Assembly (NCBI GenBank): GCA_038231455.1
Contig: JBBRLI010000007.1
Span: 1 to 64,000, forward strand
Reading direction: 5' to 3'
Length of the DNA stretch: 64,000 nt
Source: Vulcanimicrobiales bacterium
GTDB lineage: Bacteria; Vulcanimicrobiota; Vulcanimicrobiia; Vulcanimicrobiales; Vulcanimicrobiaceae
Part shown: positions 1 through 64,000 of the stretch, piece after piece
Position numbering within the stretch: position 1 is the stretch's first letter
Layout: each line of letters opens with the position of its first letter
Notes under the pieces: model-generated
Databases searched by the model: none
Seen by the model: only the letters and a program-made list of their open reading frames with translations
Told to the model about the DNA's origin: nothing
Translations under genes and position numbers: made by a program

Positions 1-601
1 CTAGAGTATCCATGCTTGCAACGACGACAAACTCGTTGTGTTGAAAATATCGGCCGACCCAGCGCGGGAACGGGAACGAATATGATGTATCGAGTGCAAA
101 ACCGGTCGCTTTCATGATTTCTGCAAGTGCGGCGAAATCACAGAACGCTACGTGCGTTGGATCGGATGCGAACCCGCGTTCCTGCGGCGTGATTGCCACG
201 AGTCTCCCGCCGGGACGTAGGAAGCGCGCATAGTCCTTTACGATCGTCCGAGCTTCGATCGCGCTCAAGTGTTCGAGAACATGTGAAAACAAGAGCGTGT
301 CGAAAAGACCGCGCCCAGTCTTTTCCCACTCTGCTGCGAACGTCGTGGATGAGAATACTTCGAGTCCCTGCGCACGACAGATCGCGATCGCGCGATCGTT
401 GTGTTCGACGCCGACGGCACGGCCGGCAAGCGTCTTGAGGTGACGCCCTAAGCCCGAGCCGACTTCGAGTACGGCTCCGGTGCAAATCCGCCGGATGTTG
501 AAACGATACGGAATCTGGACATCGATGAAACGTTTCCATCCGCGCTGTTGACTCTCGAGAAAGGCTGCGTAGTCATCAGTCGACGTTGGGGCTTCTTTCA
601 T
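1..601 (-). CDS. Class I SAM-dependent methyltransferase (runs off the left edge; not in ORF track)
   Basis: Manual translation from ATG at 601 (GAGG upstream): MKEAPTSTDDY...VLEVGSGLGRHL...FSHVLEHL...LRPGGRL. SAM motif I and the HVLEH motif are present; the frame is open to base 1. Confidence 0.85.
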   Translation of the reverse strand, partial: MKEAPTSTDDYAAFLESQQRGWKRFIDVQIPYRFNIRRICTGAVLEVGSGLGRHLKTLAGRAVGVEHNDRAIAICRAQGLEVFSSTTFAAEWEKTGRGLFDTLLFSHVLEHLSAIEARTIVKDYARFLRPGGRLVAITPQERGFASDPTHVAFCDFAALAEIMKATGFALDTSYSFPFPRWVGRYFQHNEFVVVASMDTL

Positions 602-607
602 GTGTCC

Positions 608-1639
608 TCAGTTACGCGCAAGCGAAGAATTCTCGTCGAGGACGAGCGCCTGGCGTTCGTTCCGCGAACGCTTTTCAAGCGTCCCGCGGCTGATTCTCAC
701 CTTGAGCGTCCTACTCGCCTCGGACACATCGTAAGCGACGGCCTGCAGCATTAGCTGAAACCCGATAATGAAAAACAGCAAAGCGAGAACGACGGTCCCC
801 GACGTCCGCGGAAGGTCGGTCACGTGCGACTCGTGCCATTGGTAAAGACCGAAAATCGCCCCGATTGCAAAAAGCGGGATGCCGAGCGCCGCATAGAGCG
901 TCGCGACGTTGATGTCCGCGATGACGTACTGCGTGAAGAGCCGACGAACCGTTCGCCGAAACAACGGGCCAGGGAATGAGACGAGCGTTTTGGCGATTGA
1001 AAGACTGCTATTCTCACCAGAGTAGATCGGATCCATTTCAAGTTCTGCGATCGGTGCTCGCCGTATCCCGAGCGCACACAAGAGATCGATCTCGAAGAAA
1101 TACCGATCTGCCAGCCGCTTAAGATCGAGATCCCGCAGCGCTTCGGAACGTACAGCGATATAGCCATTCGTCGGATCGATCAAATTCCAATATCCGCTCG
1201 CTATCTTTACGAGAAAGGAAAGTCCGGAGTTGCCGACGAGCCTGACGATCGGCATCGTCGCGAGCAAGGCGCTCGAGCCGAATCGATTTCCCTTTACGAG
1301 CGAGAGATACGGATGATCTCGCAAGAGGTTAACCATGTATGGGATAAACGACGCGTCCATTTGATCGTCCGAGTCGAGTTTGACGACAATTTCGGCTCCG
1401 GCTTCCAACGCCGCGGCGAAGCCAGCTTTCGTCGCTCCGCCAACTCCGCGATTTTCCGGCAGCCGGACGACGTGCACGCGGGGGTCGGAAACAAATGCCG
1501 CCGTCACAACCTCGGCTGAATGCTCTGGGCAAGCGTCGTCAACCACGACGACCGCGTCCACGAAATGCAACGCGCGTTCGATGACGCTAATGATCGTCTT
1601 CGAGGCCCGGTACGCTGGAATGACGGCCAAAAGGCTCAT
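608..1639 (-). CDS. GT2 glycosyltransferase, polyprenol-phosphate (DPM1-like) type with C-terminal TM helices
   Basis: VIPAY, VVVDDAC, NRGVGGA, KLDSDDQ, DPTNGY and YFFEIDLL motifs; hydrophobic C-terminus. Confidence 0.9.
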   Translation of the reverse strand: MSLLAVIPAYRASKTIISVIERALHFVDAVVVVDDACPEHSAEVVTAAFVSDPRVHVVRLPENRGVGGATKAGFAAALEAGAEIVVKLDSDDQMDASFIPYMVNLLRDHPYLSLVKGNRFGSSALLATMPIVRLVGNSGLSFLVKIASGYWNLIDPTNGYIAVRSEALRDLDLKRLADRYFFEIDLLCALGIRRAPIAELEMDPIYSGENSSLSIAKTLVSFPGPLFRRTVRRLFTQYVIADINVATLYAALGIPLFAIGAIFGLYQWHESHVTDLPRTSGTVVLALLFFIIGFQLMLQAVAYDVSEASRTLKVRISRGTLEKRSRNERQALVLDENSSLARN

Positions 1640-2574
1640 GCGCGGCTCTTTTGCGGGGGCTGAAGGCTGGCCTCCGAGCGGGCGAGCAGCAGACGCAATT
1701 TTGCCCTTCCGGCTGAAAAACGACCGCGAAAAAAATCACTTGCCGCAGCGAGCAAGAGATTGATCCGCACGAGTGGCATCGCACGTGCAACGAATTCCGC
1801 CCGGTGCAGCGCGTGTTCTGCTGCCCGACCGGCCGTGCGTAAATAGAGCGTCATTTCTTCAAGAAAACGAGCGCCGTCGTCAGTGAGCGTCTTCGTCGTC
1901 GATGACGCGTGCCGTCGATAGCGGTATGCCGCACGTCTGGTTCCAACGATTTCACGTCCGGCGAAGAGCACGTCCAAGTACAAATCTAGGTCGACGACCT
2001 GTCTCAGCACTGTCGAAAACGCCGGGGATCGTAAGTCGGATCGCCGGTACATGACAGTTGGGCACATAATAAAATCGCCGATACACAGTCGAACGATGCC
2101 GGCTTCGCCTGCAAGCACGAACTCGTTTGTAACTGGAGCGAGCGCGGTCTTTACGAGATCGGGTAGCGAAAACGTCGGGCGCCCGGCAGCGTCGATGATA
2201 TCCGCGAAACAGAAGTATAACGATCCTGACGGATTTCGCTCGGCAAGGTCGAGCATGCGCATGGAGTAGTCTTTTCGCAACTGATCGTCGGCATGAACGA
2301 TCGTCACGAACGTCGTCGTCGCTTCCGCAAGGCAACGATTCCATGCGTTCCCAATTCCATGCGCATCAGTATTTCGAACGTATCGGATTCGTTCGTCACG
2401 AAAACGCAAGACGAGCGACTTGTACCGAGTCGAATTGTCGCGCGAGTCGTCGACGACGACAAGCGACCACAATCCGCTTTGGGCAAGAACGCTCTCAATC
2501 GCGATTTGCACGTAAGCTTCAGATTGATTGTACACTGGAATGGCAAACGTCAACAACGGGCCGCCGCTAACCAT
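1636..2574 (-). CDS. GT2 glycosyltransferase
   Basis: AIPVYN, VVVDDS, GIGNAWN, HADD and YRYRRH motifs; start overlaps the upstream stop (TTG 2577 or ATG 2574). Confidence 0.9.
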   Translation of the reverse strand: MVSGGPLLTFAIPVYNQSEAYVQIAIESVLAQSGLWSLVVVDDSRDNSTRYKSLVLRFRDERIRYVRNTDAHGIGNAWNRCLAEATTTFVTIVHADDQLRKDYSMRMLDLAERNPSGSLYFCFADIIDAAGRPTFSLPDLVKTALAPVTNEFVLAGEAGIVRLCIGDFIMCPTVMYRRSDLRSPAFSTVLRQVVDLDLYLDVLFAGREIVGTRRAAYRYRRHASSTTKTLTDDGARFLEEMTLYLRTAGRAAEHALHRAEFVARAMPLVRINLLLAAASDFFRGRFSAGRAKLRLLLARSEASLQPPQKSRA

Positions 2575-3101
2575 CAACGAACCTGAAATGTGGCGATTTT
2601 GGATACATAGACGCGAATCCCCGAATGCGCCACGACGCCCCAGGCGAATTGATGGCGCCCTGGTTTCAGCACGTCGGTTTCGACGCGAATGTGAAAGCCG
2701 CTCTTGGCGAGCTCCGGGTTGTGAAACGCTTTCGCAACATCCGGCCGCAAGGTCCCGTAGCTCGCGCGGACGACTCCACTGTCGAGAAAGAGCACGATCC
2801 CAGCAGCGACATTTCCTTCGTGCGCGTCAACAGCCCAACCGCTGACATCAATCGTTGCCCCAAGTGGAACGATACCAGTAAAACCGTGGGCACCAATTTC
2901 CTTACCATTAATCTGAATGGAATCGATCGCGACGCTTCCACCGGGTACGCGCTCAAGCTCATCGGCAACCGTGATCTGCGGCGCGACGCTGCGAACGGAC
3001 TCACGCGTGAGAAGAATCGAAACTGCGACCGCGACGATAGCGAGAATCGCGATTGCTGTGATTCCGACTATTTCACGGCGACTACGGTTGAGGCGTAACA
3101 A
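2574..3101 (-). CDS. Membrane-anchored exported protein with Ig-like 'GW..RxDVA..GF..LxPGxH' domain
   Basis: N-terminal TM segment followed by VSGWAVD...YGTLRPDVAKAF...SGF...LKPGRH; inside the glycan operon. Confidence 0.7.
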   Translation of the reverse strand: MLRLNRSRREIVGITAIAILAIVAVAVSILLTRESVRSVAPQITVADELERVPGGSVAIDSIQINGKEIGAHGFTGIVPLGATIDVSGWAVDAHEGNVAAGIVLFLDSGVVRASYGTLRPDVAKAFHNPELAKSGFHIRVETDVLKPGRHQFAWGVVAHSGIRVYVSKIATFQVR

Positions 3102-5061
3102 CGACTTCGTATCTTTCAGGAATTCGATAGGCGGTGAGGCCGTCCGCGCTAACTGCGGACAGGAAGAAGCGGTGACGTCCCGGCGTCAATACGCGCCGAA
3201 GCTCGAAACCGACTTGGGGATCGACCCCTTTGAAATGGGCGACGTCTTCACGTCGTTCGATCTGTCGAACCTCGGATCGATTACCATCGAGCGTGAGCAG
3301 TATTGAATCGAGCCGTCCACCGGGAATCGCCCAACCTCCAACATACAGCGTGCCCGATGGGCAGGTGACGACCTTATCCGGAAGCAGTGGGCACGAATCG
3401 ATCGTCGCAATTTCAATCGTGTGAGCTATTTGACCCTCGCCTCGGAAATAATTCCGATACGGAACGGCGAAATGGCTCGCGAGATAATACCGCTGCACGA
3501 TGGTCGGGAGTGCAAAACTCGCCTCGATATTGACAACGAGGAGGACGCCAACAAGCCCGATCGTGGAAACGCGAGAGGCGAGTCTTGGCGATCGAAGGAG
3601 CGCAGGCGCGTAAGTGAATACGACGTACCAAATTGGAAACGAAAGCGGGAGCCAGTAACGGCCTTGAAAGCCGAAATCATCCCACCGAAGCCACAGCATC
3701 AGCATAATCGCGCTGAAGAGCACGACAGCAAAAATCATTGGATCTCTGACGAATATCGCAAACGCGCGACCGAATCGCCTCTGCACGACGCGGCGAATGA
3801 TGCGAACGAGCAGGACGATCGAGGAGACGCAGACCGCCGCCATGATGACGACCGTCGCATAACGGATCGTCGACGTAATCAACGTTGTCCACGTCTCGTT
3901 CCCAATCGAGAGCGGCGTATCCATCCATCCAAATATCCCCCAAAAGCTCCGAGCAGCAGCACCGTCGAAATAAAACGACCGCAACGCGCGCAACGTCTCG
4001 TCGGCCGCATGCGCGACGATCGCAAGCGGACCAGCTTGCGAGGCGGTCGCCCATGCGACGTGGGCTGCGGGTGCCGAGAACGGATCGAGAACGGCGATCG
4101 TGACGTTCCGCGACATCCACGTCTTAAGGATGAACCATCCGATGGTTGGAAATGCGAATGCCACGCTGGCAAACGCGATTGTCGTTGGTCGCATTCGGCG
4201 TCGCATGGCGATCGAAAGAAAGAGCAGCGCGACCGGTATAGCGACGGCTACGAAATATTGAATCTTCGTCATGTATAACACGCCGAAACCGAGAGCTGTG
4301 AGCATGAACCATTTCCAGCTCGGTTTGCGCCGAAAGAGTGCCGCTAAGAGGAGAGTCGCCGTAACCGCGGTCTCTGCTAAATTATCGGGTTGAATCGATG
4401 CGGCTAGAAACGATTGTTCGGGCAGGAGGCCAACGATCGCGGTCACGGCGATCGCTCGGAACCAGTCGAATCCGGATAGACGCAGCAGTGCGAAACCGCA
4501 GGCTAGCGTGATCGCAAGTAAGGCGACACCGAAAAGCCGCATTGCAAAGAATGACGCGACCATCGAATGCGTCGCGGAACGAACGACACTCGCCGTCGCA
4601 GCGATCATTCCGTAGTAGAGCACTGGATATCGCAGGTGAGTCGACTCCGGTCGTGCCTGGTAGGCTCGCTCGGCAGCGATAGGGAGACCGTTATCGATCG
4701 CGCGGAACATCTCGGGCGTCCCGTAGGCCGGCTCGACAATTTCACCAGGATGAAACGCTATCGCGGGACTCGACACCGCCGTCTGGATATAGGATGTTAG
4801 CGGATCGACGAAACGTAGGTTCGGATCGGGCGCGACCGGCAGGAGTCGTCGAGTGTCCATCAAGGAAAACGCGTAATCGGCGTGCGTGCCTTCGTCCGGA
4901 TTCTGAAAGATCGGAACGACGAACGCCCACTTCATCGCAAGCGCAAGCGAAAGCAGCAGCACAACGAATAGCGACGCTCCGCGGAGCGCACTTCGGGGTT
5001 CAAGGCGAAGCGGCGACAAGGTTTTCAGCCCCGACGCGAAAGGCAATCGACCGTCATGCAT
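3082..5061 (-). CDS. DUF2142-like GT-C membrane protein with C-terminal Ig-like domain
   Basis: PIFQNPDEGTH loop after TM1, YPVLYY, QPDNL, SFWGIFGW and QGRYWLP; many TM helices; C-terminal VGGWA...RREDVA...LTPGRH domain. Confidence 0.75.
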   Translation of the reverse strand: MHDGRLPFASGLKTLSPLRLEPRSALRGASLFVVLLLSLALAMKWAFVVPIFQNPDEGTHADYAFSLMDTRRLLPVAPDPNLRFVDPLTSYIQTAVSSPAIAFHPGEIVEPAYGTPEMFRAIDNGLPIAAERAYQARPESTHLRYPVLYYGMIAATASVVRSATHSMVASFFAMRLFGVALLAITLACGFALLRLSGFDWFRAIAVTAIVGLLPEQSFLAASIQPDNLAETAVTATLLLAALFRRKPSWKWFMLTALGFGVLYMTKIQYFVAVAIPVALLFLSIAMRRRMRPTTIAFASVAFAFPTIGWFILKTWMSRNVTIAVLDPFSAPAAHVAWATASQAGPLAIVAHAADETLRALRSFYFDGAAARSFWGIFGWMDTPLSIGNETWTTLITSTIRYATVVIMAAVCVSSIVLLVRIIRRVVQRRFGRAFAIFVRDPMIFAVVLFSAIMLMLWLRWDDFGFQGRYWLPLSFPIWYVVFTYAPALLRSPRLASRVSTIGLVGVLLVVNIEASFALPTIVQRYYLASHFAVPYRNYFRGEGQIAHTIEIATIDSCPLLPDKVVTCPSGTLYVGGWAIPGGRLDSILLTLDGNRSEVRQIERREDVAHFKGVDPQVGFELRRVLTPGRHRFFLSAVSADGLTAYRIPERYEVVVTPQP

Positions 5062-5102
5062 CTAGAGATCCGTTTGATTCCTTCGGGCGTGTAGACCAAA
5101 GG

Positions 5103-7169
5103 TTGTTCGCTTCGTTGAAAACGATCACGAATCGCCGTATTGCCCAAGTCATTGCTGCCCTCTTCATTGCTCTGGTAGCAATTCGAATCCCGCAGACGGC
5201 CCGTCCCTCACTTGACTCTGCCTGGGCACTCGCGCTCACGATTGCTCACGATAAACACCTGATCTTTGGGCGTGACATTGCTTTCACGTTCGGTCCGCTC
5301 GGATATTTGATCAGCGGTATTGCCACCCCGGGGACGCTCGTCTCGATGGCCCTCTGGTCGGGCGGTGTCGCGCTTCTATTCGCAACGGCCGTGAGCGTCG
5401 CGGTCGCAACGAGCACGACGCTCGGATCCCGCGTCGCTCTTGGCCTAGCGTTCATTGCGATCGCGGCAACCCCGATCGGTGAGGACTATCTCTTTCTCTT
5501 TGGCTTCCTCATTGCGCTTGGAACGTCATGGTGGTTCGCGCCGCAGCGACTCGTTCCGACGGCGGTGGGTCTTGGGTCGCTGTGCGGCGTTGCCGCCCTG
5601 ACAAAGTTCACGCTCGCGATCGATTGCGGAGGAGCGGCGACACTCTTCCTAATCGGTAACATCGCGCTTGCATCTCCGGAGCGACGCGCGCTCTGGGTGC
5701 GCGCATCCCTGGCCTTCTCAACGGGTTTCTTGGCCCTGGCTCTTACGACGTTCGCGCCGGGCACACATCAGATTGTCGTCGCTTTCACCGCGATCGCGCT
5801 TGCCATCAGCTCGTACTTTGTATCGCCGCGGCTAGCCGTGCTAGCGACCCTCGCGAGTTCCTCGGTCGCCCTTGCTGGAATCTTGGTGCTCTCACCCGCC
5901 ATCGTGGACTACGTCCGCGTATCGCTTGCCGTCGCCGGTGACTATTCGAGTGCCATGTCTTATCAAGGTCCAGCCGAACACACACTGCTGGCACTCGCGC
6001 TCATGGCTCTCATCGCGATTCCGCTCCTCGGGCTGATGCTCGAGGGCAACATTGGACTCAGCGCGGCGCTCGCATTCGCGCTTTTCGGCGGATTCAAGCA
6101 CGCGTTCGTTCGTCAGGACCTTTTTCACATTCTCTATTTTGCGGTGACTGCGCTCGCGGTTGCAGCAATTGCGTTCTTCGCGGTGCGATCGCTTTGGGCT
6201 CGTCGCTTGGGACTCGGCGCCGTCGTCGCCGCGTCGTTCGGACTCGTTATCGTGTCTCCTTACTCCGCTACCCACACGCCGATTCTTAGTGGCCTCGCCC
6301 CCGTAAATCTCACACAAAACAGCTTGTTGTTCACCGATCTTTTCGCACGTCGCGCTCGGCTGTCAGCAGACAATGCCGCGGCCCTGGAGCCGGACCGATT
6401 ACCGCCTGCGATCGTGGCAAAGCTTGGCGCGGCACCGGTCGACATCGAACCGGTCGAGGCCACCATCGCCATCGCCAGCGGCTTAAATTGGTCCCCGGTG
6501 CCGACGCTTCAGGCGTATGCGGCTTACGACCGCCTTCTCGACGATCTTAACCTCGCAAGTATCCGCGATCGGCCCCTTGGGCATGTGCTATACACGTGGG
6601 ATGCGATCGACTCACGCTACGCATTCGGCGACTCGCCGCAGATGATGCTCGCACTCGCCTGCCGCTACGCCATCGATGGGCCACCGGCAACGACCCTTGG
6701 TGGGACGGTCGTCTCCGTCCTAGCGGGCCCCACCCGTGACCGGTGCACGCCCGCCGCACCAACGATGACGCAGCGCATCCGCTTCGGTCAAATCGTCACG
6801 ATCGATCACGACCCGCAAGATTCGACGCTTATCGAGACGCTAGCAATCGAGACGCACTATTCGTTCCTCGGTCGACTCCGCAAGAGTCTTTTCCGAATCG
6901 GTTACTTGTACCTCACGCTGTATTTCGATGACAAGACGACCGTTATCTATCGCATCGTGCCCGAAGCAGCGGCGCTCGGGATGATCGTCGAGCCCAGCCC
7001 CCGTTCGCAAGGCGACGCTCAGTCATTCTTTGCTACGACACTACGCCCCAACGTCGAGGCAATCTCTGTCTCGACCGACGAACCAACGACCTTTTCCAGC
7101 GACCTTACGATCTCGCTTTCCAACCGGCATCGCGCATCCGTCAAACGCGCAGCCTTGATTACGCGCTAA
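5103..7169 (+). CDS. Polytopic membrane protein, putative GT-C-type glycan-modifying enzyme with extracytoplasmic C-terminal domain
   Basis: SLDSAW...[31 protein letters not shown] and IDSRY; many TMs. Start taken at TTG 5103 (or 5115) because the 4794 extension overlaps the divergent gene. Confidence 0.7.
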
Positions 7170-8238
7170 TCGTTTTCTTCGATTCGGCTTCCCAACGCTC
7201 GCTGTTCTTCTCGTACATGTCCTTGATGAGCGCGGTCATGTCGTAACGCTGCTTCCAGGCGGGGAAGTGCGCTTGAAATTTCGATGTGTCACTGATATAC
7301 CAAATGTGGTCGCCGATACGGTTGTCTTCCGTATACGTCCACTGCAACCGGCGGCCAGCCGCGGCTTCGCAGAGTTCGATCGCCTCGATCATCGAACAAT
7401 TGCTGAAACGAGAACCGCCCATGTTGTAGACTTCGCCGATGCGCGGTGCTCGATAGAACTCATCGAGCGCCGAGACCAAATCGAAACTATGAATGTTGTC
7501 GCGAACTTGTTTGCCTTTATATCCAAAAACGGTATACGGTAGACCGACGGCCGTACATTTCATCAGGTACGCAAGGAAACCGTGCAATTTCGTGCCCGAA
7601 TGATTAGGACCGGTCAAACAGCCGCCCCGAAACACGCCCGTCTTCATTCCGAAGTAGCGACCGTATTCTTGAACCAGAACGTCGGCCGCAACTTTCGAGG
7701 CGCCAAAGAGCGAGTGCTTCGTCTGGTCGATGCGCATCGTTTCGTCGATGCCCGCAGATTCCGGCAGCTCCCACCGTTTTTCTTGTTCGACCAGCGGCAA
7801 CTCGTTAGGTGCATCGCCATAGACTTTGTTCGTAGACGTAAAAATGAATACTGCGTCGGGGGCGTGCTTTCGTGTCATTTCGAGCATCACGAGCGTGCCG
7901 TTTGCGTTCACCGTGAAATCCATGAACGGATCGCTTGCGGCCCAATCGTGAGAAGGTTGTGCCGCCGCGTGTACCACAAGCGTGATCGATTTGCCATACT
8001 TTACGAACAGCGCATCGATCGCGCTCTGGTCGCGGATATCTGCATCGTGATGCGTGTAGGCCTTCGGATATTTCGCTACGAGCGAATCGCGATTCCACGT
8101 GGTCGATGCATCCGCCCCGAAGAAGCGCTGCCGAAAGTTGTTGTCGATACCAACGACATCGAATCCCCGATCGCAAAAGTAGCTGACGGTTTCGGATCCG
8201 ATGAGTCCGGCAGAGCCGGTGACGAGAACAACAGACAC
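7159..8238 (-). CDS. NAD-dependent epimerase/dehydratase (CDP-paratose 2-epimerase RfbE-like)
   Basis: [32 protein letters not shown] and [17 protein letters not shown] before GTG. Confidence 0.9.
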
Positions 8239-8259
8239 GTAGAATTCCTTTGGGCTTCT

Positions 8260-9360
8260 TCAGTTTGCCCAGATGCGGCGCACGAGGTCTTCCGATTCGT
8301 GAATCCAGTTAAAAATATCGACGAGGGTTTCTTTTGCGCTCTTGCGCGGACGCCAGCCGAGCGCCCCGGATACGCGAGAATTATCGGTAACGTACAATTT
8401 TAGATCCGCCGGCCGATTTTCACGAACGGACGTAACGGGAACGCTATTGCCGGTGATTTCGGCGCAGAGAGCCGTCGTCTCCAGTAACGAGAGACTCGAC
8501 CCCTCACCGCCGCCGACGTTAAAGAGGCGGTGCGGCAAGCGATCGAAGGCTTCGAGCTGCAGCTCGATGAGAGCGCCTAAGTCGTCAATCGATACGAGGT
8601 CGCGTACTTGCTTTCCCGTACCGTTCCACCCAATGTATTTTAGGGGTTGGTGAAAATAGTGCATCGCCATCCACAAGGCGAAGACGCCTTGATCGACTTT
8701 CCCCATTTGCCAGGGGCCGGTGATCACGCCGCAGCGATTGATGACGTACCGAAGGCCAAACGACTCCGCATATTCCTCGATAAAGAGCTCCGAGGCGAGC
8801 TTCGTTGCCCCGTAAAGCGAGCGCGCGCCGGAGGTCGTAAAGCCCTCGCCGATACCGCTTTCCGATACGCCCAACAGCGATTGATCGGGAGCGATTTCTA
8901 AGCGCATCTCGCGTTCCACCGTCGCGATTGCATTCACGGAGGCGACCGGATACACCCGACTCGTCGAGAGAAACACGAAATCCGAGCCGCAACGTCGGGC
9001 GAGTTCCAGGCACCGAATCGTTCCGGCAAGATTGGTGTTTATGATGTAGTCGGTATCGCCGCCTATGCCGGCCAACACGGAGGGCTCGGCCGAGCACTCG
9101 ACGATCAAATCGAACCGTCGGCCCGGGATCGCGAGATCTTCGGCATTACGAATATCGCCATGCGCAAAATCAACGCCCGCTGCTACGAGGCGAGGCAAAT
9201 TCAACTCGGAGCCCCGCCGCCGTAAATTATCCAGCGACGTCACGCGCGCGCTCGGAAAGCGGGCTTTAAGACGAATAGCAAGATTCGAGCCAACGAATCC
9301 CGCGCCCCCGGTGACCAGAATTTCAGAATACGAAGCAGCGGTTGATTTCGGTCCGGGCAT
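8260..9360 (-). CDS. NAD-dependent epimerase/dehydratase (RfbE-like paralog)
   Basis: VTGGAGFVG, SAEPSVLAG, STSRVY, YGATK, GPWQMGKVDQG and GKQVRD. Confidence 0.9.
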   Translation of the reverse strand: MPGPKSTAASYSEILVTGGAGFVGSNLAIRLKARFPSARVTSLDNLRRRGSELNLPRLVAAGVDFAHGDIRNAEDLAIPGRRFDLIVECSAEPSVLAGIGGDTDYIINTNLAGTIRCLELARRCGSDFVFLSTSRVYPVASVNAIATVEREMRLEIAPDQSLLGVSESGIGEGFTTSGARSLYGATKLASELFIEEYAESFGLRYVINRCGVITGPWQMGKVDQGVFALWMAMHYFHQPLKYIGWNGTGKQVRDLVSIDDLGALIELQLEAFDRLPHRLFNVGGGEGSSLSLLETTALCAEITGNSVPVTSVRENRPADLKLYVTDNSRVSGALGWRPRKSAKETLVDIFNWIHESEDLVRRIWAN

Positions 9361-9445
9361 CGAGAGCAAAACTTCGGAACCACCAGCGGGTTTCCCGCGC
9401 TTGCCCCAGGCGAGGACCGTTCGGCGAGGGAAAACTCCGCTGCAT

Positions 9446-10414
9446 ATGATCGCCTACGTCACCGGAGGAGCTGGATTTCTCGGCTCCCACCTCTGCGACC
9501 GCCTCCTTGCCGACGGGTACATCGTCGTCGTATTCGATAACCTCATAACCGGGGCGAAGCGGAACTTAACCGGAGCCCTGGCGACCGGCAACTGCACGCT
9601 CGTCGAAACCGACGTCAGCGAGCCGCTTGACCTTATGGTACTTTCGCCCGATCTGCGCAAGCCAGATATCATTTTGCATTTTGCGTCGCCGGCAAGCCCG
9701 GTCGACTATGGGCGCGATCCGATTGGAACGCTTCGCGTGAACGCGTTTGGGATCGCACATCTCTGCACGCTCGCCGCACAAACCAACGCCCGTCTCTTTA
9801 TGGCCTCGACCTCCGAGTCGTATGGCGATCCCCTCGAACATCCGCAGCGAGAAACGTACTGGGGCAATGTCAATCCCGTCGGCGTTCGCGCGTGTTACGA
9901 CGAAGCCAAACGCTTTGCCGAAGCCTACGTCACCTCGGCCGTTCGAGCGCTCGGCATCGACGGACGGGTCGTCCGGATCTTCAATACGTACGGCCCGCGA
10001 ATGCAACCCGGCGATGGACGCGTCATCCCAAACTTCTGCATGTCGGCACTGCACGGAAAACCACTGACGATCTACGGCGACGGTTCGCAAACACGGAGTT
10101 TCTGTTACGTCGATGATTTGATCGACGGCATCGTGCGCTTCGCGCTCGCACCGGATCTGGCTGGCGCCGTGATCAATATCGGCAACCCCGGCGAGTTTAC
10201 GATCGCCGAACTTGCCAAGATCGTCGCGCAATCCGTAGGCGTCCCACTCTCTTTCGAGCAACAGTCGCTCCCGCCGGACGATCCCACGCGACGCAAGCCC
10301 GATATCAGCGTCGCGCGCGAGCGTTTAGGGTGGGAACCGCGAATCGATTTAGCGACCGGTCTCGAGCGAACGATCGCGTATTTCCGGGACCTCGTACTCG
10401 AAACATCGCGTTAG
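9446..10414 (+). CDS. uxs: UDP-glucuronate decarboxylase (UDP-xylose synthase) family
   Basis: ATG 9446 MIAYVTGGAGFLGSH; HFASPASP, ASTSESYGDP, YWGNVNP, CYDEAKR, RIFNTYGPRM and GSQTRSFCYVDD. Confidence 0.9.
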   Translation: MIAYVTGGAGFLGSHLCDRLLADGYIVVVFDNLITGAKRNLTGALATGNCTLVETDVSEPLDLMVLSPDLRKPDIILHFASPASPVDYGRDPIGTLRVNAFGIAHLCTLAAQTNARLFMASTSESYGDPLEHPQRETYWGNVNPVGVRACYDEAKRFAEAYVTSAVRALGIDGRVVRIFNTYGPRMQPGDGRVIPNFCMSALHGKPLTIYGDGSQTRSFCYVDDLIDGIVRFALAPDLAGAVINIGNPGEFTIAELAKIVAQSVGVPLSFEQQSLPPDDPTRRKPDISVARERLGWEPRIDLATGLERTIAYFRDLVLETSR

Positions 10415-10953
10415 TGGCGATCGCCGCTGCACTTCTTGCCGGATTGGCAACCGCCGGTGTTTCGTATCGAGCGCGACTCGATCGCTCGATCGTCCTCGGT
10501 TGGTCGCTCGTCGCGGCGATCGTATGCGGCTCGATCGTGCATACGCTAGTCGCGCCGGACGAACGCCTGGCGACGATCGAGATGACCGTTCCGGATTTTT
10601 CCGTACCGGCGGATGTCAGCGGACTGCAAGGCACGAGCAGCCTCGACGCTGCGACCAAGAGCCCCGGCGGCGTTGTTGTTTCCGGCTGGATATTCGATGA
10701 ACGCACGCACGGGGCGGGAGATGCAATGTACCTCGACGTGGACGGCGTGACGCGCATCGAGGGCACCTACGGCGAAGCGCGCGCCGACGTCGCGGCGGCG
10801 TTTCATACCGCGACCGCAGAGCGGGTCGGATTTCGCGTCACGATTGCGCCCGGCGTGCTCGCACCGGGCGAGCATCGCGCACGCCTCGGCTTACGCGTCG
10901 GCAGCGAACGATTCGAATCCGTCCGCCGGTACGCGCTCCCCGTTTTGCCTTAA
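10414..10953 (+). CDS. Two-TM protein with Ig-like 'GW..RxDVA..GF..LxPGxH' domain
   Basis: GTG overlaps the uxs stop; VSGWIFD...YGEARADVAAAF...VGF...LAPGEH. Confidence 0.7.
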   Translation: MAIAAALLAGLATAGVSYRARLDRSIVLGWSLVAAIVCGSIVHTLVAPDERLATIEMTVPDFSVPADVSGLQGTSSLDAATKSPGGVVVSGWIFDERTHGAGDAMYLDVDGVTRIEGTYGEARADVAAAFHTATAERVGFRVTIAPGVLAPGEHRARLGLRVGSERFESVRRYALPVLP

Positions 10954-12287
10954 CGACCGTTCGCCGACGCGGCGACGCGCGCGATTTTCATCGGGCGGCC
11001 GACGCCGTAATAGTCCAGCCCCGCCGCGTTGACTTTCAACGGATCGAACACGTTGCGGCCGTCGATCACGATGTTTCCGCGCATCTGCGCTGCGACTTTC
11101 GCAAAATCGATGCTCTTGAACTCGTTCCACTCGGTCGCCAAAACCAAAGCGTCCGCGCCACTCATCGTTTCGTACACTTCATCGTGGAAGGTGACGCCCT
11201 CGGCAAAGAGTCCGCCGGCCGCCGACATCGCGATCGGGTCGTGCGCGCGTACCTGGGCGCCGGCATCACGCAATTCGTTGATAAGGGCGACAGCCGGCGA
11301 ATCGCGCAGATCGTCGGTGTTGGGTTTGAACGCAAGACCGAGCATCGCGATCGTGCGCCCCTCGAGCGTCCCGAGCGCCGCGCGCATTTTCTCGAGCGTG
11401 CGCGGAACTTGGCGACGATTGACCGTTTCGACGGCTCGCAACAGCGGCGCATCGTAATTGCGCTCGGCTGCGATCTGTTCGAGCGCGCGGACGTCTTTGG
11501 GAAAGCACGATCCGCCGTAGCCAATTCCCGGATTGAGAAACTGCGTCCCGATGCGGTGATCGAACCCGATCCCGCGACCGACTGCCTTCACGTCGACGCC
11601 GACGAGTTCGCAAATGTTCGCGATCTCATTGATGAACGAAATCTTTGTTGCGAGAAACGCGTTCGCTGCGTACTTAATCATCTCCGAGGTACGCACGTCG
11701 GTCACGACGACCGGGGCGTCAAGCGCGGCGTAGAGATCGCGCATCACGAGTTCCGCTTCCGGATCGCCCGTCCCGATAACGATGCGATCGGGCTGCATGA
11801 AATCGGCAACCGCCGAACCTTCGCGTAAGAATTCTGGATTACTGACCACCATTACGGCGTGTTTCGCGATGCTATGTTCCTTGATGATCGAGGAAATCAA
11901 CTCGCCGGTTTCCACCGGTACGGTTGATTTCGAAACAACGATCTTCGGGCCGTTGAGTGCTCGTCCGATCTCTCGTGCAACCGCGCGTACGGCACTCAGG
12001 TCAGCATGGCCGTCCTCTCGCATCGGTGTACCGACGGCGATGAAAATAATCTCGGAAGCCTTGATTCCAGCGCTTATGTCGCTCGAGAACGCAAGTCGGC
12101 CCGAGTGCTGGTTGCGCTGCACCATCTCCAAGAGGGACGGCTCGAAAAACGGCAGTTCGCCTCGGCCGAGACGGTCGATTTTCGAACGATCGTTGTCGAT
12201 ACAAACGACTTTATGTCCGAGTTCGGCAAAACAAGTCCCCGTTACGAGTCCGACGTAGCCGGTCCCGATGATCGCAATATCCTTCAT
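10950..12287 (-). CDS. ugd: UDP-glucose 6-dehydrogenase
   Basis: IGTGYVGL, IAVGTP, KSTVPV, NPEFLREG, GYGGSCFPKD and GLAFKPNTDD. Confidence 0.95.
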   Translation of the reverse strand: MKDIAIIGTGYVGLVTGTCFAELGHKVVCIDNDRSKIDRLGRGELPFFEPSLLEMVQRNQHSGRLAFSSDISAGIKASEIIFIAVGTPMREDGHADLSAVRAVAREIGRALNGPKIVVSKSTVPVETGELISSIIKEHSIAKHAVMVVSNPEFLREGSAVADFMQPDRIVIGTGDPEAELVMRDLYAALDAPVVVTDVRTSEMIKYAANAFLATKISFINEIANICELVGVDVKAVGRGIGFDHRIGTQFLNPGIGYGGSCFPKDVRALEQIAAERNYDAPLLRAVETVNRRQVPRTLEKMRAALGTLEGRTIAMLGLAFKPNTDDLRDSPAVALINELRDAGAQVRAHDPIAMSAAGGLFAEGVTFHDEVYETMSGADALVLATEWNEFKSIDFAKVAAQMRGNIVIDGRNVFDPLKVNAAGLDYYGVGRPMKIARVAASANGR

Positions 12288-13570
12288 GCAAGTGTCTCCA
12301 TTACGGGTGGCGGGCTCGTTTCCTGGACGGCATGGGCATCGCGCGAGGTGATCCGAAACAGCGTGACCGCCAGGGCCATTCCGTGCCCGAGAACGAGCGT
12401 TTGGATGACCGCGACGAGCGAGGCATGGTGGAAGGAGACGGCGACGATTTCGCCCGCCATGACCGCGATCAGCGGGACGGTAAAATCGAATCGCTGGAGC
12501 CCGATTTTATACATCGCGGCAATGTTCGCTGAAGCCAACATCACCAGGGCGCATCCGTACAGAAAAACGAGCGGCGCCGCGTCGAGATAGGCTTTTCCGG
12601 CGATGATCGCGATGACGAATCGCGGGGCGAACGCAAAAATCGCAAGTGCCGTGCCGCCGATCAGCAGAACGAGAATGCCCGCCTGGCCAAGCAACGATCG
12701 CGGCGAACGCCCCGCCGCTAGTCGCTCGGCAGCTTTGGGCATGATGATCGTTGGGACAAATGCGAGCACGGTGAAGAGCGCGCGACCGGCAAGCGATGAG
12801 GCGCTGTAGAGTCCGGCGATTTCGGCGGGGAAATAATGCTTGACCAAAATGACATCGAAGAGCGTCATCACGGTGATCGCGCTGACCGAAAGCGCGATGT
12901 TCGAGGAGGTCGCAAGGATGCGGCGCCACGGCAAGACGAGCGCCGTTGCCGGAGCTCCGAATTGCACGAAACGCCACGTTGTATACACAAACGATAGTAC
13001 GAGCGCGACGTCGAGGCCGACGATTGCGCCGAGCGCGCCGAATCCCGCGAGCGGCAACACCGCGCCCAAGAGCGCCTTCCCAACGGCTTCGATGACGTTC
13101 GAGAGGGTGAACGTTCCAAATCGCTGCGCGCCGGAATAAATCCCGCGTTGCACGACGAGGATGAGCGTGAGCGCAAGCGCGACGCCCGATGCGACGATCA
13201 GACGCAAATCGGCGATGTGCAGATAGTCGGCGATCGCGTTCGAAAATAAAAGCGTGAGCGCAAGCGCGAACGCACCGCCTCCGAGCGCCCAGAGCGTGAC
13301 GCGGTTCGCAAGCTTGCGCAAGTGCGGGCGATCTCCCGCAGCGTGTAAGTCGGCAGAAACTTTGGCGATCGCGGTTTGCACGATCAAACCGGGCAGCGAA
13401 CAAATCGTTACCGCCGCGAAGAGCGAGGTGACGACCGCGTATCCGGCGACACCCACGAGCCGGCTGACTTCGAAATACCAAAGATAGTGAAAGATATTCG
13501 CAAGCATGAGACCCGCGAATACGACGGCGCCATGCCGCAGAAAATCGTTCTTGCGAAGGCGCTCGATCAT
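12284..13570 (-). CDS. wzx: Oligosaccharide flippase (Wzx/PST family)
   Basis: About 12 TM helices, DVILVKHYF...AGLYSA motif; within the polysaccharide operon. Confidence 0.8.
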   Translation of the reverse strand: MIERLRKNDFLRHGAVVFAGLMLANIFHYLWYFEVSRLVGVAGYAVVTSLFAAVTICSLPGLIVQTAIAKVSADLHAAGDRPHLRKLANRVTLWALGGGAFALALTLLFSNAIADYLHIADLRLIVASGVALALTLILVVQRGIYSGAQRFGTFTLSNVIEAVGKALLGAVLPLAGFGALGAIVGLDVALVLSFVYTTWRFVQFGAPATALVLPWRRILATSSNIALSVSAITVMTLFDVILVKHYFPAEIAGLYSASSLAGRALFTVLAFVPTIIMPKAAERLAAGRSPRSLLGQAGILVLLIGGTALAIFAFAPRFVIAIIAGKAYLDAAPLVFLYGCALVMLASANIAAMYKIGLQRFDFTVPLIAVMAGEIVAVSFHHASLVAVIQTLVLGHGMALAVTLFRITSRDAHAVQETSPPPVMETLA

Positions 13571-15153
13571 GCGCCGCCGCCGCTGAACTTCGCGCGCAGC
13601 ATCGCCGCGACACGGTCGATCTCACGCACGCCGAGCGCTCTTGCCGTAACCACGAAAACGACGCCGCCGAGCGCCAGCGCAACGAGCACGAAGATCGCAT
13701 CTTGCGTGACGGTTGTGACGCGCGGTTCCGCCACATATTCAAGGTAGGCGATCACGCCGGCCATCACGGCCGATGCGACGCCGACGCGCAGCGCTTGCCA
13801 GGCAACACCACGCCAACCGATCGAGCCGATCAAACCGCGCACGACGACGCTCAGCGCGATCGCTTGTGCGACCTGTGAGAGCGACCCCGCGAGCAGCAGC
13901 CCGCGCGCGCCTAGCGACGGCAGAAACGCGAGCACGAGCACCACGTTGAGCACGACAGATCCAAGCGAGATTGCAACCGTCGGCCACACCGCACTGCAAG
14001 CAAACGTGCAGCGCGAGAGGACGACGTTGATAGCGATCGCGGCAAGACCGACGGCGGCAAACGGAACGAGCGATGCCGTGAAAAGCGTTGCGTGCGGATC
14101 GAAGGCACCGCGTTCGAAAAGCACGCGCACGAGCGGACCCGCGATCACGATCAGACCGACAGTAGCGGGAATCGTGATGACGTTGACGATCTGCAGACTC
14201 GCTTCGACCGCACGCCGCACGGCTGCCCGGTTCGCACGCGCGAACTCCGAGGCGAGCAGCGGAAAGAGCACGGTCGCAAGCGCCGTTGTGAAGACCGTCT
14301 GCGGAAAACTCGTGAGTTTGATTGCGTAGTTCATCCCGGAAATCGCGCCGACGGGCAATCCCGAGGCGAAATGGCGATCCAGAAAAATTCCCGCCTGGCC
14401 GCCGAGCGATCCAAGGACGATCGGTCCGATCACGAGCAGCAATTCGCGCAGTCCCGGGTGATCCAGCGCAACGATTGGCCGGTAGCCGCCAAGCATAAGC
14501 AGCGCAGGCAGCTGTACGACAAGCTGCGCGATCAGACCGAGCAGCGTGCCGAACACGAGCGCGTTAATTCCCCAGTGCGGCGCGAGAACGACGACCGCGG
14601 CGATCGTGCAGATATTGATCGCGACGCCTTGCAGCGCGGCCGAAGTAAACCGGCCTTGCGCGTTGAGCAGCGCACTGAGCGCGCCGGCAAGACTCGTGGT
14701 GACGACGCCGGGGATGATCGCCCGCGTCATCTCGACCGCCGAGGCAGCCTGCTCGTGCGTGAATCCGCTTGCGATCGCCGGCACGTAATATGGCGCGAGG
14801 TACCAACCGGCAACCGAGAGCACGCCCAGCAACACCGCCAACACGTTGAGAATCGTTGAGGCCAGCCGCCAGGCCGATGCGCGGTCGCCCGCTGCAAACC
14901 AGCGCGTGAAAAGCGGCACGAGCGCGCTGACCAGGGCACCATTGAAGAGGCCGAAGACGATCGTCGGAATTGTTGTGGCAGCGATGAACGTGTCGAGTTC
15001 GCGACTCGTTCCGTAGAACCGGGCGTTGACGACTTCACGACCGAACCCAAGGATGCTCGATCCGAGGGTCGCGCTCGCAACGATCGCGGCTGAGGCGAAA
15101 CGGCCGCGGGAGGGCGGACCCGGCTCCGGGAGCGCCCGCAGACGTGCGGGAAT
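13567..15153 (-). CDS. murJ: MurJ/MviN-family lipid-linked glycan flippase (non-canonical start)
   Basis: The frame continues upstream of the track ORF as ASAAIVASATLGSSILGFGREVVNARFYGTSRELDTFIAATTIP, a typical MurJ N-terminus; also LFERGAF and DRHFAS. No ATG/GTG/TTG lies before this segment; ATT 15153 or CTG 15141 are candidates. Confidence 0.85.
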   Translation of the reverse strand: MPARLRALPEPGPPSRGRFASAAIVASATLGSSILGFGREVVNARFYGTSRELDTFIAATTIPTIVFGLFNGALVSALVPLFTRWFAAGDRASAWRLASTILNVLAVLLGVLSVAGWYLAPYYVPAIASGFTHEQAASAVEMTRAIIPGVVTTSLAGALSALLNAQGRFTSAALQGVAINICTIAAVVVLAPHWGINALVFGTLLGLIAQLVVQLPALLMLGGYRPIVALDHPGLRELLLVIGPIVLGSLGGQAGIFLDRHFASGLPVGAISGMNYAIKLTSFPQTVFTTALATVLFPLLASEFARANRAAVRRAVEASLQIVNVITIPATVGLIVIAGPLVRVLFERGAFDPHATLFTASLVPFAAVGLAAIAINVVLSRCTFACSAVWPTVAISLGSVVLNVVLVLAFLPSLGARGLLLAGSLSQVAQAIALSVVVRGLIGSIGWRGVAWQALRVGVASAVMAGVIAYLEYVAEPRVTTVTQDAIFVLVALALGGVVFVVTARALGVREIDRVAAMLRAKFSGGGA

Positions 15154-15169
15154 GGGGGACCTCGCTTAG

Positions 15170-16339
15170 CTAAGAAACGGCCGCTGCGACGCGTTCGATC
15201 ACGGCAAGATACGCCGCGGTGACATCGCGCCAGCTATGCTCGGCGCGGACGTATTCCCTCCCTTGCCCGCCTAAAGCCGTTCCCTCACCGAGGAAATCGG
15301 ATTCGGCCAGCAGCGTGAAGTCGACATCGCTCCGATACCACGCGCCGCCGCGCGCCCGGCGGCACTGATCGACCAGCACCTCACTCTGGGCATTCACCAG
15401 AACCGGGGTGCCGACGGACCACGCTTCGAGCAGCACGATCGAGAGGCTCTCGAACAAGGACGGGTGCACGAGCATCCGAGCGCCCGCCAAGGCCTCGAAT
15501 TTCGCCCGCTCGTCGAGCGTTCCGACCACGCGAATTTTTGGATGATCCGGAAGCGGCATCGTCTGGGGTCCGGCAAGGACGAGGGTCTGCGTGCGATCGG
15601 CTCCGGCAAGAAAACTCGCCAAGAGCGCATCGATGTTCTTCGCCGGATCGATACGGCCGACGTAGAGCAAATACGGTTCGTCGATTCCGTGCCGCGCCGC
15701 GAAGGCGCCCTCATCGATGTTCGCAGGCGGCTCGATTCCAAATCCGACGGGCGGTTCGTCGAGCGCGAGATCGGGGAAGCGCGAGCGAAGCACCGCGCGT
15801 TCGCCGTGACTCGTCGTCACGATGGCGCTCGGCAAGGCAAAAAATGGATCCCACATCGGCAGATGGATCATCCACTCATCGTGCGCGAGCGGAATAAGAA
15901 TCGAGCGGCGCGCGACGTCCGGCAGTCCGAAGTACGTGCTCGCATAAAGATACGGCAGAAACAGCACGGCATCGTCGTTGCGTGCACGAAGCGCTGCGGT
16001 CAATTGCGGAACGTCTGGACCCTGTTCGCGCATCCAGCCGTCGAGCCGCTTTGCTGAAGGATGGATCGTGTACCGCAGCGCTCGCGACGCACGATCGAAG
16101 GCGGACGTACGGCGCTCGCGCGCAACCGGAAAACGAATGGCGGGCACCGCACCGATCGTCGTCGGCCCCGCCGGATAGACGTTCTTCCACGTGCGATGGT
16201 CGCTCGCGCACGTCGTGAGGATCTCGACATCGACGTGCTCGTACAACCGTTTAGCAAGCTCGAGACAAAAACGCTCGGCGCCTCCGATGACGTCCTCGCC
16301 ACAGCGATGGACGACGAGCGCTACTCGGCGTCGAGCCAC
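15170..16339 (-). CDS. GT4 glycosyltransferase
   Basis: GGAE, YVGRIDPAKN and PSLFESLSIVLLEAW motifs. Confidence 0.9.
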   Translation of the reverse strand: MARRRVALVVHRCGEDVIGGAERFCLELAKRLYEHVDVEILTTCASDHRTWKNVYPAGPTTIGAVPAIRFPVARERRTSAFDRASRALRYTIHPSAKRLDGWMREQGPDVPQLTAALRARNDDAVLFLPYLYASTYFGLPDVARRSILIPLAHDEWMIHLPMWDPFFALPSAIVTTSHGERAVLRSRFPDLALDEPPVGFGIEPPANIDEGAFAARHGIDEPYLLYVGRIDPAKNIDALLASFLAGADRTQTLVLAGPQTMPLPDHPKIRVVGTLDERAKFEALAGARMLVHPSLFESLSIVLLEAWSVGTPVLVNAQSEVLVDQCRRARGGAWYRSDVDFTLLAESDFLGEGTALGGQGREYVRAEHSWRDVTAAYLAVIERVAAAVS

Positions 16340-18462
16340 TGCTGCAAACGTGCGATCGCATCACGATCGGAGATGGTCGCCAGCAGACCGCGCTGCGCGG
16401 AGGTGATCGTCCGGCGTAGAACCTCATCATCGGCGATGACTTTGGCGAGCGCGGCAACGCGCACGAGTTCCTCGCGCGAGGTAAAAACGATCCCCGCCGG
16501 TTCGACCAGTTCGCGCGCGATCGGCTCGTCATAGGCGAGGACCGGTGCATCGAAGTGCATCGCGGTGCGCAGTTCCACTCCGAGGCGATCGTTATCACCC
16601 ATCGACCAAAACAGCGATGCGTTGCGAAACATCGCCAAACGTTCGGCGTCGCTCGGCTCGTGGACGAGCACGACGTTGTCCACCAGATTCAATTGATAGA
16701 TCAGATCGCGAACGCGTCCGTAAACGTCTTCGTCAATGTCGCCCGTTGCAATCAAGCATAACCGCACCGATCCGTCGAGCCGAACGTAGTCGAGAAACGC
16801 TTCGAGCAGCGCGTCGAGCGGCACGAGTTCGCGAAAGGGCCCGCTAAAGACCAGGTTCGTGTTGCCGTCTTGCAGGTTGGCATTGAGCTCGGTGTCTGGC
16901 AATTGCTCCCACCGCCGCTCGTCGAGCGGATGCGGCAAGAAGATCGCATCGATGCCGGCCGCACGTAAATCGTCGCAAAGCAAACGCGATGTGGCGAAAA
17001 TAGGGGCGCGTCGGTCGCGAAGAAGCGCGCTCCCAACCGCCGAGAGTGCGTGGTGAACGACGACTGCGGCGCCGGGCGGCGCCGAGCGGATCTCATCGTC
17101 GCTTGCGACGTGCTCGAGCGCCCGGGCGGCATCCGCGGCGACGGAAATGCCGGCGCGCCCGAGCCGCACGTCGAGCGCATCAACGTATGCACGTATCGCG
17201 CGATGCTCCGGATCTGCGCTGATGCGGATCGCACGCGGTGGCCGCGTTTTCGGTTCCGCAATTTCATCGACGATCTCCTCGAAACGCTCGAGCACGCCGT
17301 CCCACGCGGCAAAACGCGCGGCGTAGTCACGTCCCTTTTCGCCGAGAGCCTGCAAATCGCGATCGTCGCCGTCGATCCGCGCAAACGCCGCTTCCCACTC
17401 CGTTGCCGAACCGGCCGTCCACCCGCCGCCGGATTGCACGACGGCCGTCGAGGTCGCAAGGCACGCGGTATGGACGATCGCGGGACGCCCGACGAGCCAC
17501 GCCTCGAAGATCGCGCGGCTGTAGCTTTCATTGAGCGATGGCTGCACGAGTGCACGCGCGTTCGCGAGGAGCGTCCACTTCGCGTCCTCGCTCACGTACC
17601 CAAGATCGACGATCCCATCGTGCCGCGCAAACGACGCACTGCGATCGCCGACGAGCACGAGCTTGAGTTCGGATGTGCGGTAGCGGCGGCGATAGGCATC
17701 GAAGGCAGCAACGGCCAGATTGATATTTTTTGTCGCGTCTTGTCGGCCGACGTAGAGCACGTAACGCTCACGCTTGGGAATAAAACCTTGCACGTGTTCT
17801 TGCGGCACGGTCGGCGGTGCGTCGATTCCGAGGCCCAACACCCGCGACTTTGCGGCAATTCCCGGACCGTAGAGTCGGCGCGCGAGTTCGGCCTCTCCGG
17901 CACTGTTGAACAGCAAACGCCGCGCCTGGTAGTGCGCTTCGGCGACGCGATCGAGATACGCATATGGTTCGTCGTGCAGACACGGCTGAAAGAGCGCCTT
18001 GCGTCCTGCGCCGGCGACGGCGTCGACGACGGGTCCGTAGAGATACGGCAACAGGACGACGGCATCGTAGCGGTCGATGCGTTCGCGCAAGGCATCGGCA
18101 AGCGCCCGCGACCGAATGCCTTCGCGAAAAAACGTTTGTGCTTCCTCCGGTTCGAGCGGGGAGACACCGCGTTTGAGCGACCCCGCCGCGCGAAGAAGCG
18201 TCGTGTTGACCCGCGTGAACGCGCGGCGATCGCGCGCATCGACCGGATAGCGATGGACGCGCATCCCATCGATCTCTTCCACGCCTGCCCGCAGAGCGTT
18301 CCGCGCCCAATCATCCTCAAAGGACCGACAACACGTCGCGAGCACGTCGACATCGTGGCCGCGTGCAGCGAGTCCGCGAGCGAATTCAAACGCCGTCCGC
18401 TCCGCCCCGCCGCGCAAATCGGCACCGAACCACGGCGTCAGAAAGGCGATCGTTCGCTTCAG
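16321..18462 (-). CDS. GT4 glycosyltransferase with a second partial GT-B domain
   Basis: KRTIAFLTPWFGADLRGGAE N-terminus; YVGRQDATKN and PSLNESYSRAIFEAW; second domain NLQDGNTNLVFSG...AMHFDAPVLAY. Probable CTG start at 18462 overlapping the upstream TGA. Confidence 0.85.
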   Translation of the reverse strand: MKRTIAFLTPWFGADLRGGAERTAFEFARGLAARGHDVDVLATCCRSFEDDWARNALRAGVEEIDGMRVHRYPVDARDRRAFTRVNTTLLRAAGSLKRGVSPLEPEEAQTFFREGIRSRALADALRERIDRYDAVVLLPYLYGPVVDAVAGAGRKALFQPCLHDEPYAYLDRVAEAHYQARRLLFNSAGEAELARRLYGPGIAAKSRVLGLGIDAPPTVPQEHVQGFIPKRERYVLYVGRQDATKNINLAVAAFDAYRRRYRTSELKLVLVGDRSASFARHDGIVDLGYVSEDAKWTLLANARALVQPSLNESYSRAIFEAWLVGRPAIVHTACLATSTAVVQSGGGWTAGSATEWEAAFARIDGDDRDLQALGEKGRDYAARFAAWDGVLERFEEIVDEIAEPKTRPPRAIRISADPEHRAIRAYVDALDVRLGRAGISVAADAARALEHVASDDEIRSAPPGAAVVVHHALSAVGSALLRDRRAPIFATSRLLCDDLRAAGIDAIFLPHPLDERRWEQLPDTELNANLQDGNTNLVFSGPFRELVPLDALLEAFLDYVRLDGSVRLCLIATGDIDEDVYGRVRDLIYQLNLVDNVVLVHEPSDAERLAMFRNASLFWSMGDNDRLGVELRTAMHFDAPVLAYDEPIARELVEPAGIVFTSREELVRVAALAKVIADDEVLRRTITSAQRGLLATISDRDAIARLQQWLDAE

Positions 18463-18893
18463 ATCGATCGACCGTCGCGATCGAGTTCGCGCTCGAGCCC
18501 ATCGACCTGCGAGCGTAGCAACTCGACTTGCTCGATCAGGCGGCGATTGACCGTTGCATTCTCGCGAAGCGCACGGATCAGCGACTCATTGACGTTGCGC
18601 TGATCTTTAAAGAGGAACGCCAGCAGAGCGAGCACCGCCCGCTGCAGCCGCGCGCTGCGGTCGAGCGGAAAGAGCCGGAGGTGGCTCGGCCACTTCGTGC
18701 GGACCTGCGAGGCGTGCTCGGCGATGTTGAGGAGCGTTTCGATTGAGGCGAGGCTCGCGGCGCTCGCCGTCATGAGGAGCCGCAGATTCGCGGTCGGCGG
18801 ACGCGTGACGGAGCGACGACGACGCGCAAGTTCTTCGTCGACGCGGAGCATCAACTCATCGGGGTCGATCCCCGGGTTCGTCGTCACGATCAC
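18459..18893 (-). CDS. Hypothetical helical/coiled-coil protein of the glycan operon
   Basis: GTG overlaps the upstream stop (GTGA); IDPDELMLRVDEEL...LFKDQRNVNESLIRAL...LIEQVELLRSQVDGLERE. Confidence 0.65.
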   Translation of the reverse strand: MIVTTNPGIDPDELMLRVDEELARRRRSVTRPPTANLRLLMTASAASLASIETLLNIAEHASQVRTKWPSHLRLFPLDRSARLQRAVLALLAFLFKDQRNVNESLIRALRENATVNRRLIEQVELLRSQVDGLERELDRDGRSI

Positions 18894-20218
18894 GCTGCGG
18901 TCGGGTTTTCGGATCGTGGGCGATTCTCCCCGTCCGCGCGCGACCCGGCAGCGACGCCGACGATCAACCACCACGTGCCGGCGACCGTTGGGTAGAAGAC
19001 CAAATCGTCGAAGAGCCCATGCGCGACAAATCCGGCCGTTGCGGCGCTCGCCGCGAGCGCGAGCGGTGAAGAGCGAAGGTCGCCGACCGCGACGACGGCT
19101 TGGCGAATCAAAAACGCCGTTGCCGCAAGCAGCACGATCCCGCCGTCAGCCAGCGTTTCGAAGAGCCAGCTGTTGGCGTGCGTGCGCAGTTCGGGATACC
19201 CAACCGATGCAAGGCGCACTTCGAAGTTGCCCGCACCGACGCCAACGAGCGGGCTGCTGCGAAAGAGGGCGATCGCCGCATGCCAGAGTTGCGTTCGTGT
19301 CCCAAGGCCATCGGGGCGCGCGACCTCATCGGCCGAAACGATACGCGCGAACGTTCCGGAAACAAACGCGAGCACGCCGAGCGCCGCGACTGCGCCGATG
19401 CAGGCGAAAAGCGCCCCGCGCAACCGCGCGGAGAGCGGACGCGCCTGCAGCACGACGAGCGACGCGACGGCAGCACCGATCGCGCCGCCGCGCGAGAGGG
19501 TCGCAAGGAGTGCAAGACCGAGCACGACGAGCGATACAATCGCGAGCCGCGATCGCCATTCGAGAACGCCCAAAAGCAAGACCGGCAAGAGCAGACCGAG
19601 ATATCCGGCAAGTTGATTGGGACCCGCCAGGAGACCCGCAATGCGCGGCACCACGGTCGAACCGAGCGGAAATCCCGACGGCGCGCCGGTGAAGAGCTGC
19701 GCGAGCGCACCGATCGAAACGAATGCCGCGACCAGCGCAACGCTCGTGAACACGAGACGGTCGTTCCGTTCGGCCGCGAAGGCCGCGTGCGCCATCAGAA
19801 ACGTGATCGCATACTCGAGCAATTTGAGCAGTTCTTGGAAGACGAGTCCGCGATCGTGCGCGCCGAACGCCGAAAGCGCCATTGCGATGGCCATCGCACC
19901 GAATCCAATGCCCACGATACGCACCGCGGGTCGGCGTAATGTCCGCAACAGTTTTGGTTGCGTGAGGAAGGCGATGCCGACGGCGGATGAGACGAGCACG
20001 GAGACGCTGAGCGAGAAGCCCCCGTGGACGTGCGTCCATTCGATCTCATCGGTGAAAAACAGCAGCGCTACCGCCCACGTCGGCCGCGCGCGTGCCAAGA
20101 CGAACGCCGCAATCGTGATCGTGGCGAAAAAAGCACTGGACAGCGGGTCGATATCGAGCCGACGCATCGGTTCGATGACGACCGGGCCGAACAGCCCGAT
20201 CGCCGCGGCGAGCTTCAG
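18890..20218 (-). CDS. O-antigen ligase/polymerase (WaaL/Wzy_C) family
   Basis: RIAGLLAGPNQLAGYL, TLSRGG, RTQLWHAA...PLVGVGAGNF and HANSW..ETLADGG; start uncertain (CTG 20218 or the later ATG of MRRLDID). Confidence 0.85.
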   Translation of the reverse strand: MKLAAAIGLFGPVVIEPMRRLDIDPLSSAFFATITIAAFVLARARPTWAVALLFFTDEIEWTHVHGGFSLSVSVLVSSAVGIAFLTQPKLLRTLRRPAVRIVGIGFGAMAIAMALSAFGAHDRGLVFQELLKLLEYAITFLMAHAAFAAERNDRLVFTSVALVAAFVSIGALAQLFTGAPSGFPLGSTVVPRIAGLLAGPNQLAGYLGLLLPVLLLGVLEWRSRLAIVSLVVLGLALLATLSRGGAIGAAVASLVVLQARPLSARLRGALFACIGAVAALGVLAFVSGTFARIVSADEVARPDGLGTRTQLWHAAIALFRSSPLVGVGAGNFEVRLASVGYPELRTHANSWLFETLADGGIVLLAATAFLIRQAVVAVGDLRSSPLALAASAATAGFVAHGLFDDLVFYPTVAGTWWLIVGVAAGSRADGENRPRSENPTAA

Positions 20219-20874
20219 TGCGCGCCGATTCCGCGCAGTACCGCGGGAATCGTCCGCAAAATAATCCCGAGATCCCCAAGCGGCGTCCACGTTTGAATGT
20301 ACGTGCGGTCGAGTTCGACCCACGCGTGAAAGGGCACGTTCGATCGTCCGGAGATTTGCCAGAGACAGGTGATGCCGGGTTTTACGGTCAGGCGCACGAG
20401 CGCATCCGGAGCGTAATTTTCGACTTCACTCGGAAGCGGCGGGCGGGGGCCAACGATCGCCATCTCTCCGCATAAGACGTTGAAGAAGTTCGGCAGTTCA
20501 TCGATGCTCGTGCGGCGCAACAGCGACCCGAGCGCATGCAGCCGCGGGTCGCGCTTGATCTTGAAAACGGGACCTGGAACTTCGTTGAGATGCTCGATGT
20601 CTTTTGCGTAGCGCTCCGCATCGACGATCATCGTACGCAGCTTCACCATTTTGAAGCGCCGGCCGTTTAGCCCAACGCGTTCTTGCAAGAAAAACGGCGA
20701 ACCCGGCGAGACGATCGCGATGCCGAGTGCCGCGACGGCAACGATCGGAGCGGTGGCGACGGCGACGCTGCCGCCGACGATGAGATCGAGGGCACGTTTG
20801 AGCGTATGCCAGTGGGCGGGAACGACGCGCGCACGCCGAGCGGTCGCGCGCGCAGTCAAAGGAACGACGTTCAT
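20215..20874 (-). CDS. Priming sugar transferase (Bac_transf; WcaJ/EpsE-like C-terminal domain)
   Basis: KRALDL, FFLQERVGLNG, KLRTM, DPR, RRTSIDELP, VGPRP and KPGITCLWQISGR; ATG overlaps the deoB stop. Confidence 0.92.
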   Translation of the reverse strand: MNVVPLTARATARRARVVPAHWHTLKRALDLIVGGSVAVATAPIVAVAALGIAIVSPGSPFFLQERVGLNGRRFKMVKLRTMIVDAERYAKDIEHLNEVPGPVFKIKRDPRLHALGSLLRRTSIDELPNFFNVLCGEMAIVGPRPPLPSEVENYAPDALVRLTVKPGITCLWQISGRSNVPFHAWVELDRTYIQTWTPLGDLGIILRTIPAVLRGIGAH

Positions 20875-22001
20875 ACGCGCGATCCCAGCAGCGTTGCTTC
20901 GACGCGCGCGCCGACGTAGTCTAGACCCGTCACGATCCCGAGATCCTCGCCGCGCAAATCCGACCCGTATTCGAGAAACGGGACGTACTCGCGCGTGTGG
21001 TCGGTCCCCGGCTGCGTCGGATCGCATCCGTGATCGGCCGTAAAAATCAAACGGTCGCCCGGGCGTAGCGCTGCGAGCAGGTCGGGGACGCGCGCGTCGA
21101 GCGCTTCGAGAGCGGCACCGTACCCGCGCACGTCGCGACGGTGACCGTATTTGGAATCGAAGTCGTTGAGATTGACGAACACGAAACCCGATTCGAGCGC
21201 GGCAAGACGTTCGAGCGTCTTTGCGATCGCCTCCGCGTTGTCGGGGACGCGATCGGAGGTCGTGATGCCGTGACCGCAGTAGATGTCGCAGATTTTTCCG
21301 ATGGCGTGCACGGGAATCCCGTGCGCAGCCATGCGGTCCAGCACGCACGGCGGCGGTTCGATCGCGTAATCGCGCCGATTGGGCGTGCGTTCGTACGCGC
21401 CGGGAACCCCGGTGAATGGTCGCGCGATCACGCGGTTGACGTTGTGCGGTGCGACGAGCATCGCGCGAGCGGCTTCGCACCACGCGTAAAGACGTTCGAG
21501 CGGCACGGTCGATTCGTGCGCCGCGACTTGAAAGACCGAGTCTGCCGAGGTGTAAAGAATCGGCCGTCCCGTGCGCTGATGCTCTTCGCCGAGTTCGGCG
21601 ATGATCTCGGTCCCCGAAGCCGGCACGTTCGCAAGCGGCGGCTTCCCGACGATCGCCGTAAACGCATCGATGACTTCGACCGGAAAACCCTGCGGATACG
21701 TGGGGAAGGGGATGTCGGTAATGATGCCCGCCATCTCCCAGTGACCCGTTATCGTATCTTTGCCTTTGGACCGCTCCGCAAGTCGCCCAAACGTGCCGCG
21801 CGGGCGCTCGGGGATGCCGACGCCGCGCACCGGCGTGATCCGCCCAAGGCCCAGTTCGGCAAAATGCGGCAGGCGCAAACCGCCAAGCCGCTCGGCGACG
21901 TTGGCCAGGGTGTTGGCGCGGCCCGTATCGCCATAGGCTCCGGCATCGGGCAGAGCGCCAACTCCGCCGGAGTCCAAAACACACACGATCACGCGAGGCA
22001 T
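20871..22001 (-). CDS. deoB: Phosphopentomutase
   Basis: VLDSGGVGALPDA, GKDTITGHWE, YTSADSVFQVAAHE, RVIARPF, FDSKYGHRRD, TADHGCDP and DHTREYVP. Confidence 0.95.
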   Translation of the reverse strand: MPRVIVCVLDSGGVGALPDAGAYGDTGRANTLANVAERLGGLRLPHFAELGLGRITPVRGVGIPERPRGTFGRLAERSKGKDTITGHWEMAGIITDIPFPTYPQGFPVEVIDAFTAIVGKPPLANVPASGTEIIAELGEEHQRTGRPILYTSADSVFQVAAHESTVPLERLYAWCEAARAMLVAPHNVNRVIARPFTGVPGAYERTPNRRDYAIEPPPCVLDRMAAHGIPVHAIGKICDIYCGHGITTSDRVPDNAEAIAKTLERLAALESGFVFVNLNDFDSKYGHRRDVRGYGAALEALDARVPDLLAALRPGDRLIFTADHGCDPTQPGTDHTREYVPFLEYGSDLRGEDLGIVTGLDYVGARVEATLLGSRV

Positions 22002-22102
22002 ACAGCGTTTGCGGTTCGCATGGCCGGCGAAGCGCGCCTCCCGGGGGCGGGACCGTTCTCCCGCGGCGATGAAACCGCGCCGGTCATCGTTCAGAAAGCA
22101 GA

Positions 22103-23800
22103 ATGCCCATTCGCCGTGAATTTTTTGCCGCAATCGCGCTCGTTCTGGTATTCGCGGGGGGCGTCCGTCCCGCAGCGGCCGTCACGCGGACGGTCGATCT
22201 GAATGCGACCTCGGTCCGCTACTTTAGCAACCGCTTTATCGTCACGGCCGACGGAAACGTGCGGGCGCGACTCTCGGACGGCACCGTGATTACCGGCAGC
22301 ACGTTTGCGATGGATTTGAAGCTGAACCGCTTCGTGATCGCGGGCGGCGTGCACGTGGTGGGACCGGGGATCGACGAGCGGGGCGCGGCCTGGTCCGGCT
22401 ATCCGGATCTTGACGAATCGTTCTTCTTGCCGGCGTTCGACCGGCCGGATCGCTGGACGCTCTTTGGGAGTGACTACGCCCACCCGCAAAAGGGCCGCGT
22501 CCAACCCGGCGATGCATTTTTCTTGCCGGATCTCAGCGGCGATCGGGCGTTCATCCGCGCGAATGCCGCGACGATCATCCCGCGTCAAATGGTGCAGTTC
22601 AGTCCGGGCAGCATCCTTGCCCTCGGGGTGTACGTGCCGATACCGGGATACGATCTGGTGTTCTCGGCGAATCCGAATTTCGTGCAGAACGCATTTGCGG
22701 GCGCGCTCAGCGATGTCGGCCTTCCATATCACGGCTCGCGCACGAGCGTCTCGGCAATACACGTTCGCTACGATCAGACCTACGGCGCGTACCTCGCGTT
22801 CGACCAGCACTTCGTGTGGGACAAAGACTACATCGTGCTCTCGGCCGATCCGCTCAATCGCCCGCAGCGCCAGTACAATGCCATCGGGTTCAAAAAGTTC
22901 TCCCCGAACTTCGAGAGCCGCCTCTTCCTGCAAGAGAGCGTGTATCAGCACGTCATCAGTAAGCCCGACGTCGCGACGCTGTTCTCCAATCTGCAGGCGA
23001 CGCTGGGCAAGAACCATACGTCCCTCTCGCTCAACGTCAATCAGTTCAATACGAGCTTAATTCCGGCGGACTCGCATCACGACTTCAACCCGCTCTCAGA
23101 TCAGCATCCCGTCGAGTTTCAGGCCGGACTCACGCATTCGAACACACCGATTAACGGGACGCCGTTTCAATTTGCATATCGGATCGGCGCTGGGATGGCG
23201 CACAACAGCTACACGATCGAAACGTTCGGGAACCAGCAGACGCCCATCACGACCCTCTGGTACAACGTCGCGGGCTTCACGCTCACCTCGCCGAACATCA
23301 AATTGCCCGCCAACATCAACATCAATGCATCGTTCGACCGGTCGCGTCAGCACTATTCGCTGCCGTTCTATCAGGACAGCGCCTTGACGACGATTTCCGC
23401 GAACAAACCCTACTCGACAAAACTCAATCTCTCGCTGACCTACAGCGTCAACAACCTCGGACTCTACTACGGCGATCGCCAAAGCGAATTTTTCCCCGCG
23501 AACGATATCCCGGCCGATCACGGGTTCGCAGCGTTTCGCGGTCAGACCACGAGTCGATCGCTCACCGGCGGATTCGTTTTTACACCGACACCCGACTTCG
23601 CGCTCAACTTGCAGTTGCGACACGAGACGGATTTTCCCAAGCAGGTGCCATTCGTGTATGGAGTTGCGCCGTACTCACTGACGGGCGACGTGCGTGTTCG
23701 ACTCTCGCAGCACGTCCTGATGGATGTCGGTCGCTCGTACTTCTTCAATTTTGCAAATCAACGCCTCTCACCTCAAACGACGGTACAATTCGCACCATGA
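22103..23800 (+). CDS. Exported beta-rich protein, LptD/OstA-like outer-membrane barrel candidate (copy 1)
   Basis: Signal peptide; OstA-like N-terminus (LNATSVRY...TADGNVR...ITGSTFAMDL...IAGGVHV); amphipathic beta-strand C-terminal region rich in aromatic residues, N, S and T. Confidence 0.6.
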   Translation: MPIRREFFAAIALVLVFAGGVRPAAAVTRTVDLNATSVRYFSNRFIVTADGNVRARLSDGTVITGSTFAMDLKLNRFVIAGGVHVVGPGIDERGAAWSGYPDLDESFFLPAFDRPDRWTLFGSDYAHPQKGRVQPGDAFFLPDLSGDRAFIRANAATIIPRQMVQFSPGSILALGVYVPIPGYDLVFSANPNFVQNAFAGALSDVGLPYHGSRTSVSAIHVRYDQTYGAYLAFDQHFVWDKDYIVLSADPLNRPQRQYNAIGFKKFSPNFESRLFLQESVYQHVISKPDVATLFSNLQATLGKNHTSLSLNVNQFNTSLIPADSHHDFNPLSDQHPVEFQAGLTHSNTPINGTPFQFAYRIGAGMAHNSYTIETFGNQQTPITTLWYNVAGFTLTSPNIKLPANININASFDRSRQHYSLPFYQDSALTTISANKPYSTKLNLSLTYSVNNLGLYYGDRQSEFFPANDIPADHGFAAFRGQTTSRSLTGGFVFTPTPDFALNLQLRHETDFPKQVPFVYGVAPYSLTGDVRVRLSQHVLMDVGRSYFFNFANQRLSPQTTVQFAP

Positions 23801-24672
23801 TGACGCTTCGCTCGCGCCTCGCGCTTCTCGCCATCGCCGCAGCCGTCGCGCTCGCGGCGCCGGTCCACGCACAAAGTACTCCGGCACCGGTGCCCTCCGC
23901 CGCGAGCACGCTCGCGCCAACGCTACTGACCGGCGGGCTGTTGCGCTTCTCCGGCCAACTGCTCGACGTGCAAAACGGATATATCTTCCTCACGACGGGC
24001 GATGCGTTCAAGCTCGCCCCGAGCGCGCGCATCGTGGAAGCGGCTACGAATCAGCCGACGACGGCGACGCCGCAGACGCGCATGTACGTACGGCTCGATT
24101 TCGATCCGGTGGCCGGGGTCGTGACCGAACTTGCGCTCTCGAAGAAGCCGATTACTGGTGAGAAGAGCTTCGAACAGGTCAAAGCATTTGTGGTTGCCGT
24201 CTCCAAGCCGGTGGAAAATCCCGAATTGATCGGCCGCAAAGGTCTTACCGGCAAACCGGTTCTGGTCGTCTTTACCGTCGAAGTTCCGGCGTCGACACCG
24301 TACAACGATCAAGTCTATATCGCAACCGATTACAGCAACTGGGATCCGCGCTCGATCCACCTGGATCGCTTCGATGCGCTGCACTACCGCGTCACGAGGA
24401 AACTCGCGTCAGGTACGAAGTTTGCTTACCGCGTAACGCGCGGTTCGTGGAACTCGGTCGAGCGCGGCGCCGATAGTCTCGAACCGCCGCCGCATGTCGT
24501 GAGCGTCAACGAAGTGGACTCGCAAGCCGAACGCTCGCATGTGTACCGCTGGTCAGACGACAACCCGCTCAACCCCGGTCAGCGCAACGTCGGCCCGGGG
24601 AATATCCCAACGCCGTTCCAAGTGAACCCCTTCCCATCACTCCCGCCCCGGGCGACGTCGAAACCGCACTAA
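23797..24672 (+). CDS. Secreted protein with C-terminal CBM20-like (starch-binding fold) domain (copy 1)
   Basis: Signal peptide ending VHA-Q; VVFTVEVPASTP..DQVYIA...NWDP...FAYRVTRGSWNSVE resembles the CBM20 pattern. Confidence 0.7.
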   Translation: MMTLRSRLALLAIAAAVALAAPVHAQSTPAPVPSAASTLAPTLLTGGLLRFSGQLLDVQNGYIFLTTGDAFKLAPSARIVEAATNQPTTATPQTRMYVRLDFDPVAGVVTELALSKKPITGEKSFEQVKAFVVAVSKPVENPELIGRKGLTGKPVLVVFTVEVPASTPYNDQVYIATDYSNWDPRSIHLDRFDALHYRVTRKLASGTKFAYRVTRGSWNSVERGADSLEPPPHVVSVNEVDSQAERSHVYRWSDDNPLNPGQRNVGPGNIPTPFQVNPFPSLPPRATSKPH

Positions 24673-24673
24673 C

Positions 24674-26275
24674 TTGAAACGGGCGTTTGCGGTGTGCGCC
24701 CTCGTGATGTGTGCCTTGAGCGCACGTGCCGACGCGCGCACGACGCTCGACGTGCGGGCGGGGACGCTCGACTTCTACAGCGACGTGCTCGCGCTCGTCG
24801 CGCACGATCGCGTCGTCGCAACGATCGGCGGAAAAACGATCGCTGCCGACTATGCCTACATCGACGTCTATCACGACCGCGCGGTGTTCGGCGGCGACGT
24901 GCATCTGCGCGAGGGCGCGAGCGATCGCGCCTTTGCAACGCTCGCGGTGGACATCGATGCGATCTGCGGCACCGGCATCACGGCCGATGAAACGCCGCGC
25001 ATCCTCGCTCTCGCGAAGCTCGATCCGCGCGATGAGGACGTGCTCGATGCATTGCCGACGGGTGACGCATTTACCGTAACGGCCTTCGATGGCCGCGCTC
25101 CCTACATTCGCGCACGCCATGCCGTGCTGAACGCACACGCAAGTGTACGACTCACACCTGCAGCGTTCCCGAGCAATCTGTTCGCGCCGCCCGCGCCGAC
25201 GTTTCTCTATTCGCTCGCAGCCAATCCGAATCTGACGACATCGACGCTTCCGGCCGCGACGTTCGACCAACCGCTCAACCTCGCAGGCGGAAAGAACGCA
25301 CTCCTTGCAGCGCATCTGCGGTATCTCGAAGGCACCGGCGGCGTGATTGCGTTCGACGAGCATCTCGTTGACGAGGATCGTGCGTACGCCGTCGCGTCGC
25401 TCGATGCCCCAGCGCGGGCAGCACAGACGCTAGGCCTCTCCGCGTACCAGCGTATGAGCGATAAACTCACGCAGTCGTTTGATACGAGCCGGTCGTTCGG
25501 CCTAACCGTAGCACACTATGCATTCAACGCCGAAGTCGGCCGGCTTTACGGGCGGCTCGATGTCGGGCAGGCGGGCGCGAGCGGCACGATCGAGACGAGT
25601 CTGCGTACGCGCGAACGTCCGCTCTTCGGCGGTGCGACGTATCGACTCCGAGCCGCATACGGTCTCGATCACAATCCGTTCGGCGAATTGAATCGCGCGG
25701 CCGATCCGCTGAACTATCCGCTTCTTTTTCGTACGTCAATCCAAGCCGATCTCGCCTCGCCGTTGTTCCACGGCCCGTTTGGAACGAGCGTCAGCGCCAC
25801 ACTCTCGGATGCGCAAACGTGGTACGCCTACCCGCGCACGCGTAGTTCGCTCGGCAGTACGGCGACGATCTCCAAACGATTTAGCAGCGCACTCTTCGGC
25901 AACGCAAGTGTCTCGACGAATTTCTTTGCCGACGATTACGGGCGCGCGCAGCTAAAATTCTTTCCGCCAACGCCAGTCGTTCTTTCGGACGGCAGCACTT
26001 GGTTCGGTGCGGATGCCTTTCGTGGGTTCACAACCTCGCGCACCTACTCACTCGATCTCTATCTCACGCCGCGGCCCTCGACCGACGTGCGTCTAAATAT
26101 CACGCGGACGAACGACTTCCCGCAGTTCAATGGCTACGGACGACCCATTACCGTCGCGCGGGTCGACGTCCGCTTCCGCCCGATCCCAAATCTTGGCATC
26201 GCAATCGGACGCAGCGACCAGTTCGGGTGGGGCGGTGTGAGGTTCTCGCGCTGGTCGCTGAGCGTGACGCCTTGA
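24674..26275 (+). CDS. Exported beta-rich protein, LptD-like barrel candidate (copy 2)
   Basis: Signal peptide ending ADA; shares ANPN, HxRY, AFDxH, FFP, AFRGxTTSR and DFP motifs with 22103-23800. Confidence 0.6.
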   Translation: MKRAFAVCALVMCALSARADARTTLDVRAGTLDFYSDVLALVAHDRVVATIGGKTIAADYAYIDVYHDRAVFGGDVHLREGASDRAFATLAVDIDAICGTGITADETPRILALAKLDPRDEDVLDALPTGDAFTVTAFDGRAPYIRARHAVLNAHASVRLTPAAFPSNLFAPPAPTFLYSLAANPNLTTSTLPAATFDQPLNLAGGKNALLAAHLRYLEGTGGVIAFDEHLVDEDRAYAVASLDAPARAAQTLGLSAYQRMSDKLTQSFDTSRSFGLTVAHYAFNAEVGRLYGRLDVGQAGASGTIETSLRTRERPLFGGATYRLRAAYGLDHNPFGELNRAADPLNYPLLFRTSIQADLASPLFHGPFGTSVSATLSDAQTWYAYPRTRSSLGSTATISKRFSSALFGNASVSTNFFADDYGRAQLKFFPPTPVVLSDGSTWFGADAFRGFTTSRTYSLDLYLTPRPSTDVRLNITRTNDFPQFNGYGRPITVARVDVRFRPIPNLGIAIGRSDQFGWGGVRFSRWSLSVTP

Positions 26276-26913
26276 AACGTATCGGTGCGCTCGCGTTTGC
26301 GCTCGTCGCCTTTGGCACTTCGGCGCGCGCAGACGAGCCGCAGGTCTACCGCAGCACGCTCCTGGGTATCAGTACGACGGCCATCACGCTCGAAGGAGGA
26401 GCGACACTGCGTCGTTCTCCGGCACTCGGCGCACGCGACTTCACCCGGGCACTTGGCCACACCGTCTACGTGCAGCTCGACGACGACGGGACCGTCACCG
26501 CGCTTGCGCTCGTGTTACCCCGACACGCGCAACTCTTGCCGCTTGCCGATCTGCCGCAGGCGACGTTCGCAATCGCCGCTCGCTCCGCCGCGCAGCAAGC
26601 AGCAGACCACATCACGCTGACGATCGTGGTCGCCGTTCCGCCCCGCACTCCCAGCGGCGATGACGTTTATCTGAGTACGGATCGCACCGGCTTTGCAGCA
26701 GCCGAACTGCGGATGAACCGCATCGATCCGCTGCACTGGGCAATCGACGTGCCGATCGCGCGCGGCTCGACTCTCGTGTATCGTTTCACGCGCGGCAGCT
26801 CCGCGAACGGTGAACGCGACGCCGCCGGCGGCGGCGTGCACGCTCATCTGGTCCTTGCCGATGCGCCTAAGCGCACGAAGGACAACGTCGCTTCATGGGC
26901 CGACGTGCCATAA
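26272..26913 (+). CDS. Secreted protein with CBM20-like domain (copy 2)
   Basis: TTG overlaps the upstream TGA; MKRIGALAFALVAFGTSARA signal; VAVPPRTPSGDDVYLSTD...YRFTRGS. Confidence 0.7.
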   Translation: MKRIGALAFALVAFGTSARADEPQVYRSTLLGISTTAITLEGGATLRRSPALGARDFTRALGHTVYVQLDDDGTVTALALVLPRHAQLLPLADLPQATFAIAARSAAQQAADHITLTIVVAVPPRTPSGDDVYLSTDRTGFAAAELRMNRIDPLHWAIDVPIARGSTLVYRFTRGSSANGERDAAGGGVHAHLVLADAPKRTKDNVASWADVP

Positions 26914-26961
26914 CGCCATGCGCGGGACCTTCGCGCCCGCCGTTCGAATGACGCTATCGTT

Positions 26962-28635
26962 TTGACTCGCAAAACACGAACCGCACTCTGGGCGCTCGCC
27001 TTTTTCGTCGTCCTCTTCGCGCGCCGCTGGCAGCTCCTTCGTTCGCCGCAAGTTTGGGGCGAAGACGGATCGGTCGTTCTCCGGGGCTTCATCGAGGTCG
27101 GCTACTCGACCGTCATCGATCCACTCAACGGCTACCTGGTCGGCGTATCGCGATTCATCTCGCTCGCCGCATTCGCAATCACGCCGGTCTACTATCCGAT
27201 CCTGAGTACGATCTTCGCTTGGATATTCGTCGTCCTCGTCGCCGTTGCGATTTCGCTCGCGCCGATTCGCATTCGGGGCGGACCATTACTGGCCTTGGCA
27301 ACATTGCTCGTGCCGTCCGATCCCGAAGTTTTTGGATTGCCGTTGTACGCCTTCTGGTGGGCGGGGCTGCTGATCCTACTCGCGACGCTCTGGCAGCGCG
27401 GCGCGGGGGCACAGGGCTGGCGCAACGCGTTTGTCGTTATCGGCGGACTTTCGTCCCCGGTCATTCTTCTCGCATGGCCGCTCTTCGCATACCGGCTCAT
27501 CGTCGACCGCACGAGTCGTGCCGAACGCTCGACGTTCACATGCGCGTCGATTTGTGTCGCGATCCAAATTGCCGTGCTCCGTTCGCAGAGCGTTGCGCCC
27601 GAAAAAAGCCTACTGGATATAGGCAACGTCCTCTTAGCCCAAGCGACGTTTCTGGGCAATTACATCCTCGGCGATCTCGCCCGCGCCAATGCCGGAATAC
27701 AGTCGATCGTTCTTACGCTCGCCGGTCTTGTGACACTTGCGTTCATCGCCTATACGCTTCGCGCGGAGCGGCAATCCCGCGAGGATCTCCTCTGCCTGCT
27801 CTACCTTTGGTTTGGTTCGATCGCGCTCTCTGCGGCTCGCATCCACGTTGCGATACTGGAGCCTGCCATCCGGGGTCCGAGATATTTTTTCTATCCGTTT
27901 GTCCTCGAGGGCTGGTTTCTCGTCCACCTCGTTTGCACCGCGCGGCGGCCCACAATCCGCATTCTTGCGGTCGCGTTTCTTGCGCTCGGCTTCGTAACGA
28001 CGTTACCCATTTTAAGCCGATCGCATGACGATCTCAATTGGACCTCGAGCCTCGAGCAGTGCGCGCAACTGAGTGATAAGCAGTCATCCCGCTTGCCTGT
28101 TGAATCCGATGGTAAATTGTCGTCAGCATGGTCCCTTGCGATCACCGGCGTGCACTGTCGGCAGCTTGTCGCACGCGATGCAATCGTAAGCCTTCTCCCA
28201 TCGCTTCGTCCGCAAGCGCTCTTTGTGGTCATCCCGATCCAAACGGAGCACATCGATCGAACGACGATTGCCTCGACCGCGGCAGTCCAGAAGAATTCAT
28301 GGGGCGGCAGCGATTTCCAAAAATCGCGCTTTTTGGGATTGACCGTGATCGGGTCGTGGCAAACTAGCGACGCGAATACTGGCATTCTCCAATTGCACCT
28401 GCACCGCGGCGATCGCGTGCTCTTCCGCACCGGCCCAAGCGATGGAGGACAATACATCGAAATCGCCGCCGAGACGACCACCTGGAAACGGCATCTCCCC
28501 GTCGCCATTACGCCGGATTGGACGATCTTGGAGTTTTCGAGTCCGGTTCTGCCCGATCGTTTTACGGTAACATTCGAGGACAGCGGGACGGCCTGGGGTG
28601 AGTGGTCTGCGGTAGCGCTCGCGCGTCATCTCTAG
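26962..28635 (+). CDS. Polytopic membrane protein, putative GT-C glycosyltransferase, with C-terminal beta domain
   Basis: PQVWGEDG...PLNGYL loop after TM1, PRYFFYP, about 10 TMs and a soluble C-terminal beta-sandwich-like region. Confidence 0.65.
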   Translation: MTRKTRTALWALAFFVVLFARRWQLLRSPQVWGEDGSVVLRGFIEVGYSTVIDPLNGYLVGVSRFISLAAFAITPVYYPILSTIFAWIFVVLVAVAISLAPIRIRGGPLLALATLLVPSDPEVFGLPLYAFWWAGLLILLATLWQRGAGAQGWRNAFVVIGGLSSPVILLAWPLFAYRLIVDRTSRAERSTFTCASICVAIQIAVLRSQSVAPEKSLLDIGNVLLAQATFLGNYILGDLARANAGIQSIVLTLAGLVTLAFIAYTLRAERQSREDLLCLLYLWFGSIALSAARIHVAILEPAIRGPRYFFYPFVLEGWFLVHLVCTARRPTIRILAVAFLALGFVTTLPILSRSHDDLNWTSSLEQCAQLSDKQSSRLPVESDGKLSSAWSLAITGVHCRQLVARDAIVSLLPSLRPQALFVVIPIQTEHIDRTTIASTAAVQKNSWGGSDFQKSRFLGLTVIGSWQTSDANTGILQLHLHRGDRVLFRTGPSDGGQYIEIAAETTTWKRHLPVAITPDWTILEFSSPVLPDRFTVTFEDSGTAWGEWSAVALARHL

Positions 28636-28994
28636 CGAAGTTGGATCGGGATGGACTCTTTCACTTCGACACCGTCGACGCTGCGCGCGATAATCTGGAG
28701 CGTATACGAGCGGTGCAGCCAAAACGGAATCCACGGAACCTTGTAGGCAAGCGAAAAACGGCCGACGCCATCGTGCTTCATCGGCAACGCGTAGTTCGTG
28801 ATGCGCGCTTCGACGTAGCCGACGTTCTCCGAGGTCTCGACGCGTCCGCGCACGGTGTCGAACGAATGAATCACGCGCTCGGAGATATCGTAGGTGTGGA
28901 TCGCGGGCATACCGTGGGGCGGCGGCGTCGCCTGGGCAAACGCAACCGAGCCCGCACCGAAGAGGGCCGCTAGGAGCATCGACCAAAACCGCAC
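28632..28994 (-). CDS. Small secreted Ig-like protein
   Basis: Signal peptide (AFA-Q), about 95-aa beta domain ending RSYTLQIIARSVDGVEVKESIPIQLR; start GTG 28994 or ATG 28979. Confidence 0.7.
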   Translation of the reverse strand: MRFWSMLLAALFGAGSVAFAQATPPPHGMPAIHTYDISERVIHSFDTVRGRVETSENVGYVEARITNYALPMKHDGVGRFSLAYKVPWIPFWLHRSYTLQIIARSVDGVEVKESIPIQLR

Positions 28995-28997
28995 GCT

Positions 28998-29936
28998 GTG
29001 GATTATCAACCCCTCGATCTCTCGGCGATGCGGGTGACATCGCTCGACGCTCGCCCATCCAAAGTGTCGCGCGCGGCGCTTGGGACAACGACGCCGGCTC
29101 CAGCTAGCTTTCGCGGCTGGTTCGATGCGCTCCCCGACGTCCTCGCCGGTGCGTCGCTGCGCGAACTGATCGAGCGCACGGTCACGGCAATCCGAAGTCG
29201 CCGCCCGATTCTCTTCGGCATGGGCGGACACGTGATCAAAGTCGGCCTCGCGCCGCTCGTGTGCGATCTCGTTCGCGAAGGACTGATTTCGGCGGTAGTC
29301 TCCAACGGTTCGGTCACCATTCACGACGTCGAGCTTGCGCTCGTCGGCAAGACCTCCGAAGACGTTGACGTCGCCTTGCAAGACGGATCGTTCGGGATGT
29401 CCGGCGAGACCGCCGACTTCATCTTAGGCACGATCAATGCGCGAGGTGCGAGCGTCGGCGTTGGACGCGCGCTTGGCGATGCGCTCGCCGGCGCACCGTA
29501 CGCGTCAACCTCGGTTCTCGCGACCTGCGCCCGCGAGAAAATTCCGATGAACGTCGTCATCGCGGTCGGCACCGATATCGTTCATGCGCATCCGCAAGCC
29601 GACGGTGCGGCGCTCGGAGCGGGTTCGCTTTACGATTTTCGCACGCTGTGCGCCGTCGTCGGCGACTTGCTCGATGGCGGCGTCTATCTGAATTTTGGTT
29701 CGGCCGTGCTGCTGCCCGAAGCGTTTCTCAAAGCGGTGAGTACCGCACGCAATCTTGGCTTCAGCGGTTCGTTCACTACGGCAGACTTCGATTTTATCCG
29801 TCAATACCGCGCGGCGACCAACGTCGTTCGGCGACCGCATCTGGGCAACGCGGGACGCGGCTATGCATTTACCGGGCATCATGAGCTGATGTTCCCGCTC
29901 TTCTGGCAGGCCGTTCGCGAACGGCTCGCGTCGTGA
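28998..29936 (+). CDS. Deoxyhypusine synthase-like (DHS-fold) protein
   Basis: GMGGHVIKVGL, IHDVELA, TSEDV...GSFGM, GTDIVHAHP, NFGSAVLLPEAFLKA and GHHELMFPL. Confidence 0.7.
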   Translation: MDYQPLDLSAMRVTSLDARPSKVSRAALGTTTPAPASFRGWFDALPDVLAGASLRELIERTVTAIRSRRPILFGMGGHVIKVGLAPLVCDLVREGLISAVVSNGSVTIHDVELALVGKTSEDVDVALQDGSFGMSGETADFILGTINARGASVGVGRALGDALAGAPYASTSVLATCAREKIPMNVVIAVGTDIVHAHPQADGAALGAGSLYDFRTLCAVVGDLLDGGVYLNFGSAVLLPEAFLKAVSTARNLGFSGSFTTADFDFIRQYRAATNVVRRPHLGNAGRGYAFTGHHELMFPLFWQAVRERLAS

Positions 29937-30901
29937 CCGACTTCATTAGCATCGTCGTTCCGCTCTACAACGAAGAGGGGAACGTCCGCACGCTCGTCGC
30001 GCGGATCGGTGCAATCATGGAGGGAATCACGCCGGATTACGAACTCGTCTGTATCAACGACGGCAGCAAAGATGCCACCTTACCGATTTTGCGCGAACTC
30101 GCGCAGACGAATCGGCATCTCGTCATCGTCAATCTCTCGCGCAACTTCGGTCACCAGCTGGCGGCGACGGCCGGCCTCGACACCGCGCTCGGCGATGCGA
30201 TCGTGCTCATGGACGGCGATCTGCAGGACCCGCCCGAACTGATCGCGGCCTTCGTCGAGAAGTGGCGCGCGGGATACGACGTCGTCTATGCGACGCGCCG
30301 CTCGCGTCGTGGCGAGAGCATGTTCAAAGTTTTTACCGCGCGGCTCTTCTACCGTATCACGCGCCGTCTGACGAACGTCTCGATCCCCGTCGACACCGGA
30401 GACTTCCGCCTGATGAGCCGCCGCGTCGTCGACGCGCTCAAACGCACGCGCGAGACGCACCGCTTCATTCGCGGCCTCGTCAGCTGGGTCGGCTACAACC
30501 AAATCGGCGTCGAGTACGACCGCGACGAGCGGATGTCGGGCACGACGAAGTATCCGTTTTCGAAGATGCTGACGTTCGCAATCGACGGCATCACCTCGTT
30601 CAGTCAGGTCCCGCTGCGGCTTGCGTCCTACTTGGGTTTTGCGACCAGCGGGTTTGCGTTCATCTACGCCGTCATCGTGCTCGTCTTAAAATTCTTGCAC
30701 CGCAACCAGCCGGGCTTCACCTCGACGATTTTGGCGATTCTGTTTCTCGGCGGCGTGCAGCTGATCTCACTTGGCATTCTCGGCGAATACATCGGCCGTA
30801 TCTACGATGAGATCAAAGCGCGTCCGCTTTACTTAGTTGCCGATATCGAGCGGTCGGACGAGCGCACCGTCGCAAACACCAGCGGCCGCAGCGCGACCTG
30901 A
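29933..30901 (+). CDS. Undecaprenyl-phosphate glycosyltransferase (GtrB/YkcC-like GT2)
   Basis: VVPLYNEE, NDGSKD, SRNFGHQ, DGDLQDPPE, DTGDFRLM and two C-terminal TMs with LGEYIGRIY. Confidence 0.93.
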   Translation: MTDFISIVVPLYNEEGNVRTLVARIGAIMEGITPDYELVCINDGSKDATLPILRELAQTNRHLVIVNLSRNFGHQLAATAGLDTALGDAIVLMDGDLQDPPELIAAFVEKWRAGYDVVYATRRSRRGESMFKVFTARLFYRITRRLTNVSIPVDTGDFRLMSRRVVDALKRTRETHRFIRGLVSWVGYNQIGVEYDRDERMSGTTKYPFSKMLTFAIDGITSFSQVPLRLASYLGFATSGFAFIYAVIVLVLKFLHRNQPGFTSTILAILFLGGVQLISLGILGEYIGRIYDEIKARPLYLVADIERSDERTVANTSGRSAT

Positions 30902-32118
30902 GCCGGACCGATGCGTACGAGCGTCGCCGCGCGTTCGCATTCGTAAGGTCCGCCGCCGTAGAGATCGAGCAGCGGATCGCCGGCAACAACGCGATCGCCG
31001 ACGCGGGCGCGAACGCGAACGCCCGCAAGTCTCCCACCCGCGATTCCTAAATCGCGCGCTAGCTCGCCGATACCGACCGCGTCCACTTCGCAAACAAATC
31101 CATCTTCGAGTGCGCGCACGCTGAGGCTTGCACCCGGTGCGAGCGCATCGAGCGCTGCACGCGAACCGCCTTGCGCCTCGATGAGTTCGACGAATTTCTC
31201 GGCGGCGCGACCGTCGGCTAGCGCGGAATCGATACTCGCACCGGGATCCGCGACCCCGCATGTCGCGAGCATCTCACCGGCAATCGCGTGAACGAGCGCG
31301 TGCAGTCGCCCATCGCGCATCGTGCCGCGCAAATAATCGCGTGCCTCAATGACCTCGAGTCCTGTCCCGACGTACGCCGCGAGCGGTTCGTCCATATCCG
31401 TGACGAGGGCGCTTGCGCGACGTTCGAAGTGCACGCTTAGCGCAACAAGTTTTTCCGCGAGCGAACGCGCATCGACATTCGATCGCATGAACGCGCCGCG
31501 TCCGGTCTTGACGTCGTACACGATGGCCTCGGCGCCGCCGGCGATCTTCTTCGAGACGATCGACGCTGCGATCAAGCCGATACTCGGGATCGTTCCGGTG
31601 CGGTCGCGCAGGGCGTAGAGTTTCTTGTCGGCGGGCACCAAGCGCGCGCTTTGCGCGGCGATCGCGCAACCGATGCGATCGACTTGCGCGATGAACGCAT
31701 CCGCCGCAAGATCCGTGCGCACGCCGGCGATCGACTCGAGTTTATCGAGCGTGCCGCCGGTATGCCCGAGCGCGCGGCCCGAGAGCTTTGCCACCGGAAC
31801 GCCGCACGCGGCAACCAGCGGAACGACCACGAGCGAGACGGCATCACCGACGCCGCCGCTGGAATGTTTGTCGACGCGCGGCGTCGAGCCGGGCGGAAAG
31901 ACGATCGTATCGCCCGAGTCGATCATCGCCCGCGTGAGCGCGAGAATCTCTGCATCGTCGATCCCGCGAATCACCACCGCCATCGCAAGCGCCGCCATCT
32001 GCGCATCGTCGATGTCGCCCCGCGAATACGCCGCAATGATGCGGGTCCACGTCGCGACTTCGAGCGGTTCGCCGTCGCGTTTGCGTTCGATGGCGCGGCG
32101 CATTTCGAGATGATCCAC
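30829..32118 (-). CDS. pdp: Pyrimidine-nucleoside/thymidine phosphorylase
   Basis: IERKRDG, DKHSSGGVGD, KLSGRALGHTGGTLDKLESI, PADKKLYALRD and SKKIAGG..YDVKTGRGAFM; start GTG 32118 or ATG 32103. Confidence 0.93.
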   Translation of the reverse strand: MDHLEMRRAIERKRDGEPLEVATWTRIIAAYSRGDIDDAQMAALAMAVVIRGIDDAEILALTRAMIDSGDTIVFPPGSTPRVDKHSSGGVGDAVSLVVVPLVAACGVPVAKLSGRALGHTGGTLDKLESIAGVRTDLAADAFIAQVDRIGCAIAAQSARLVPADKKLYALRDRTGTIPSIGLIAASIVSKKIAGGAEAIVYDVKTGRGAFMRSNVDARSLAEKLVALSVHFERRASALVTDMDEPLAAYVGTGLEVIEARDYLRGTMRDGRLHALVHAIAGEMLATCGVADPGASIDSALADGRAAEKFVELIEAQGGSRAALDALAPGASLSVRALEDGFVCEVDAVGIGELARDLGIAGGRLAGVRVRARVGDRVVAGDPLLDLYGGGPYECERAATLVRIGPAQVALRPLVFATVRSSDRSISATK

Positions 32119-32158
32119 AGCGCCGGGGTTCGCGGCACCGCAAGCGAACCCCGGTGCA

Positions 32159-33778
32159 ATGGGAACGCTGCCGATCCCGGTCGTCGACGCCTGGGGCACG
32201 GCCGCCATCGTTCCGCTCGCGTGGCTCCTGGGAATCGTAGCGCTCGCCGCAGGAGCATACGGCGCTGCGATACGCGTTGCGGCGCGGCTTCCGCTTCGGG
32301 TAGTTTTGCCTGCGATCGGCGCTGCGCTCACGATCGCGCTCGTCGCACCGGCGATTTTTTCAAGCGATCTCTACGCGTATCTCGCATACGGCGAACGCGC
32401 AGCCCACGGCTGCAATCCGTGGGGGTCGACGGCGACGTGCAATGCCGGTCCGCTCGCGGAACTCGCGCGCATCGCGTGGCATCACGACCCGCCGCGACTC
32501 GTCTACGGTCCGGCGTTCGTCATCGTAGCGGCGCTAGTCGCGCCGCTCGGTGCGATCGATCCGCGCGCCGCAGTTCTCGCCTGGCGGATCGCGATGTGCC
32601 TTGCCTTTCTCGGCGCAATCGCTCGCATCGCGCAAGCAAGCGGCATGCGTGCAGCGATTATCGTTGGCGCAAACCCGGTCGCGCTCTGGACGGTCGGCGA
32701 AGGCCACAACGACGCGCTGATGCTCCTTTTTGCCGCGTTCGCGTTCGGCGTTACGAACCGGGCTCGGTCGCTTTTTTGGATCGCTGCAATCGCGGTCAAA
32801 GGGATCGCCCTCGTCCCGGCGCTTTGGATCGAGCGCAAGTGGGGGGCGCGAGTCGTCGTCCTGGCGGCAACCGTTGCGTGCTATCTCCCACTGTTGCTTG
32901 CCGTCGATTCCAGCGGTGGCGTGCGAGCCTCGACGACGACAGCGTACGATATCGCAAGCCTGCTGCCGCTACCACATCTCATCGCGCAAGCAGGCGTCGC
33001 GATATTACTCGGCGGCTTCTTGCTCGTCCGAGCGCCGCGCGACGAACGGATCGCGCGCTACGTTCTCCTCGCGTGGTGCTTGCTACCGAACGCCTACCCG
33101 TGGTACGCGCTCTGGATTTTACCGTTCGCAGCGTATTTTTGGGGAACATCAACCGCAAGCGCGCTCGTCTGGGCCGCCACCGTCTCGATCGTCCGGTACA
33201 TTCCTGACGCCACGATCGGGAACGACCCCGCCCTCCGGAGTAATATCGTTTTCATGCAGTTTCTGCCGCCGCTCGCCATCATCGCCGCAGCCCGTCTACA
33301 AAAGAAAAGCGCCGTCGTAGCGTCTCTCGTTGCCATCGCCGCTACGCTAATGGGCTGCGCAAAACCCGAACCCGGCGCGCAGAACACGCAAGCGACGGCG
33401 CCGCCAGCGCAATCGGCGCAGTCAACCGTCGTGAGTACGCCCTCAGCACAATTCGGCTACGTGCTAACTCCACCAGCCGAAGCAAACGCCCCAGCCGGCA
33501 GCCCGCGCATCCTAGAAATAGCACTGAACGCGCAAACGCTGATTTCACCGGGTCCGGTCCTCGTCCGCATAACAACAACGACCGACGTAGTCAACGTAAT
33601 AGCCAAAGCCCTCGGCCGCGAAATAACAATCCAACAAGCCTCGCCAGGAATTTTTTCCGGCGGCGAAGACATCCCACGTGTGCCAGCCTTCATGCGAAGA
33701 AGCTACGAAGTAGAAATCATCGCCGCTAACGCGGCCGGCAAAACAGCAAAAGCCACAGTCCCAGTAACCCTCCGCTAA
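32159..33778 (+). CDS. MptA/MptB-like GT-C mannosyltransferase fused to a lipoprotein-like Ig domain
   Basis: FSSDLYAYLAYG, VYGPAF, NPV...GEGHNDALM and YPWYALW; then KKSAVVASLVAIAATLMG-C and a C-terminal domain resembling 28632-28994. Confidence 0.7.
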   Translation: MGTLPIPVVDAWGTAAIVPLAWLLGIVALAAGAYGAAIRVAARLPLRVVLPAIGAALTIALVAPAIFSSDLYAYLAYGERAAHGCNPWGSTATCNAGPLAELARIAWHHDPPRLVYGPAFVIVAALVAPLGAIDPRAAVLAWRIAMCLAFLGAIARIAQASGMRAAIIVGANPVALWTVGEGHNDALMLLFAAFAFGVTNRARSLFWIAAIAVKGIALVPALWIERKWGARVVVLAATVACYLPLLLAVDSSGGVRASTTTAYDIASLLPLPHLIAQAGVAILLGGFLLVRAPRDERIARYVLLAWCLLPNAYPWYALWILPFAAYFWGTSTASALVWAATVSIVRYIPDATIGNDPALRSNIVFMQFLPPLAIIAAARLQKKSAVVASLVAIAATLMGCAKPEPGAQNTQATAPPAQSAQSTVVSTPSAQFGYVLTPPAEANAPAGSPRILEIALNAQTLISPGPVLVRITTTTDVVNVIAKALGREITIQQASPGIFSGGEDIPRVPAFMRRSYEVEIIAANAAGKTAKATVPVTLR

Positions 33779-33788
33779 AAGCAAAAGA

Positions 33789-34192
33789 GCCCCTTCGGGC
33801 CCCCCAAGGGGAATCGCGACCGCGCCCCCGTGTCGGCGGGGCCCAGCGACATGGGGGCCCCACGCAAAGCGTGGGGGGCGCGCAGCCCGGGGCGGAGCGC
33901 CTTTACAACGGCACGCCTCGATCGTGCTGAACGCAACGCACCGGCGCACCGCCCAGCGCGCGCTCGGGCGCCAGGGCTAAGTCAAGCCACCATCCCGGCA
34001 TGCCGGTGCGTTGCGTTCGGCACGATCCAGGCGTGCCGGTGCGTTGCGCTTGCCACCGTCCCCGCATGCCGGTTGGAAAGGCGCTCCGCCCCTGGCTCCG
34101 CGCCCCCCACGCTTTGCGTGGGGCCCCCATTGTCGTGGGCCCCGCCGACATGGTGGCACGTTCGCGATTCCCCGCGGGGGGCCCTAAGGGGC
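33789..34192. repeat. ~400-bp imperfect palindrome: two inverted copies of a ~115-bp GC-rich module flanking ~33-bp tandem units
   Basis: 33789-33904 matches the reverse complement of 34077-34192 with scattered mismatches. Each arm has the hairpin CCCCACGC-AAA-GCGTGGGG. Internal units CCGGCA(C/T)GC..GAT.GTG...ACGCAACGCA occur once on the left and about three times inverted on the right. Confidence 0.95.
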
Positions 34193-34246
34193 GTTATCGT
34201 GTCTATCGAGGTGCGCGCCTAGCCTGTTCTCGGCTTTGATCTTGCG

Positions 34247-34255
34247 TGGTACGAT
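34247..34255 (+). promoter_or_regulatory. Putative extended -10 promoter of mfd
   Basis: TG-G-TACGAT ending 23 nt before the mfd ATG; GAGG directly before the start. Confidence 0.4.
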
Positions 34256-34278
34256 AGCAATCCGCGCAAAACCCGAGG

Positions 34279-37200
34279 ATGTCTACCATCGCGACCCTGG
34301 CCCCGACTCTTGTTCGTGCTCTTCCCAGTTCCAGTCGATCGCTTGCGGGCTTGATCGAGCGGCTCCGCACGCCACTTGAAGGCAACCGTGGCCTCGCTTT
34401 CGCCCTGCACGAGACAACCGCATCGGCCCGGCCGTACCTCATCGCCGGTCTCTTTCGCGCTCTCGGCGGGCAGCTATTCATCGCGACGCCGACCACAGAC
34501 GTCGCTGAACGCACCTTTGCCGATCTGCTCTACTTTTTGGGCGAGGGCGAATCCGACACCGTCGCGCTTTTGCGTGCGCGGGACGAAACCGTCGGCGCGA
34601 TCGAAAGCCCAAGCGAACGCAGCGCACGTATGACGCTGCTCGCGGATCTCTGCGCGCGCAAAGCGCGCATCATCGTCGCTCCGGTCGCCGCACTCCGCCA
34701 ATACGTCATTCCCCGCGCGATGTTCGATGAACTCAGCCTCACGCTCGCCGTCGGCGATGAACCCGGCTGGGACGACATCCAAAACCGCCTGTATCGCCTC
34801 GGCTATTCGCGTGCTGACGTGGTGAGCGCCGCCGGTGAATACGCGGTGCGCGGCGGCATCATCGACCTCTATCCCGCAACGAGCGACGCACCGGTTCGTT
34901 TAGAATTCTTCGGCGACACGCTCGAATCGATTCGCCCCTTCGACCTGCAATCGCAGCGCAGCGACGGCGAACGCGAACTTATCCACATCACGCCGTGGCT
35001 TGAGATCCCGCGCGACGACATCTACCGCGAGCGCGTGATCGAGCGCGCAACGGGCGAGCCTGCGATGGTCTCCGCGCTGCGTTCTTATCTTGCAACCGGC
35101 GCTGAGGTTCCCGATCCGTGGCTCTCGCTTGCCTTCGATTCGCGCGCCACGATCCTTGACTATCTCGACCCGAACGCCGTGATCGTCATCGACGAGCCGG
35201 GAATGCTCGCAACGATCGATCGCAGCCTCGATGAAGAACGCTCGCGCGAAGAACAAGTGCTGCTTGCGGGCGTCGAATCCGGCGAACTCGACGTGCGTGC
35301 CGAGGAAGTCGGCGAAGCGCTACTCGCCGATCTTGTCGCACCGTTCCCGCGCCTCGATGATTTACGCGAAGCACTTGCGGCGCGCCGCGTGCTCACGATT
35401 ACCGGCGGCATCGAAGCGGCAGGCGATCTTGCTTGGCTACCGCGCTCGCTCGATGATTTCGTTCTCGAAACGCGCCCGGCCGAACACTTCAACCGCCGTA
35501 TCGAACTCTTCGTCACCTCGGTCAACGAGTGGCTTGCGGCCGGTGAAACGGTCTGGCTGGTCGCCTCGGGTGCATCGCGTCTAGCGGAACTCTTACGCGC
35601 TGCGGGCGTGAGTGTCGAACGCAGCGCAAACGCGATTCACTTGCGCGCCGCCGGCCCGCTGGGCGTCGCGGGGAACGATGGGCTCGCGATGGGTACGACG
35701 CAGACGCGCGGCACCGTTTACGTCGATCAGGGTTCGCTCGAAGCCGGCTTTTCGATTCCGGGCCTTCGACTGCATGTGCTCGGCGACCGCGAGATCTACG
35801 GTCAGCAGGCGAAGCGCGTCAAGCTGCGCGCGGTCAAAGAGGGCGTGCCGATCACGCTTGCCGATCTCAAAGTCGGCGACTACGTCGTGCACGCGGTGCA
35901 CGGCATCGGCCAGTACTTGGGCTTGCGCGCGGAGACGATTCTCGGCGCAACGAGCGACTATCTCGATTTGAAATACGCGGGAACAGACCGCATGCTCGTG
36001 CCGGTGTTGCAAATGCACATGGTCACGAAGTACAGCGCGAACGAAGGCGTCGCGCCCAAACTCAGCAAGATGGGCGGCGCCGATTGGGCGCGCACCAAAG
36101 GCCGTGTATCCGAGGCGCTCGGGAAAATCGCCGACGATCTCGTCGCACTCTACGCCCAGCGCGAGATGGCGCAAGGCCATACGTTCGGCCCCGATACGCC
36201 GTGGCAAGCCGAGCTCGAAGAATCATTTCCGTACGAACCGACCGTCGACCAAGCAAAAGCCATCACCGATGCAAAAGCCGACATGGAACGCGCGCGGCCG
36301 ATGGATCGCCTCGTGTGCGGCGATGTCGGGTACGGCAAAACAGAAGTCGCCGTACGCGCGATCTTCAAAGCGATCGCCGACAAGAAGCAAGTCGCGTTCC
36401 TCGTACCAACGACCCTGCTCGCCGCGCAACATCACCGCACGCTCACCGGCCGCTTCGCGAGTTTTCCGACGCGCGTCGATGAACTCTCACGTTTCAAAAC
36501 CAAGAAAGAACAGCAGGCGACGCTCGCGGCGCTCGCAGCGGGTCAGGTCGACGTCGTCGTCGGCACGCATCGTTTACTGCAGAAAGACGTCGTCTTCCGC
36601 GACCTCGGCCTCATCGTCGTCGACGAAGAACAACGTTTTGGCGTAATGCACAAGGAACGTCTCAAGCAAATGCGCGCTTCGGTCGACGTGCTCACGCTCT
36701 CGGCAACGCCGATCCCACGCACGCTGCAGATGTCGCTGATGGGCGTGCGCGATCTCTCGCTCATTCAAACCGCGCCTAAAAATCGCATGTCGATCAAAAC
36801 GGTCGTCGTGCCCGCATCCGATGCCGTCGTGCAGCGCGCGATCGCAAACGAACTCGATCGCGGCGGTCAAGTCTACTACGTCCACAACCGGATCGAATCG
36901 ATCCACGCGGTCGCGCGCGCCTTACAGCAGCTCGTCCCCAAAGCCCGCATCGGCGTCGGTCACGGTCAGATGACCGAATCCGAACTCGAGCCCGTCATGG
37001 GCCAATTCATCGAGGGCGAGCTCGACGTGTTCGTCTCGACAACGATCATCGAGAACGGCATCGACATCCCCAATGTCAATACGATCATCGTCAACGACGC
37101 CGATAAGTTCGGCCTCGCGCAACTCTATCAACTCCGCGGACGCGTCGGGCGCTCGAACCACCAAGCCTACGCATATTTACTCTACCAGGCCCACAAGACG

Positions 37201-37854
37201 CTCTCCGAGGACGCCAAGGCACGGCTCGAGGCGATTCGCGAATTCACGCACTTAGGTTCCGGATTACAGATTGCGATGCGCGATCTCGAGATCCGCGGGT
37301 CGGGGAATCTGCTCGGTTCCGCGCAGTCGGGTTTCATCGGCGCGGTGGGTTTCGAGACGTACGTCTCGCTCCTGGCCGACGCGATCGCCGAGCGCAAAGG
37401 TCGCCCGGCCGACTTCGAAGAGAAGCGGGAAGCCGTCATCGATATCAAGCTCGACGCGTTTGTCCCCGCGGATTACATCCCGCAAGTCTCGCAGAAAATC
37501 GCGGTCTATCAGGAACTCGCAAGCGCGCGCAGCGAAGCGCAAGTGGAGGAAATCGTCAGCGGCGTCATCGACCGCTTCGGTCCGCTTCCCGAACCGCTGC
37601 AGAATCTCGTCGAAATCACCAAACTTCGGACCACCGCCTTGCGCAAAGGCGTCACGCGCGTCGTGATCGCGGAAACACGTCTGACGCTGGGCGTCGGTTC
37701 GGCGTTCTCGATCGATCCCGCGGCGATCCCGAAACTCCAGTCGCTCACGCGCAACAAATTCCGCTTTGCCGAAGGAAAGATTCTCGTCGACTTGCCGCCG
37801 CGCAAACCGGCCGAGCAAATGCCGATCCTTCGCGCGCTGCTCGAGGCCCTCTAG
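34279..37854 (+). CDS. mfd: Transcription-repair coupling factor
   Basis: [61 protein letters not shown] and the TRG motif [13 protein letters not shown]. Confidence 0.97.
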
Positions 37855-37903
37855 CATCGAAGGCAAAAACGTCACCGACACCGTTGCGGAAACGGTCTCA
37901 TCG

Positions 37904-38368
37904 ATGGTCGAGATCGAACAGCGCGCCGAGGCCGACCTCTCGGCCCGTCAACGTGCGATCGAGCGCGTCACCGCGAACCTCGGCCGACCGCGGGCGATCG
38001 ACGCCCTCCTGGTCCTCGTCGCGATCTGGACGGCAACCAATCTCGCGCTCAAGCATCCGCTCGATCCCCCGCCGTTCTACTGGATGCAGGGGGCGGTTGG
38101 CCTCGGCGCCCTGGTCATGACCATGCTGATCCTTACAACGCAGAACCGAGCGAGTGCGCTCTCGGAACAGCGTGCGCGGTTGGCACTGCAAATCAGCCTG
38201 CTGACCGAAAAAAAGGTCTCGAAACTCATCGAACTGCTCGAATCGCTCCGGCGCGACGATCCGACCATTGCCAATCGCTACGACCCGGTAGCCGCGGAAA
38301 TGCAAAAATCGCCCGATCCGACGGCGGTCGTCGAGGCGATGGAGCGGAACGTACCCACCGAGCCCTAG
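37904..38368 (+). CDS. DUF1003-family membrane protein
   Basis: QRAIERVT...W...N...DPPPFYW...ILTTQNR...SLLTEKKV pattern; start uncertain. Confidence 0.75.
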   Translation: MVEIEQRAEADLSARQRAIERVTANLGRPRAIDALLVLVAIWTATNLALKHPLDPPPFYWMQGAVGLGALVMTMLILTTQNRASALSEQRARLALQISLLTEKKVSKLIELLESLRRDDPTIANRYDPVAAEMQKSPDPTAVVEAMERNVPTEP

Positions 38369-38472
38369 GAGGGGATGGCCGCCGTGCGGCCCGAATTCAC
38401 GGGACGTTTGCGGAGCCCTTGAGCTCCGTTCTTTACGCCGCCGGCTGTCTAGCAGTTTGGCTTGGAGTTGAC

Positions 38473-39450
38473 ATGTTTTCGATTGGTAACCGCGCTCTCG
38501 CGGGTTTCGCGACAGCGACGCTGTGTCTTGGTCTGGCCGCTTGCGGTTCGGGCGGCGGTGGCGGCGACATCGCCGCGGTGAACGGACAGAAAATCTCACG
38601 CGCCGACTTCGACAAGAAGCTCGAAGCAGGCCCGGCCGGAAAGTCGACGCTCACGCAACTCGTGCAGCAGTCGCTTGTCGACCAGTATGCAAACGACAAC
38701 AAAATCACGGTCGCGGACTCCGAAATCGACAAACGCGAGAACGACATCAAAGCGAAGTACCCCGCCGGTCAGTTCGATCAGATCCTCAAACAACAGGGTC
38801 TTACCGAACCCGATGTACGCACGATTCTGCGCCAGCAGATCGTGATCGAGAAGGCCGTCAGCAAAGACGTCCACGTTTCGGATACCGACATCAAAGCGTA
38901 CTTCGATAAGAATCACGCGACGCTCGATAAACCCGAGCAGGTGCGCGCGCGCCACATCCTCGTTGCCGATCTCAAAACGGCAAACGACGTCGAAGCCAAG
39001 CTTAAATCCGGTGCCAAGTTCGAAGATCTGGCCAAACAATATTCGACCGATCCCTCATCGAAAGATAAAGGCGGCGAGCTCGGCTTCTTCGGAAAAGGTC
39101 AGATGGTCCCGGCGTTCCAGGATGCCGCGTTCTCATCGCCCATCGGCAAAATCACGGCGCCCGTGAAATCGCCGTTCGGCTTCCACATCATCCAGGTCGA
39201 AGAGAAGAAAGCCGCGGTCAAGGCGACGCTGGCCAACCAGCACGATACGATTGCCGATCAGCTCAAGCAGCAGCAGAACGCGCAGCAGTTCCCGGTCTTC
39301 CTCCAGGGTCTGAAGGCGAAAGCCAAGATCGAAGTTTACGACGACCGTCTTAAGGACGCGTTCCCGCCGGCCGTGCCTGCGGCAGCGACCGCACCGCCCG
39401 CCGCCGCTCCCGCTGCGACCCCCGCGGCCAAGGCGACCCCCGCGAAGTAA
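38473..39450 (+). CDS. prsA: PrsA-like parvulin peptidyl-prolyl isomerase (foldase) lipoprotein
   Basis: GGAG RBS, LAAC lipobox, VRARHILV, FEDLAKQYSTD, GGELG, MVPAF and SPFGFHII. Confidence 0.92.
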   Translation: MFSIGNRALAGFATATLCLGLAACGSGGGGGDIAAVNGQKISRADFDKKLEAGPAGKSTLTQLVQQSLVDQYANDNKITVADSEIDKRENDIKAKYPAGQFDQILKQQGLTEPDVRTILRQQIVIEKAVSKDVHVSDTDIKAYFDKNHATLDKPEQVRARHILVADLKTANDVEAKLKSGAKFEDLAKQYSTDPSSKDKGGELGFFGKGQMVPAFQDAAFSSPIGKITAPVKSPFGFHIIQVEEKKAAVKATLANQHDTIADQLKQQQNAQQFPVFLQGLKAKAKIEVYDDRLKDAFPPAVPAAATAPPAAAPAATPAAKATPAK

Positions 39451-39479
39451 CGACCGCACCCCGCCGCGAGCGGAACTCC

Positions 39480-39510
39480 AAGCGCCGACGGTTCGCCGTC
39501 GGCGCTTTGT
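39480..39510 (+). terminator. Rho-independent terminator-like hairpin after prsA
   Basis: AAGCGCCGACGG-TTCG-CCGTCGGCGCTT perfect 12-bp stem followed by TGT. Confidence 0.7.
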
Positions 39511-39551
39511 CATAGGTCGCCCCACCCCGGGCGGCGGAATCTCTAGGCGCT

Positions 39552-40742
39552 ATGATCCGGATCGTCGGCCTCGGGCCCGGAGACCCAGGGCTCCTCACCC
39601 TGGGCAGTCTCGAATCGCTACGGGCCGTCGGCCGCGCGGTCACCGTGCTGACCCCGCCCGAACTCACGCTGTTCCTGGAGACGCAGGGCGTAGCGCTCGT
39701 ACGCGACCGGGTTACCGATCAGCAGCTTTTCATCCGCGGCTCGAGCGAAGTGATCGACCACTTCGTCGAACGCGTCGACGAGGCGGATCTAGGCCTTGCC
39801 ATTCTCGGCAACCCACTCTCGGATTTTCCCGGTCTGCCGCAGTTGCTGCGCGCGCTCGAACGTCGCGGCGTCAGCGTGGAAATCGTCCCCGGCATGCCGC
39901 GGGCAACGCTCCAAGCCGCGATTACCATGCCGCTCGTCCCGCTGCCGCCGGGATCGATCCACCACTCGTGGGACGATCTGGTCGAAGTGATGGCGCGCCT
40001 GCGCCGCTCGTGTCCGTGGGATCGCGAGCAGACGCATCGTTCGCTCGTTCCGTATCTCCTCGAAGAGTCGTACGAAGTCACCGAGGCGATCGAAAACAAT
40101 AGTGAAGCCGAACTCTGTGAAGAACTCGGCGATCTCTTACTGCAGATCGTCTTTCACTCGCAGCTCGCAACGGAGACGGGTAAATTCTCCGTCGCCGATG
40201 TGATCGATGGACTTGCGAACAAGATGATCCGCCGTCATCCGCACGTGTTCGGCGACCAAGCCGCGAACAGCGTTGCCGAAGTGTGGACGAATTGGGAAGA
40301 ACTCAAATCCAAAGAAGCATCGGCCGCAAAACGCGAGTCGAAACTCGATGGCATTCCAAAAGCCCTCGGTGCGTTGCAGCGCTCACAAAAAATGCAAGAT
40401 AAAGCCTCGCGGGTCGGCTTCGATTGGCCCGATGCGCGCGCGGTCATCGACAAAATCGATGAAGAACTCGCCGAGCTTGCCGAAGCGCGCGCAAATGCCA
40501 AAGGCAAGCCCTCGGAGGACGCGCACATCCGTGAAGAACTCGGTGATGTACTCTTCTCTGTTGTGAACTTCTCGCGACAGCTCGGCATCGATGCAGAGGG
40601 CGCGCTGCGCGAAGCAAACGAGAAATTCTACCGCCGCTTCGGCTTCATGGAGACGCTCGCGCTCTCGCAAGGCCGCAAACTCGGCGATCTGTCACTTAAT
40701 GAACTCGAGGATTTGTGGCAGCAAGCCAAACGCGCGGCGTAG
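39552..40742 (+). CDS. mazG: YabN-type MazG nucleoside triphosphate pyrophosphohydrolase with degenerate N-terminal tetrapyrrole-methylase domain
   Basis: [10 protein letters not shown]-terminus; [33 protein letters not shown] and EELGDVLF. Confidence 0.93.
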
Positions 40743-40744
40743 CG

Positions 40745-41134
40745 GTGACCTTGCGCGTGCGAATGAGCGCGCACGACGCACACTACGGCGGCAATCTCGT
40801 TGATGGCGCACGTATTCTCGGACTGTTCGGCGACGTCGCAACCGAACTCCTGATCCGCGCGGACGGCGATGAGGGGCTCTTTGCTGCCTACGATCTGGTC
40901 GAGTTTAAAGCGCCGGTGTATGCGGGCGATTACATCGAAGCGCGCGGTTGGATCACGAAAACCGGCACGACGTCGCGCACGATGGAATTCGAAGCGTATA
41001 AAGTGATTTCACCACGACCCGACCTCTCGCCGAGCGCCGCCGACGTTCTCGAGGTGCCGGTGCTGGTCGTTCGCGCGCGCGGTACGTGCGTTACCCCAAA
41101 AGCGCAACAGCGAGGCCCCGCTGAGACTCGATAA
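40745..41134 (+). CDS. kal: Hotdog-fold protein, 3-aminobutyryl-CoA ammonia-lyase (Kal)-like
   Basis: [17 protein letters not shown]...[32 protein letters not shown], closely matching the Kal pattern. Confidence 0.8.
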
Positions 41135-41396
41135 GTTCCTCAAAGTTTCGCGACTTTCGAAACGTCGGGCCGAAGCAAAAGACGGGATCGAAGCGGGCCG
41201 AGTCACGAAGAACGAGCGCGCGCTCAAGCCCGGCTACGACGTGAAGGTGGACGACGTGCTCGTCATCCACTATCGCACGAAGTTCTTGACCGTCCGCGTC
41301 AAGCTCGTCCCCGAGCGCGTGCTACCGTCGCTCAAACCGCTCGACATGTACGAGATCGTAGACGAACGCAAAGACGACCCGGTCGACTGGATGTAA
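41121..41396 (+). CDS. yabO: RNA-binding S4-domain protein (YabO/RqcP, Hsp15 family); CTG start; missing from ORF track
   Basis: CTG AGA CTC GAT AAG TTC = (M)[19 protein letters not shown]...[17 protein letters not shown] upstream; TAA at 41394. Confidence 0.9.
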
Positions 41397-42305
41397 GTGG
41401 CGCGCACGAACCTCTCCGCGGATGCCAAAGACGGGCTGACGCGGCTCTTGCCGGACGCCGTCCACTGCCGCGCTGCACTGCTGGCGGGTCTGGCATACTA
41501 CGGCGCGACGAAATCCGCCCACGGTCCCGTCTTTCGGACGCGACGGCTCGCCGTGGCACGGCTCTTCCGCACGCTCCTGGATGACGGTGCGAGCGGCGGC
41601 ATTCGCAAAGGTGCGGATTTGCGGCTCTACCGCACGACCAACTATGAGATCGATCTGCCGGACGCTGCCGTGCCGCCGAAAGCGCGCGCGCGCTGCGATC
41701 GGCGGATGGAACTGCGTGCGGCGTTTCTTGCGGTCGGGTCGCTCGCGGCGCCGGCCCACGGCTACCATCTCGAATTCGTCCTTGCCGACGCCGATCGCGC
41801 CGCGCGCCTGGAAGCGCTCTTTGCAACGGAGGGGCTGGACGCCAAGCGCACGACGCGCAAAGGCCGGATCGTCGTCTATTTCAAAGGCCTCGATCCGATC
41901 GTCGCCGCGCTCGTCGCGATCGGTGCGCATTCGGCGGTGCTGCACCTCGAAGACGTGCGGGCGATGAAAGAGACCAAAAACCGCATCCATCGTCTGGTGA
42001 ACACCGAGACGGCCAATGTCGTCCGGGCGGCGAGCGCTGCAGCTGCCCAGCGCGACGCGATTACCTACCTTGCGGATGCCTATGGCTTGCGCAATCTCTC
42101 CCCGCCGCTGCGCGAGGCCGCACATCTGCGCCTCAGCTATCCCGATGAGACGCTCGCGGAGCTGGGCCGGCGGGCCCAGCCGCCGGTCGGCAAAGCGACG
42201 ATCAACGGGCGTATCGCCGCGCTCCTACGCCTGGTCAAACGGCTCCGCGAGCCCGAAACAAAAGGGAGCCTCGCAATCGCCCGGCTAACGGAAAAAACTT
42301 CCTAA
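41397..42305 (+). CDS. whiA: DNA-binding protein WhiA
   Basis: AFLAVGSL..P..GYHLEF, NRIHRLVNTETAN, LRLSYPDETLAELG and GKATINGR. Confidence 0.9.
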   Translation: MARTNLSADAKDGLTRLLPDAVHCRAALLAGLAYYGATKSAHGPVFRTRRLAVARLFRTLLDDGASGGIRKGADLRLYRTTNYEIDLPDAAVPPKARARCDRRMELRAAFLAVGSLAAPAHGYHLEFVLADADRAARLEALFATEGLDAKRTTRKGRIVVYFKGLDPIVAALVAIGAHSAVLHLEDVRAMKETKNRIHRLVNTETANVVRAASAAAAQRDAITYLADAYGLRNLSPPLREAAHLRLSYPDETLAELGRRAQPPVGKATINGRIAALLRLVKRLREPETKGSLAIARLTEKTS

Positions 42306-42328
42306 CGCATCTTCGGAGGACAGCGCAC

Positions 42329-43342
42329 GTGCGCATCGGCATCAACGGATTCGGCCGCATCGGCCGTAATTATATGAAGGCACTCATGGAGCGGCACCCC
42401 TCGCTCGAAGTCGCCGCGGTCAACGACCTCACGAGTGCCGCCGAATGCGCGCATCTCTTCAAGTACGATTCGAATTACGGGACGTTCCCGGGCGAGGTTC
42501 GGGCCGCGGGAAACGGCATCACGATCGACGGTCGGCAAATCGCCGTGACCGCCGAACGCGATCCAGCCAAGATCCAATGGTCGAGCTTCGGTGTCGACGT
42601 GGTGATCGAATCAACCGGCCTCTTTACCGACGCCGATAAAGCGCGCGCGCACATCGACGGCGGCGGCGCAAAGAAAGTCATCATCTCCGCGCCCGCCAAA
42701 GGCGAGGATATCACGCTGGTCCTGGGCGTAAACGATCAGAACTACGATCCCGGCAAGCACCATATCATCTCCAACGCCTCGTGCACGACCAACTGTCTTG
42801 CGACGGCCGTCAAGCCGATCGTCGATGCACTCGGATGGAAAAAGGGCTTCATGTCCACCATTCACTCGTACACGAACGACCAAAACATTTTGGATGCGCC
42901 GCACAAAGATTTGCGTCGCGCTCGCAACGCCGCAACGAACATCATTCCGACCTCGACCGGCGCTGCCAAGGCGTTGTACCTGACGATTCCCGAGATCAAA
43001 GGCACCTTCGACGGCTTTGCCTTGCGCGTGCCGACGGCGACCGTCTCGATGGTCTACCTCGTCGCGCAGACGAAAAAAGAAACGACCAAAGACGAACTCA
43101 ACGCGATTCTCAAGAATGCCGCAAACGGCTCGATGAAACACGTCATGACCTACACCGAGGAAGAACTCGTCTCGAGCGACTACAAGCGCAATTCCTCGAG
43201 TTCCATTCTCGACGGTCACCTCACGGGCGCAAACGGCGATCTCATTCAGATCGGCGCCTGGTACGACAACGAGTGGGGTTACTCGTGCCGCCTCGCCGAC
43301 GTGACGGCGATGGTGCTCGCGAAGATGCCGGCGGGCGTATGA
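42329..43342 (+). CDS. gap: Type I glyceraldehyde-3-phosphate dehydrogenase
   Basis: GINGFGRIGR, SNASCTTNCL, HSYTNDQ and WYDNEWGY; GGAGG RBS. Confidence 0.97.
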   Translation: MRIGINGFGRIGRNYMKALMERHPSLEVAAVNDLTSAAECAHLFKYDSNYGTFPGEVRAAGNGITIDGRQIAVTAERDPAKIQWSSFGVDVVIESTGLFTDADKARAHIDGGGAKKVIISAPAKGEDITLVLGVNDQNYDPGKHHIISNASCTTNCLATAVKPIVDALGWKKGFMSTIHSYTNDQNILDAPHKDLRRARNAATNIIPTSTGAAKALYLTIPEIKGTFDGFALRVPTATVSMVYLVAQTKKETTKDELNAILKNAANGSMKHVMTYTEEELVSSDYKRNSSSSILDGHLTGANGDLIQIGAWYDNEWGYSCRLADVTAMVLAKMPAGV

Positions 43343-45330
43343 TCGTGCGCCGCGCGCTGCCGGCGCTCGTATTCTTCGCATCGCTCACACTCGCGCCGCA
43401 TGTCGGCGCGAGTGCTGCGTCATCCCCGCTCACACTTGCGGGCTTGCGCGACATCGTCGGCGTCGGATCGCCCAAGCTCTCGCCCGATGGCAAGAGCGCG
43501 ATCGTCACCGTCTCGCACGTCGACTTCAAAGCGAACAAAAATAAGACGCAGATCGAACTGCTCGATATCGCGACCGGCGCGCGGCGCCCCCTCACGTACG
43601 ACCGCAAAGGCATCAGCGATCCGACCTGGTCGCCGAGCGGCGACCGGATCGCGTTCCTCGCCGACGACAACGACGCAACGCAGCTCTTCGTTCTCGACCT
43701 GCGCGGCGGCGAAGCGCGCAAAGTGACAAGCGAGGCCGAAGGCGTCGACCAGTACGCGTGGCGTCCCGATGGCAATGGTTTTGCCATCGTCGTAACCGAC
43801 GCCGCACCCAAGAAAAAACTGCCCGATAAAAATCGCGATGCCTTCGTCGTCACGAACAACGACTATCTTAAAAAAGCGGCCGTGCGGCCCGCGCATCTCT
43901 ACACCGTCGATGCTGCCGGTGGGAACGCAAAACGCCTGACTCGCGGCACGTGGAGTGTCGCAACCGGCGAGGCCACTTCGAGCATTTCGTGGTCGGCCGA
44001 CGGTTCGAAGATCGCCTTCACGAAAGCCCCGAACGCGATTCTCAATGACGCTGACGGCGCGACCGTGCAGACGGTCGATGTCGCAACCGGGACGCTCGCG
44101 CCGATTTCCGCGCACACGCAGCACGAACGCGATCCGCTCTACTCCCCCGATGGGACAAAGGTCGCCTATACCTATTCCGACGGCGACAACCAAATCAATC
44201 TGAACGAAGCATTCATCACCTCACCCGGAAGCGGGAACGGCACCGCCGTCTCGCACGCCTACGATCGTCCGGTCGGCGACTTTGCGTGGCGTCCCGACTC
44301 AAGCGGCATCGTCTTTGCGACCGCCGATCATACCCAGCGCGTGCTGGTCGATGCGCCGTTGAACGGCACGCCGAAGAAAATCGACACGGGAAACATCAGC
44401 GTCGGCTCGCAGCTCGAAGGCGAGATCGGCAAAGACGGGACGATCGTCTTTAGCGGCACGACTCCCAGTCGGCCAAGCGAAGTCTACGTGCTCGCTCCCG
44501 GCGGGACGCCGCGTCAACTCACGCACTATAACGATGCAACGGCCGCGCTCGCACTGGGCAGCGTCGAACCGCTTGACTTCACGACCGACGACGGTATGCA
44601 AAGCGATGCGACGCTGACGTATCCGGTCGGCTACACCGCGGGCAAGTCGTATCCGCTCATGGTACTCATTCATGGCGGTCCGACGGCGGCCTCACTGCAG
44701 ACGTTCGATCGCCTCGGTCAACTCATGGCCGCGCGCGGGTGGTTTGTCTTGCAGCCGAATTATCGCGGCAGTAATAACCTGGGGCTTGCGTACCAGCGCG
44801 CGATTCTCTATCACGCTGCCGACGGTCCCGGCCGCGACATCATGGCGGCGCTCGCTGCGGCTCAGAAAAAAGTCAGCGTCGATCCCAAGCGCATCGGCGT
44901 CTCAGGCTGGTCGTACGGTGGAATCATGACCGGCTGGATGATAACGCACTATCACGTGTGGCGCGCGGCGATGTCGGGTGCGGGCGTGCACGACTGGATT
45001 CTCGACTACGCCGTCGCCGACGATCTCAATGGTGACCGCGAACTCTTCCACGGCTCGCCCTTCGTCGGCAACAACCGCGCCGAGTATCTCGCGCAGTCGC
45101 CGCTGACCTTTGCAAAAGACGTCACGACGCCGCTCTTGATTCTCTCCGATGTCGGCGACGCGCGGGTGCCGATCGTTGAGGGCTACGAGCTCTTCCACGC
45201 GCTGCGCGACATGCATAAACCCGTGCAGATGTATGCGTACCCGATCGCGGGCCACTTCCCCCGCGATCCGGTCCACATCGACGATCTGTACGGCCGCTGG
45301 GTCGACTACTTCGCGGCGTCGTTCAAATAA
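43339..45330 (+). CDS. Secreted S9-family (DAP2/acylaminoacyl) peptidase
   Basis: ATG overlaps the gap stop; signal peptide; WSP-type beta-propeller repeats; IHGGP, NYRGS, GWSYGG nucleophile, GDARVP and GH. Confidence 0.92.
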   Translation: MIVRRALPALVFFASLTLAPHVGASAASSPLTLAGLRDIVGVGSPKLSPDGKSAIVTVSHVDFKANKNKTQIELLDIATGARRPLTYDRKGISDPTWSPSGDRIAFLADDNDATQLFVLDLRGGEARKVTSEAEGVDQYAWRPDGNGFAIVVTDAAPKKKLPDKNRDAFVVTNNDYLKKAAVRPAHLYTVDAAGGNAKRLTRGTWSVATGEATSSISWSADGSKIAFTKAPNAILNDADGATVQTVDVATGTLAPISAHTQHERDPLYSPDGTKVAYTYSDGDNQINLNEAFITSPGSGNGTAVSHAYDRPVGDFAWRPDSSGIVFATADHTQRVLVDAPLNGTPKKIDTGNISVGSQLEGEIGKDGTIVFSGTTPSRPSEVYVLAPGGTPRQLTHYNDATAALALGSVEPLDFTTDDGMQSDATLTYPVGYTAGKSYPLMVLIHGGPTAASLQTFDRLGQLMAARGWFVLQPNYRGSNNLGLAYQRAILYHAADGPGRDIMAALAAAQKKVSVDPKRIGVSGWSYGGIMTGWMITHYHVWRAAMSGAGVHDWILDYAVADDLNGDRELFHGSPFVGNNRAEYLAQSPLTFAKDVTTPLLILSDVGDARVPIVEGYELFHALRDMHKPVQMYAYPIAGHFPRDPVHIDDLYGRWVDYFAASFK

Positions 45331-45337
45331 GGACACG

Positions 45338-46537
45338 ATGAACTTCCTTACCTTGCGCGATCTCGACGTTCGCGGCAAACGCGTACTCGTGCGTGAAGAT
45401 CTCAACGTGCCAATGAAGAACGGCGCGGTCGGCGACGAAACACGGATCACCGCCGCCTTGCCGACGCTGCGCTACCTGATGGACGGCGGCGCGCGCGTCA
45501 TCGTGCTTTCGCATCTCGGGCGCCCCGACGGCCACGTCGTCCCCGCGCTTACTCTTGCTCCGATCGCAAAACGGCTTGGCGAGCGGCTCGGCGTCGCCGT
45601 TGGATTTGTCCCCGACTGCATCGGTGAGGCATGCGTCGATGCGAGCAACGCGCTTGCGCCGGGCGGCATCGTCGTCTTCGAAAACGTACGCTTTCATCCC
45701 GAAGAAGAAGCGAACGACCCGCTCTTCGCGCGTGAACTCGCCGCCAGCGGCGATTGCTATGTCAACGATGCATTCGGCACGGCGCACCGCGCACACGCAT
45801 CGACCGCCGGCGTCGCAGCGGACCTCCCCGCAGCCGCCGGTTTGTTGATGGAGTCGGAACTCCACGCACTCGGCGCGCTCATCGACCACCCCGCGCATCC
45901 GTTCGTGTGCGCGATCGGGGGCTCGAAAGTCGCCGACAAGGTCGGCGTCTTCACGCATCTGATGGATCGCGTCGATGCCTTCGTGGTGGGTGGCGGAATG
46001 GCGAACACGTTTCTTGCCGCACAGGGGATCGACGTCGGCACGTCGCTGCGCGACAAAGACTTGGATCCCGCGACGAAAATTATCGCGCTTGCCAAAGCGC
46101 GAAACGTCGCCTTGCATCTGCCGACGGATGCCGTCGTCGCCGATGCGTTCGATGCTGACGGCAGCGCCAAAACGGTCGACCTTGCCGACCTCGGATCGCG
46201 GATGATTTTGGATATCGGTCCGAAGAGCGCGGCGCGGTATGCCGACGTTTTGCGCGCGGCAAAGACCATCGTCTTCAACGGCCCGATGGGCGTCTACGAG
46301 AAGACGCCCTATCAAGGCGGCACGCGCACGATCGGTGAGGCGATAGCTGCTGCGACCAGCGCCGGCGCAACAAGCGTCGTCGGCGGCGGCGATGCAGCAG
46401 CAGCCGCGCACGAACTCGGTTTTGCCGACGCCATGACGCACGTCAGCACCGGCGGCGGCGCGACGCTCGAATTTCTCGAGGGCAAGACGTTGCCGGGCGT
46501 CCAGGCACTCATCGACGCGACGAAAGCCGCGCGCTAG
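45338..46537 (+). CDS. pgk: Phosphoglycerate kinase
   Basis: [34 protein letters not shown] and [13 protein letters not shown]. Confidence 0.97.
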
Positions 46538-47290
46538 GTGCGCAAACCCTTAATCGCCGGCAACTGGAAAATGCACAAGACGATCGCCGACGCACTCGCG
46601 TTCGTCGGTGCGTTTCTCGCCAGTGGCGATGCGGGCGGCGAACATGTCGACGTCGTGATCGCGCCGCCGTTTACCGCGCTCTACGCGCTCGCGACGGCCG
46701 TCGAAGGTTCGACGATCGCACTCGCCGCGCAAACCATGCACTGGGCCCAACAAGGCGCGTTCACCGGCGAAATTTCCCCGCTCATGCTCAGCGACATCGG
46801 CGTGAAATACGTGATCCTCGGACACAGCGAACGGCGCGCGATGTACGGTGAGATGGACGACGACATCAACCTCAAGGTAAAGTCCGCGCTCGCACACGGC
46901 CTTACCCCGATCGTCGCGGTCGGCGAGACCGCCGCCGAACATCATTCGGGTCTAGCACACGAACGCGTGGTGGCGCAGACGCGCGCAGCTTTTGACGATA
47001 TCGCACCGGGCGACATCGCGCAGTGCGTCGTCGCCTACGAACCCATCTGGGCGATCGGGACCGGTCATGCCGACAGCCCCGCAAGCGCCAACGCCGTGAT
47101 GGGCACGATCCGCAACTGCGTTGCGGGACTTGCCGACGCGCGCATTCTTTACGGCGGCAGCGTCAAACCCGAAAATATCGCCTCACTCATGGCGCAACCG
47201 AACGTCGATGGCGGCCTCGTCGGCGGTGCCAGCCTCACCGTCGATTCGTTTGTGCCGCTCGTTCGCCACGCACGGAGAATCCTTGCCTAA
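46538..47290 (+). CDS. tpiA: Triosephosphate isomerase
   Basis: AGNWKM, GAFTGE, GHSERR, AYEPIWAIGTG, YGGSV and LVGGAS. Confidence 0.97.
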   Translation: MRKPLIAGNWKMHKTIADALAFVGAFLASGDAGGEHVDVVIAPPFTALYALATAVEGSTIALAAQTMHWAQQGAFTGEISPLMLSDIGVKYVILGHSERRAMYGEMDDDINLKVKSALAHGLTPIVAVGETAAEHHSGLAHERVVAQTRAAFDDIAPGDIAQCVVAYEPIWAIGTGHADSPASANAVMGTIRNCVAGLADARILYGGSVKPENIASLMAQPNVDGGLVGGASLTVDSFVPLVRHARRILA

Positions 47291-48824
47291 TCGACGTCCG
47301 CCCCTCGTGCTCTGCATCCTCGATGGGTGGGGAACGCGATCCGAAACCTACGGCAACGCCATCGCCGCCGCCGACTTACCGAACTGGCATCGTATCCTTA
47401 GTACCGCGGCGGTCACGGATATCGATGCAAGCGGTGAGGCCGTGGGTCTGCCCGCAGGTGTCATGGGCAATAGTGAAGTCGGGCACATCAATATTGGCTC
47501 GGGGCGCGTGGTTCCGCAGGGCCTTGTCGTGATCAACGAGAGCGTCGAGGACGGATCGTTTGCAAAAAACGGCGTCCTTGCCGACGTCATCGCTCACGCG
47601 CGAAAAAATCACGGGACGGTCCGCTTCATCGGTCTTGTCTCCGAGGGCAACGTCCACTCTGCGCAAACGCACCTCGAAGCGCTCGTTGCCGCCGTTCCAG
47701 CCGACGTGCCGCTACTCGTGGATGCGTTTCTCGACGGCCGCGACGTGCCGCCGCGTTCGGCCGAAAAATATCTCACCAATCTCGATGCGTACTTAATCGC
47801 ACACGGGCGACCGAACGCAATTGCCACGATCGGCGGGCGTTTTTACGCGATGGATCGCGATAAGCGTTGGGATCGAACGCACAAAGCCTACGAAGTGCTG
47901 GTTAACGGCAAAGCCGATCAGCACGCAGCAAACGCTCTCGAGGCACTCCACGCTGCCTATGCGCGGGGCGAGAACGACGAGTTTGTCGTTCCCACGATCG
48001 TTGGCGAGGCGCGGCCGATTCAAGACGGCGACGCGGTCATCTTCTTCAACTTCCGTCCCGACCGCGCGCGTCAACTGACGATGGCGTTCTCGGGCGTCGA
48101 TTTCCACGAGTTCCCCGTGCGCAATTTTAGCGACTTCGTGTTCGCAACGATGACCCGCTACGAGGAGAACTTCACCAATCCCATTCTCTTTGGCCCTCGG
48201 CCACAGTCGGATACCTTCGGTGAGATCATCGCGCGCGCCGGGCTCAAACAACTGCGCCTTGCTGAAACCGAGAAGTACGCGCACGTCACGTACTTCTTCA
48301 ACGGCGGACGCGAAGAAGTATTCGCAAACGAAGACCGCGTGCTCATCCCGAGCAATCGTCGCGTCGCAACGTACGATCTCGCTCCGGAAATGTCGGCCCA
48401 AGACATCACGGCCGCCGCGATCGAGGATCTCGCGCACCATCACCACGACGTGATCGTGATGAACTACGCCAATGCCGACATGGTCGGCCATACCGGCGTG
48501 TGGAACGCGACCGTCTCGGCGCTCGAAACGCTCGACGTTGCACTCGGCCGACTCGAACACGCCGTGCGATCCGCCGGCGGCATCCTTGCGATCACGGCCG
48601 ACCATGGGAACGCCGAGGAGAAACTCGACCCGGACGGCAACCCGCTCACAGCCCATACGACGAATCTCGTGCCTTTTGTCCTCATCGCGGAGCAGCCGCT
48701 GGGAACGCTCGCCGCCGGCGGAAAACTTGGCGATGTCGCCCCGACACTTCTCCCGCTGCTCGGTCTTGAAACGCCGCGTGAAATGACCGGAACCAATTTG
48801 CTCGCACCTGTAGGGGGAGCATAA
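47283..48824 (+). CDS. gpmI: 2,3-bisphosphoglycerate-independent phosphoglycerate mutase
   Basis: GGAGA RBS with TTG 47283; LDGWG, MGNSEVGH, YAMDRD, NFRPDRAR, ETEKYAHVT, DMVGHTG and TADHGN. Confidence 0.96.
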   Translation: MPNRRPPLVLCILDGWGTRSETYGNAIAAADLPNWHRILSTAAVTDIDASGEAVGLPAGVMGNSEVGHINIGSGRVVPQGLVVINESVEDGSFAKNGVLADVIAHARKNHGTVRFIGLVSEGNVHSAQTHLEALVAAVPADVPLLVDAFLDGRDVPPRSAEKYLTNLDAYLIAHGRPNAIATIGGRFYAMDRDKRWDRTHKAYEVLVNGKADQHAANALEALHAAYARGENDEFVVPTIVGEARPIQDGDAVIFFNFRPDRARQLTMAFSGVDFHEFPVRNFSDFVFATMTRYEENFTNPILFGPRPQSDTFGEIIARAGLKQLRLAETEKYAHVTYFFNGGREEVFANEDRVLIPSNRRVATYDLAPEMSAQDITAAAIEDLAHHHHDVIVMNYANADMVGHTGVWNATVSALETLDVALGRLEHAVRSAGGILAITADHGNAEEKLDPDGNPLTAHTTNLVPFVLIAEQPLGTLAAGGKLGDVAPTLLPLLGLETPREMTGTNLLAPVGGA

Positions 48825-49651
48825 TGAAACGGAAGTTACTGGATGAAGCCGCGGCACTTCTGCGCGATCGCGCGGGTGGGGCCATCGATTGCGCGGTGGT
48901 GCTCGGCTCGGGGATGGGCAACGTCTTTGCCGGACGGATCGATGCGAAGCCGATCGCGTACAAGAAGCTTGCGGGCATGCCCGAGCCGAGCGTACCCGGT
49001 CATGCGGGCGAAGTCACGATCGGCGAACTCCATGGACGAATGATAGCGGTCTTCTCAGGCCGCTTTCATCTTTACGAGGGGTACGATGCCCGCGAGGTGA
49101 TCTATCCGATCGCGGTCGCCGCCCATGCCGGCGCGCGAACGGTCGTACTCACCAACGCCGCGGGCGGACTCAACCGCGATTTCAGTCCGGGCGATTTGAT
49201 GATGCTCGACGACCACATCAACTTGACCGGGACGAACCCGCTCGCGGGCCCGCTGTTGCACGGCACGCAAACGCGCTTCGTCGACATGATCGATTGCTAC
49301 AACGTGCACTTGCGCGAACTCGCGCGGCATATCGCGAGCGAATACGCGATCATTATGCACACCGGCACCTACGTTGCCGTACCGGGCCCTTCGTATGAAA
49401 CGCAAGCTGAAGCAAAGGCGCTGCGTTCTCTTGGCGCGGATGCCGTCGGGATGTCGACGGTTCTCGAGACGATTGCGGCCCGCGCGCTCGGCTGCGATGT
49501 TGCTGCATTTAGTTTGATCACGAACATTCTTAGCGGCGCGCCAACGACCCACGAAGAGGTGCTCGCCGTCTCACAACGCGGCGCGGAGAGTATCGCGAAA
49601 CTCATCGAAGGCATCGTAGCGAACCTCGCCATTGCCTCCACCACCGTTTAA
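48824..49651 (+). CDS. punA: Purine-nucleoside phosphorylase (trimeric type)
   Basis: VLGSGMG, GHAG, GRFHLYEG, TNAAGG, GPSYET and VGMSTV. Confidence 0.93.
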   Translation: MKRKLLDEAAALLRDRAGGAIDCAVVLGSGMGNVFAGRIDAKPIAYKKLAGMPEPSVPGHAGEVTIGELHGRMIAVFSGRFHLYEGYDAREVIYPIAVAAHAGARTVVLTNAAGGLNRDFSPGDLMMLDDHINLTGTNPLAGPLLHGTQTRFVDMIDCYNVHLRELARHIASEYAIIMHTGTYVAVPGPSYETQAEAKALRSLGADAVGMSTVLETIAARALGCDVAAFSLITNILSGAPTTHEEVLAVSQRGAESIAKLIEGIVANLAIASTTV

Positions 49652-49658
49652 AAAGACC

Positions 49659-49673
49659 GGCACCATCGGTGCC
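49659..49673. promoter_or_regulatory. Palindrome GGCACC-ATC-GGTGCC (operator-like, copy 1)
   Basis: Perfect 6-bp inverted repeat; a near-identical site lies 72 bp downstream. Confidence 0.4.
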
Positions 49674-49722
49674 CGCGACGCGTTCCTGCCGGATGGCGGA
49701 GAAATCGTGTAAAATTCTCGCC

Positions 49723-49750
49723 TAAATAGTGGCACGATTCGTGCCGATTA
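49723..49750 (+). promoter_or_regulatory. Sigma28/SigD-like promoter of the MCP, overlapped by palindrome GGCACG-ATT-CGTGCC (49731-49745)
   Basis: TAAA-N16-GCCGATTA ending 10 nt before ATG 49761; the known consensus is TAAA-N15/16-GCCGATA(A/T). Confidence 0.6.
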
Positions 49751-49760
49751 CCGCTAGATA

Positions 49761-52101
49761 ATGAGACGAATTTCTGTCGCGCGGAAGATGCTTCTCATCG
49801 CGGCACTCTTTACGTTGCCAATTTTGCTTCTTGTCATCGTCCTCTACGGTCAAATCAAGGGCGATGTCGATTTTGCAAGCCAAGAGCAGTTGGGCGTCAG
49901 CTACACCCGGGCGTTTTAAGCCGCTCTTGCTCGATCTTGAAGCCCTTCGCTCGGTCTCCAAGGCCGATCGCGATGCGGTCGATCAGCGCGTTCAGGCTGA
50001 TTTTGCAACATTGCACGGCCTCGATCGGACGGTCGGAGCCGCTCTCGACGTAGCAAAGCCCTTACAAGAGCTTCAGAAATCATGGACCGATAAACAACCG
50101 ATCGGAACCGTGATCGGGAGCGCAATCGCGTTTCTCTCGACCATTTCGGACAATTCGAAAATTACGCTCGACCCGATCCTCGACGGCTACTATGTGGGCG
50201 ACACGATGGTGAACAAGGGGCCGGGCTTAATCGACGGTATCGCCCAGTCGCGCATCCTCGGTGCTGAGGCCCTGCGTTCCAAAGCGCTCGGCCAGGACGA
50301 TCGCATTACCCTTGCCGTGCTCTCAGGGCAACTTTCGGGGAATATTGACGGCATCGCGCACAACGTCCCAATCGCCGTTGGTGCCGCACCCACGCTTAAA
50401 TCAAGTCTCGGCGCCGCCGGGGATCGCGTTCATACGAGCGCCACGGCGTACGTTGGCACCATTCAATCACGACTCCTGACCGTTCAACGATTTACGGCCG
50501 ATCCGAAGACGTTTTCGAGTCAAGCGGGCGATTCCGACGATGCGGCCGTCGCACTCTACGATGCGAGCATCAACGGAATGCGCGATGTTTTGCAAATGCG
50601 CATCGACGGCCTCGTCCGCCGTGAGGCGATCATTTTTTCGGTCGTTCTTGCACTCATCCTCGGTGCTGCAATCATGATGCTCGTGACCACGCGTTCTCTT
50701 GCAAAACGACTCGGCGACGTTACCGCGGCGATGCACCGCGTTGCCGAGGAGGATATGCGGCACCTCGCTGAACTCGCGAGCGCGGTCTCGAATGGCGACA
50801 TTCGGACCCGCACGTTCCTCAAACCGGAATTGCTGGAAGCAACGGGATCCGATGAAGTTGCAAAACTCGCGCGAAGCTACAACGTCCTCGTCGAGCGTGT
50901 CGAAACGGTCAGCGCCGATTTCAATCGCATGACGCTCTTCCTCTCCTCGCTCATCACCGGAGTCAGCGAGGCCGCCTCACGTCTCGTCGATGTCACCGTC
51001 GATATGACCGGTGCGATTTTGTCTGTCGATAACGAAATCCGAGAAATCGCCGTTGCATCGGATGGCGTCGCGGAGGATACGCGCCACCAGTCACTTCGCC
51101 TGCGTGAAGCGCGCATCGCCGTCACGGAAATTTCGCGGACCGCATCGCAAATCGCCGACGGCGCCGATCAGCAATCGAGGGCCGTCATCGAAGCCTCCGT
51201 TGGCGTCGAGGGACTCGACGTTCAAATCGGTCATGTCAGTTCGCTTGGCACGTCCCTTGCGACCTCGGCCCTCCGATCTGCAGAAGAGTCGATCAACGGA
51301 GCAAAGTCGGTCCGCGAAACCGCGCAAACGGTCACGCGACTGCGTGCTGAGTCGGAAGTTCTGCAAACGATCATGCTTTCGCTCGAAGAGCGCTCGCACG
51401 CGGTCGTCGAGATCGTCTCCGTCATCGAGGACATCGCCGATCAGACGAATCTTCTCGCGCTCAACGCGGCGATCGAAGCCGCACGTGCGGGTGCCCATGG
51501 TCGCGGCTTTTCCGTCGTGGCGGACGAGGTTCGCAAGCTCGCGGAGCGTTCGGCATCGTCAACCCGCGAGATCGGGTCGATCCTCAACAGTATCCGAACC
51601 GAGACCGTACGCGCTGCCGGCGCGATGCGCGACTCGTCGAAATCGATGGATTCCGGCATTGTGATTGCGGAACGTGCGAGCGCATCGCTCGATCAGATCG
51701 CGAGCGCCATCGATGAAACGCGCCGTATCTCCGTTGAGGTTTCCGAGGCAACCTCAACGATGAAATCGATGAGCGCACGCGTCGCAAACCACATGGGCAA
51801 CGTTTCAGCGGTCGTCGAGGAGAACGCTGCTGCCGCTCGGCAACTCGAAGCCTCCGGGAAATCCGTTGACGAAACGATCGGGGAGGTCGACGGATCGGCG
51901 TCTCAGCAGTCCGAAGTCGCCGGTCGTGTCGCGCGTTCGACGGATGGAATCGCAGCGGAAACGAAACGCATCGTTGCGGTCACGAGCAAACTCCATCAAA
52001 GCGCCGAGCAACTCCTGAGTTTGATCGAACATTCGGGCGGGCCGCAGTCAGCAATCGTCCCAACCGAGCAGGTGCCTCGCGCGCTCCAGGAATCCGCGTA
52101 G
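49761..52101 (+). pseudogene. mcp: Methyl-accepting chemotaxis protein with a +1 frameshift at 49914-49919 (pseudogene, sequence error or recoding)
   Basis: ATG 49761 gives [28 protein letters not shown] (TM1)...GVSYTRAF-stop. The +1 frame continues KPLLLDL...SKITLDP..DGYY, then TM2, HAMP and [20 protein letters not shown]. Confidence 0.8.
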
Positions 52102-52245
52102 CATCTAGCTCTCACGCTCTCCGATGCATCGGACGAGACCGGACGTCACCGTCGGCGGTATCGCTGCTGCCGAGGGTTTGCGCGTCATGGCCTTGGCGAT
52201 CACGCGTTGTTCGAAATCCGAACCCTAGTCAACGGATCCGGCGGG

Positions 52246-52452
52246 CTAACGCGTGAGATTCGCACGACGGAATAGCAGGCCCGCCGTCGCCGCGAGCACG
52301 CCGTCGGGGAGCAAGAACAGTCCGAAGAGTAGCCCATCGGCGCTTGCCAAAACCGCGCCCGTTGCGAAGCGAACGACGAGTAGCGCCACAACGAGCGTTC
52401 CAAATGGGACCGGAAACCGCAACAAAACAAACCGGTCGAGGATCGGAAGCAT
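52246..52452 (-). CDS. Possible small membrane protein (68 aa)
   Basis: MLPILDRFVLLRFPVPFGTLVVALLVV...; hydrophobic, follows the flagellar operon; no family recognised. Confidence 0.3.
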   Translation of the reverse strand: MLPILDRFVLLRFPVPFGTLVVALLVVRFATGAVLASADGLLFGLFLLPDGVLAATAGLLFRRANLTR

Positions 52453-52493
52453 CGTTTGCGCTTCGCACGTTTGCGACCGAACTCCGTTGCCTG

Positions 52494-52778
52494 CTAGCGC
52501 AGCCGATACGAGCCGCTCGGATCGATCCCGAGCATCCGGCCCCCAATTCGCAGTTCGCGCAACTGATGGTCCCAGAATCCAAACACGCGAAACGCTAGCG
52601 GTTTGAGATTCGCGATAACGGCCCGTGCGCGGGCGGAGATTGAGAGCACGTCGCGTTGCCAAGCGGGATGATCGCGTGGCAGAACTGACGCTTCAATCTC
52701 CGGGTCCACCGCAACTGGGAGAACCGACGCATATGCGATCGGATCGAGGCTGACCCGCGCGGCGCTTGGTTCGTTCAT
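52494..52778 (-). CDS. Hypothetical protein (94 aa)
   Basis: ATG overlaps the sigma-factor stop (ATGA coupling). Confidence 0.55.
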   Translation of the reverse strand: MNEPSAARVSLDPIAYASVLPVAVDPEIEASVLPRDHPAWQRDVLSISARARAVIANLKPLAFRVFGFWDHQLRELRIGGRMLGIDPSGSYRLR

Positions 52779-53440
52779 CGTGTCGCAGCCAGCACGCCGC
52801 GTAAGCGTTTGATACCAAGCAAATGCAACTGCGAGACGCGCTGCGGCGAGATGGCAAGGTCCGCGCTAAGCTGGCGCAGCGACCGATCCGCAAAGTAATG
52901 CTGCGTGATGACGCGCCGCTCCCGATGCGGGAGCCGTTCAAGCGCGCCGTACATCGCGGTGCGCGCAATACGCGTTTCGACGAGCAACTGCGGGTTGAGT
53001 GATGGATCGACATCGAGGTGTTCGTCGCCGGGAAGCGGAGCGTCGATCGAGAGCGGTACAGCGCGATACACCATCGCGCGTGCTTGCGCAAGTGCCGGAT
53101 GACGCTTTTCCATTTCGCGCTGACCGGGCAGCGAACCCCGCTCGCTTGCAAGCGCGAACCGATCGCGTTCGGCATAGCGGATCGTGCGGCGTATGCGTTC
53201 GGAAACAAAGTCCATCCGACGAATGCCGTTGAGCATGGCCCCGGCGATCAAACGTCGAGCGTATTGTTCGAGCGAAGGGCCGCGTGTCGGATCGAACGAG
53301 TCGACGGCACGAATGAGCCCGACCGAACCATCACCGATCAGATCGTCAAGATCGCTCGTGCCCAGCAGACGCGCGGTGCGCCGCGCGATCGTGCGAACGA
53401 GCGGAAAGAGAAGACGGATATGTTCTTCGCGGTCGATCAT
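52775..53440 (-). CDS. fliA: FliA/WhiG-family RNA polymerase sigma factor
   Basis: PLVRTIA, DDLIGDGSVGLIRAVDSFDP, YARRLIAGAML..IRRMD and region 4 LPHRERRVI..HYF...ISPQRVSQLH; downstream of flgG. Confidence 0.8.
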   Translation of the reverse strand: MIDREEHIRLLFPLVRTIARRTARLLGTSDLDDLIGDGSVGLIRAVDSFDPTRGPSLEQYARRLIAGAMLNGIRRMDFVSERIRRTIRYAERDRFALASERGSLPGQREMEKRHPALAQARAMVYRAVPLSIDAPLPGDEHLDVDPSLNPQLLVETRIARTAMYGALERLPHRERRVITQHYFADRSLRQLSADLAISPQRVSQLHLLGIKRLRGVLAATR

Positions 53441-53622
53441 CGCGCTTCACGCACGAACGTCTTCTCGACAACGGCATCAATCGCAAGATCGCCGAGGGGG
53501 CCGAGCGACTTTGCCAGCGGCTTGAGTACTTGCGCGAAGAGCAGCGCATTCACACGCTCGGCGACGAGGGCACGGTCGGCACTAACTGCGGTGGAGGTTG
53601 TTTGCGATGCGCAGCATTTCAT
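53437..53622 (-). CDS. Small protein resembling a minimal FlgJ rod-binding domain
   Basis: VAERVNALLFAQVLKPL helix; lies between flgG and the sigma factor and is coupled to the latter; start uncertain. Confidence 0.45.
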   Translation of the reverse strand: MKCCASQTTSTAVSADRALVAERVNALLFAQVLKPLAKSLGPLGDLAIDAVVEKTFVREAR

Positions 53623-54310
53623 CCGCGGCTTGCACTCCTTTCGCGTTTGCCTCGTACGCGCGCTGGGCGCCGAGGATCTGCATCATCGCCTCGACGATCG
53701 AGACGTTCGATTTCTCGAGCATGCCGAACTGAATCGCCGGACCGCCCTCACCACCGGGAGAAAAGCGGTGCGCCGTCCCCGATTGTGTTGTCGCGGCAAA
53801 GAGAGTTGCGCCGAGCGGACGTAGATTCTCGGGTGAGGGAAACGATGCGAGTTGCAGTGTTCCAACGATGCGATTCTTCGCCGTCGGCGTATCGATCGAG
53901 ACGCGACCGCTGCGTTCGACCCGCACCGTAAGCGCATCACTGGGCAAACGCACGCCCTCGAGCTGCCAGCCTTTGCTGTTGCGTAAGGTTCCATCCGGCG
54001 CCCGCGTGAATTCGCCGGCCCGTGTATATGCGCGTTCGGCGCCTCGGTGAACGATGAAAAAACCGGCTCCGTCGATTGCAACATCAAAGGGGCCGCCGGT
54101 CTTCATCAGTTTGCCTTGTTCGAAAAGCGTATGACGTCCGAGCGTCGTCGTTCCAAGCCCGAGCGATCCGCCGGCGCGCACGTCGGCAAAAGACGCTGCC
54201 ATGCCCTTGAAGCCCGCGACATCGGCGTTGGCGAGATTGTCTGCTACGATTTCAAGATTGGTCTGCTGCGCCGCCATCCCCGAGGCGGCCGCATACATCG
54301 CTCGATTCAT
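53582..54310 (-). CDS. flgG: Flagellar basal-body rod protein FlgG
   Basis: MNRAMYAAASGM...NLANADVAGFK, DVAIDGAGFF, YTRAGEF and LEKSNVSIVEAM...QRAYEANAK. Confidence 0.9.
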   Translation of the reverse strand: MNRAMYAAASGMAAQQTNLEIVADNLANADVAGFKGMAASFADVRAGGSLGLGTTTLGRHTLFEQGKLMKTGGPFDVAIDGAGFFIVHRGAERAYTRAGEFTRAPDGTLRNSKGWQLEGVRLPSDALTVRVERSGRVSIDTPTAKNRIVGTLQLASFPSPENLRPLGATLFAATTQSGTAHRFSPGGEGGPAIQFGMLEKSNVSIVEAMMQILGAQRAYEANAKGVQAADEMLRIANNLHRS

Positions 54311-54316
54311 GTCGCG

Positions 54317-54337
54317 ATGGTACGCGGTGAATGTTAC
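54317..54337 (-). promoter_or_regulatory. GTAACAT-N8-TACCAT-N6-ATG element upstream of flgG
   Basis: Same motif and spacing recur upstream of 56809. Confidence 0.55.
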
Positions 54338-54448
54338 CGGTAAACAACCGGTGCATGTCCGGAAAATCGCGCTTGGCAGCGGTGCTCTACCTTGTGCGAT
54401 ATGCTAGACTAACGAACCACACATCGAAAACACGGAACCGCGAACGGA

Positions 54449-54571
54449 TTGGAACGACTGGTGAGTGACGAATTGCTCGACGCGATCGCGACGGCAGTTG
54501 ACGTCTCGACGATCGCGCGTCGAATCGAACGGCACGAAACGCGAATCGCCACGCTCGAAGGCCGGCCTTGA
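54449..54571 (+). CDS. Possible small coiled-coil protein or remnant (36-40 aa)
   Basis: (M)ERLVSDELLDAIATAVDVSTIARRIERHETRIATLEGRP; an upstream in-frame ATG at 54401 is cut by TAA at 54410. Confidence 0.3.
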   Translation: MERLVSDELLDAIATAVDVSTIARRIERHETRIATLEGRP

Positions 54572-54590
54572 AGTGCGGCTTGGTCCCGTC

Positions 54591-55457
54591 CTAGAGGACG
54601 ACGCGCAAAATGCCGGCCGCAAGGACGCACGCCATCCCAGCGATCGAACGCGGCGTGAGTGTTGCGTGCAGCAGCACGACCGATAAGACGACCGTCGAGA
54701 GCGGTTCGAGCGTGCCGAGAATCGAGCTCCGCTGCGCGCCGATGCGCGGCAAACCGATCGAGAGACCGAGGATCGGAATCGCCGTTGCGACGAGCGCCAT
54801 CGAACCGCCGAGCACCAGTTGGTCGCGGTCGAGCGGAAGCACGGGAAGTCCGCGAACGAGCGTGATGATGCCGTAGACGACGGCCGCGGACGCCAGCAAC
54901 GTCGCCGTCGAGCGCAGCGGCGGCAGGCCGGCAAGCACGCGAACGGCGATCAGAATGTACGATGCGTACACGGCGGCTGCGGAGAGTCCGAACGCAAGAC
55001 CGCTCGCGTGCAAACCAGAACCCGGAGCGGCAACCATTAACCACACACCGCCGCATGCAAGCGCCACAGAGAGGATGCTCCGTTTTCCACCACCGCGTCC
55101 CGCAAGCCGTTCGGCGATTTCGATAATTACCGGAAACGTGAAGAGTAACATGATTGCAATCGGCGGACCCGCATCGGCGACGCTGCCAAGAAAGAGGCCG
55201 GCTTGCAGCGTGTAAATCACGCCCAGGCCGCAGAGCGCGAGCAGCCGATTCCGCGGAATCGGTCCTTCGCGAAGGGCAAGCGCCGCGAGATACACGATGA
55301 GCGCTCCGCCCGCGAAACGCCACAAGAGCAAGGTGGGGATCGCGATGCCACGCGCGAACGCTGCCTGGCCAAAGAGGCCAAGCGATCCAAAGGCGATTGC
55401 TCCGATGGTCACCGCCCATAAACCCAGGCGCTCATTGCGATCGACGGATTGATTCAA
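54591..55457 (-). CDS. EamA/DMT-family transporter
   Basis: About 10 TMs in two repeats; LLWRF, LLFTFP and IGAQRSSILGTLEPL; start approximate (TTG 55457). Confidence 0.88.
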   Translation of the reverse strand: MNQSVDRNERLGLWAVTIGAIAFGSLGLFGQAAFARGIAIPTLLLWRFAGGALIVYLAALALREGPIPRNRLLALCGLGVIYTLQAGLFLGSVADAGPPIAIMLLFTFPVIIEIAERLAGRGGGKRSILSVALACGGVWLMVAAPGSGLHASGLAFGLSAAAVYASYILIAVRVLAGLPPLRSTATLLASAAVVYGIITLVRGLPVLPLDRDQLVLGGSMALVATAIPILGLSIGLPRIGAQRSSILGTLEPLSTVVLSVVLLHATLTPRSIAGMACVLAAGILRVVL

Positions 55458-55501
55458 CTCCGGCTTGTGCGGCGCGACGGCCGCACGTTCATGCCGCGGG
55501 C

Positions 55502-56137
55502 TTAGAGCTGAGCTAGTCGCGGAGCGATGGACACCGCTTCGATGGCGTGAATCGCGCCCGATGAATCGCGCCAGGCTGCGGTAAGGATTCCGAGCAGCAC
55601 GCCATCGGAAGTGAAGATTCCCGAGCCCGAATTCCCGTGTTCGCACGTCGTGCACTGGATCATGAATCCATCGATGCCCGAGCCATCGGGCACGTTCGGC
55701 GGCGCATCGATGATCGTCGCGTCGGCGATCTGCCAAAAGCCGCTCGCCGGATGTCCGTAGAGAAAGACCGCACCGTCGCGTTCGGCTCGTCCGAGTGGGG
55801 CGATCTCGAATTGGCGGCGGTTCGCAATTCGCGCGGTGATCGTCGCAAGATCGTTCCCGATCACGCGCGTGCTCAGCACGGTCATCTCGTCGCGCCGGTC
55901 GTCGATGACACGGACATGACCCGGCGCGATGATATGTGCGGCAGTCGCCACGGTTACGATGTCGCCGCTCTGCGCGATGATCACACCCGTGCCGATTGCT
56001 GCGCGGCGCGCGTCGAGCATTGCCTCGACGACCACGGTAAGCGTGTGCGCGCGATCGGCCGGAGCGGTTGAGGCAATCGACACGGTTGGGAGAACCGCGA
56101 GGCACAGTGCACTCGCCAAACCCAGAAAACGCAGCAC
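55502..56137 (-). CDS. Secreted trypsin-like serine protease (no PDZ domain)
   Basis: Signal peptide; GTGV, TAAH, GNDLA and GNSGSG catalytic triad. Confidence 0.85.
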   Translation of the reverse strand: MLRFLGLASALCLAVLPTVSIASTAPADRAHTLTVVVEAMLDARRAAIGTGVIIAQSGDIVTVATAAHIIAPGHVRVIDDRRDEMTVLSTRVIGNDLATITARIANRRQFEIAPLGRAERDGAVFLYGHPASGFWQIADATIIDAPPNVPDGSGIDGFMIQCTTCEHGNSGSGIFTSDGVLLGILTAAWRDSSGAIHAIEAVSIAPRLAQL

Positions 56138-56152
56138 GGCCGACCCCCGTAC

Positions 56153-56190
56153 CTTAAGATAATCTTAAGTTTTCATAAGATGCTCTTAAT
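56153..56190. promoter_or_regulatory. AT-rich array of four C(T/A)TAA(G/T) boxes at 10-11-bp period upstream of the protease
   Basis: CTTAAG 56153, CTTAAG 56164, CATAAG 56174 and CTTAAT 56185; includes the palindrome CTTAAGAT-A-ATCTTAAG. Confidence 0.6.
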
Positions 56191-56218
56191 CCGTACGTTG
56201 GTCCTGTTGCCGCTCGAC

Positions 56219-56809
56219 CTATTTTAGCCGGGCGACTTCACTCGCCGTTTTCTGGCGCGTCTCGTCGATCGCCGAGAACGTTTTTTGCGCGGTTTCGAAG
56301 GCGCGCTGAGCGCTTAGGATCGCGAGTGTTTCGCCGACCGCGTTGACGTTAGCCGTCTCCAGGAACCCGGTTTGAAGCGATGCGCCCGCGGCGAGTGGAA
56401 TGCGCCCGGCGATGCGTCCACCCTCGCGCACGGTCCCGTCGCGTTCGATTGTCGCTACGTCCGAGACGCGGATGGCGCGACCGTGTGCGTCACGCAAGCG
56501 TTCGCCGCGATCGTCACTCAGGTACCCGAAGCGATCGCGCACGAAAGCGCCGCTGCGCGTTTGATGGTCGCCGATGCGGAACGAACCGGGTCCCAAAATC
56601 GCAACGTCGAGCGCACGGCCCGTATGCCGCAGGGCGCCCTGTTCGGTCGATGTGGTTTCGCGCGCGATGAGACCGCCCGCTGCAAGTTCGACGTGCGAAT
56701 CAAAGCGGCGATACCCGTCGCTCGAGACGTTCGCAAGGTTGTGCGTTGCCGAATCGAGTTGGGCTCGCGCGGCGCGCATGGCGCTGGTCATCCACTGCAT
56801 ACCATCCAT
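56219..56809 (-). CDS. Short flagellar basal-body rod protein (FlgF-like)
   Basis: HNLANVSSDGY, QGALRHTGRALDVAI.GPG.F, TRSGAF and LETANVNAVGE...AQRAFE. Confidence 0.85.
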   Translation of the reverse strand: MDGMQWMTSAMRAARAQLDSATHNLANVSSDGYRRFDSHVELAAGGLIARETTSTEQGALRHTGRALDVAILGPGSFRIGDHQTRSGAFVRDRFGYLSDDRGERLRDAHGRAIRVSDVATIERDGTVREGGRIAGRIPLAAGASLQTGFLETANVNAVGETLAILSAQRAFETAQKTFSAIDETRQKTASEVARLK

Positions 56810-56815
56810 AGCGCC

Positions 56816-56836
56816 AGTATGACAGGCCGATGTTAC
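56816..56836 (-). promoter_or_regulatory. GTAACAT-N8-CATACT-N6-ATG element upstream of the flgF-like gene
   Basis: Same motif and spacing as upstream of flgG. Confidence 0.55.
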
Positions 56837-56854
56837 TGCACGGTGATCGTTTCG

Positions 56855-57424
56855 TTAACGTCCGGTCTCATCGCGCACGAGTGAGGTCAACACGTGATCG
56901 CGCCACTGCCCCGCTAAGAATAAGTAGTCCCGTGCGAAGCCTTCGACCGAAAAGCCGAGCTTGCGCAGCACGCTCGCACTACGCTCGTTGTGCGGCTGGT
57001 AGTTCGCCATCAATCGGTGCAGATCGAGCGTGCCGAAGGCATAGGCGATGACGGCCGTGAGGGCTTCATGCATGTAGCCCGAGCCAACCCCGTTCCGATC
57101 GAGCGAATAGCCCAGATGCGCGGCGCGAAAAGCGCTGTACACGACGTTGGAGAGACCGATCGTACCGACAAACGGTCCGCTCGAATCGCCGCGCATCTGC
57201 AAGATGAAATGAAATCCCGCACCGCGCATCGCAGCATCGCGGTTATCGCGAATCCAACGTTCCATGCGATCGAGGGTGTAGAACGAGGCATCGCGCGTGG
57301 GATCCCACGGTGCGAAGTGTTCGCGATTGGCCTCGTAATACGCGAGCTGGCGCGCTGCATCTTCGATGTCGGGCAAAACGATTTGCAGTCGTTCGGTGAG
57401 AATCGGTGCGAACGGTCGGCTCAT
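56855..57424 (-). CDS. RimJ-like GNAT N-acetyltransferase
   Basis: ILTERL, NREHFAPW, AHLGYSL...GYMHEAL, LHRLMANYQPHNERS and WRDHVLTSL; ATGA coupling to ROK. Confidence 0.9.
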   Translation of the reverse strand: MSRPFAPILTERLQIVLPDIEDAARQLAYYEANREHFAPWDPTRDASFYTLDRMERWIRDNRDAAMRGAGFHFILQMRGDSSGPFVGTIGLSNVVYSAFRAAHLGYSLDRNGVGSGYMHEALTAVIAYAFGTLDLHRLMANYQPHNERSASVLRKLGFSVEGFARDYLFLAGQWRDHVLTSLVRDETGR

Positions 57425-58323
57425 GCCAGGCCCGCTGCGATTCCGGAACAATCTTGCAGACGCTCGCCAAGCGATGCCGGCACGACGTGACACGCGGCGG
57501 CGACCGACGGCAAGACTTGCGAGCGAAAGCGCGACCCCACGTCCGCGACCCAGCCCGCGCCAAGATACATCGCGGCGCTGCCGAGCACGATGCGCTCGAC
57601 GACGAGCAAATCCGCAAGCAGCGCACACGCATCGCCGACGACGCGTGCGTTATAGCCCAGCACGTCTCGCGCGTCGGCATCGCCACTCGCGGCAAGCGCA
57701 CCAAGTTCCGGGGGCGTCGGCGTACGGACACCCCAGCGCGCCGGATGCCGCCACGCCGCAATCGAACTGAGGGCACGGCCCGGACCGAGGGCTTCAAAGC
57801 ACCCGGGCTTTTCGAAAAACGCCGGACCGTCATCGACGTAACGAACGTGTCCGATCTCGGGTGAACGGCCGCGAGCGCCGCGGTAAAGCTTGCCCGCGAG
57901 CACCAGACCCGTTAAGAAGCCCGTGCCGCACGTGAGGTAGGCCAGATGTGTGACGGCGCCGTGCTCGCCGAAGCAAAACTCCGCCCATGCGCATGCGCCT
58001 GCATCGTGCTCGACTTGCACCGGACGATCGAGTGCCCGTTCGAGCCGCGCGCGTAACGGAAGCGCCGTCCACCCCGGTAAATTCGGGGGATCGTAAATGA
58101 TGCCGGCTTGCGCGTCCATCGGTCCGCCGATTGCAACACCGATGCGTTCGATCTGCGGAAAGCGGTGGATGTATGTTTGGCCGGCGCTCACGATCTGCGC
58201 GATGAGCGGCTCCGGGCCGCGCGGCGAATCCGTGGCGAATGCGATCCGTTCGAATATCGCGCCCGTGCGATCGCCCACGACAACGCTCGTCGTCGTCCCA
58301 CCGACGTTAATCCCGAGTAGCAT
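57421..58323 (-). CDS. ROK-family sugar kinase
   Basis: GINVGGT, PPNLPGW, EHDAGAC..AE..FG, GTG, EIGH and GCFEA. Confidence 0.9.
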   Translation of the reverse strand: MLLGINVGGTTTSVVVGDRTGAIFERIAFATDSPRGPEPLIAQIVSAGQTYIHRFPQIERIGVAIGGPMDAQAGIIYDPPNLPGWTALPLRARLERALDRPVQVEHDAGACAWAEFCFGEHGAVTHLAYLTCGTGFLTGLVLAGKLYRGARGRSPEIGHVRYVDDGPAFFEKPGCFEALGPGRALSSIAAWRHPARWGVRTPTPPELGALAASGDADARDVLGYNARVVGDACALLADLLVVERIVLGSAAMYLGAGWVADVGSRFRSQVLPSVAAACHVVPASLGERLQDCSGIAAGLA

Positions 58324-58326
58324 CGA

Positions 58327-59061
58327 TTAGACGAAGCTGTATGGGGGGCGCGGGCCTTCGAGGTAGACGGTCAGTCCGGCGCTTTGCGCGTTCGCGGAAA
58401 AACGTTCGAGCACCGCGCGAAACCCCTCGACGCGCGAACGCTGCACGAGAAACGCACCAGAGAGCAGATGTTGCGGGAGCGCGCTTGGATCGAGCGGTCG
58501 CGAAGCGTTCGCGAACAGACCGCAGGCGCGCCAGAGTTTTCCGATGGTCTCCGTCGCCTCGGCAGTCGCGTACGCGGCGATCGAGGGCGTCTTCGAGCGC
58601 GAATGCGCCGAGCGCAAAACGTACGGATTTGCACGCGGTACGGCATGCGGGCCGAGGTAGGCGTGAATCGCCCACTCGTCTTTTCCGCTGATGCGCGCAA
58701 GCGCCCGGCGCCAGCGGTCGTACGACTGCTGCGCGCGTTCGTTCAGTTCGGCCATGCTTTCGTAAAACGTCAGAAACGGCGCGGGTACGACGGCACCGCG
58801 CGCCATCGCGCGATCGAGGACCGTTTCGTGCACGTGTGCTTGCCCGACGAGCCACTGCGGATCCGAGCGCTGACGCGCGATCGCATCGTTTGACCATGCT
58901 TCTTCATCGACGTACCGCACCAAGAGAGCGACGCGCTGATAAGGCACGGCGGTCGCGCGCGAACCGTCGATCACGAAGCGCCGACCGGCAAGCGCAGCAT
59001 CGCCCACGCCGAAAAACTGTAACGGACGCGAGGGGCGAAGCCGCGCCTGCGCCGAGCTCAC
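58327..59061 (-). CDS. GvpL/GvpF-family protein
   Basis: GTG overlaps the divIVA stop; DPQWL...AHVHETVLD....GAVVPAPF.T.Y, L.RISGKDEW, AFLV and C-terminal GPRPPYSFV, which resembles the GPWPPY.F motif of GvpL/F. Confidence 0.8.
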   Translation of the reverse strand: MSSAQARLRPSRPLQFFGVGDAALAGRRFVIDGSRATAVPYQRVALLVRYVDEEAWSNDAIARQRSDPQWLVGQAHVHETVLDRAMARGAVVPAPFLTFYESMAELNERAQQSYDRWRRALARISGKDEWAIHAYLGPHAVPRANPYVLRSAHSRSKTPSIAAYATAEATETIGKLWRACGLFANASRPLDPSALPQHLLSGAFLVQRSRVEGFRAVLERFSANAQSAGLTVYLEGPRPPYSFV

Positions 59062-59594
59062 GGCGTGCTGCTCGTCCGAGCGGCACCGTTCTGATGCACG
59101 GAGTCGAAAAGCATCGCGGGCGCGGACGGAGCGCTCTGCACGCTCGGGCCGGATTTGCCTTCGAGCAGCGAGAGATGCGTGTACAGCAGGCTGCGCAGTT
59201 CGCTCTTGGCTTTCTCCACGTTCTCGTGCCAACGCTGGAGTTCACGTTTAGCGTCTTCGGTTTGCGCGACGAGATGGCCGTATTCTTTTTCGCCCGAGAG
59301 CCGCGCTTCGGTCTTGATCAGGTCGGCCTCTTTGTGCGCGGCCGCTTTTACTTCATCGGCCGTGCGCTGCGCGAGCAGCAAGGTCGACTGCAGCGACTCT
59401 TCCATCGCCTTGAAGTGGCTGATGCGCTCGCGCAGATCGCCATTCTCCGCTTCGAGCGCGGCGCGCGCTTCAGCGCCGTCCTCGAGCGTCTCGATGACCT
59501 CATCGAGAAACTGGTCGACTTCGGTGCGGTCGTAGCCTTGGAGCTGCTTCTTGAATGTCTTGTGCTGAATGTCGACGACGGTAATCTTCATCAT
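59058..59594 (-). CDS. divIVA: DivIVA-domain cell division protein
   Basis: ITVVDIQHKTFKKQLQGYDRTEVDQFLDEV followed by a coiled coil (TLLLAQRTADEV). Confidence 0.93.
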   Translation of the reverse strand: MMKITVVDIQHKTFKKQLQGYDRTEVDQFLDEVIETLEDGAEARAALEAENGDLRERISHFKAMEESLQSTLLLAQRTADEVKAAAHKEADLIKTEARLSGEKEYGHLVAQTEDAKRELQRWHENVEKAKSELRSLLYTHLSLLEGKSGPSVQSAPSAPAMLFDSVHQNGAARTSSTP

Positions 59595-60043
59595 CAACCT
59601 CGATTCGTTCCAAACGTGACTTTCGCGCCCAAGTCAAGCATCCCGTCGTTATCGAGCGAATCGCGCAGGCCCGCCGCGCTCACGCTCACGCCCGCCGGGA
59701 CGATCAGATAAATGGCGTCGGCCAGTTTTTGAATGCGCCCGTCAATCGTGTACGCGACGCCTGAGGTGAAGTCGACGACGCGCTGCAAGAGACCGCGGTC
59801 CGCACCTTGCAAGTTCACGATCACGACTTGGCGTCCGCGCAGGGCATCGGCAATCTCGGTGACCTCGGCAAAACTGCGCGGCGCAAAAACACCGACGGAA
59901 GCTCCGCCCGCTACCGGGCGCCGGTTTGCATCGGACAGGTTGACCACGTTGCGTTTGGGCGCCGGGGCGTCCATCCCGTCGTAATCTCCGTCTTCTTCCT
60001 CATGCAATGAGAAAAACGAACCGAGCTTCTGAAACAGACTCAT
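59594..60043 (-). CDS. sepF: Cell division protein SepF
   Basis: Amphipathic N-terminus MSLFQKLGSFF; PRSFAEV.EIADAL..VIVNL...RVVDFTSG..Y.IDG. Confidence 0.92.
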   Translation of the reverse strand: MSLFQKLGSFFSLHEEEDGDYDGMDAPAPKRNVVNLSDANRRPVAGGASVGVFAPRSFAEVTEIADALRGRQVVIVNLQGADRGLLQRVVDFTSGVAYTIDGRIQKLADAIYLIVPAGVSVSAAGLRDSLDNDGMLDLGAKVTFGTNRG

Positions 60044-60729
60044 GCGGGTATCCTCTCTCGCCCGGGACGCGGCCCGAAGATCGCCGTGCCAAGACGAATC
60101 ATAGTCGAGCCGTGCGCGATCGCACGCTCCCAGTCACCCGACATTCCAAGTGAAAGCGTAGCACCGCCGACGGCGGCGAAAACATCCTGGGCGCAGGCAA
60201 ACGCCGCATCGGTTTCCGCTCCGTTTTCGGTGATCGGGCCGATTGCCATCACGCCGTCGACGTGCAGACCCTCATCGCGCAACCGCGCGGCAAGCGCCGG
60301 TGCTTCATCCGGTGCAACGCCGAAGCGTTCGCTCGGCGAGATATTCACTTGCACGAGCACGGAAAGCGGCTTGCCCGAAGCGCGCGCGGCCTTTGCAAGC
60401 GCCAGGCCGGCATCGAGTCGGTCGACGCTTTGCACCACATCGAAGAGCGCCGCGATCGGCTTTGCCTTGTTCGTTTGCATGTGACCGATGAAGTGCGTGC
60501 GTACCGTCGGCAGCGCCGCAAGCTTCTCGCGCGCCTCTTGCAAGTAGTTCTCGCCGATGTCCACGAGCCCAGCATCAAGCGCCGCGAGAACCGATTCTCG
60601 CGGCTGCATTTTCGTGACGCCGAGAATCCTCACAGAATCCGACGGCCGCCCTGCGGCGGCGGCGACGGCATCGACGCGCGCTCGAAAATTCTTCACGCGC
60701 TCGCCGATCGTCAGTGACGCGAGCTCCAT
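60040..60729 (-). CDS. yggS: PLP homeostasis protein YggS
   Basis: GVTK, GENYLQE, HFIGHMQTNK, QSVDR, QVN, LSLGMSGD and IRLGTAIFG. Confidence 0.95.
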   Translation of the reverse strand: MELASLTIGERVKNFRARVDAVAAAAGRPSDSVRILGVTKMQPRESVLAALDAGLVDIGENYLQEAREKLAALPTVRTHFIGHMQTNKAKPIAALFDVVQSVDRLDAGLALAKAARASGKPLSVLVQVNISPSERFGVAPDEAPALAARLRDEGLHVDGVMAIGPITENGAETDAAFACAQDVFAAVGGATLSLGMSGDWERAIAHGSTMIRLGTAIFGPRPGRERIPA

Positions 60730-60741
60730 GGACCGACGTCT

Positions 60742-61551
60742 TCAAGACGCAGGAACGGTCCTCCCGCGTCGCACCGCGTAGACGATGAGAACGATGCCGA
60801 TGATAATTTGCGGAACGGTTAAGAGCTGACCGTTCGTAAGGCCGAGAAACGTGAAGCCCGGATCGCGCCAGATCTCCGCGATCGTGCGTCCGATCCCGTA
60901 AATCGTAAACCACGTCCACGCGACGACGCCAGGCGCCGGATGGCGGCGATAGACGTAGAGCACGATCGGAAGCGCGACGATGTCGAGAATGCCCTCGAAG
61001 ATTTGCGAGGGGTAGCGGTAGCCCGAGAAATTCGGAAATTGGATGCAGTAGGGATGATCGGGATTGCAGACCGTCCCCGGCAGCTCGTCGTTGATAAAGT
61101 TGACGATGCGCGTGAGCGCGATCGGAATTGGCAGCAGCACGACGACTTCATCGGCCAGCGTCCCGAACGTGAGCCCGCGATGTTTGCGCAAGAACGCAAG
61201 AATCGCCAGAATCACGCCGACGAGCGCACCGTGGAATGCCATGCCGCCGTTCCACACGGCGATGAAATCGAGCGGATGGGCGAGGTAGTCGGCGAGGTTG
61301 TGTCTCGTGATGACGTCGGCGATGAGGAAGCCGATGCGCCCGCCCAAGAGCACGCCGACGAGCGCGTAGACGAGGAAGTCCTGGATTTCGTCGGTTGTCA
61401 AACCAAGCCGGCGGCGGCCGGCCGGCCGGTTCATCCACAAAAAGACGCAGATGAAGCCAAAAAGGTAAGAAAGCCCGTACCAATGGATGGCGAGCGGCCC
61501 AAGGCGAAACGCGATCGGGTCGATGTTCGGATAGGTAAACCAGTGGGTCAT
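60742..61551 (-). CDS. lgt: Prolipoprotein diacylglyceryl transferase
   Basis: IDPIAF..GP.AIHWYG, GGRIG, GGMAFHG, RIVNFINDEL and YPSQIFE. Confidence 0.93.
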   Translation of the reverse strand: MTHWFTYPNIDPIAFRLGPLAIHWYGLSYLFGFICVFLWMNRPAGRRRLGLTTDEIQDFLVYALVGVLLGGRIGFLIADVITRHNLADYLAHPLDFIAVWNGGMAFHGALVGVILAILAFLRKHRGLTFGTLADEVVVLLPIPIALTRIVNFINDELPGTVCNPDHPYCIQFPNFSGYRYPSQIFEGILDIVALPIVLYVYRRHPAPGVVAWTWFTIYGIGRTIAEIWRDPGFTFLGLTNGQLLTVPQIIIGIVLIVYAVRRGRTVPAS

Positions 61552-61603
61552 GTGCCGCCGCTTACAGGCATGGAGATGCATCCGTCGTAGAATTCGGGTT
61601 GCG

Positions 61604-62329
61604 ATGCACCCGACTTTGAATATCGCGACGGCGTTTCTGGCAGGCCTCGTTTCCTTCGTCTCGCCATGCGTCCTCCCGCTGATCCCCGCCTATCTCTCGT
61701 TCCTGACTGGTTCGAGTTTAGAAGAACTCAAGACCACGCAGACGGCCGATGAGAAGCGCCGCGTGCTCTTGCACGCCCTCAGCTTCGTCGCCGGTTTCAC
61801 CGTGATTTTCTTGCTGCTCGGCCTTTCCGCCAGCGCCATCGGTTCGGTCTTCCTCAACTACAAGGACTGGGTCGCGCGCATCGGCGGCGCGATCGTGATC
61901 GTGCTCGGTCTCAACATGGTCGGTCTCTTCAAGATTCCGTTTCTCGCGATGGACAAACGCCCGCAGTTTCGCTCGGCCACGCGCTCCTATTCCGCGTCGT
62001 TTCTGGTCGGCATCGGGTTTGCTGCGGGCTGGTCGCCATGTATCGGTCCGATCCTCGGATTTATCTTACTGCAGGCATCGCAACAGAAGTACGGTGAGGC
62101 GACGCTGTTCTTGCTGGTCTATTCTGCGGGACTCGCGCTGCCGCTGATGCTCACGGCCGCAGCCGTTTCACAAGCGCTCGGCGTGCTCAACCGCGTGAAG
62201 CGCTACCTTGGCGCAATCGAAATCGGCGCCGGCGCGTTTCTGGTTGCGACCGGTATCGTGATCTTTACCGGCACGTTCACGCGTATTGCGGGCATCTTCT
62301 ATCAATACGTGAAGCCGCCATCATTGTGA
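61604..62329 (+). CDS. ccdA: Cytochrome c biogenesis / disulfide-exchange membrane protein CcdA
   Basis: AGLVSFVSPCVLPLIPAY and GWSPCIGPIL; TAGAAT -10 box at 61588-61593. Confidence 0.92.
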   Translation: MHPTLNIATAFLAGLVSFVSPCVLPLIPAYLSFLTGSSLEELKTTQTADEKRRVLLHALSFVAGFTVIFLLLGLSASAIGSVFLNYKDWVARIGGAIVIVLGLNMVGLFKIPFLAMDKRPQFRSATRSYSASFLVGIGFAAGWSPCIGPILGFILLQASQQKYGEATLFLLVYSAGLALPLMLTAAAVSQALGVLNRVKRYLGAIEIGAGAFLVATGIVIFTGTFTRIAGIFYQYVKPPSL

Positions 62330-62769
62330 GCAGCGTGCTCGTCGCCGCTGCCGTTTTTCTCATTGACCGCCTCACCAAAGCCCAGATCGCATCGACGTTC
62401 ATGCCCGGAGAAAGCCGCCTCATCGTGCCCCATCTACTCTATTTGACCTACGTCCAAAACACGCACGGCGCGTTCGGCCTCTTCGGCGACCGAACGTGGC
62501 TCTTGATCGCCCTCGGCATGGTCGTCCTCGGCGTTTTCTATTTTGCGTTCCGTGAAGCCGCGGCACAGTCGCTGCTCGTACGGCTGGCATTCGGCGCGAT
62601 CCTCGGCGGGGCGCTCGGCAACATGATCGATCGCCTCCAGCGGCACTTCGTCGTCGATTTCATCGACGTGCGCGTCTGGCCGGTCTTTAACGTCGCCGAT
62701 TCGTTCATTACGATCGGGGTAGGACTGCTGTTGCTTGCAAGCGCAAAGCGCCGCCCGGTGACCGCGTGA
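62326..62769 (+). CDS. lspA: Lipoprotein signal peptidase II (copy 1)
   Basis: DRLTK, NTHGAFG, GGALGNMIDR, VVDFID and FNVADS. Confidence 0.92.
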   Translation: MSSVLVAAAVFLIDRLTKAQIASTFMPGESRLIVPHLLYLTYVQNTHGAFGLFGDRTWLLIALGMVVLGVFYFAFREAAAQSLLVRLAFGAILGGALGNMIDRLQRHFVVDFIDVRVWPVFNVADSFITIGVGLLLLASAKRRPVTA

Positions 62770-63215
62770 TCGAACTTCTTGCCGCAATCGTCGCACTCAC
62801 TCTCGATCAGATAACCAAGCTCATTGTCCTTCAGCGCCTCGCGCCGATTGGATCCACCGTCGTCATCCCGCACGTCCTCTCGTTCACCTACGTGCAGAAT
62901 ACGCACGGGGCGTTTGGCATCGGGCCGAGCTCCACGTGGATCTTTGCACTCGTCGCCGCCGCGGTGCTCGTCGCGATCAACGTCATGTTCCGCGATCTCG
63001 CCGCAAAATCGCGACTCGCGCAAATCGCCCTCGGCCTCATCGCCGGCGGCGCAATTGGGAACATCGTCGACCGCTTCCGCCTGCACTTCGTCGTCGACTT
63101 CATCGACTTCAAAATTTGGCAGTACGTTTTCAACGTCGCCGATACGGCGGTAAACGTGGCCGCCGTCTTACTCGTCATCGCCTACATGCGCCGCTCGTCG
63201 CGCGCTCGCACCTGA
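62766..63215 (+). CDS. lspA: Lipoprotein signal peptidase II (copy 2)
   Basis: DQITK, NTHGAFG, GGAIGNIVDR, VVDFID and FNVADT. Confidence 0.92.
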   Translation: MIELLAAIVALTLDQITKLIVLQRLAPIGSTVVIPHVLSFTYVQNTHGAFGIGPSSTWIFALVAAAVLVAINVMFRDLAAKSRLAQIALGLIAGGAIGNIVDRFRLHFVVDFIDFKIWQYVFNVADTAVNVAAVLLVIAYMRRSSRART

Positions 63216-64000
63216 TGCGCGGCAACTTCACCATCGACGAAGTCGATGTCGGCACGCGCATCGACGTCTTCGTGACGCGCCATGCCGAAGGCATTTCCCG
63301 TTCGCGCGTGACGCTTGCGATCAAAGACGGCGCCGTCACCGTCAACGGCCACAAGATCAAACCGAGCCATCCGCTCGAACTCGGCGACATCGTCGAATGC
63401 GAAGTCTACGAAGCCGTCGCCCTCGATGCAAAGCCGCAGAACATTCCGCTGGACATCATCTTCGAAGACGACACGCTGCTGGTGGTCAATAAGGCCGCCG
63501 GGATGGTCACGCATCCCGCGCACGGCACGACCGATGGTACGCTCGTCAACGCGCTCCTCGGACACGTCATGGAACTGCCGGGCGAAACGGTGCGCGCGGG
63601 ACTGGTTCATCGACTGGATCGCGATACGAGCGGTTTGCTCGTCGTTGCAAAGACTCCGGAGGCGCTGGCCACGCTCGGCCGCGCGATGCAGGCGCGCTAC
63701 ATCAAGCGCGAGTATCGCGGCATCGTAAGCGGCATCCCGCGCGATCCCGAAGGCACGATCACGGGCGCGATCGGCCGGGATGCTCGAAACCGTTTACGGT
63801 ACGCGATTCGCACCGACGGCAAACCCGCCGTCACGCACTACACGGTGCGCGAAGAACTTATCCAGGCTGCCGAGTGCGTTTTTCGTCTCGAAACCGGACG
63901 CACGCACCAGATTCGCGTACATCTCGCGGCACTCGGACATCCGCTGCTCTGCGATCCGCTTTACGGCCGTTCCGATACGCGCTTCCCGATCCCGGGTCAA
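63215..64000 (+). CDS. rluD: RluA/RluD-family pseudouridine synthase (runs off the right edge; not in ORF track)
   Basis: ATG 63215 overlaps the lspA stop; S4 domain RIDVFV...SRSRV, VNKAAGMVTHP, LVHRLDRDTSG and LETGRTHQIRVH. Confidence 0.93.
   Translation, partial: MRGNFTIDEVDVGTRIDVFVTRHAEGISRSRVTLAIKDGAVTVNGHKIKPSHPLELGDIVECEVYEAVALDAKPQNIPLDIIFEDDTLLVVNKAAGMVTHPAHGTTDGTLVNALLGHVMELPGETVRAGLVHRLDRDTSGLLVVAKTPEALATLGRAMQARYIKREYRGIVSGIPRDPEGTITGAIGRDARNRLRYAIRTDGKPAVTHYTVREELIQAAECVFRLETGRTHQIRVHLAALGHPLLCDPLYGRSDTRFPIPGQ

Follow-up and report, generated by a model that had tools for sequence, protein, structure and literature searches.

To our knowledge, LptD is regarded as the sole outer-membrane protein in which a lipid-conducting jellyroll is joined to a β-barrel; its uniqueness and essentiality are what make it a drug target. 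CBM20 starch-binding domains are known in glucoamylase, β-amylase, CGTase, STBD1, and laforin. The locus analyzed here lies in a 64,000-nucleotide stretch of contig JBBRLI010000007.1 from a Vulcanimicrobiales bacterium (hereafter the window) and encodes a pair of proteins, A and B, whose modelled folds recall LptD and CBM20, respectively. Like the LptD–LptE system (Pfam LptD PF04453, LptD_N PF03968, and LptE PF04390), the pair combines a predicted N-terminal β-sandwich and large barrel, in A, with a small secreted partner, B, encoded alongside.

Other described systems resemble the pair in part. With the outer-membrane polysaccharide porins that have periplasmic partners (PgaA, AlgE, BcsC, and Wzp with short OPX proteins), A–B would share a mid-sized barrel encoded beside a periplasmic glycan-handling protein and close to Wzx/Wzy-type genes (10.1101/2022.02.11.480155); those porins either have TPR domains or lack a periplasmic domain altogether, whereas A is predicted to have an OstA-like sandwich. 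Chaperone–usher pili (FimD/PapC) formed the second group of Foldseek matches for A (E 7e-6 to 1.5e-4) and share with A–B a partner with an Ig-like sandwich, but the ushers have 24 strands, an internal plug, and C-terminal domains, unlike A. The LptD homologue of Borrelia and LptDE-dependent lipoprotein sorting, both proposed to move surface lipoproteins, provide a precedent for LptD-type machines with non-LPS cargo; there the protein is the organism's single LptD and has no CBM partner, whereas A would be a second, smaller, paralog-like family. Among the papers searched, none mentioned both LptD and CBM20.

Gene layout of the locus

Four genes on the forward strand, in the order A–B–A′–B′, span positions 22103–26913 of the window and are translationally coupled. 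A (22103–23800) encodes an outer-membrane protein of 565 amino acids and B (23797–24672) its secreted, non-lipoprotein partner of 291 amino acids; A′ (24674–26275, 533 amino acids) and B′ (26272–26913, 213 amino acids) both begin with TTG. A and B share an ATGA overlap at 23797–23800, B terminates with TAA (24670–24672) one base before the TTG of A′ at 24674, and A′ and B′ share a TTGA overlap at 26272–26275. The open reading frames and all three junctions agree with an earlier note on this DNA, which had described four tightly coupled genes in an A–B–A′–B′ pattern, and the signal peptides that it had proposed were supported by visual inspection and by the N-terminal helices of the structure models.

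The note had also called A and A′ paralogs on the basis of shared motifs. BLASTP aligned the two over their full length at 23% identity (E 1e-24), and ANPN, H.RY...AFD.H, FFP...AFRG.TTSR, and DFP are all visible in the alignment, by which A′ has the same architecture as A. B′ is likewise a paralog of B, although its N-domain has diverged; the two align over the last 100 residues at 30% identity (E 2e-13). In six-frame searches of the window's genome, the A profile, of which A′ itself was a row, matched A and A′ only, and the B profile matched B and B′ only.

Protein A is predicted to join an N-terminal sandwich to a barrel

Unlike LptD, A has no match in Pfam or NCBIfam, nor does A′, and PDB profile searches with A1 (A) and A2 returned nothing significant. 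With a cut-off as loose as E ≤ 5, none of the 56 members of the A family matched Pfam LptD, LptD_N, LptC, or OstA_2. Neither the A nor the B family bears a Pfam or NCBIfam name, and no match to an already characterized system emerged, in keeping with the earlier proposal of a candidate undescribed system. A six-frame genome search with a profile of LptD from the phylum (A3) recovered an 886-aa gene at E 7.9e-44 and A only at E 21. A first hhalign run of A1 against an LptD alignment gave a probability of 8.7%; against a 29-row LptD alignment from the phylum, A gave P 3.3e-4 and a probability of 38%, with a match of 263 collinear columns beginning at the OstA start, compared with P 0.38–0.40 for reversed controls and P 0.003 for the unrelated B family. 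None of these methods places A with LptD/OstA at the level of sequence, and the hhalign signal is a weak hint of such a relation.

The AF2 model of A (pLDDT 83.8, pTM 0.70) predicts a signal peptide, an N-terminal β-sandwich (approximately residues 31–190, with strands at 31–121 and 151–186 preceding the barrel), and a β-barrel (approximately 203–564). DSSP assigned 19 strands of at least 7 residues between 203 and 564 of the model, and the predicted total is approximately 19–20, against the 26 strands of the LptD barrel (10.64898/2026.03.07.710327). The last strand is weak and short (pLDDT 55–60), and the protein ends in F-[SGA]-P.

Foldseek was run with the whole-protein model, N-domain and barrel together. 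Each of the 15 best matches listed was an LptD chain with its N-terminal domain present (E 3.6e-12 to 1.8e-8), whereas LptD "core" entries without the N terminus matched at only 2e-6 to 2.5e-4. Comparison of entries within the same groups (5iv9 with 5iv8; 4q35 with 4rhb and 4n4r) points to a contribution of the N-domain to the match, since the truncated cores score worse than the full chains of the same group. The barrel of A fits VDAC/Tom40, TonB-dependent receptors, and BamA as well as it fits LptD; its tightest superpositions were on the 19-stranded VDAC/Tom40/Mdm10 (250–263 residues, rmsd 3.5–4.2 Å), and that on LptD gave an rmsd of 8.5 Å, the part aligned being the barrel throughout. Because the barrel fit is so generic, any pointer to LptD comes from the N-domain and the general layout of A. 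The closest named ESM Atlas clusters were OstA/LptA families (490–566 aa, score 0.96), with proteins from Synergistota and diderm Bacillota. Of the architecture read earlier from sequence, the model and its LptD structural matches thus support a barrel, though one with fewer strands than LptD has, and a putative OstA-like N terminus.

A–B coexists with a canonical-type LptD

At first A itself seemed a candidate for the organism's LptD, since Pfam LptD had no match in the genome and matched 0/92 class relatives, a result that carries little weight since the control matched only 2/14 reference genomes. The separate canonical lptD for which the earlier note had suggested a search is present: a profile built from LptD-like ORFs of the sister class found an 886-aa LptD encoded within an lptF/G–lptD–lnt–lptC operon of the window's genome, and this type occurs in 150/151 sampled genomes of the phylum, including all 93 of the class. 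The candidate identity of A as a missing LptD was rejected on these grounds. The genome also encodes LpxC, BamA, and LptF/G, and the organism is a diderm with LPS genes (PMC9758169 and PMC6664022). No second LptB2FG-type extractor was found, the LptF_LptG matches in the genome numbering 2, and no lpt genes stand beside A in the window or in 14 surveyed loci; A–B differs from LptD–LptE in lying outside the lpt operon. The co-occurrence of a 432-aa LptC/LptA-like protein with A is uninformative, as OstA modules cross-match across the phylum. Because an LptD-like A coexists with an ordinary LptD, A–B probably represents an additional transport machine of the envelope that has not been described before.

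Protein B is predicted to carry a CBM20-fold domain

B is predicted to comprise a conserved N-domain (approximately 47–120), a helix, a C-domain of CBM20 fold (151–251), and a proline-rich tail with the conserved motif IPTPF..PF. Matches of the structure model gave the C-domain a CBM20 β-sandwich fold, which bears out the CBM20-like domain proposed earlier. In the B family, Pfam CBM_20 (PF00686) was reached at a sub-threshold level in 3/53 members (best E 0.053). The B profile matched four sister-family proteins at ~1e-13, and at one of those four loci two paralogous proteins match CBM_20 above the cut-off (2e-8 and 2.4e-11); BLASTP of B against one such CBM_20-matching protein gave E 1e-6. 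B differs from known CBM20 proteins in falling below the Pfam CBM_20 threshold, in being attached to no enzyme, in placing the domain behind a conserved N-domain, and in the coupling of its gene to that of an outer-membrane barrel.

W182, W218, W252, and Y197 are invariant in 53/53 members of the B family, and W182 is aligned with the tryptophan of "NWDP" in a CBM_20 protein. By glucoamylase numbering, the invariant tryptophans may correspond to the canonical site-1 tryptophans of CBM20. In B′ two of these three tryptophans are gone, with F and S at the positions of W182 and W218 in the B/B′ alignment. A CBM20 fold is no proof of sugar binding and does not single out a particular sugar.

The earlier note had set the partner apart from LptE, which is a lipoprotein, and a lipobox was indeed found in 0/53 B members, so that B has no lipid anchor; it differs from LptE further in being a two-domain CBM20 protein. 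B gave no Pfam match to LptE, and no LptE chain was among the fold matches listed. Usher, pilin, and chaperone families of Pfam matched neither A nor B.

Distribution and pairing

A is restricted to one Eremiobacterota class, being present in 92/93 genomes there, including that of the window, and in 0/58 elsewhere in the phylum. By family it occurs in 79/80 genomes of f1, 2/2 of f2, and 10/10 of f3; over the phylum the count is 92/151, against 150/151 for the canonical LptD type. Full-length B is found in 80/80 genomes of f1, 2/2 of f2, and 9/10 of f3, and the phyletic patterns of A and B match. In 88 of the 90 genomes that have both genes on one contig, B is directly downstream of A, and the pairing on which the earlier proposal turned is therefore conserved in relatives.

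Genomic neighborhood

Several genes for polyprenol-linked glycan assembly recur near the pair. A Wzy_C/O-antigen-ligase-family membrane protein (18890–20323, reverse strand) has a homologue within the locus in 10/14 context loci, and a PgfS/ArnC-like GT2 polyprenol-phosphate glycosyltransferase (29933–30901, forward strand; below curated cut-offs) has one near A–B in 8/14, both counts being read by eye from the neighborhood table. A small polyprenyl glycosylphosphotransferase (Bac_transf; 20215–20871, reverse strand; TIGR03025 6.5e-73, below the curated cut-off) was confirmed in 3/3 loci tested (L041, L043, and L045). A GT-C gene is found between A and B in genome G093, and another beside B in an f3 locus. 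Directly after B′, a gene at 26962–28635 (forward strand) encodes a multi-pass membrane protein of 557 aa with no family match; it was not found next to A–B in the 14 other loci.

This recurrent synteny suggests a possible functional tie between A–B and the glycan assembly genes, as the earlier note had proposed. However, the closest conserved neighbors include the housekeeping genes deoB, murJ, and mfd, so the synteny may reflect frozen gene order rather than function.

Possible functions of A–B

The reading that we favor, to which we give a little under an even chance, is that A–B acts as another translocon of the LptD type, one whose cargo is a glycan anchored to a lipid and whose B subunit reads the sugar. 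The pair, joined in some lineages by A′–B′, would form an outer-membrane machine of two components that is confined to one Eremiobacterota class. A would follow the LptD plan, its periplasmic OstA-like β-sandwich being joined to a barrel of approximately 19–20 strands, and the CBM20 domain of the secreted, non-lipidated B would recognize a sugar chain. Such a machine would most likely take its lipid-anchored glycan, as opposed to bulk LPS, from the periplasm to the outer membrane and insert it there or pass it through. B would bind the cargo, as LptE does for LptD, and candidates for that cargo are a second glycolipid and a glycan-capped subset. The gene structure, the fold-level architecture, the conservation and adjacency of the pair across the class, and the presence of a separate LptD are observed; what we infer is that A binds B, which way transport runs, and what is carried. 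It is conceivable, if somewhat doubtful, that the pair represents a second, previously unrecognized lineage of the LptD plan, in which a compact barrel of ~20 strands, an OstA-type lipid-conducting arm, and an obligate lectin-like CBM20 partner replacing LptE export a distinct glycolipid. In that case a distinct lipid-anchored glycan (not lipid A–core LPS) would be surfaced in every member of the class by a glycolipid export branch with built-in sugar recognition, parallel to the Lpt pathway, and A′–B′, with its tryptophan-depleted CBM, would be a specialized or regulatory copy.

A could instead be a porin for a non-lipid-linked glycan, in polysaccharide export or α-glucan uptake, with B as a periplasmic or surface glycan-binding subunit, which we consider unlikely. 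A barrel of approximately 19–20 strands that fits generic transport barrels as well as LptD would suit this role, as would the CBM20 fold and invariant aromatic residues of B and the Wzx/Wzy-type genes near the pair in the window, and a barrel porin with a periplasmic partner is known in Wzx/Wzy pathways (10.1101/2022.02.11.480155). Such porins lack, however, the N-terminal OstA-like sandwich predicted for A; B has no Pfam domain, with no match to Poly_export or SLBB in B or its 53 family members at E ≤ 5; the genome's one Poly_export match, its own OPX gene, lies elsewhere, on contig C3; and no amylase or sugar-uptake genes stand beside the pair in 14 surveyed loci. Near-universal retention in the class also suits a core envelope role more than a nutrient niche. 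By analogy with two-partner secretion, or with LptD homologues reported to export surface lipoproteins, A might be a dedicated exporter of B, which would be threaded or flipped to the surface as a lectin or adhesin. We regard this as decidedly unlikely, given that B is not a lipoprotein and that neither Pfam nor the AF2 model revealed POTRA domains in A.

It is very unlikely that A–B is a second LPS translocon, for example a condition- or pole-specific one, in which B replaces LptE non-homologously. The LptD-like plan of A and the recurrence of an O-antigen-ligase-family gene nearby are compatible with this, as are the 0 matches of Pfam LptE (PF04390) in the genome, a search whose control was weak and matched only 3/14 genomes; but canonical-type LptD is kept in all 93 class genomes, the gene of the lpt operon is the 886-aa LptD rather than A, and the predicted barrel of A is far smaller than that of LptD. 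Class-wide conservation adjoining murJ and a carbohydrate-binding fold in B would also accord with a structural A that is no transporter, its periplasmic domain and B tethering the outer membrane to periplasmic or wall glycan. An OstA-like domain and a large barrel whose last strand is short and weak would be atypical of a tether, and the peptidoglycan-binding domains OmpA_C, LysM, and SPOR were not detected by Pfam in the A or B families, making this function highly improbable.

If A–B is indeed a second LptD-type translocon, a second family with the LptD plan would mean that the same design came to serve cargo of another kind and would offer a natural comparison of how barrel size and plug or partner set the cargo. 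It would also supply a function for a pair of "hypothetical protein" families found in nearly all sampled genomes of a class that is widespread in soil and peat. The Eremiobacterota phylum has a cultured representative (PMC9758169), and the question is therefore experimentally approachable.

Duplication and irregular loci

The tandem duplication emphasized in the earlier note is present in the window as A–B–A′–B′ but does not characterize the system in general. In a quick tree, the A′ clade includes rows from families f1 and f2, and B′ follows A′ in 4/4 context loci where A′ adjoins; the duplication is ancient, and many lineages have since lost it. Four apparent A–B fusions in metagenome gene calls (P0279, P0323, P0364, and P0377) were set aside as probable read-through or frameshift calls. 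In genome G103, the gap between A and B is the same size as that of G093, where the GT-C gene intervenes.

Organization and distribution of the A and B families

Genes A (22103–23800, 565 aa), B (23797–24672, 291 aa), A' (24674–26275, 533 aa) and B' (26272–26913, 213 aa), the last two with TTG starts, are open reading frames on the + strand. They are joined by an ATGA overlap (A/B), a one-base gap (B/A') and a TTGA overlap (A'/B'), bearing out the four tightly coupled genes claimed in the earlier note. Paralogy of A and A', also claimed there, was confirmed by an end-to-end alignment (23% identity, E 1e-24); the alignment of B with B' covers the final 100 residues (30% identity, E 2e-13). Signal peptides were called by eye. 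No Pfam or NCBIfam family was found for any of the four proteins, the sole match, of B to an N-terminal portion of GlgB (E 0.018), being at chance level. When the window's genome (3.71 Mb in 106 contigs, 93.7% complete) was searched in six frames, the A-family profile, in which A' is itself one row, matched only A and A', and the B-family profile matched only B and B'.

Among 8000 scored candidates, 194 homologues of A were found at E ≤ 0.001, along with 185 of B, all of them unnamed "hypothetical proteins" of Eremiobacterota MAGs, with source names including Velthaea, Elarobacter, Baltobacteraceae and Vulcanimicrobiaceae. The A family is narrow, since its profile, run exhaustively as an HMM against 1.84 billion cluster representatives, returned only 253 clusters at E ≤ 0.001. 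The phylum was sampled through 151 genomes. A was present in 79/80, 2/2 and 10/10 genomes of the families f1, f2 and f3, all of one class, and in none of the 58 drawn from the remaining 16 families; B was present in 80/80, 2/2 and 9/10, respectively. These tallies take in one unpublished f3 genome (G117), without which f3 stands at 9/9 for A and 8/9 for B.

Combined match coordinates showed that 90 of the class's 93 genomes carry A and B on the same contig. The gap from A match to B match was 0–300 bases in 86 of these 90 (median 54), the matches overlapped slightly in two, and about 1.4 kb separated them in G093 and G103; without G117, the count is 85/89, or 87/89 with the slight overlaps added. 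Between A and B, G093 carries an inserted gene for a membrane glycosyltransferase of GT-C type (DUF2079/PMT_2; L044:8862–10232). By tblastn, the exception among 14 fetched loci was a recent extra A copy in G133, where two nearly identical copies (L050 and L056; branch lengths 0.028 and 0.016) have B after one only. The neighbourhood survey called for in the earlier note thus found the pairing conserved, with B after A at 13/14 loci and directly downstream of it in 88/90 genomes.

A'-B' comes after A-B in 4/14 fetched loci, and many f1 genera keep A-B alone (e.g. 30/30 genomes of genus g4). In f3, a second copy of A lies 20–30 kb off, and no B-like neighbour was detected beside it. A quick maximum-likelihood tree of the A family resolved three groups, with SH-aLRT support of 96 for A (containing f1, f2 and f3), 88 for A' (containing f1 and f2) and 100 for the second copies of f3. 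As the A' clade holds both f1 and f2 rows, the duplication predates at least the f1/f2 split. Four metagenome gene calls (P0279, P0323, P0364 and P0377) are single proteins matching both profiles, in A-B or B-A' order, and probably arose as read-through or frameshift artefacts where the genes overlap.

Predicted structure of A and comparison with LptD

Structural claims for A and B rest on predicted models. The AlphaFold2 model of A (56-row alignment; pLDDT 83.8, pTM 0.70) comprises a signal helix (residues 2–19), a β-sandwich with strands at 31–121 and 151–186, and, in residues 203–564, 19 strands at least 7 residues long, the last barrel strand being short and modelled with low confidence. 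Two near-invariant prolines, P179 and P208, fall within strands where the barrel region begins; the lateral gate of LptD likewise has conserved prolines. When the model was compared with the PDB using Foldseek, the best 15 rows were all LptD chains with the N-terminal domain (E 3.6e-12 to 1.8e-8), whereas LptD "core" entries without it scored 2e-6 to 2.5e-4, level with FimD/PapC ushers. The full chains outscore the cores, so the N-terminal domain of A contributes to the match, in keeping with the OstA-like part plus barrel that had been claimed from sequence. LptD-type barrels are uniformly 26-stranded according to a preprint (10.64898/2026.03.07.710327), and the modelled barrel of A is clearly smaller.

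Sequence methods did not tie A to LptD: a search of the PDB with the A profile found nothing, and the OstA, LptD and LptC Pfam models matched 0/56 family members at E ≤ 5. Using hhalign, A gave 8.7% probability against eight sister-class LptD-like proteins and 38% (P 3.3e-4) against 29 LptD proteins of the phylum, the latter alignment spanning 263 collinear columns from the beginning of the OstA domain; controls against the LptD alignment gave P of about 0.4 (reversed) and 0.003 (the unrelated B family). The second alignment is no more than a weak hint that A and LptD may share ancestry. By ESM Atlas features, A lies nearest unnamed Vulcanimicrobiota clusters, then "OstA/LptA family" clusters (score 0.96), a proximity that counts as a lead and not as a test. 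The latter clusters, from Synergistota and Bacillota, resemble A in length (490–566 aa) and language-model features, and could represent additional compact proteins of LptD type.

Of the five features tested that define LptD, A lacks four (a sequence match to the family, 26 strands, an LptE partner and linkage to lpt genes) and is therefore not filed as LptD; for the fifth, the jellyroll, its sandwich supports the likeness, as seen within the whole-protein model. The model shows A as an outer-membrane protein on the LptD building plan with a compact barrel, and A is at the least constructed to such a plan, and may also operate by it. No paper in the literature collection searched joins "LptD" and "CBM20", and "LptD" did not occur among the best-ranked matches listed for literature naming the phylum; among the matches listed for LptD paralogs, all work concerned the single LptD, including reports that proteins of LptD type can handle surface lipoproteins.

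B carries a CBM20-like domain

The AlphaFold2 model of B (pLDDT 79.8) has a signal helix, a conserved N-domain with strands at 49–115, a helix and a β-sandwich (154–248) followed by a low-confidence tail. Pfam CBM_20 gave sub-threshold matches to 3/53 family members (best E 0.053). The B profile matched four proteins, all a different protein, at about 1e-13 in f11, a sister family outside the class. The one examined of these four loci (L059, genome G028) encodes two paralogous esterases (L059:6306–7436 and L059:9876–10997, both on the minus strand) whose N-terminal domain passes the Pfam CBM_20 cut-off (2e-8 and 2.4e-11). Outside the class, they are the closest to the C-domain of B in sequence (E about 1e-13 with the B profile), and one of them aligns with B at E 1e-6, "NWDP" motif included. 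By its modelled fold the C-domain of B is a CBM20, with transitive sequence support through these esterases, and the domain claimed for B is thus upheld. The family f11 is low in GC, and in both G028 proteins the CBM_20 domain is fused to a PF00756 esterase.

W182, W218, W252 and Y197 are invariant in the B family (53/53), as is the tail motif IPTPF..PF (53/53). W182 and W218 may correspond to the canonical pair of site-1 tryptophans in CBM20; at these positions B' carries F and S. A lipobox occurs in 0/53 members, so B is not an LptE-type lipoprotein. B is an obligately co-encoded, secreted, non-lipidated CBM20 protein.

A canonical-type LptD is encoded elsewhere in the genome

The organism, a diderm, has genes for LPS machinery (BamA, LpxC, two LptF/LptG genes and LptC/LptA-type proteins), in agreement with published descriptions of the phylum (PMC6664022, PMC9758169). 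Pfam LptD matched nothing in the window's genome or in its 92 relatives of the class, and weakly matched ORFs of 683–826 aa in 9/58 genomes of other classes. A profile built from eight of these ORFs located an 886-aa gene in the window's genome (E 7.9e-44; contig C6, 87718–90636, − strand; L051:4716–7376), flanked by an LptF/LptG gene on one side and by lnt and an LptC-like gene on the other; a separate lptD, for which the earlier note had advised searching, is therefore present in an lpt operon. Pfam and NCBIfam both leave this gene unrecognised; among named ESM Atlas clusters, those closest to it are LptD families roughly 610–950 aa long. The same profile matched 150/151 phylum genomes, including all 93 of the class, and LptD has probably been missed by annotation pipelines throughout the phylum. 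A-B is retained class-wide and coexists with canonical LptD; because the class keeps the latter, A and A' form an additional LptD-like system, not a replacement. Some f3 ORFs of about 600–650 aa (e.g. G083:C1:54414–56126 and G067:C2:466747–468468) align with the LptC/LptA-like protein four times in succession, as periplasmic proteins with tandem OstA modules.

Gene neighbourhood and proposed function

Upstream of A, the minus strand holds a polysaccharide cluster of GT2, DUF2142/PMT_2 GT-C, epimerase, UDP-glucose dehydrogenase, Wzx-like, MurJ, two GT4, Wzy_C and small Bac_transf genes. Directly divergent from A is phosphopentomutase (deoB; 20871–22133, −), whose frame overlaps a 589-aa ORF (20215–21984, −); this ORF is probably a false extension, its last 218 residues being the small Bac_transf enzyme. 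Recurrent neighbours in the 14 loci were deoB, small Bac_transf, MurJ, a PgfS/ArnC-like GT2, a Wzy_C protein and mfd, and as these are partly housekeeping, synteny alone is weak evidence. It is nevertheless notable that genes of polyprenol-linked, periplasmic glycan assembly recur near A-B: Bac_transf, polyprenol-phosphate GT2, an O-antigen-ligase-family protein and, in G093 and an f3 locus, GT-C. In that f3 locus, an 804-aa GT-C_AftD-like gene (L047:4363–6777) adjoins B.

We tentatively favour a reading, the leading one although short of an even chance, in which A moves a lipid-anchored glycan. The periplasmic sandwich of A would receive the glycan and the barrel seam would release it into or across the outer membrane, with B recognising the sugar part of the cargo, a role such as LptE has for LPS. 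A carbohydrate-binding partner would also suit a porin for glycan that is not lipid-linked, or α-glucan uptake; with LptD chains carrying the N-terminal domain as the best structural matches of A, we regard this as unlikely. Somewhat less likely still is that A exports B for display on the cell surface, B being without a lipobox. A second translocon for LPS itself would fit the LptD-like plan of A, in a class that keeps its canonical LptD, and is improbable; a non-transport tether is held to be just as improbable.

The gene directly after B' (26962–28635, +) encodes a multi-pass membrane protein of 557 aa whose C-terminal domain is soluble; it had no family match and stood beside A-B in none of the 14 other loci. 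About 11 kb downstream, after mfd, the window encodes a SurA-like periplasmic PPIase of the outer-membrane-protein chaperone type (38419–39450, +).
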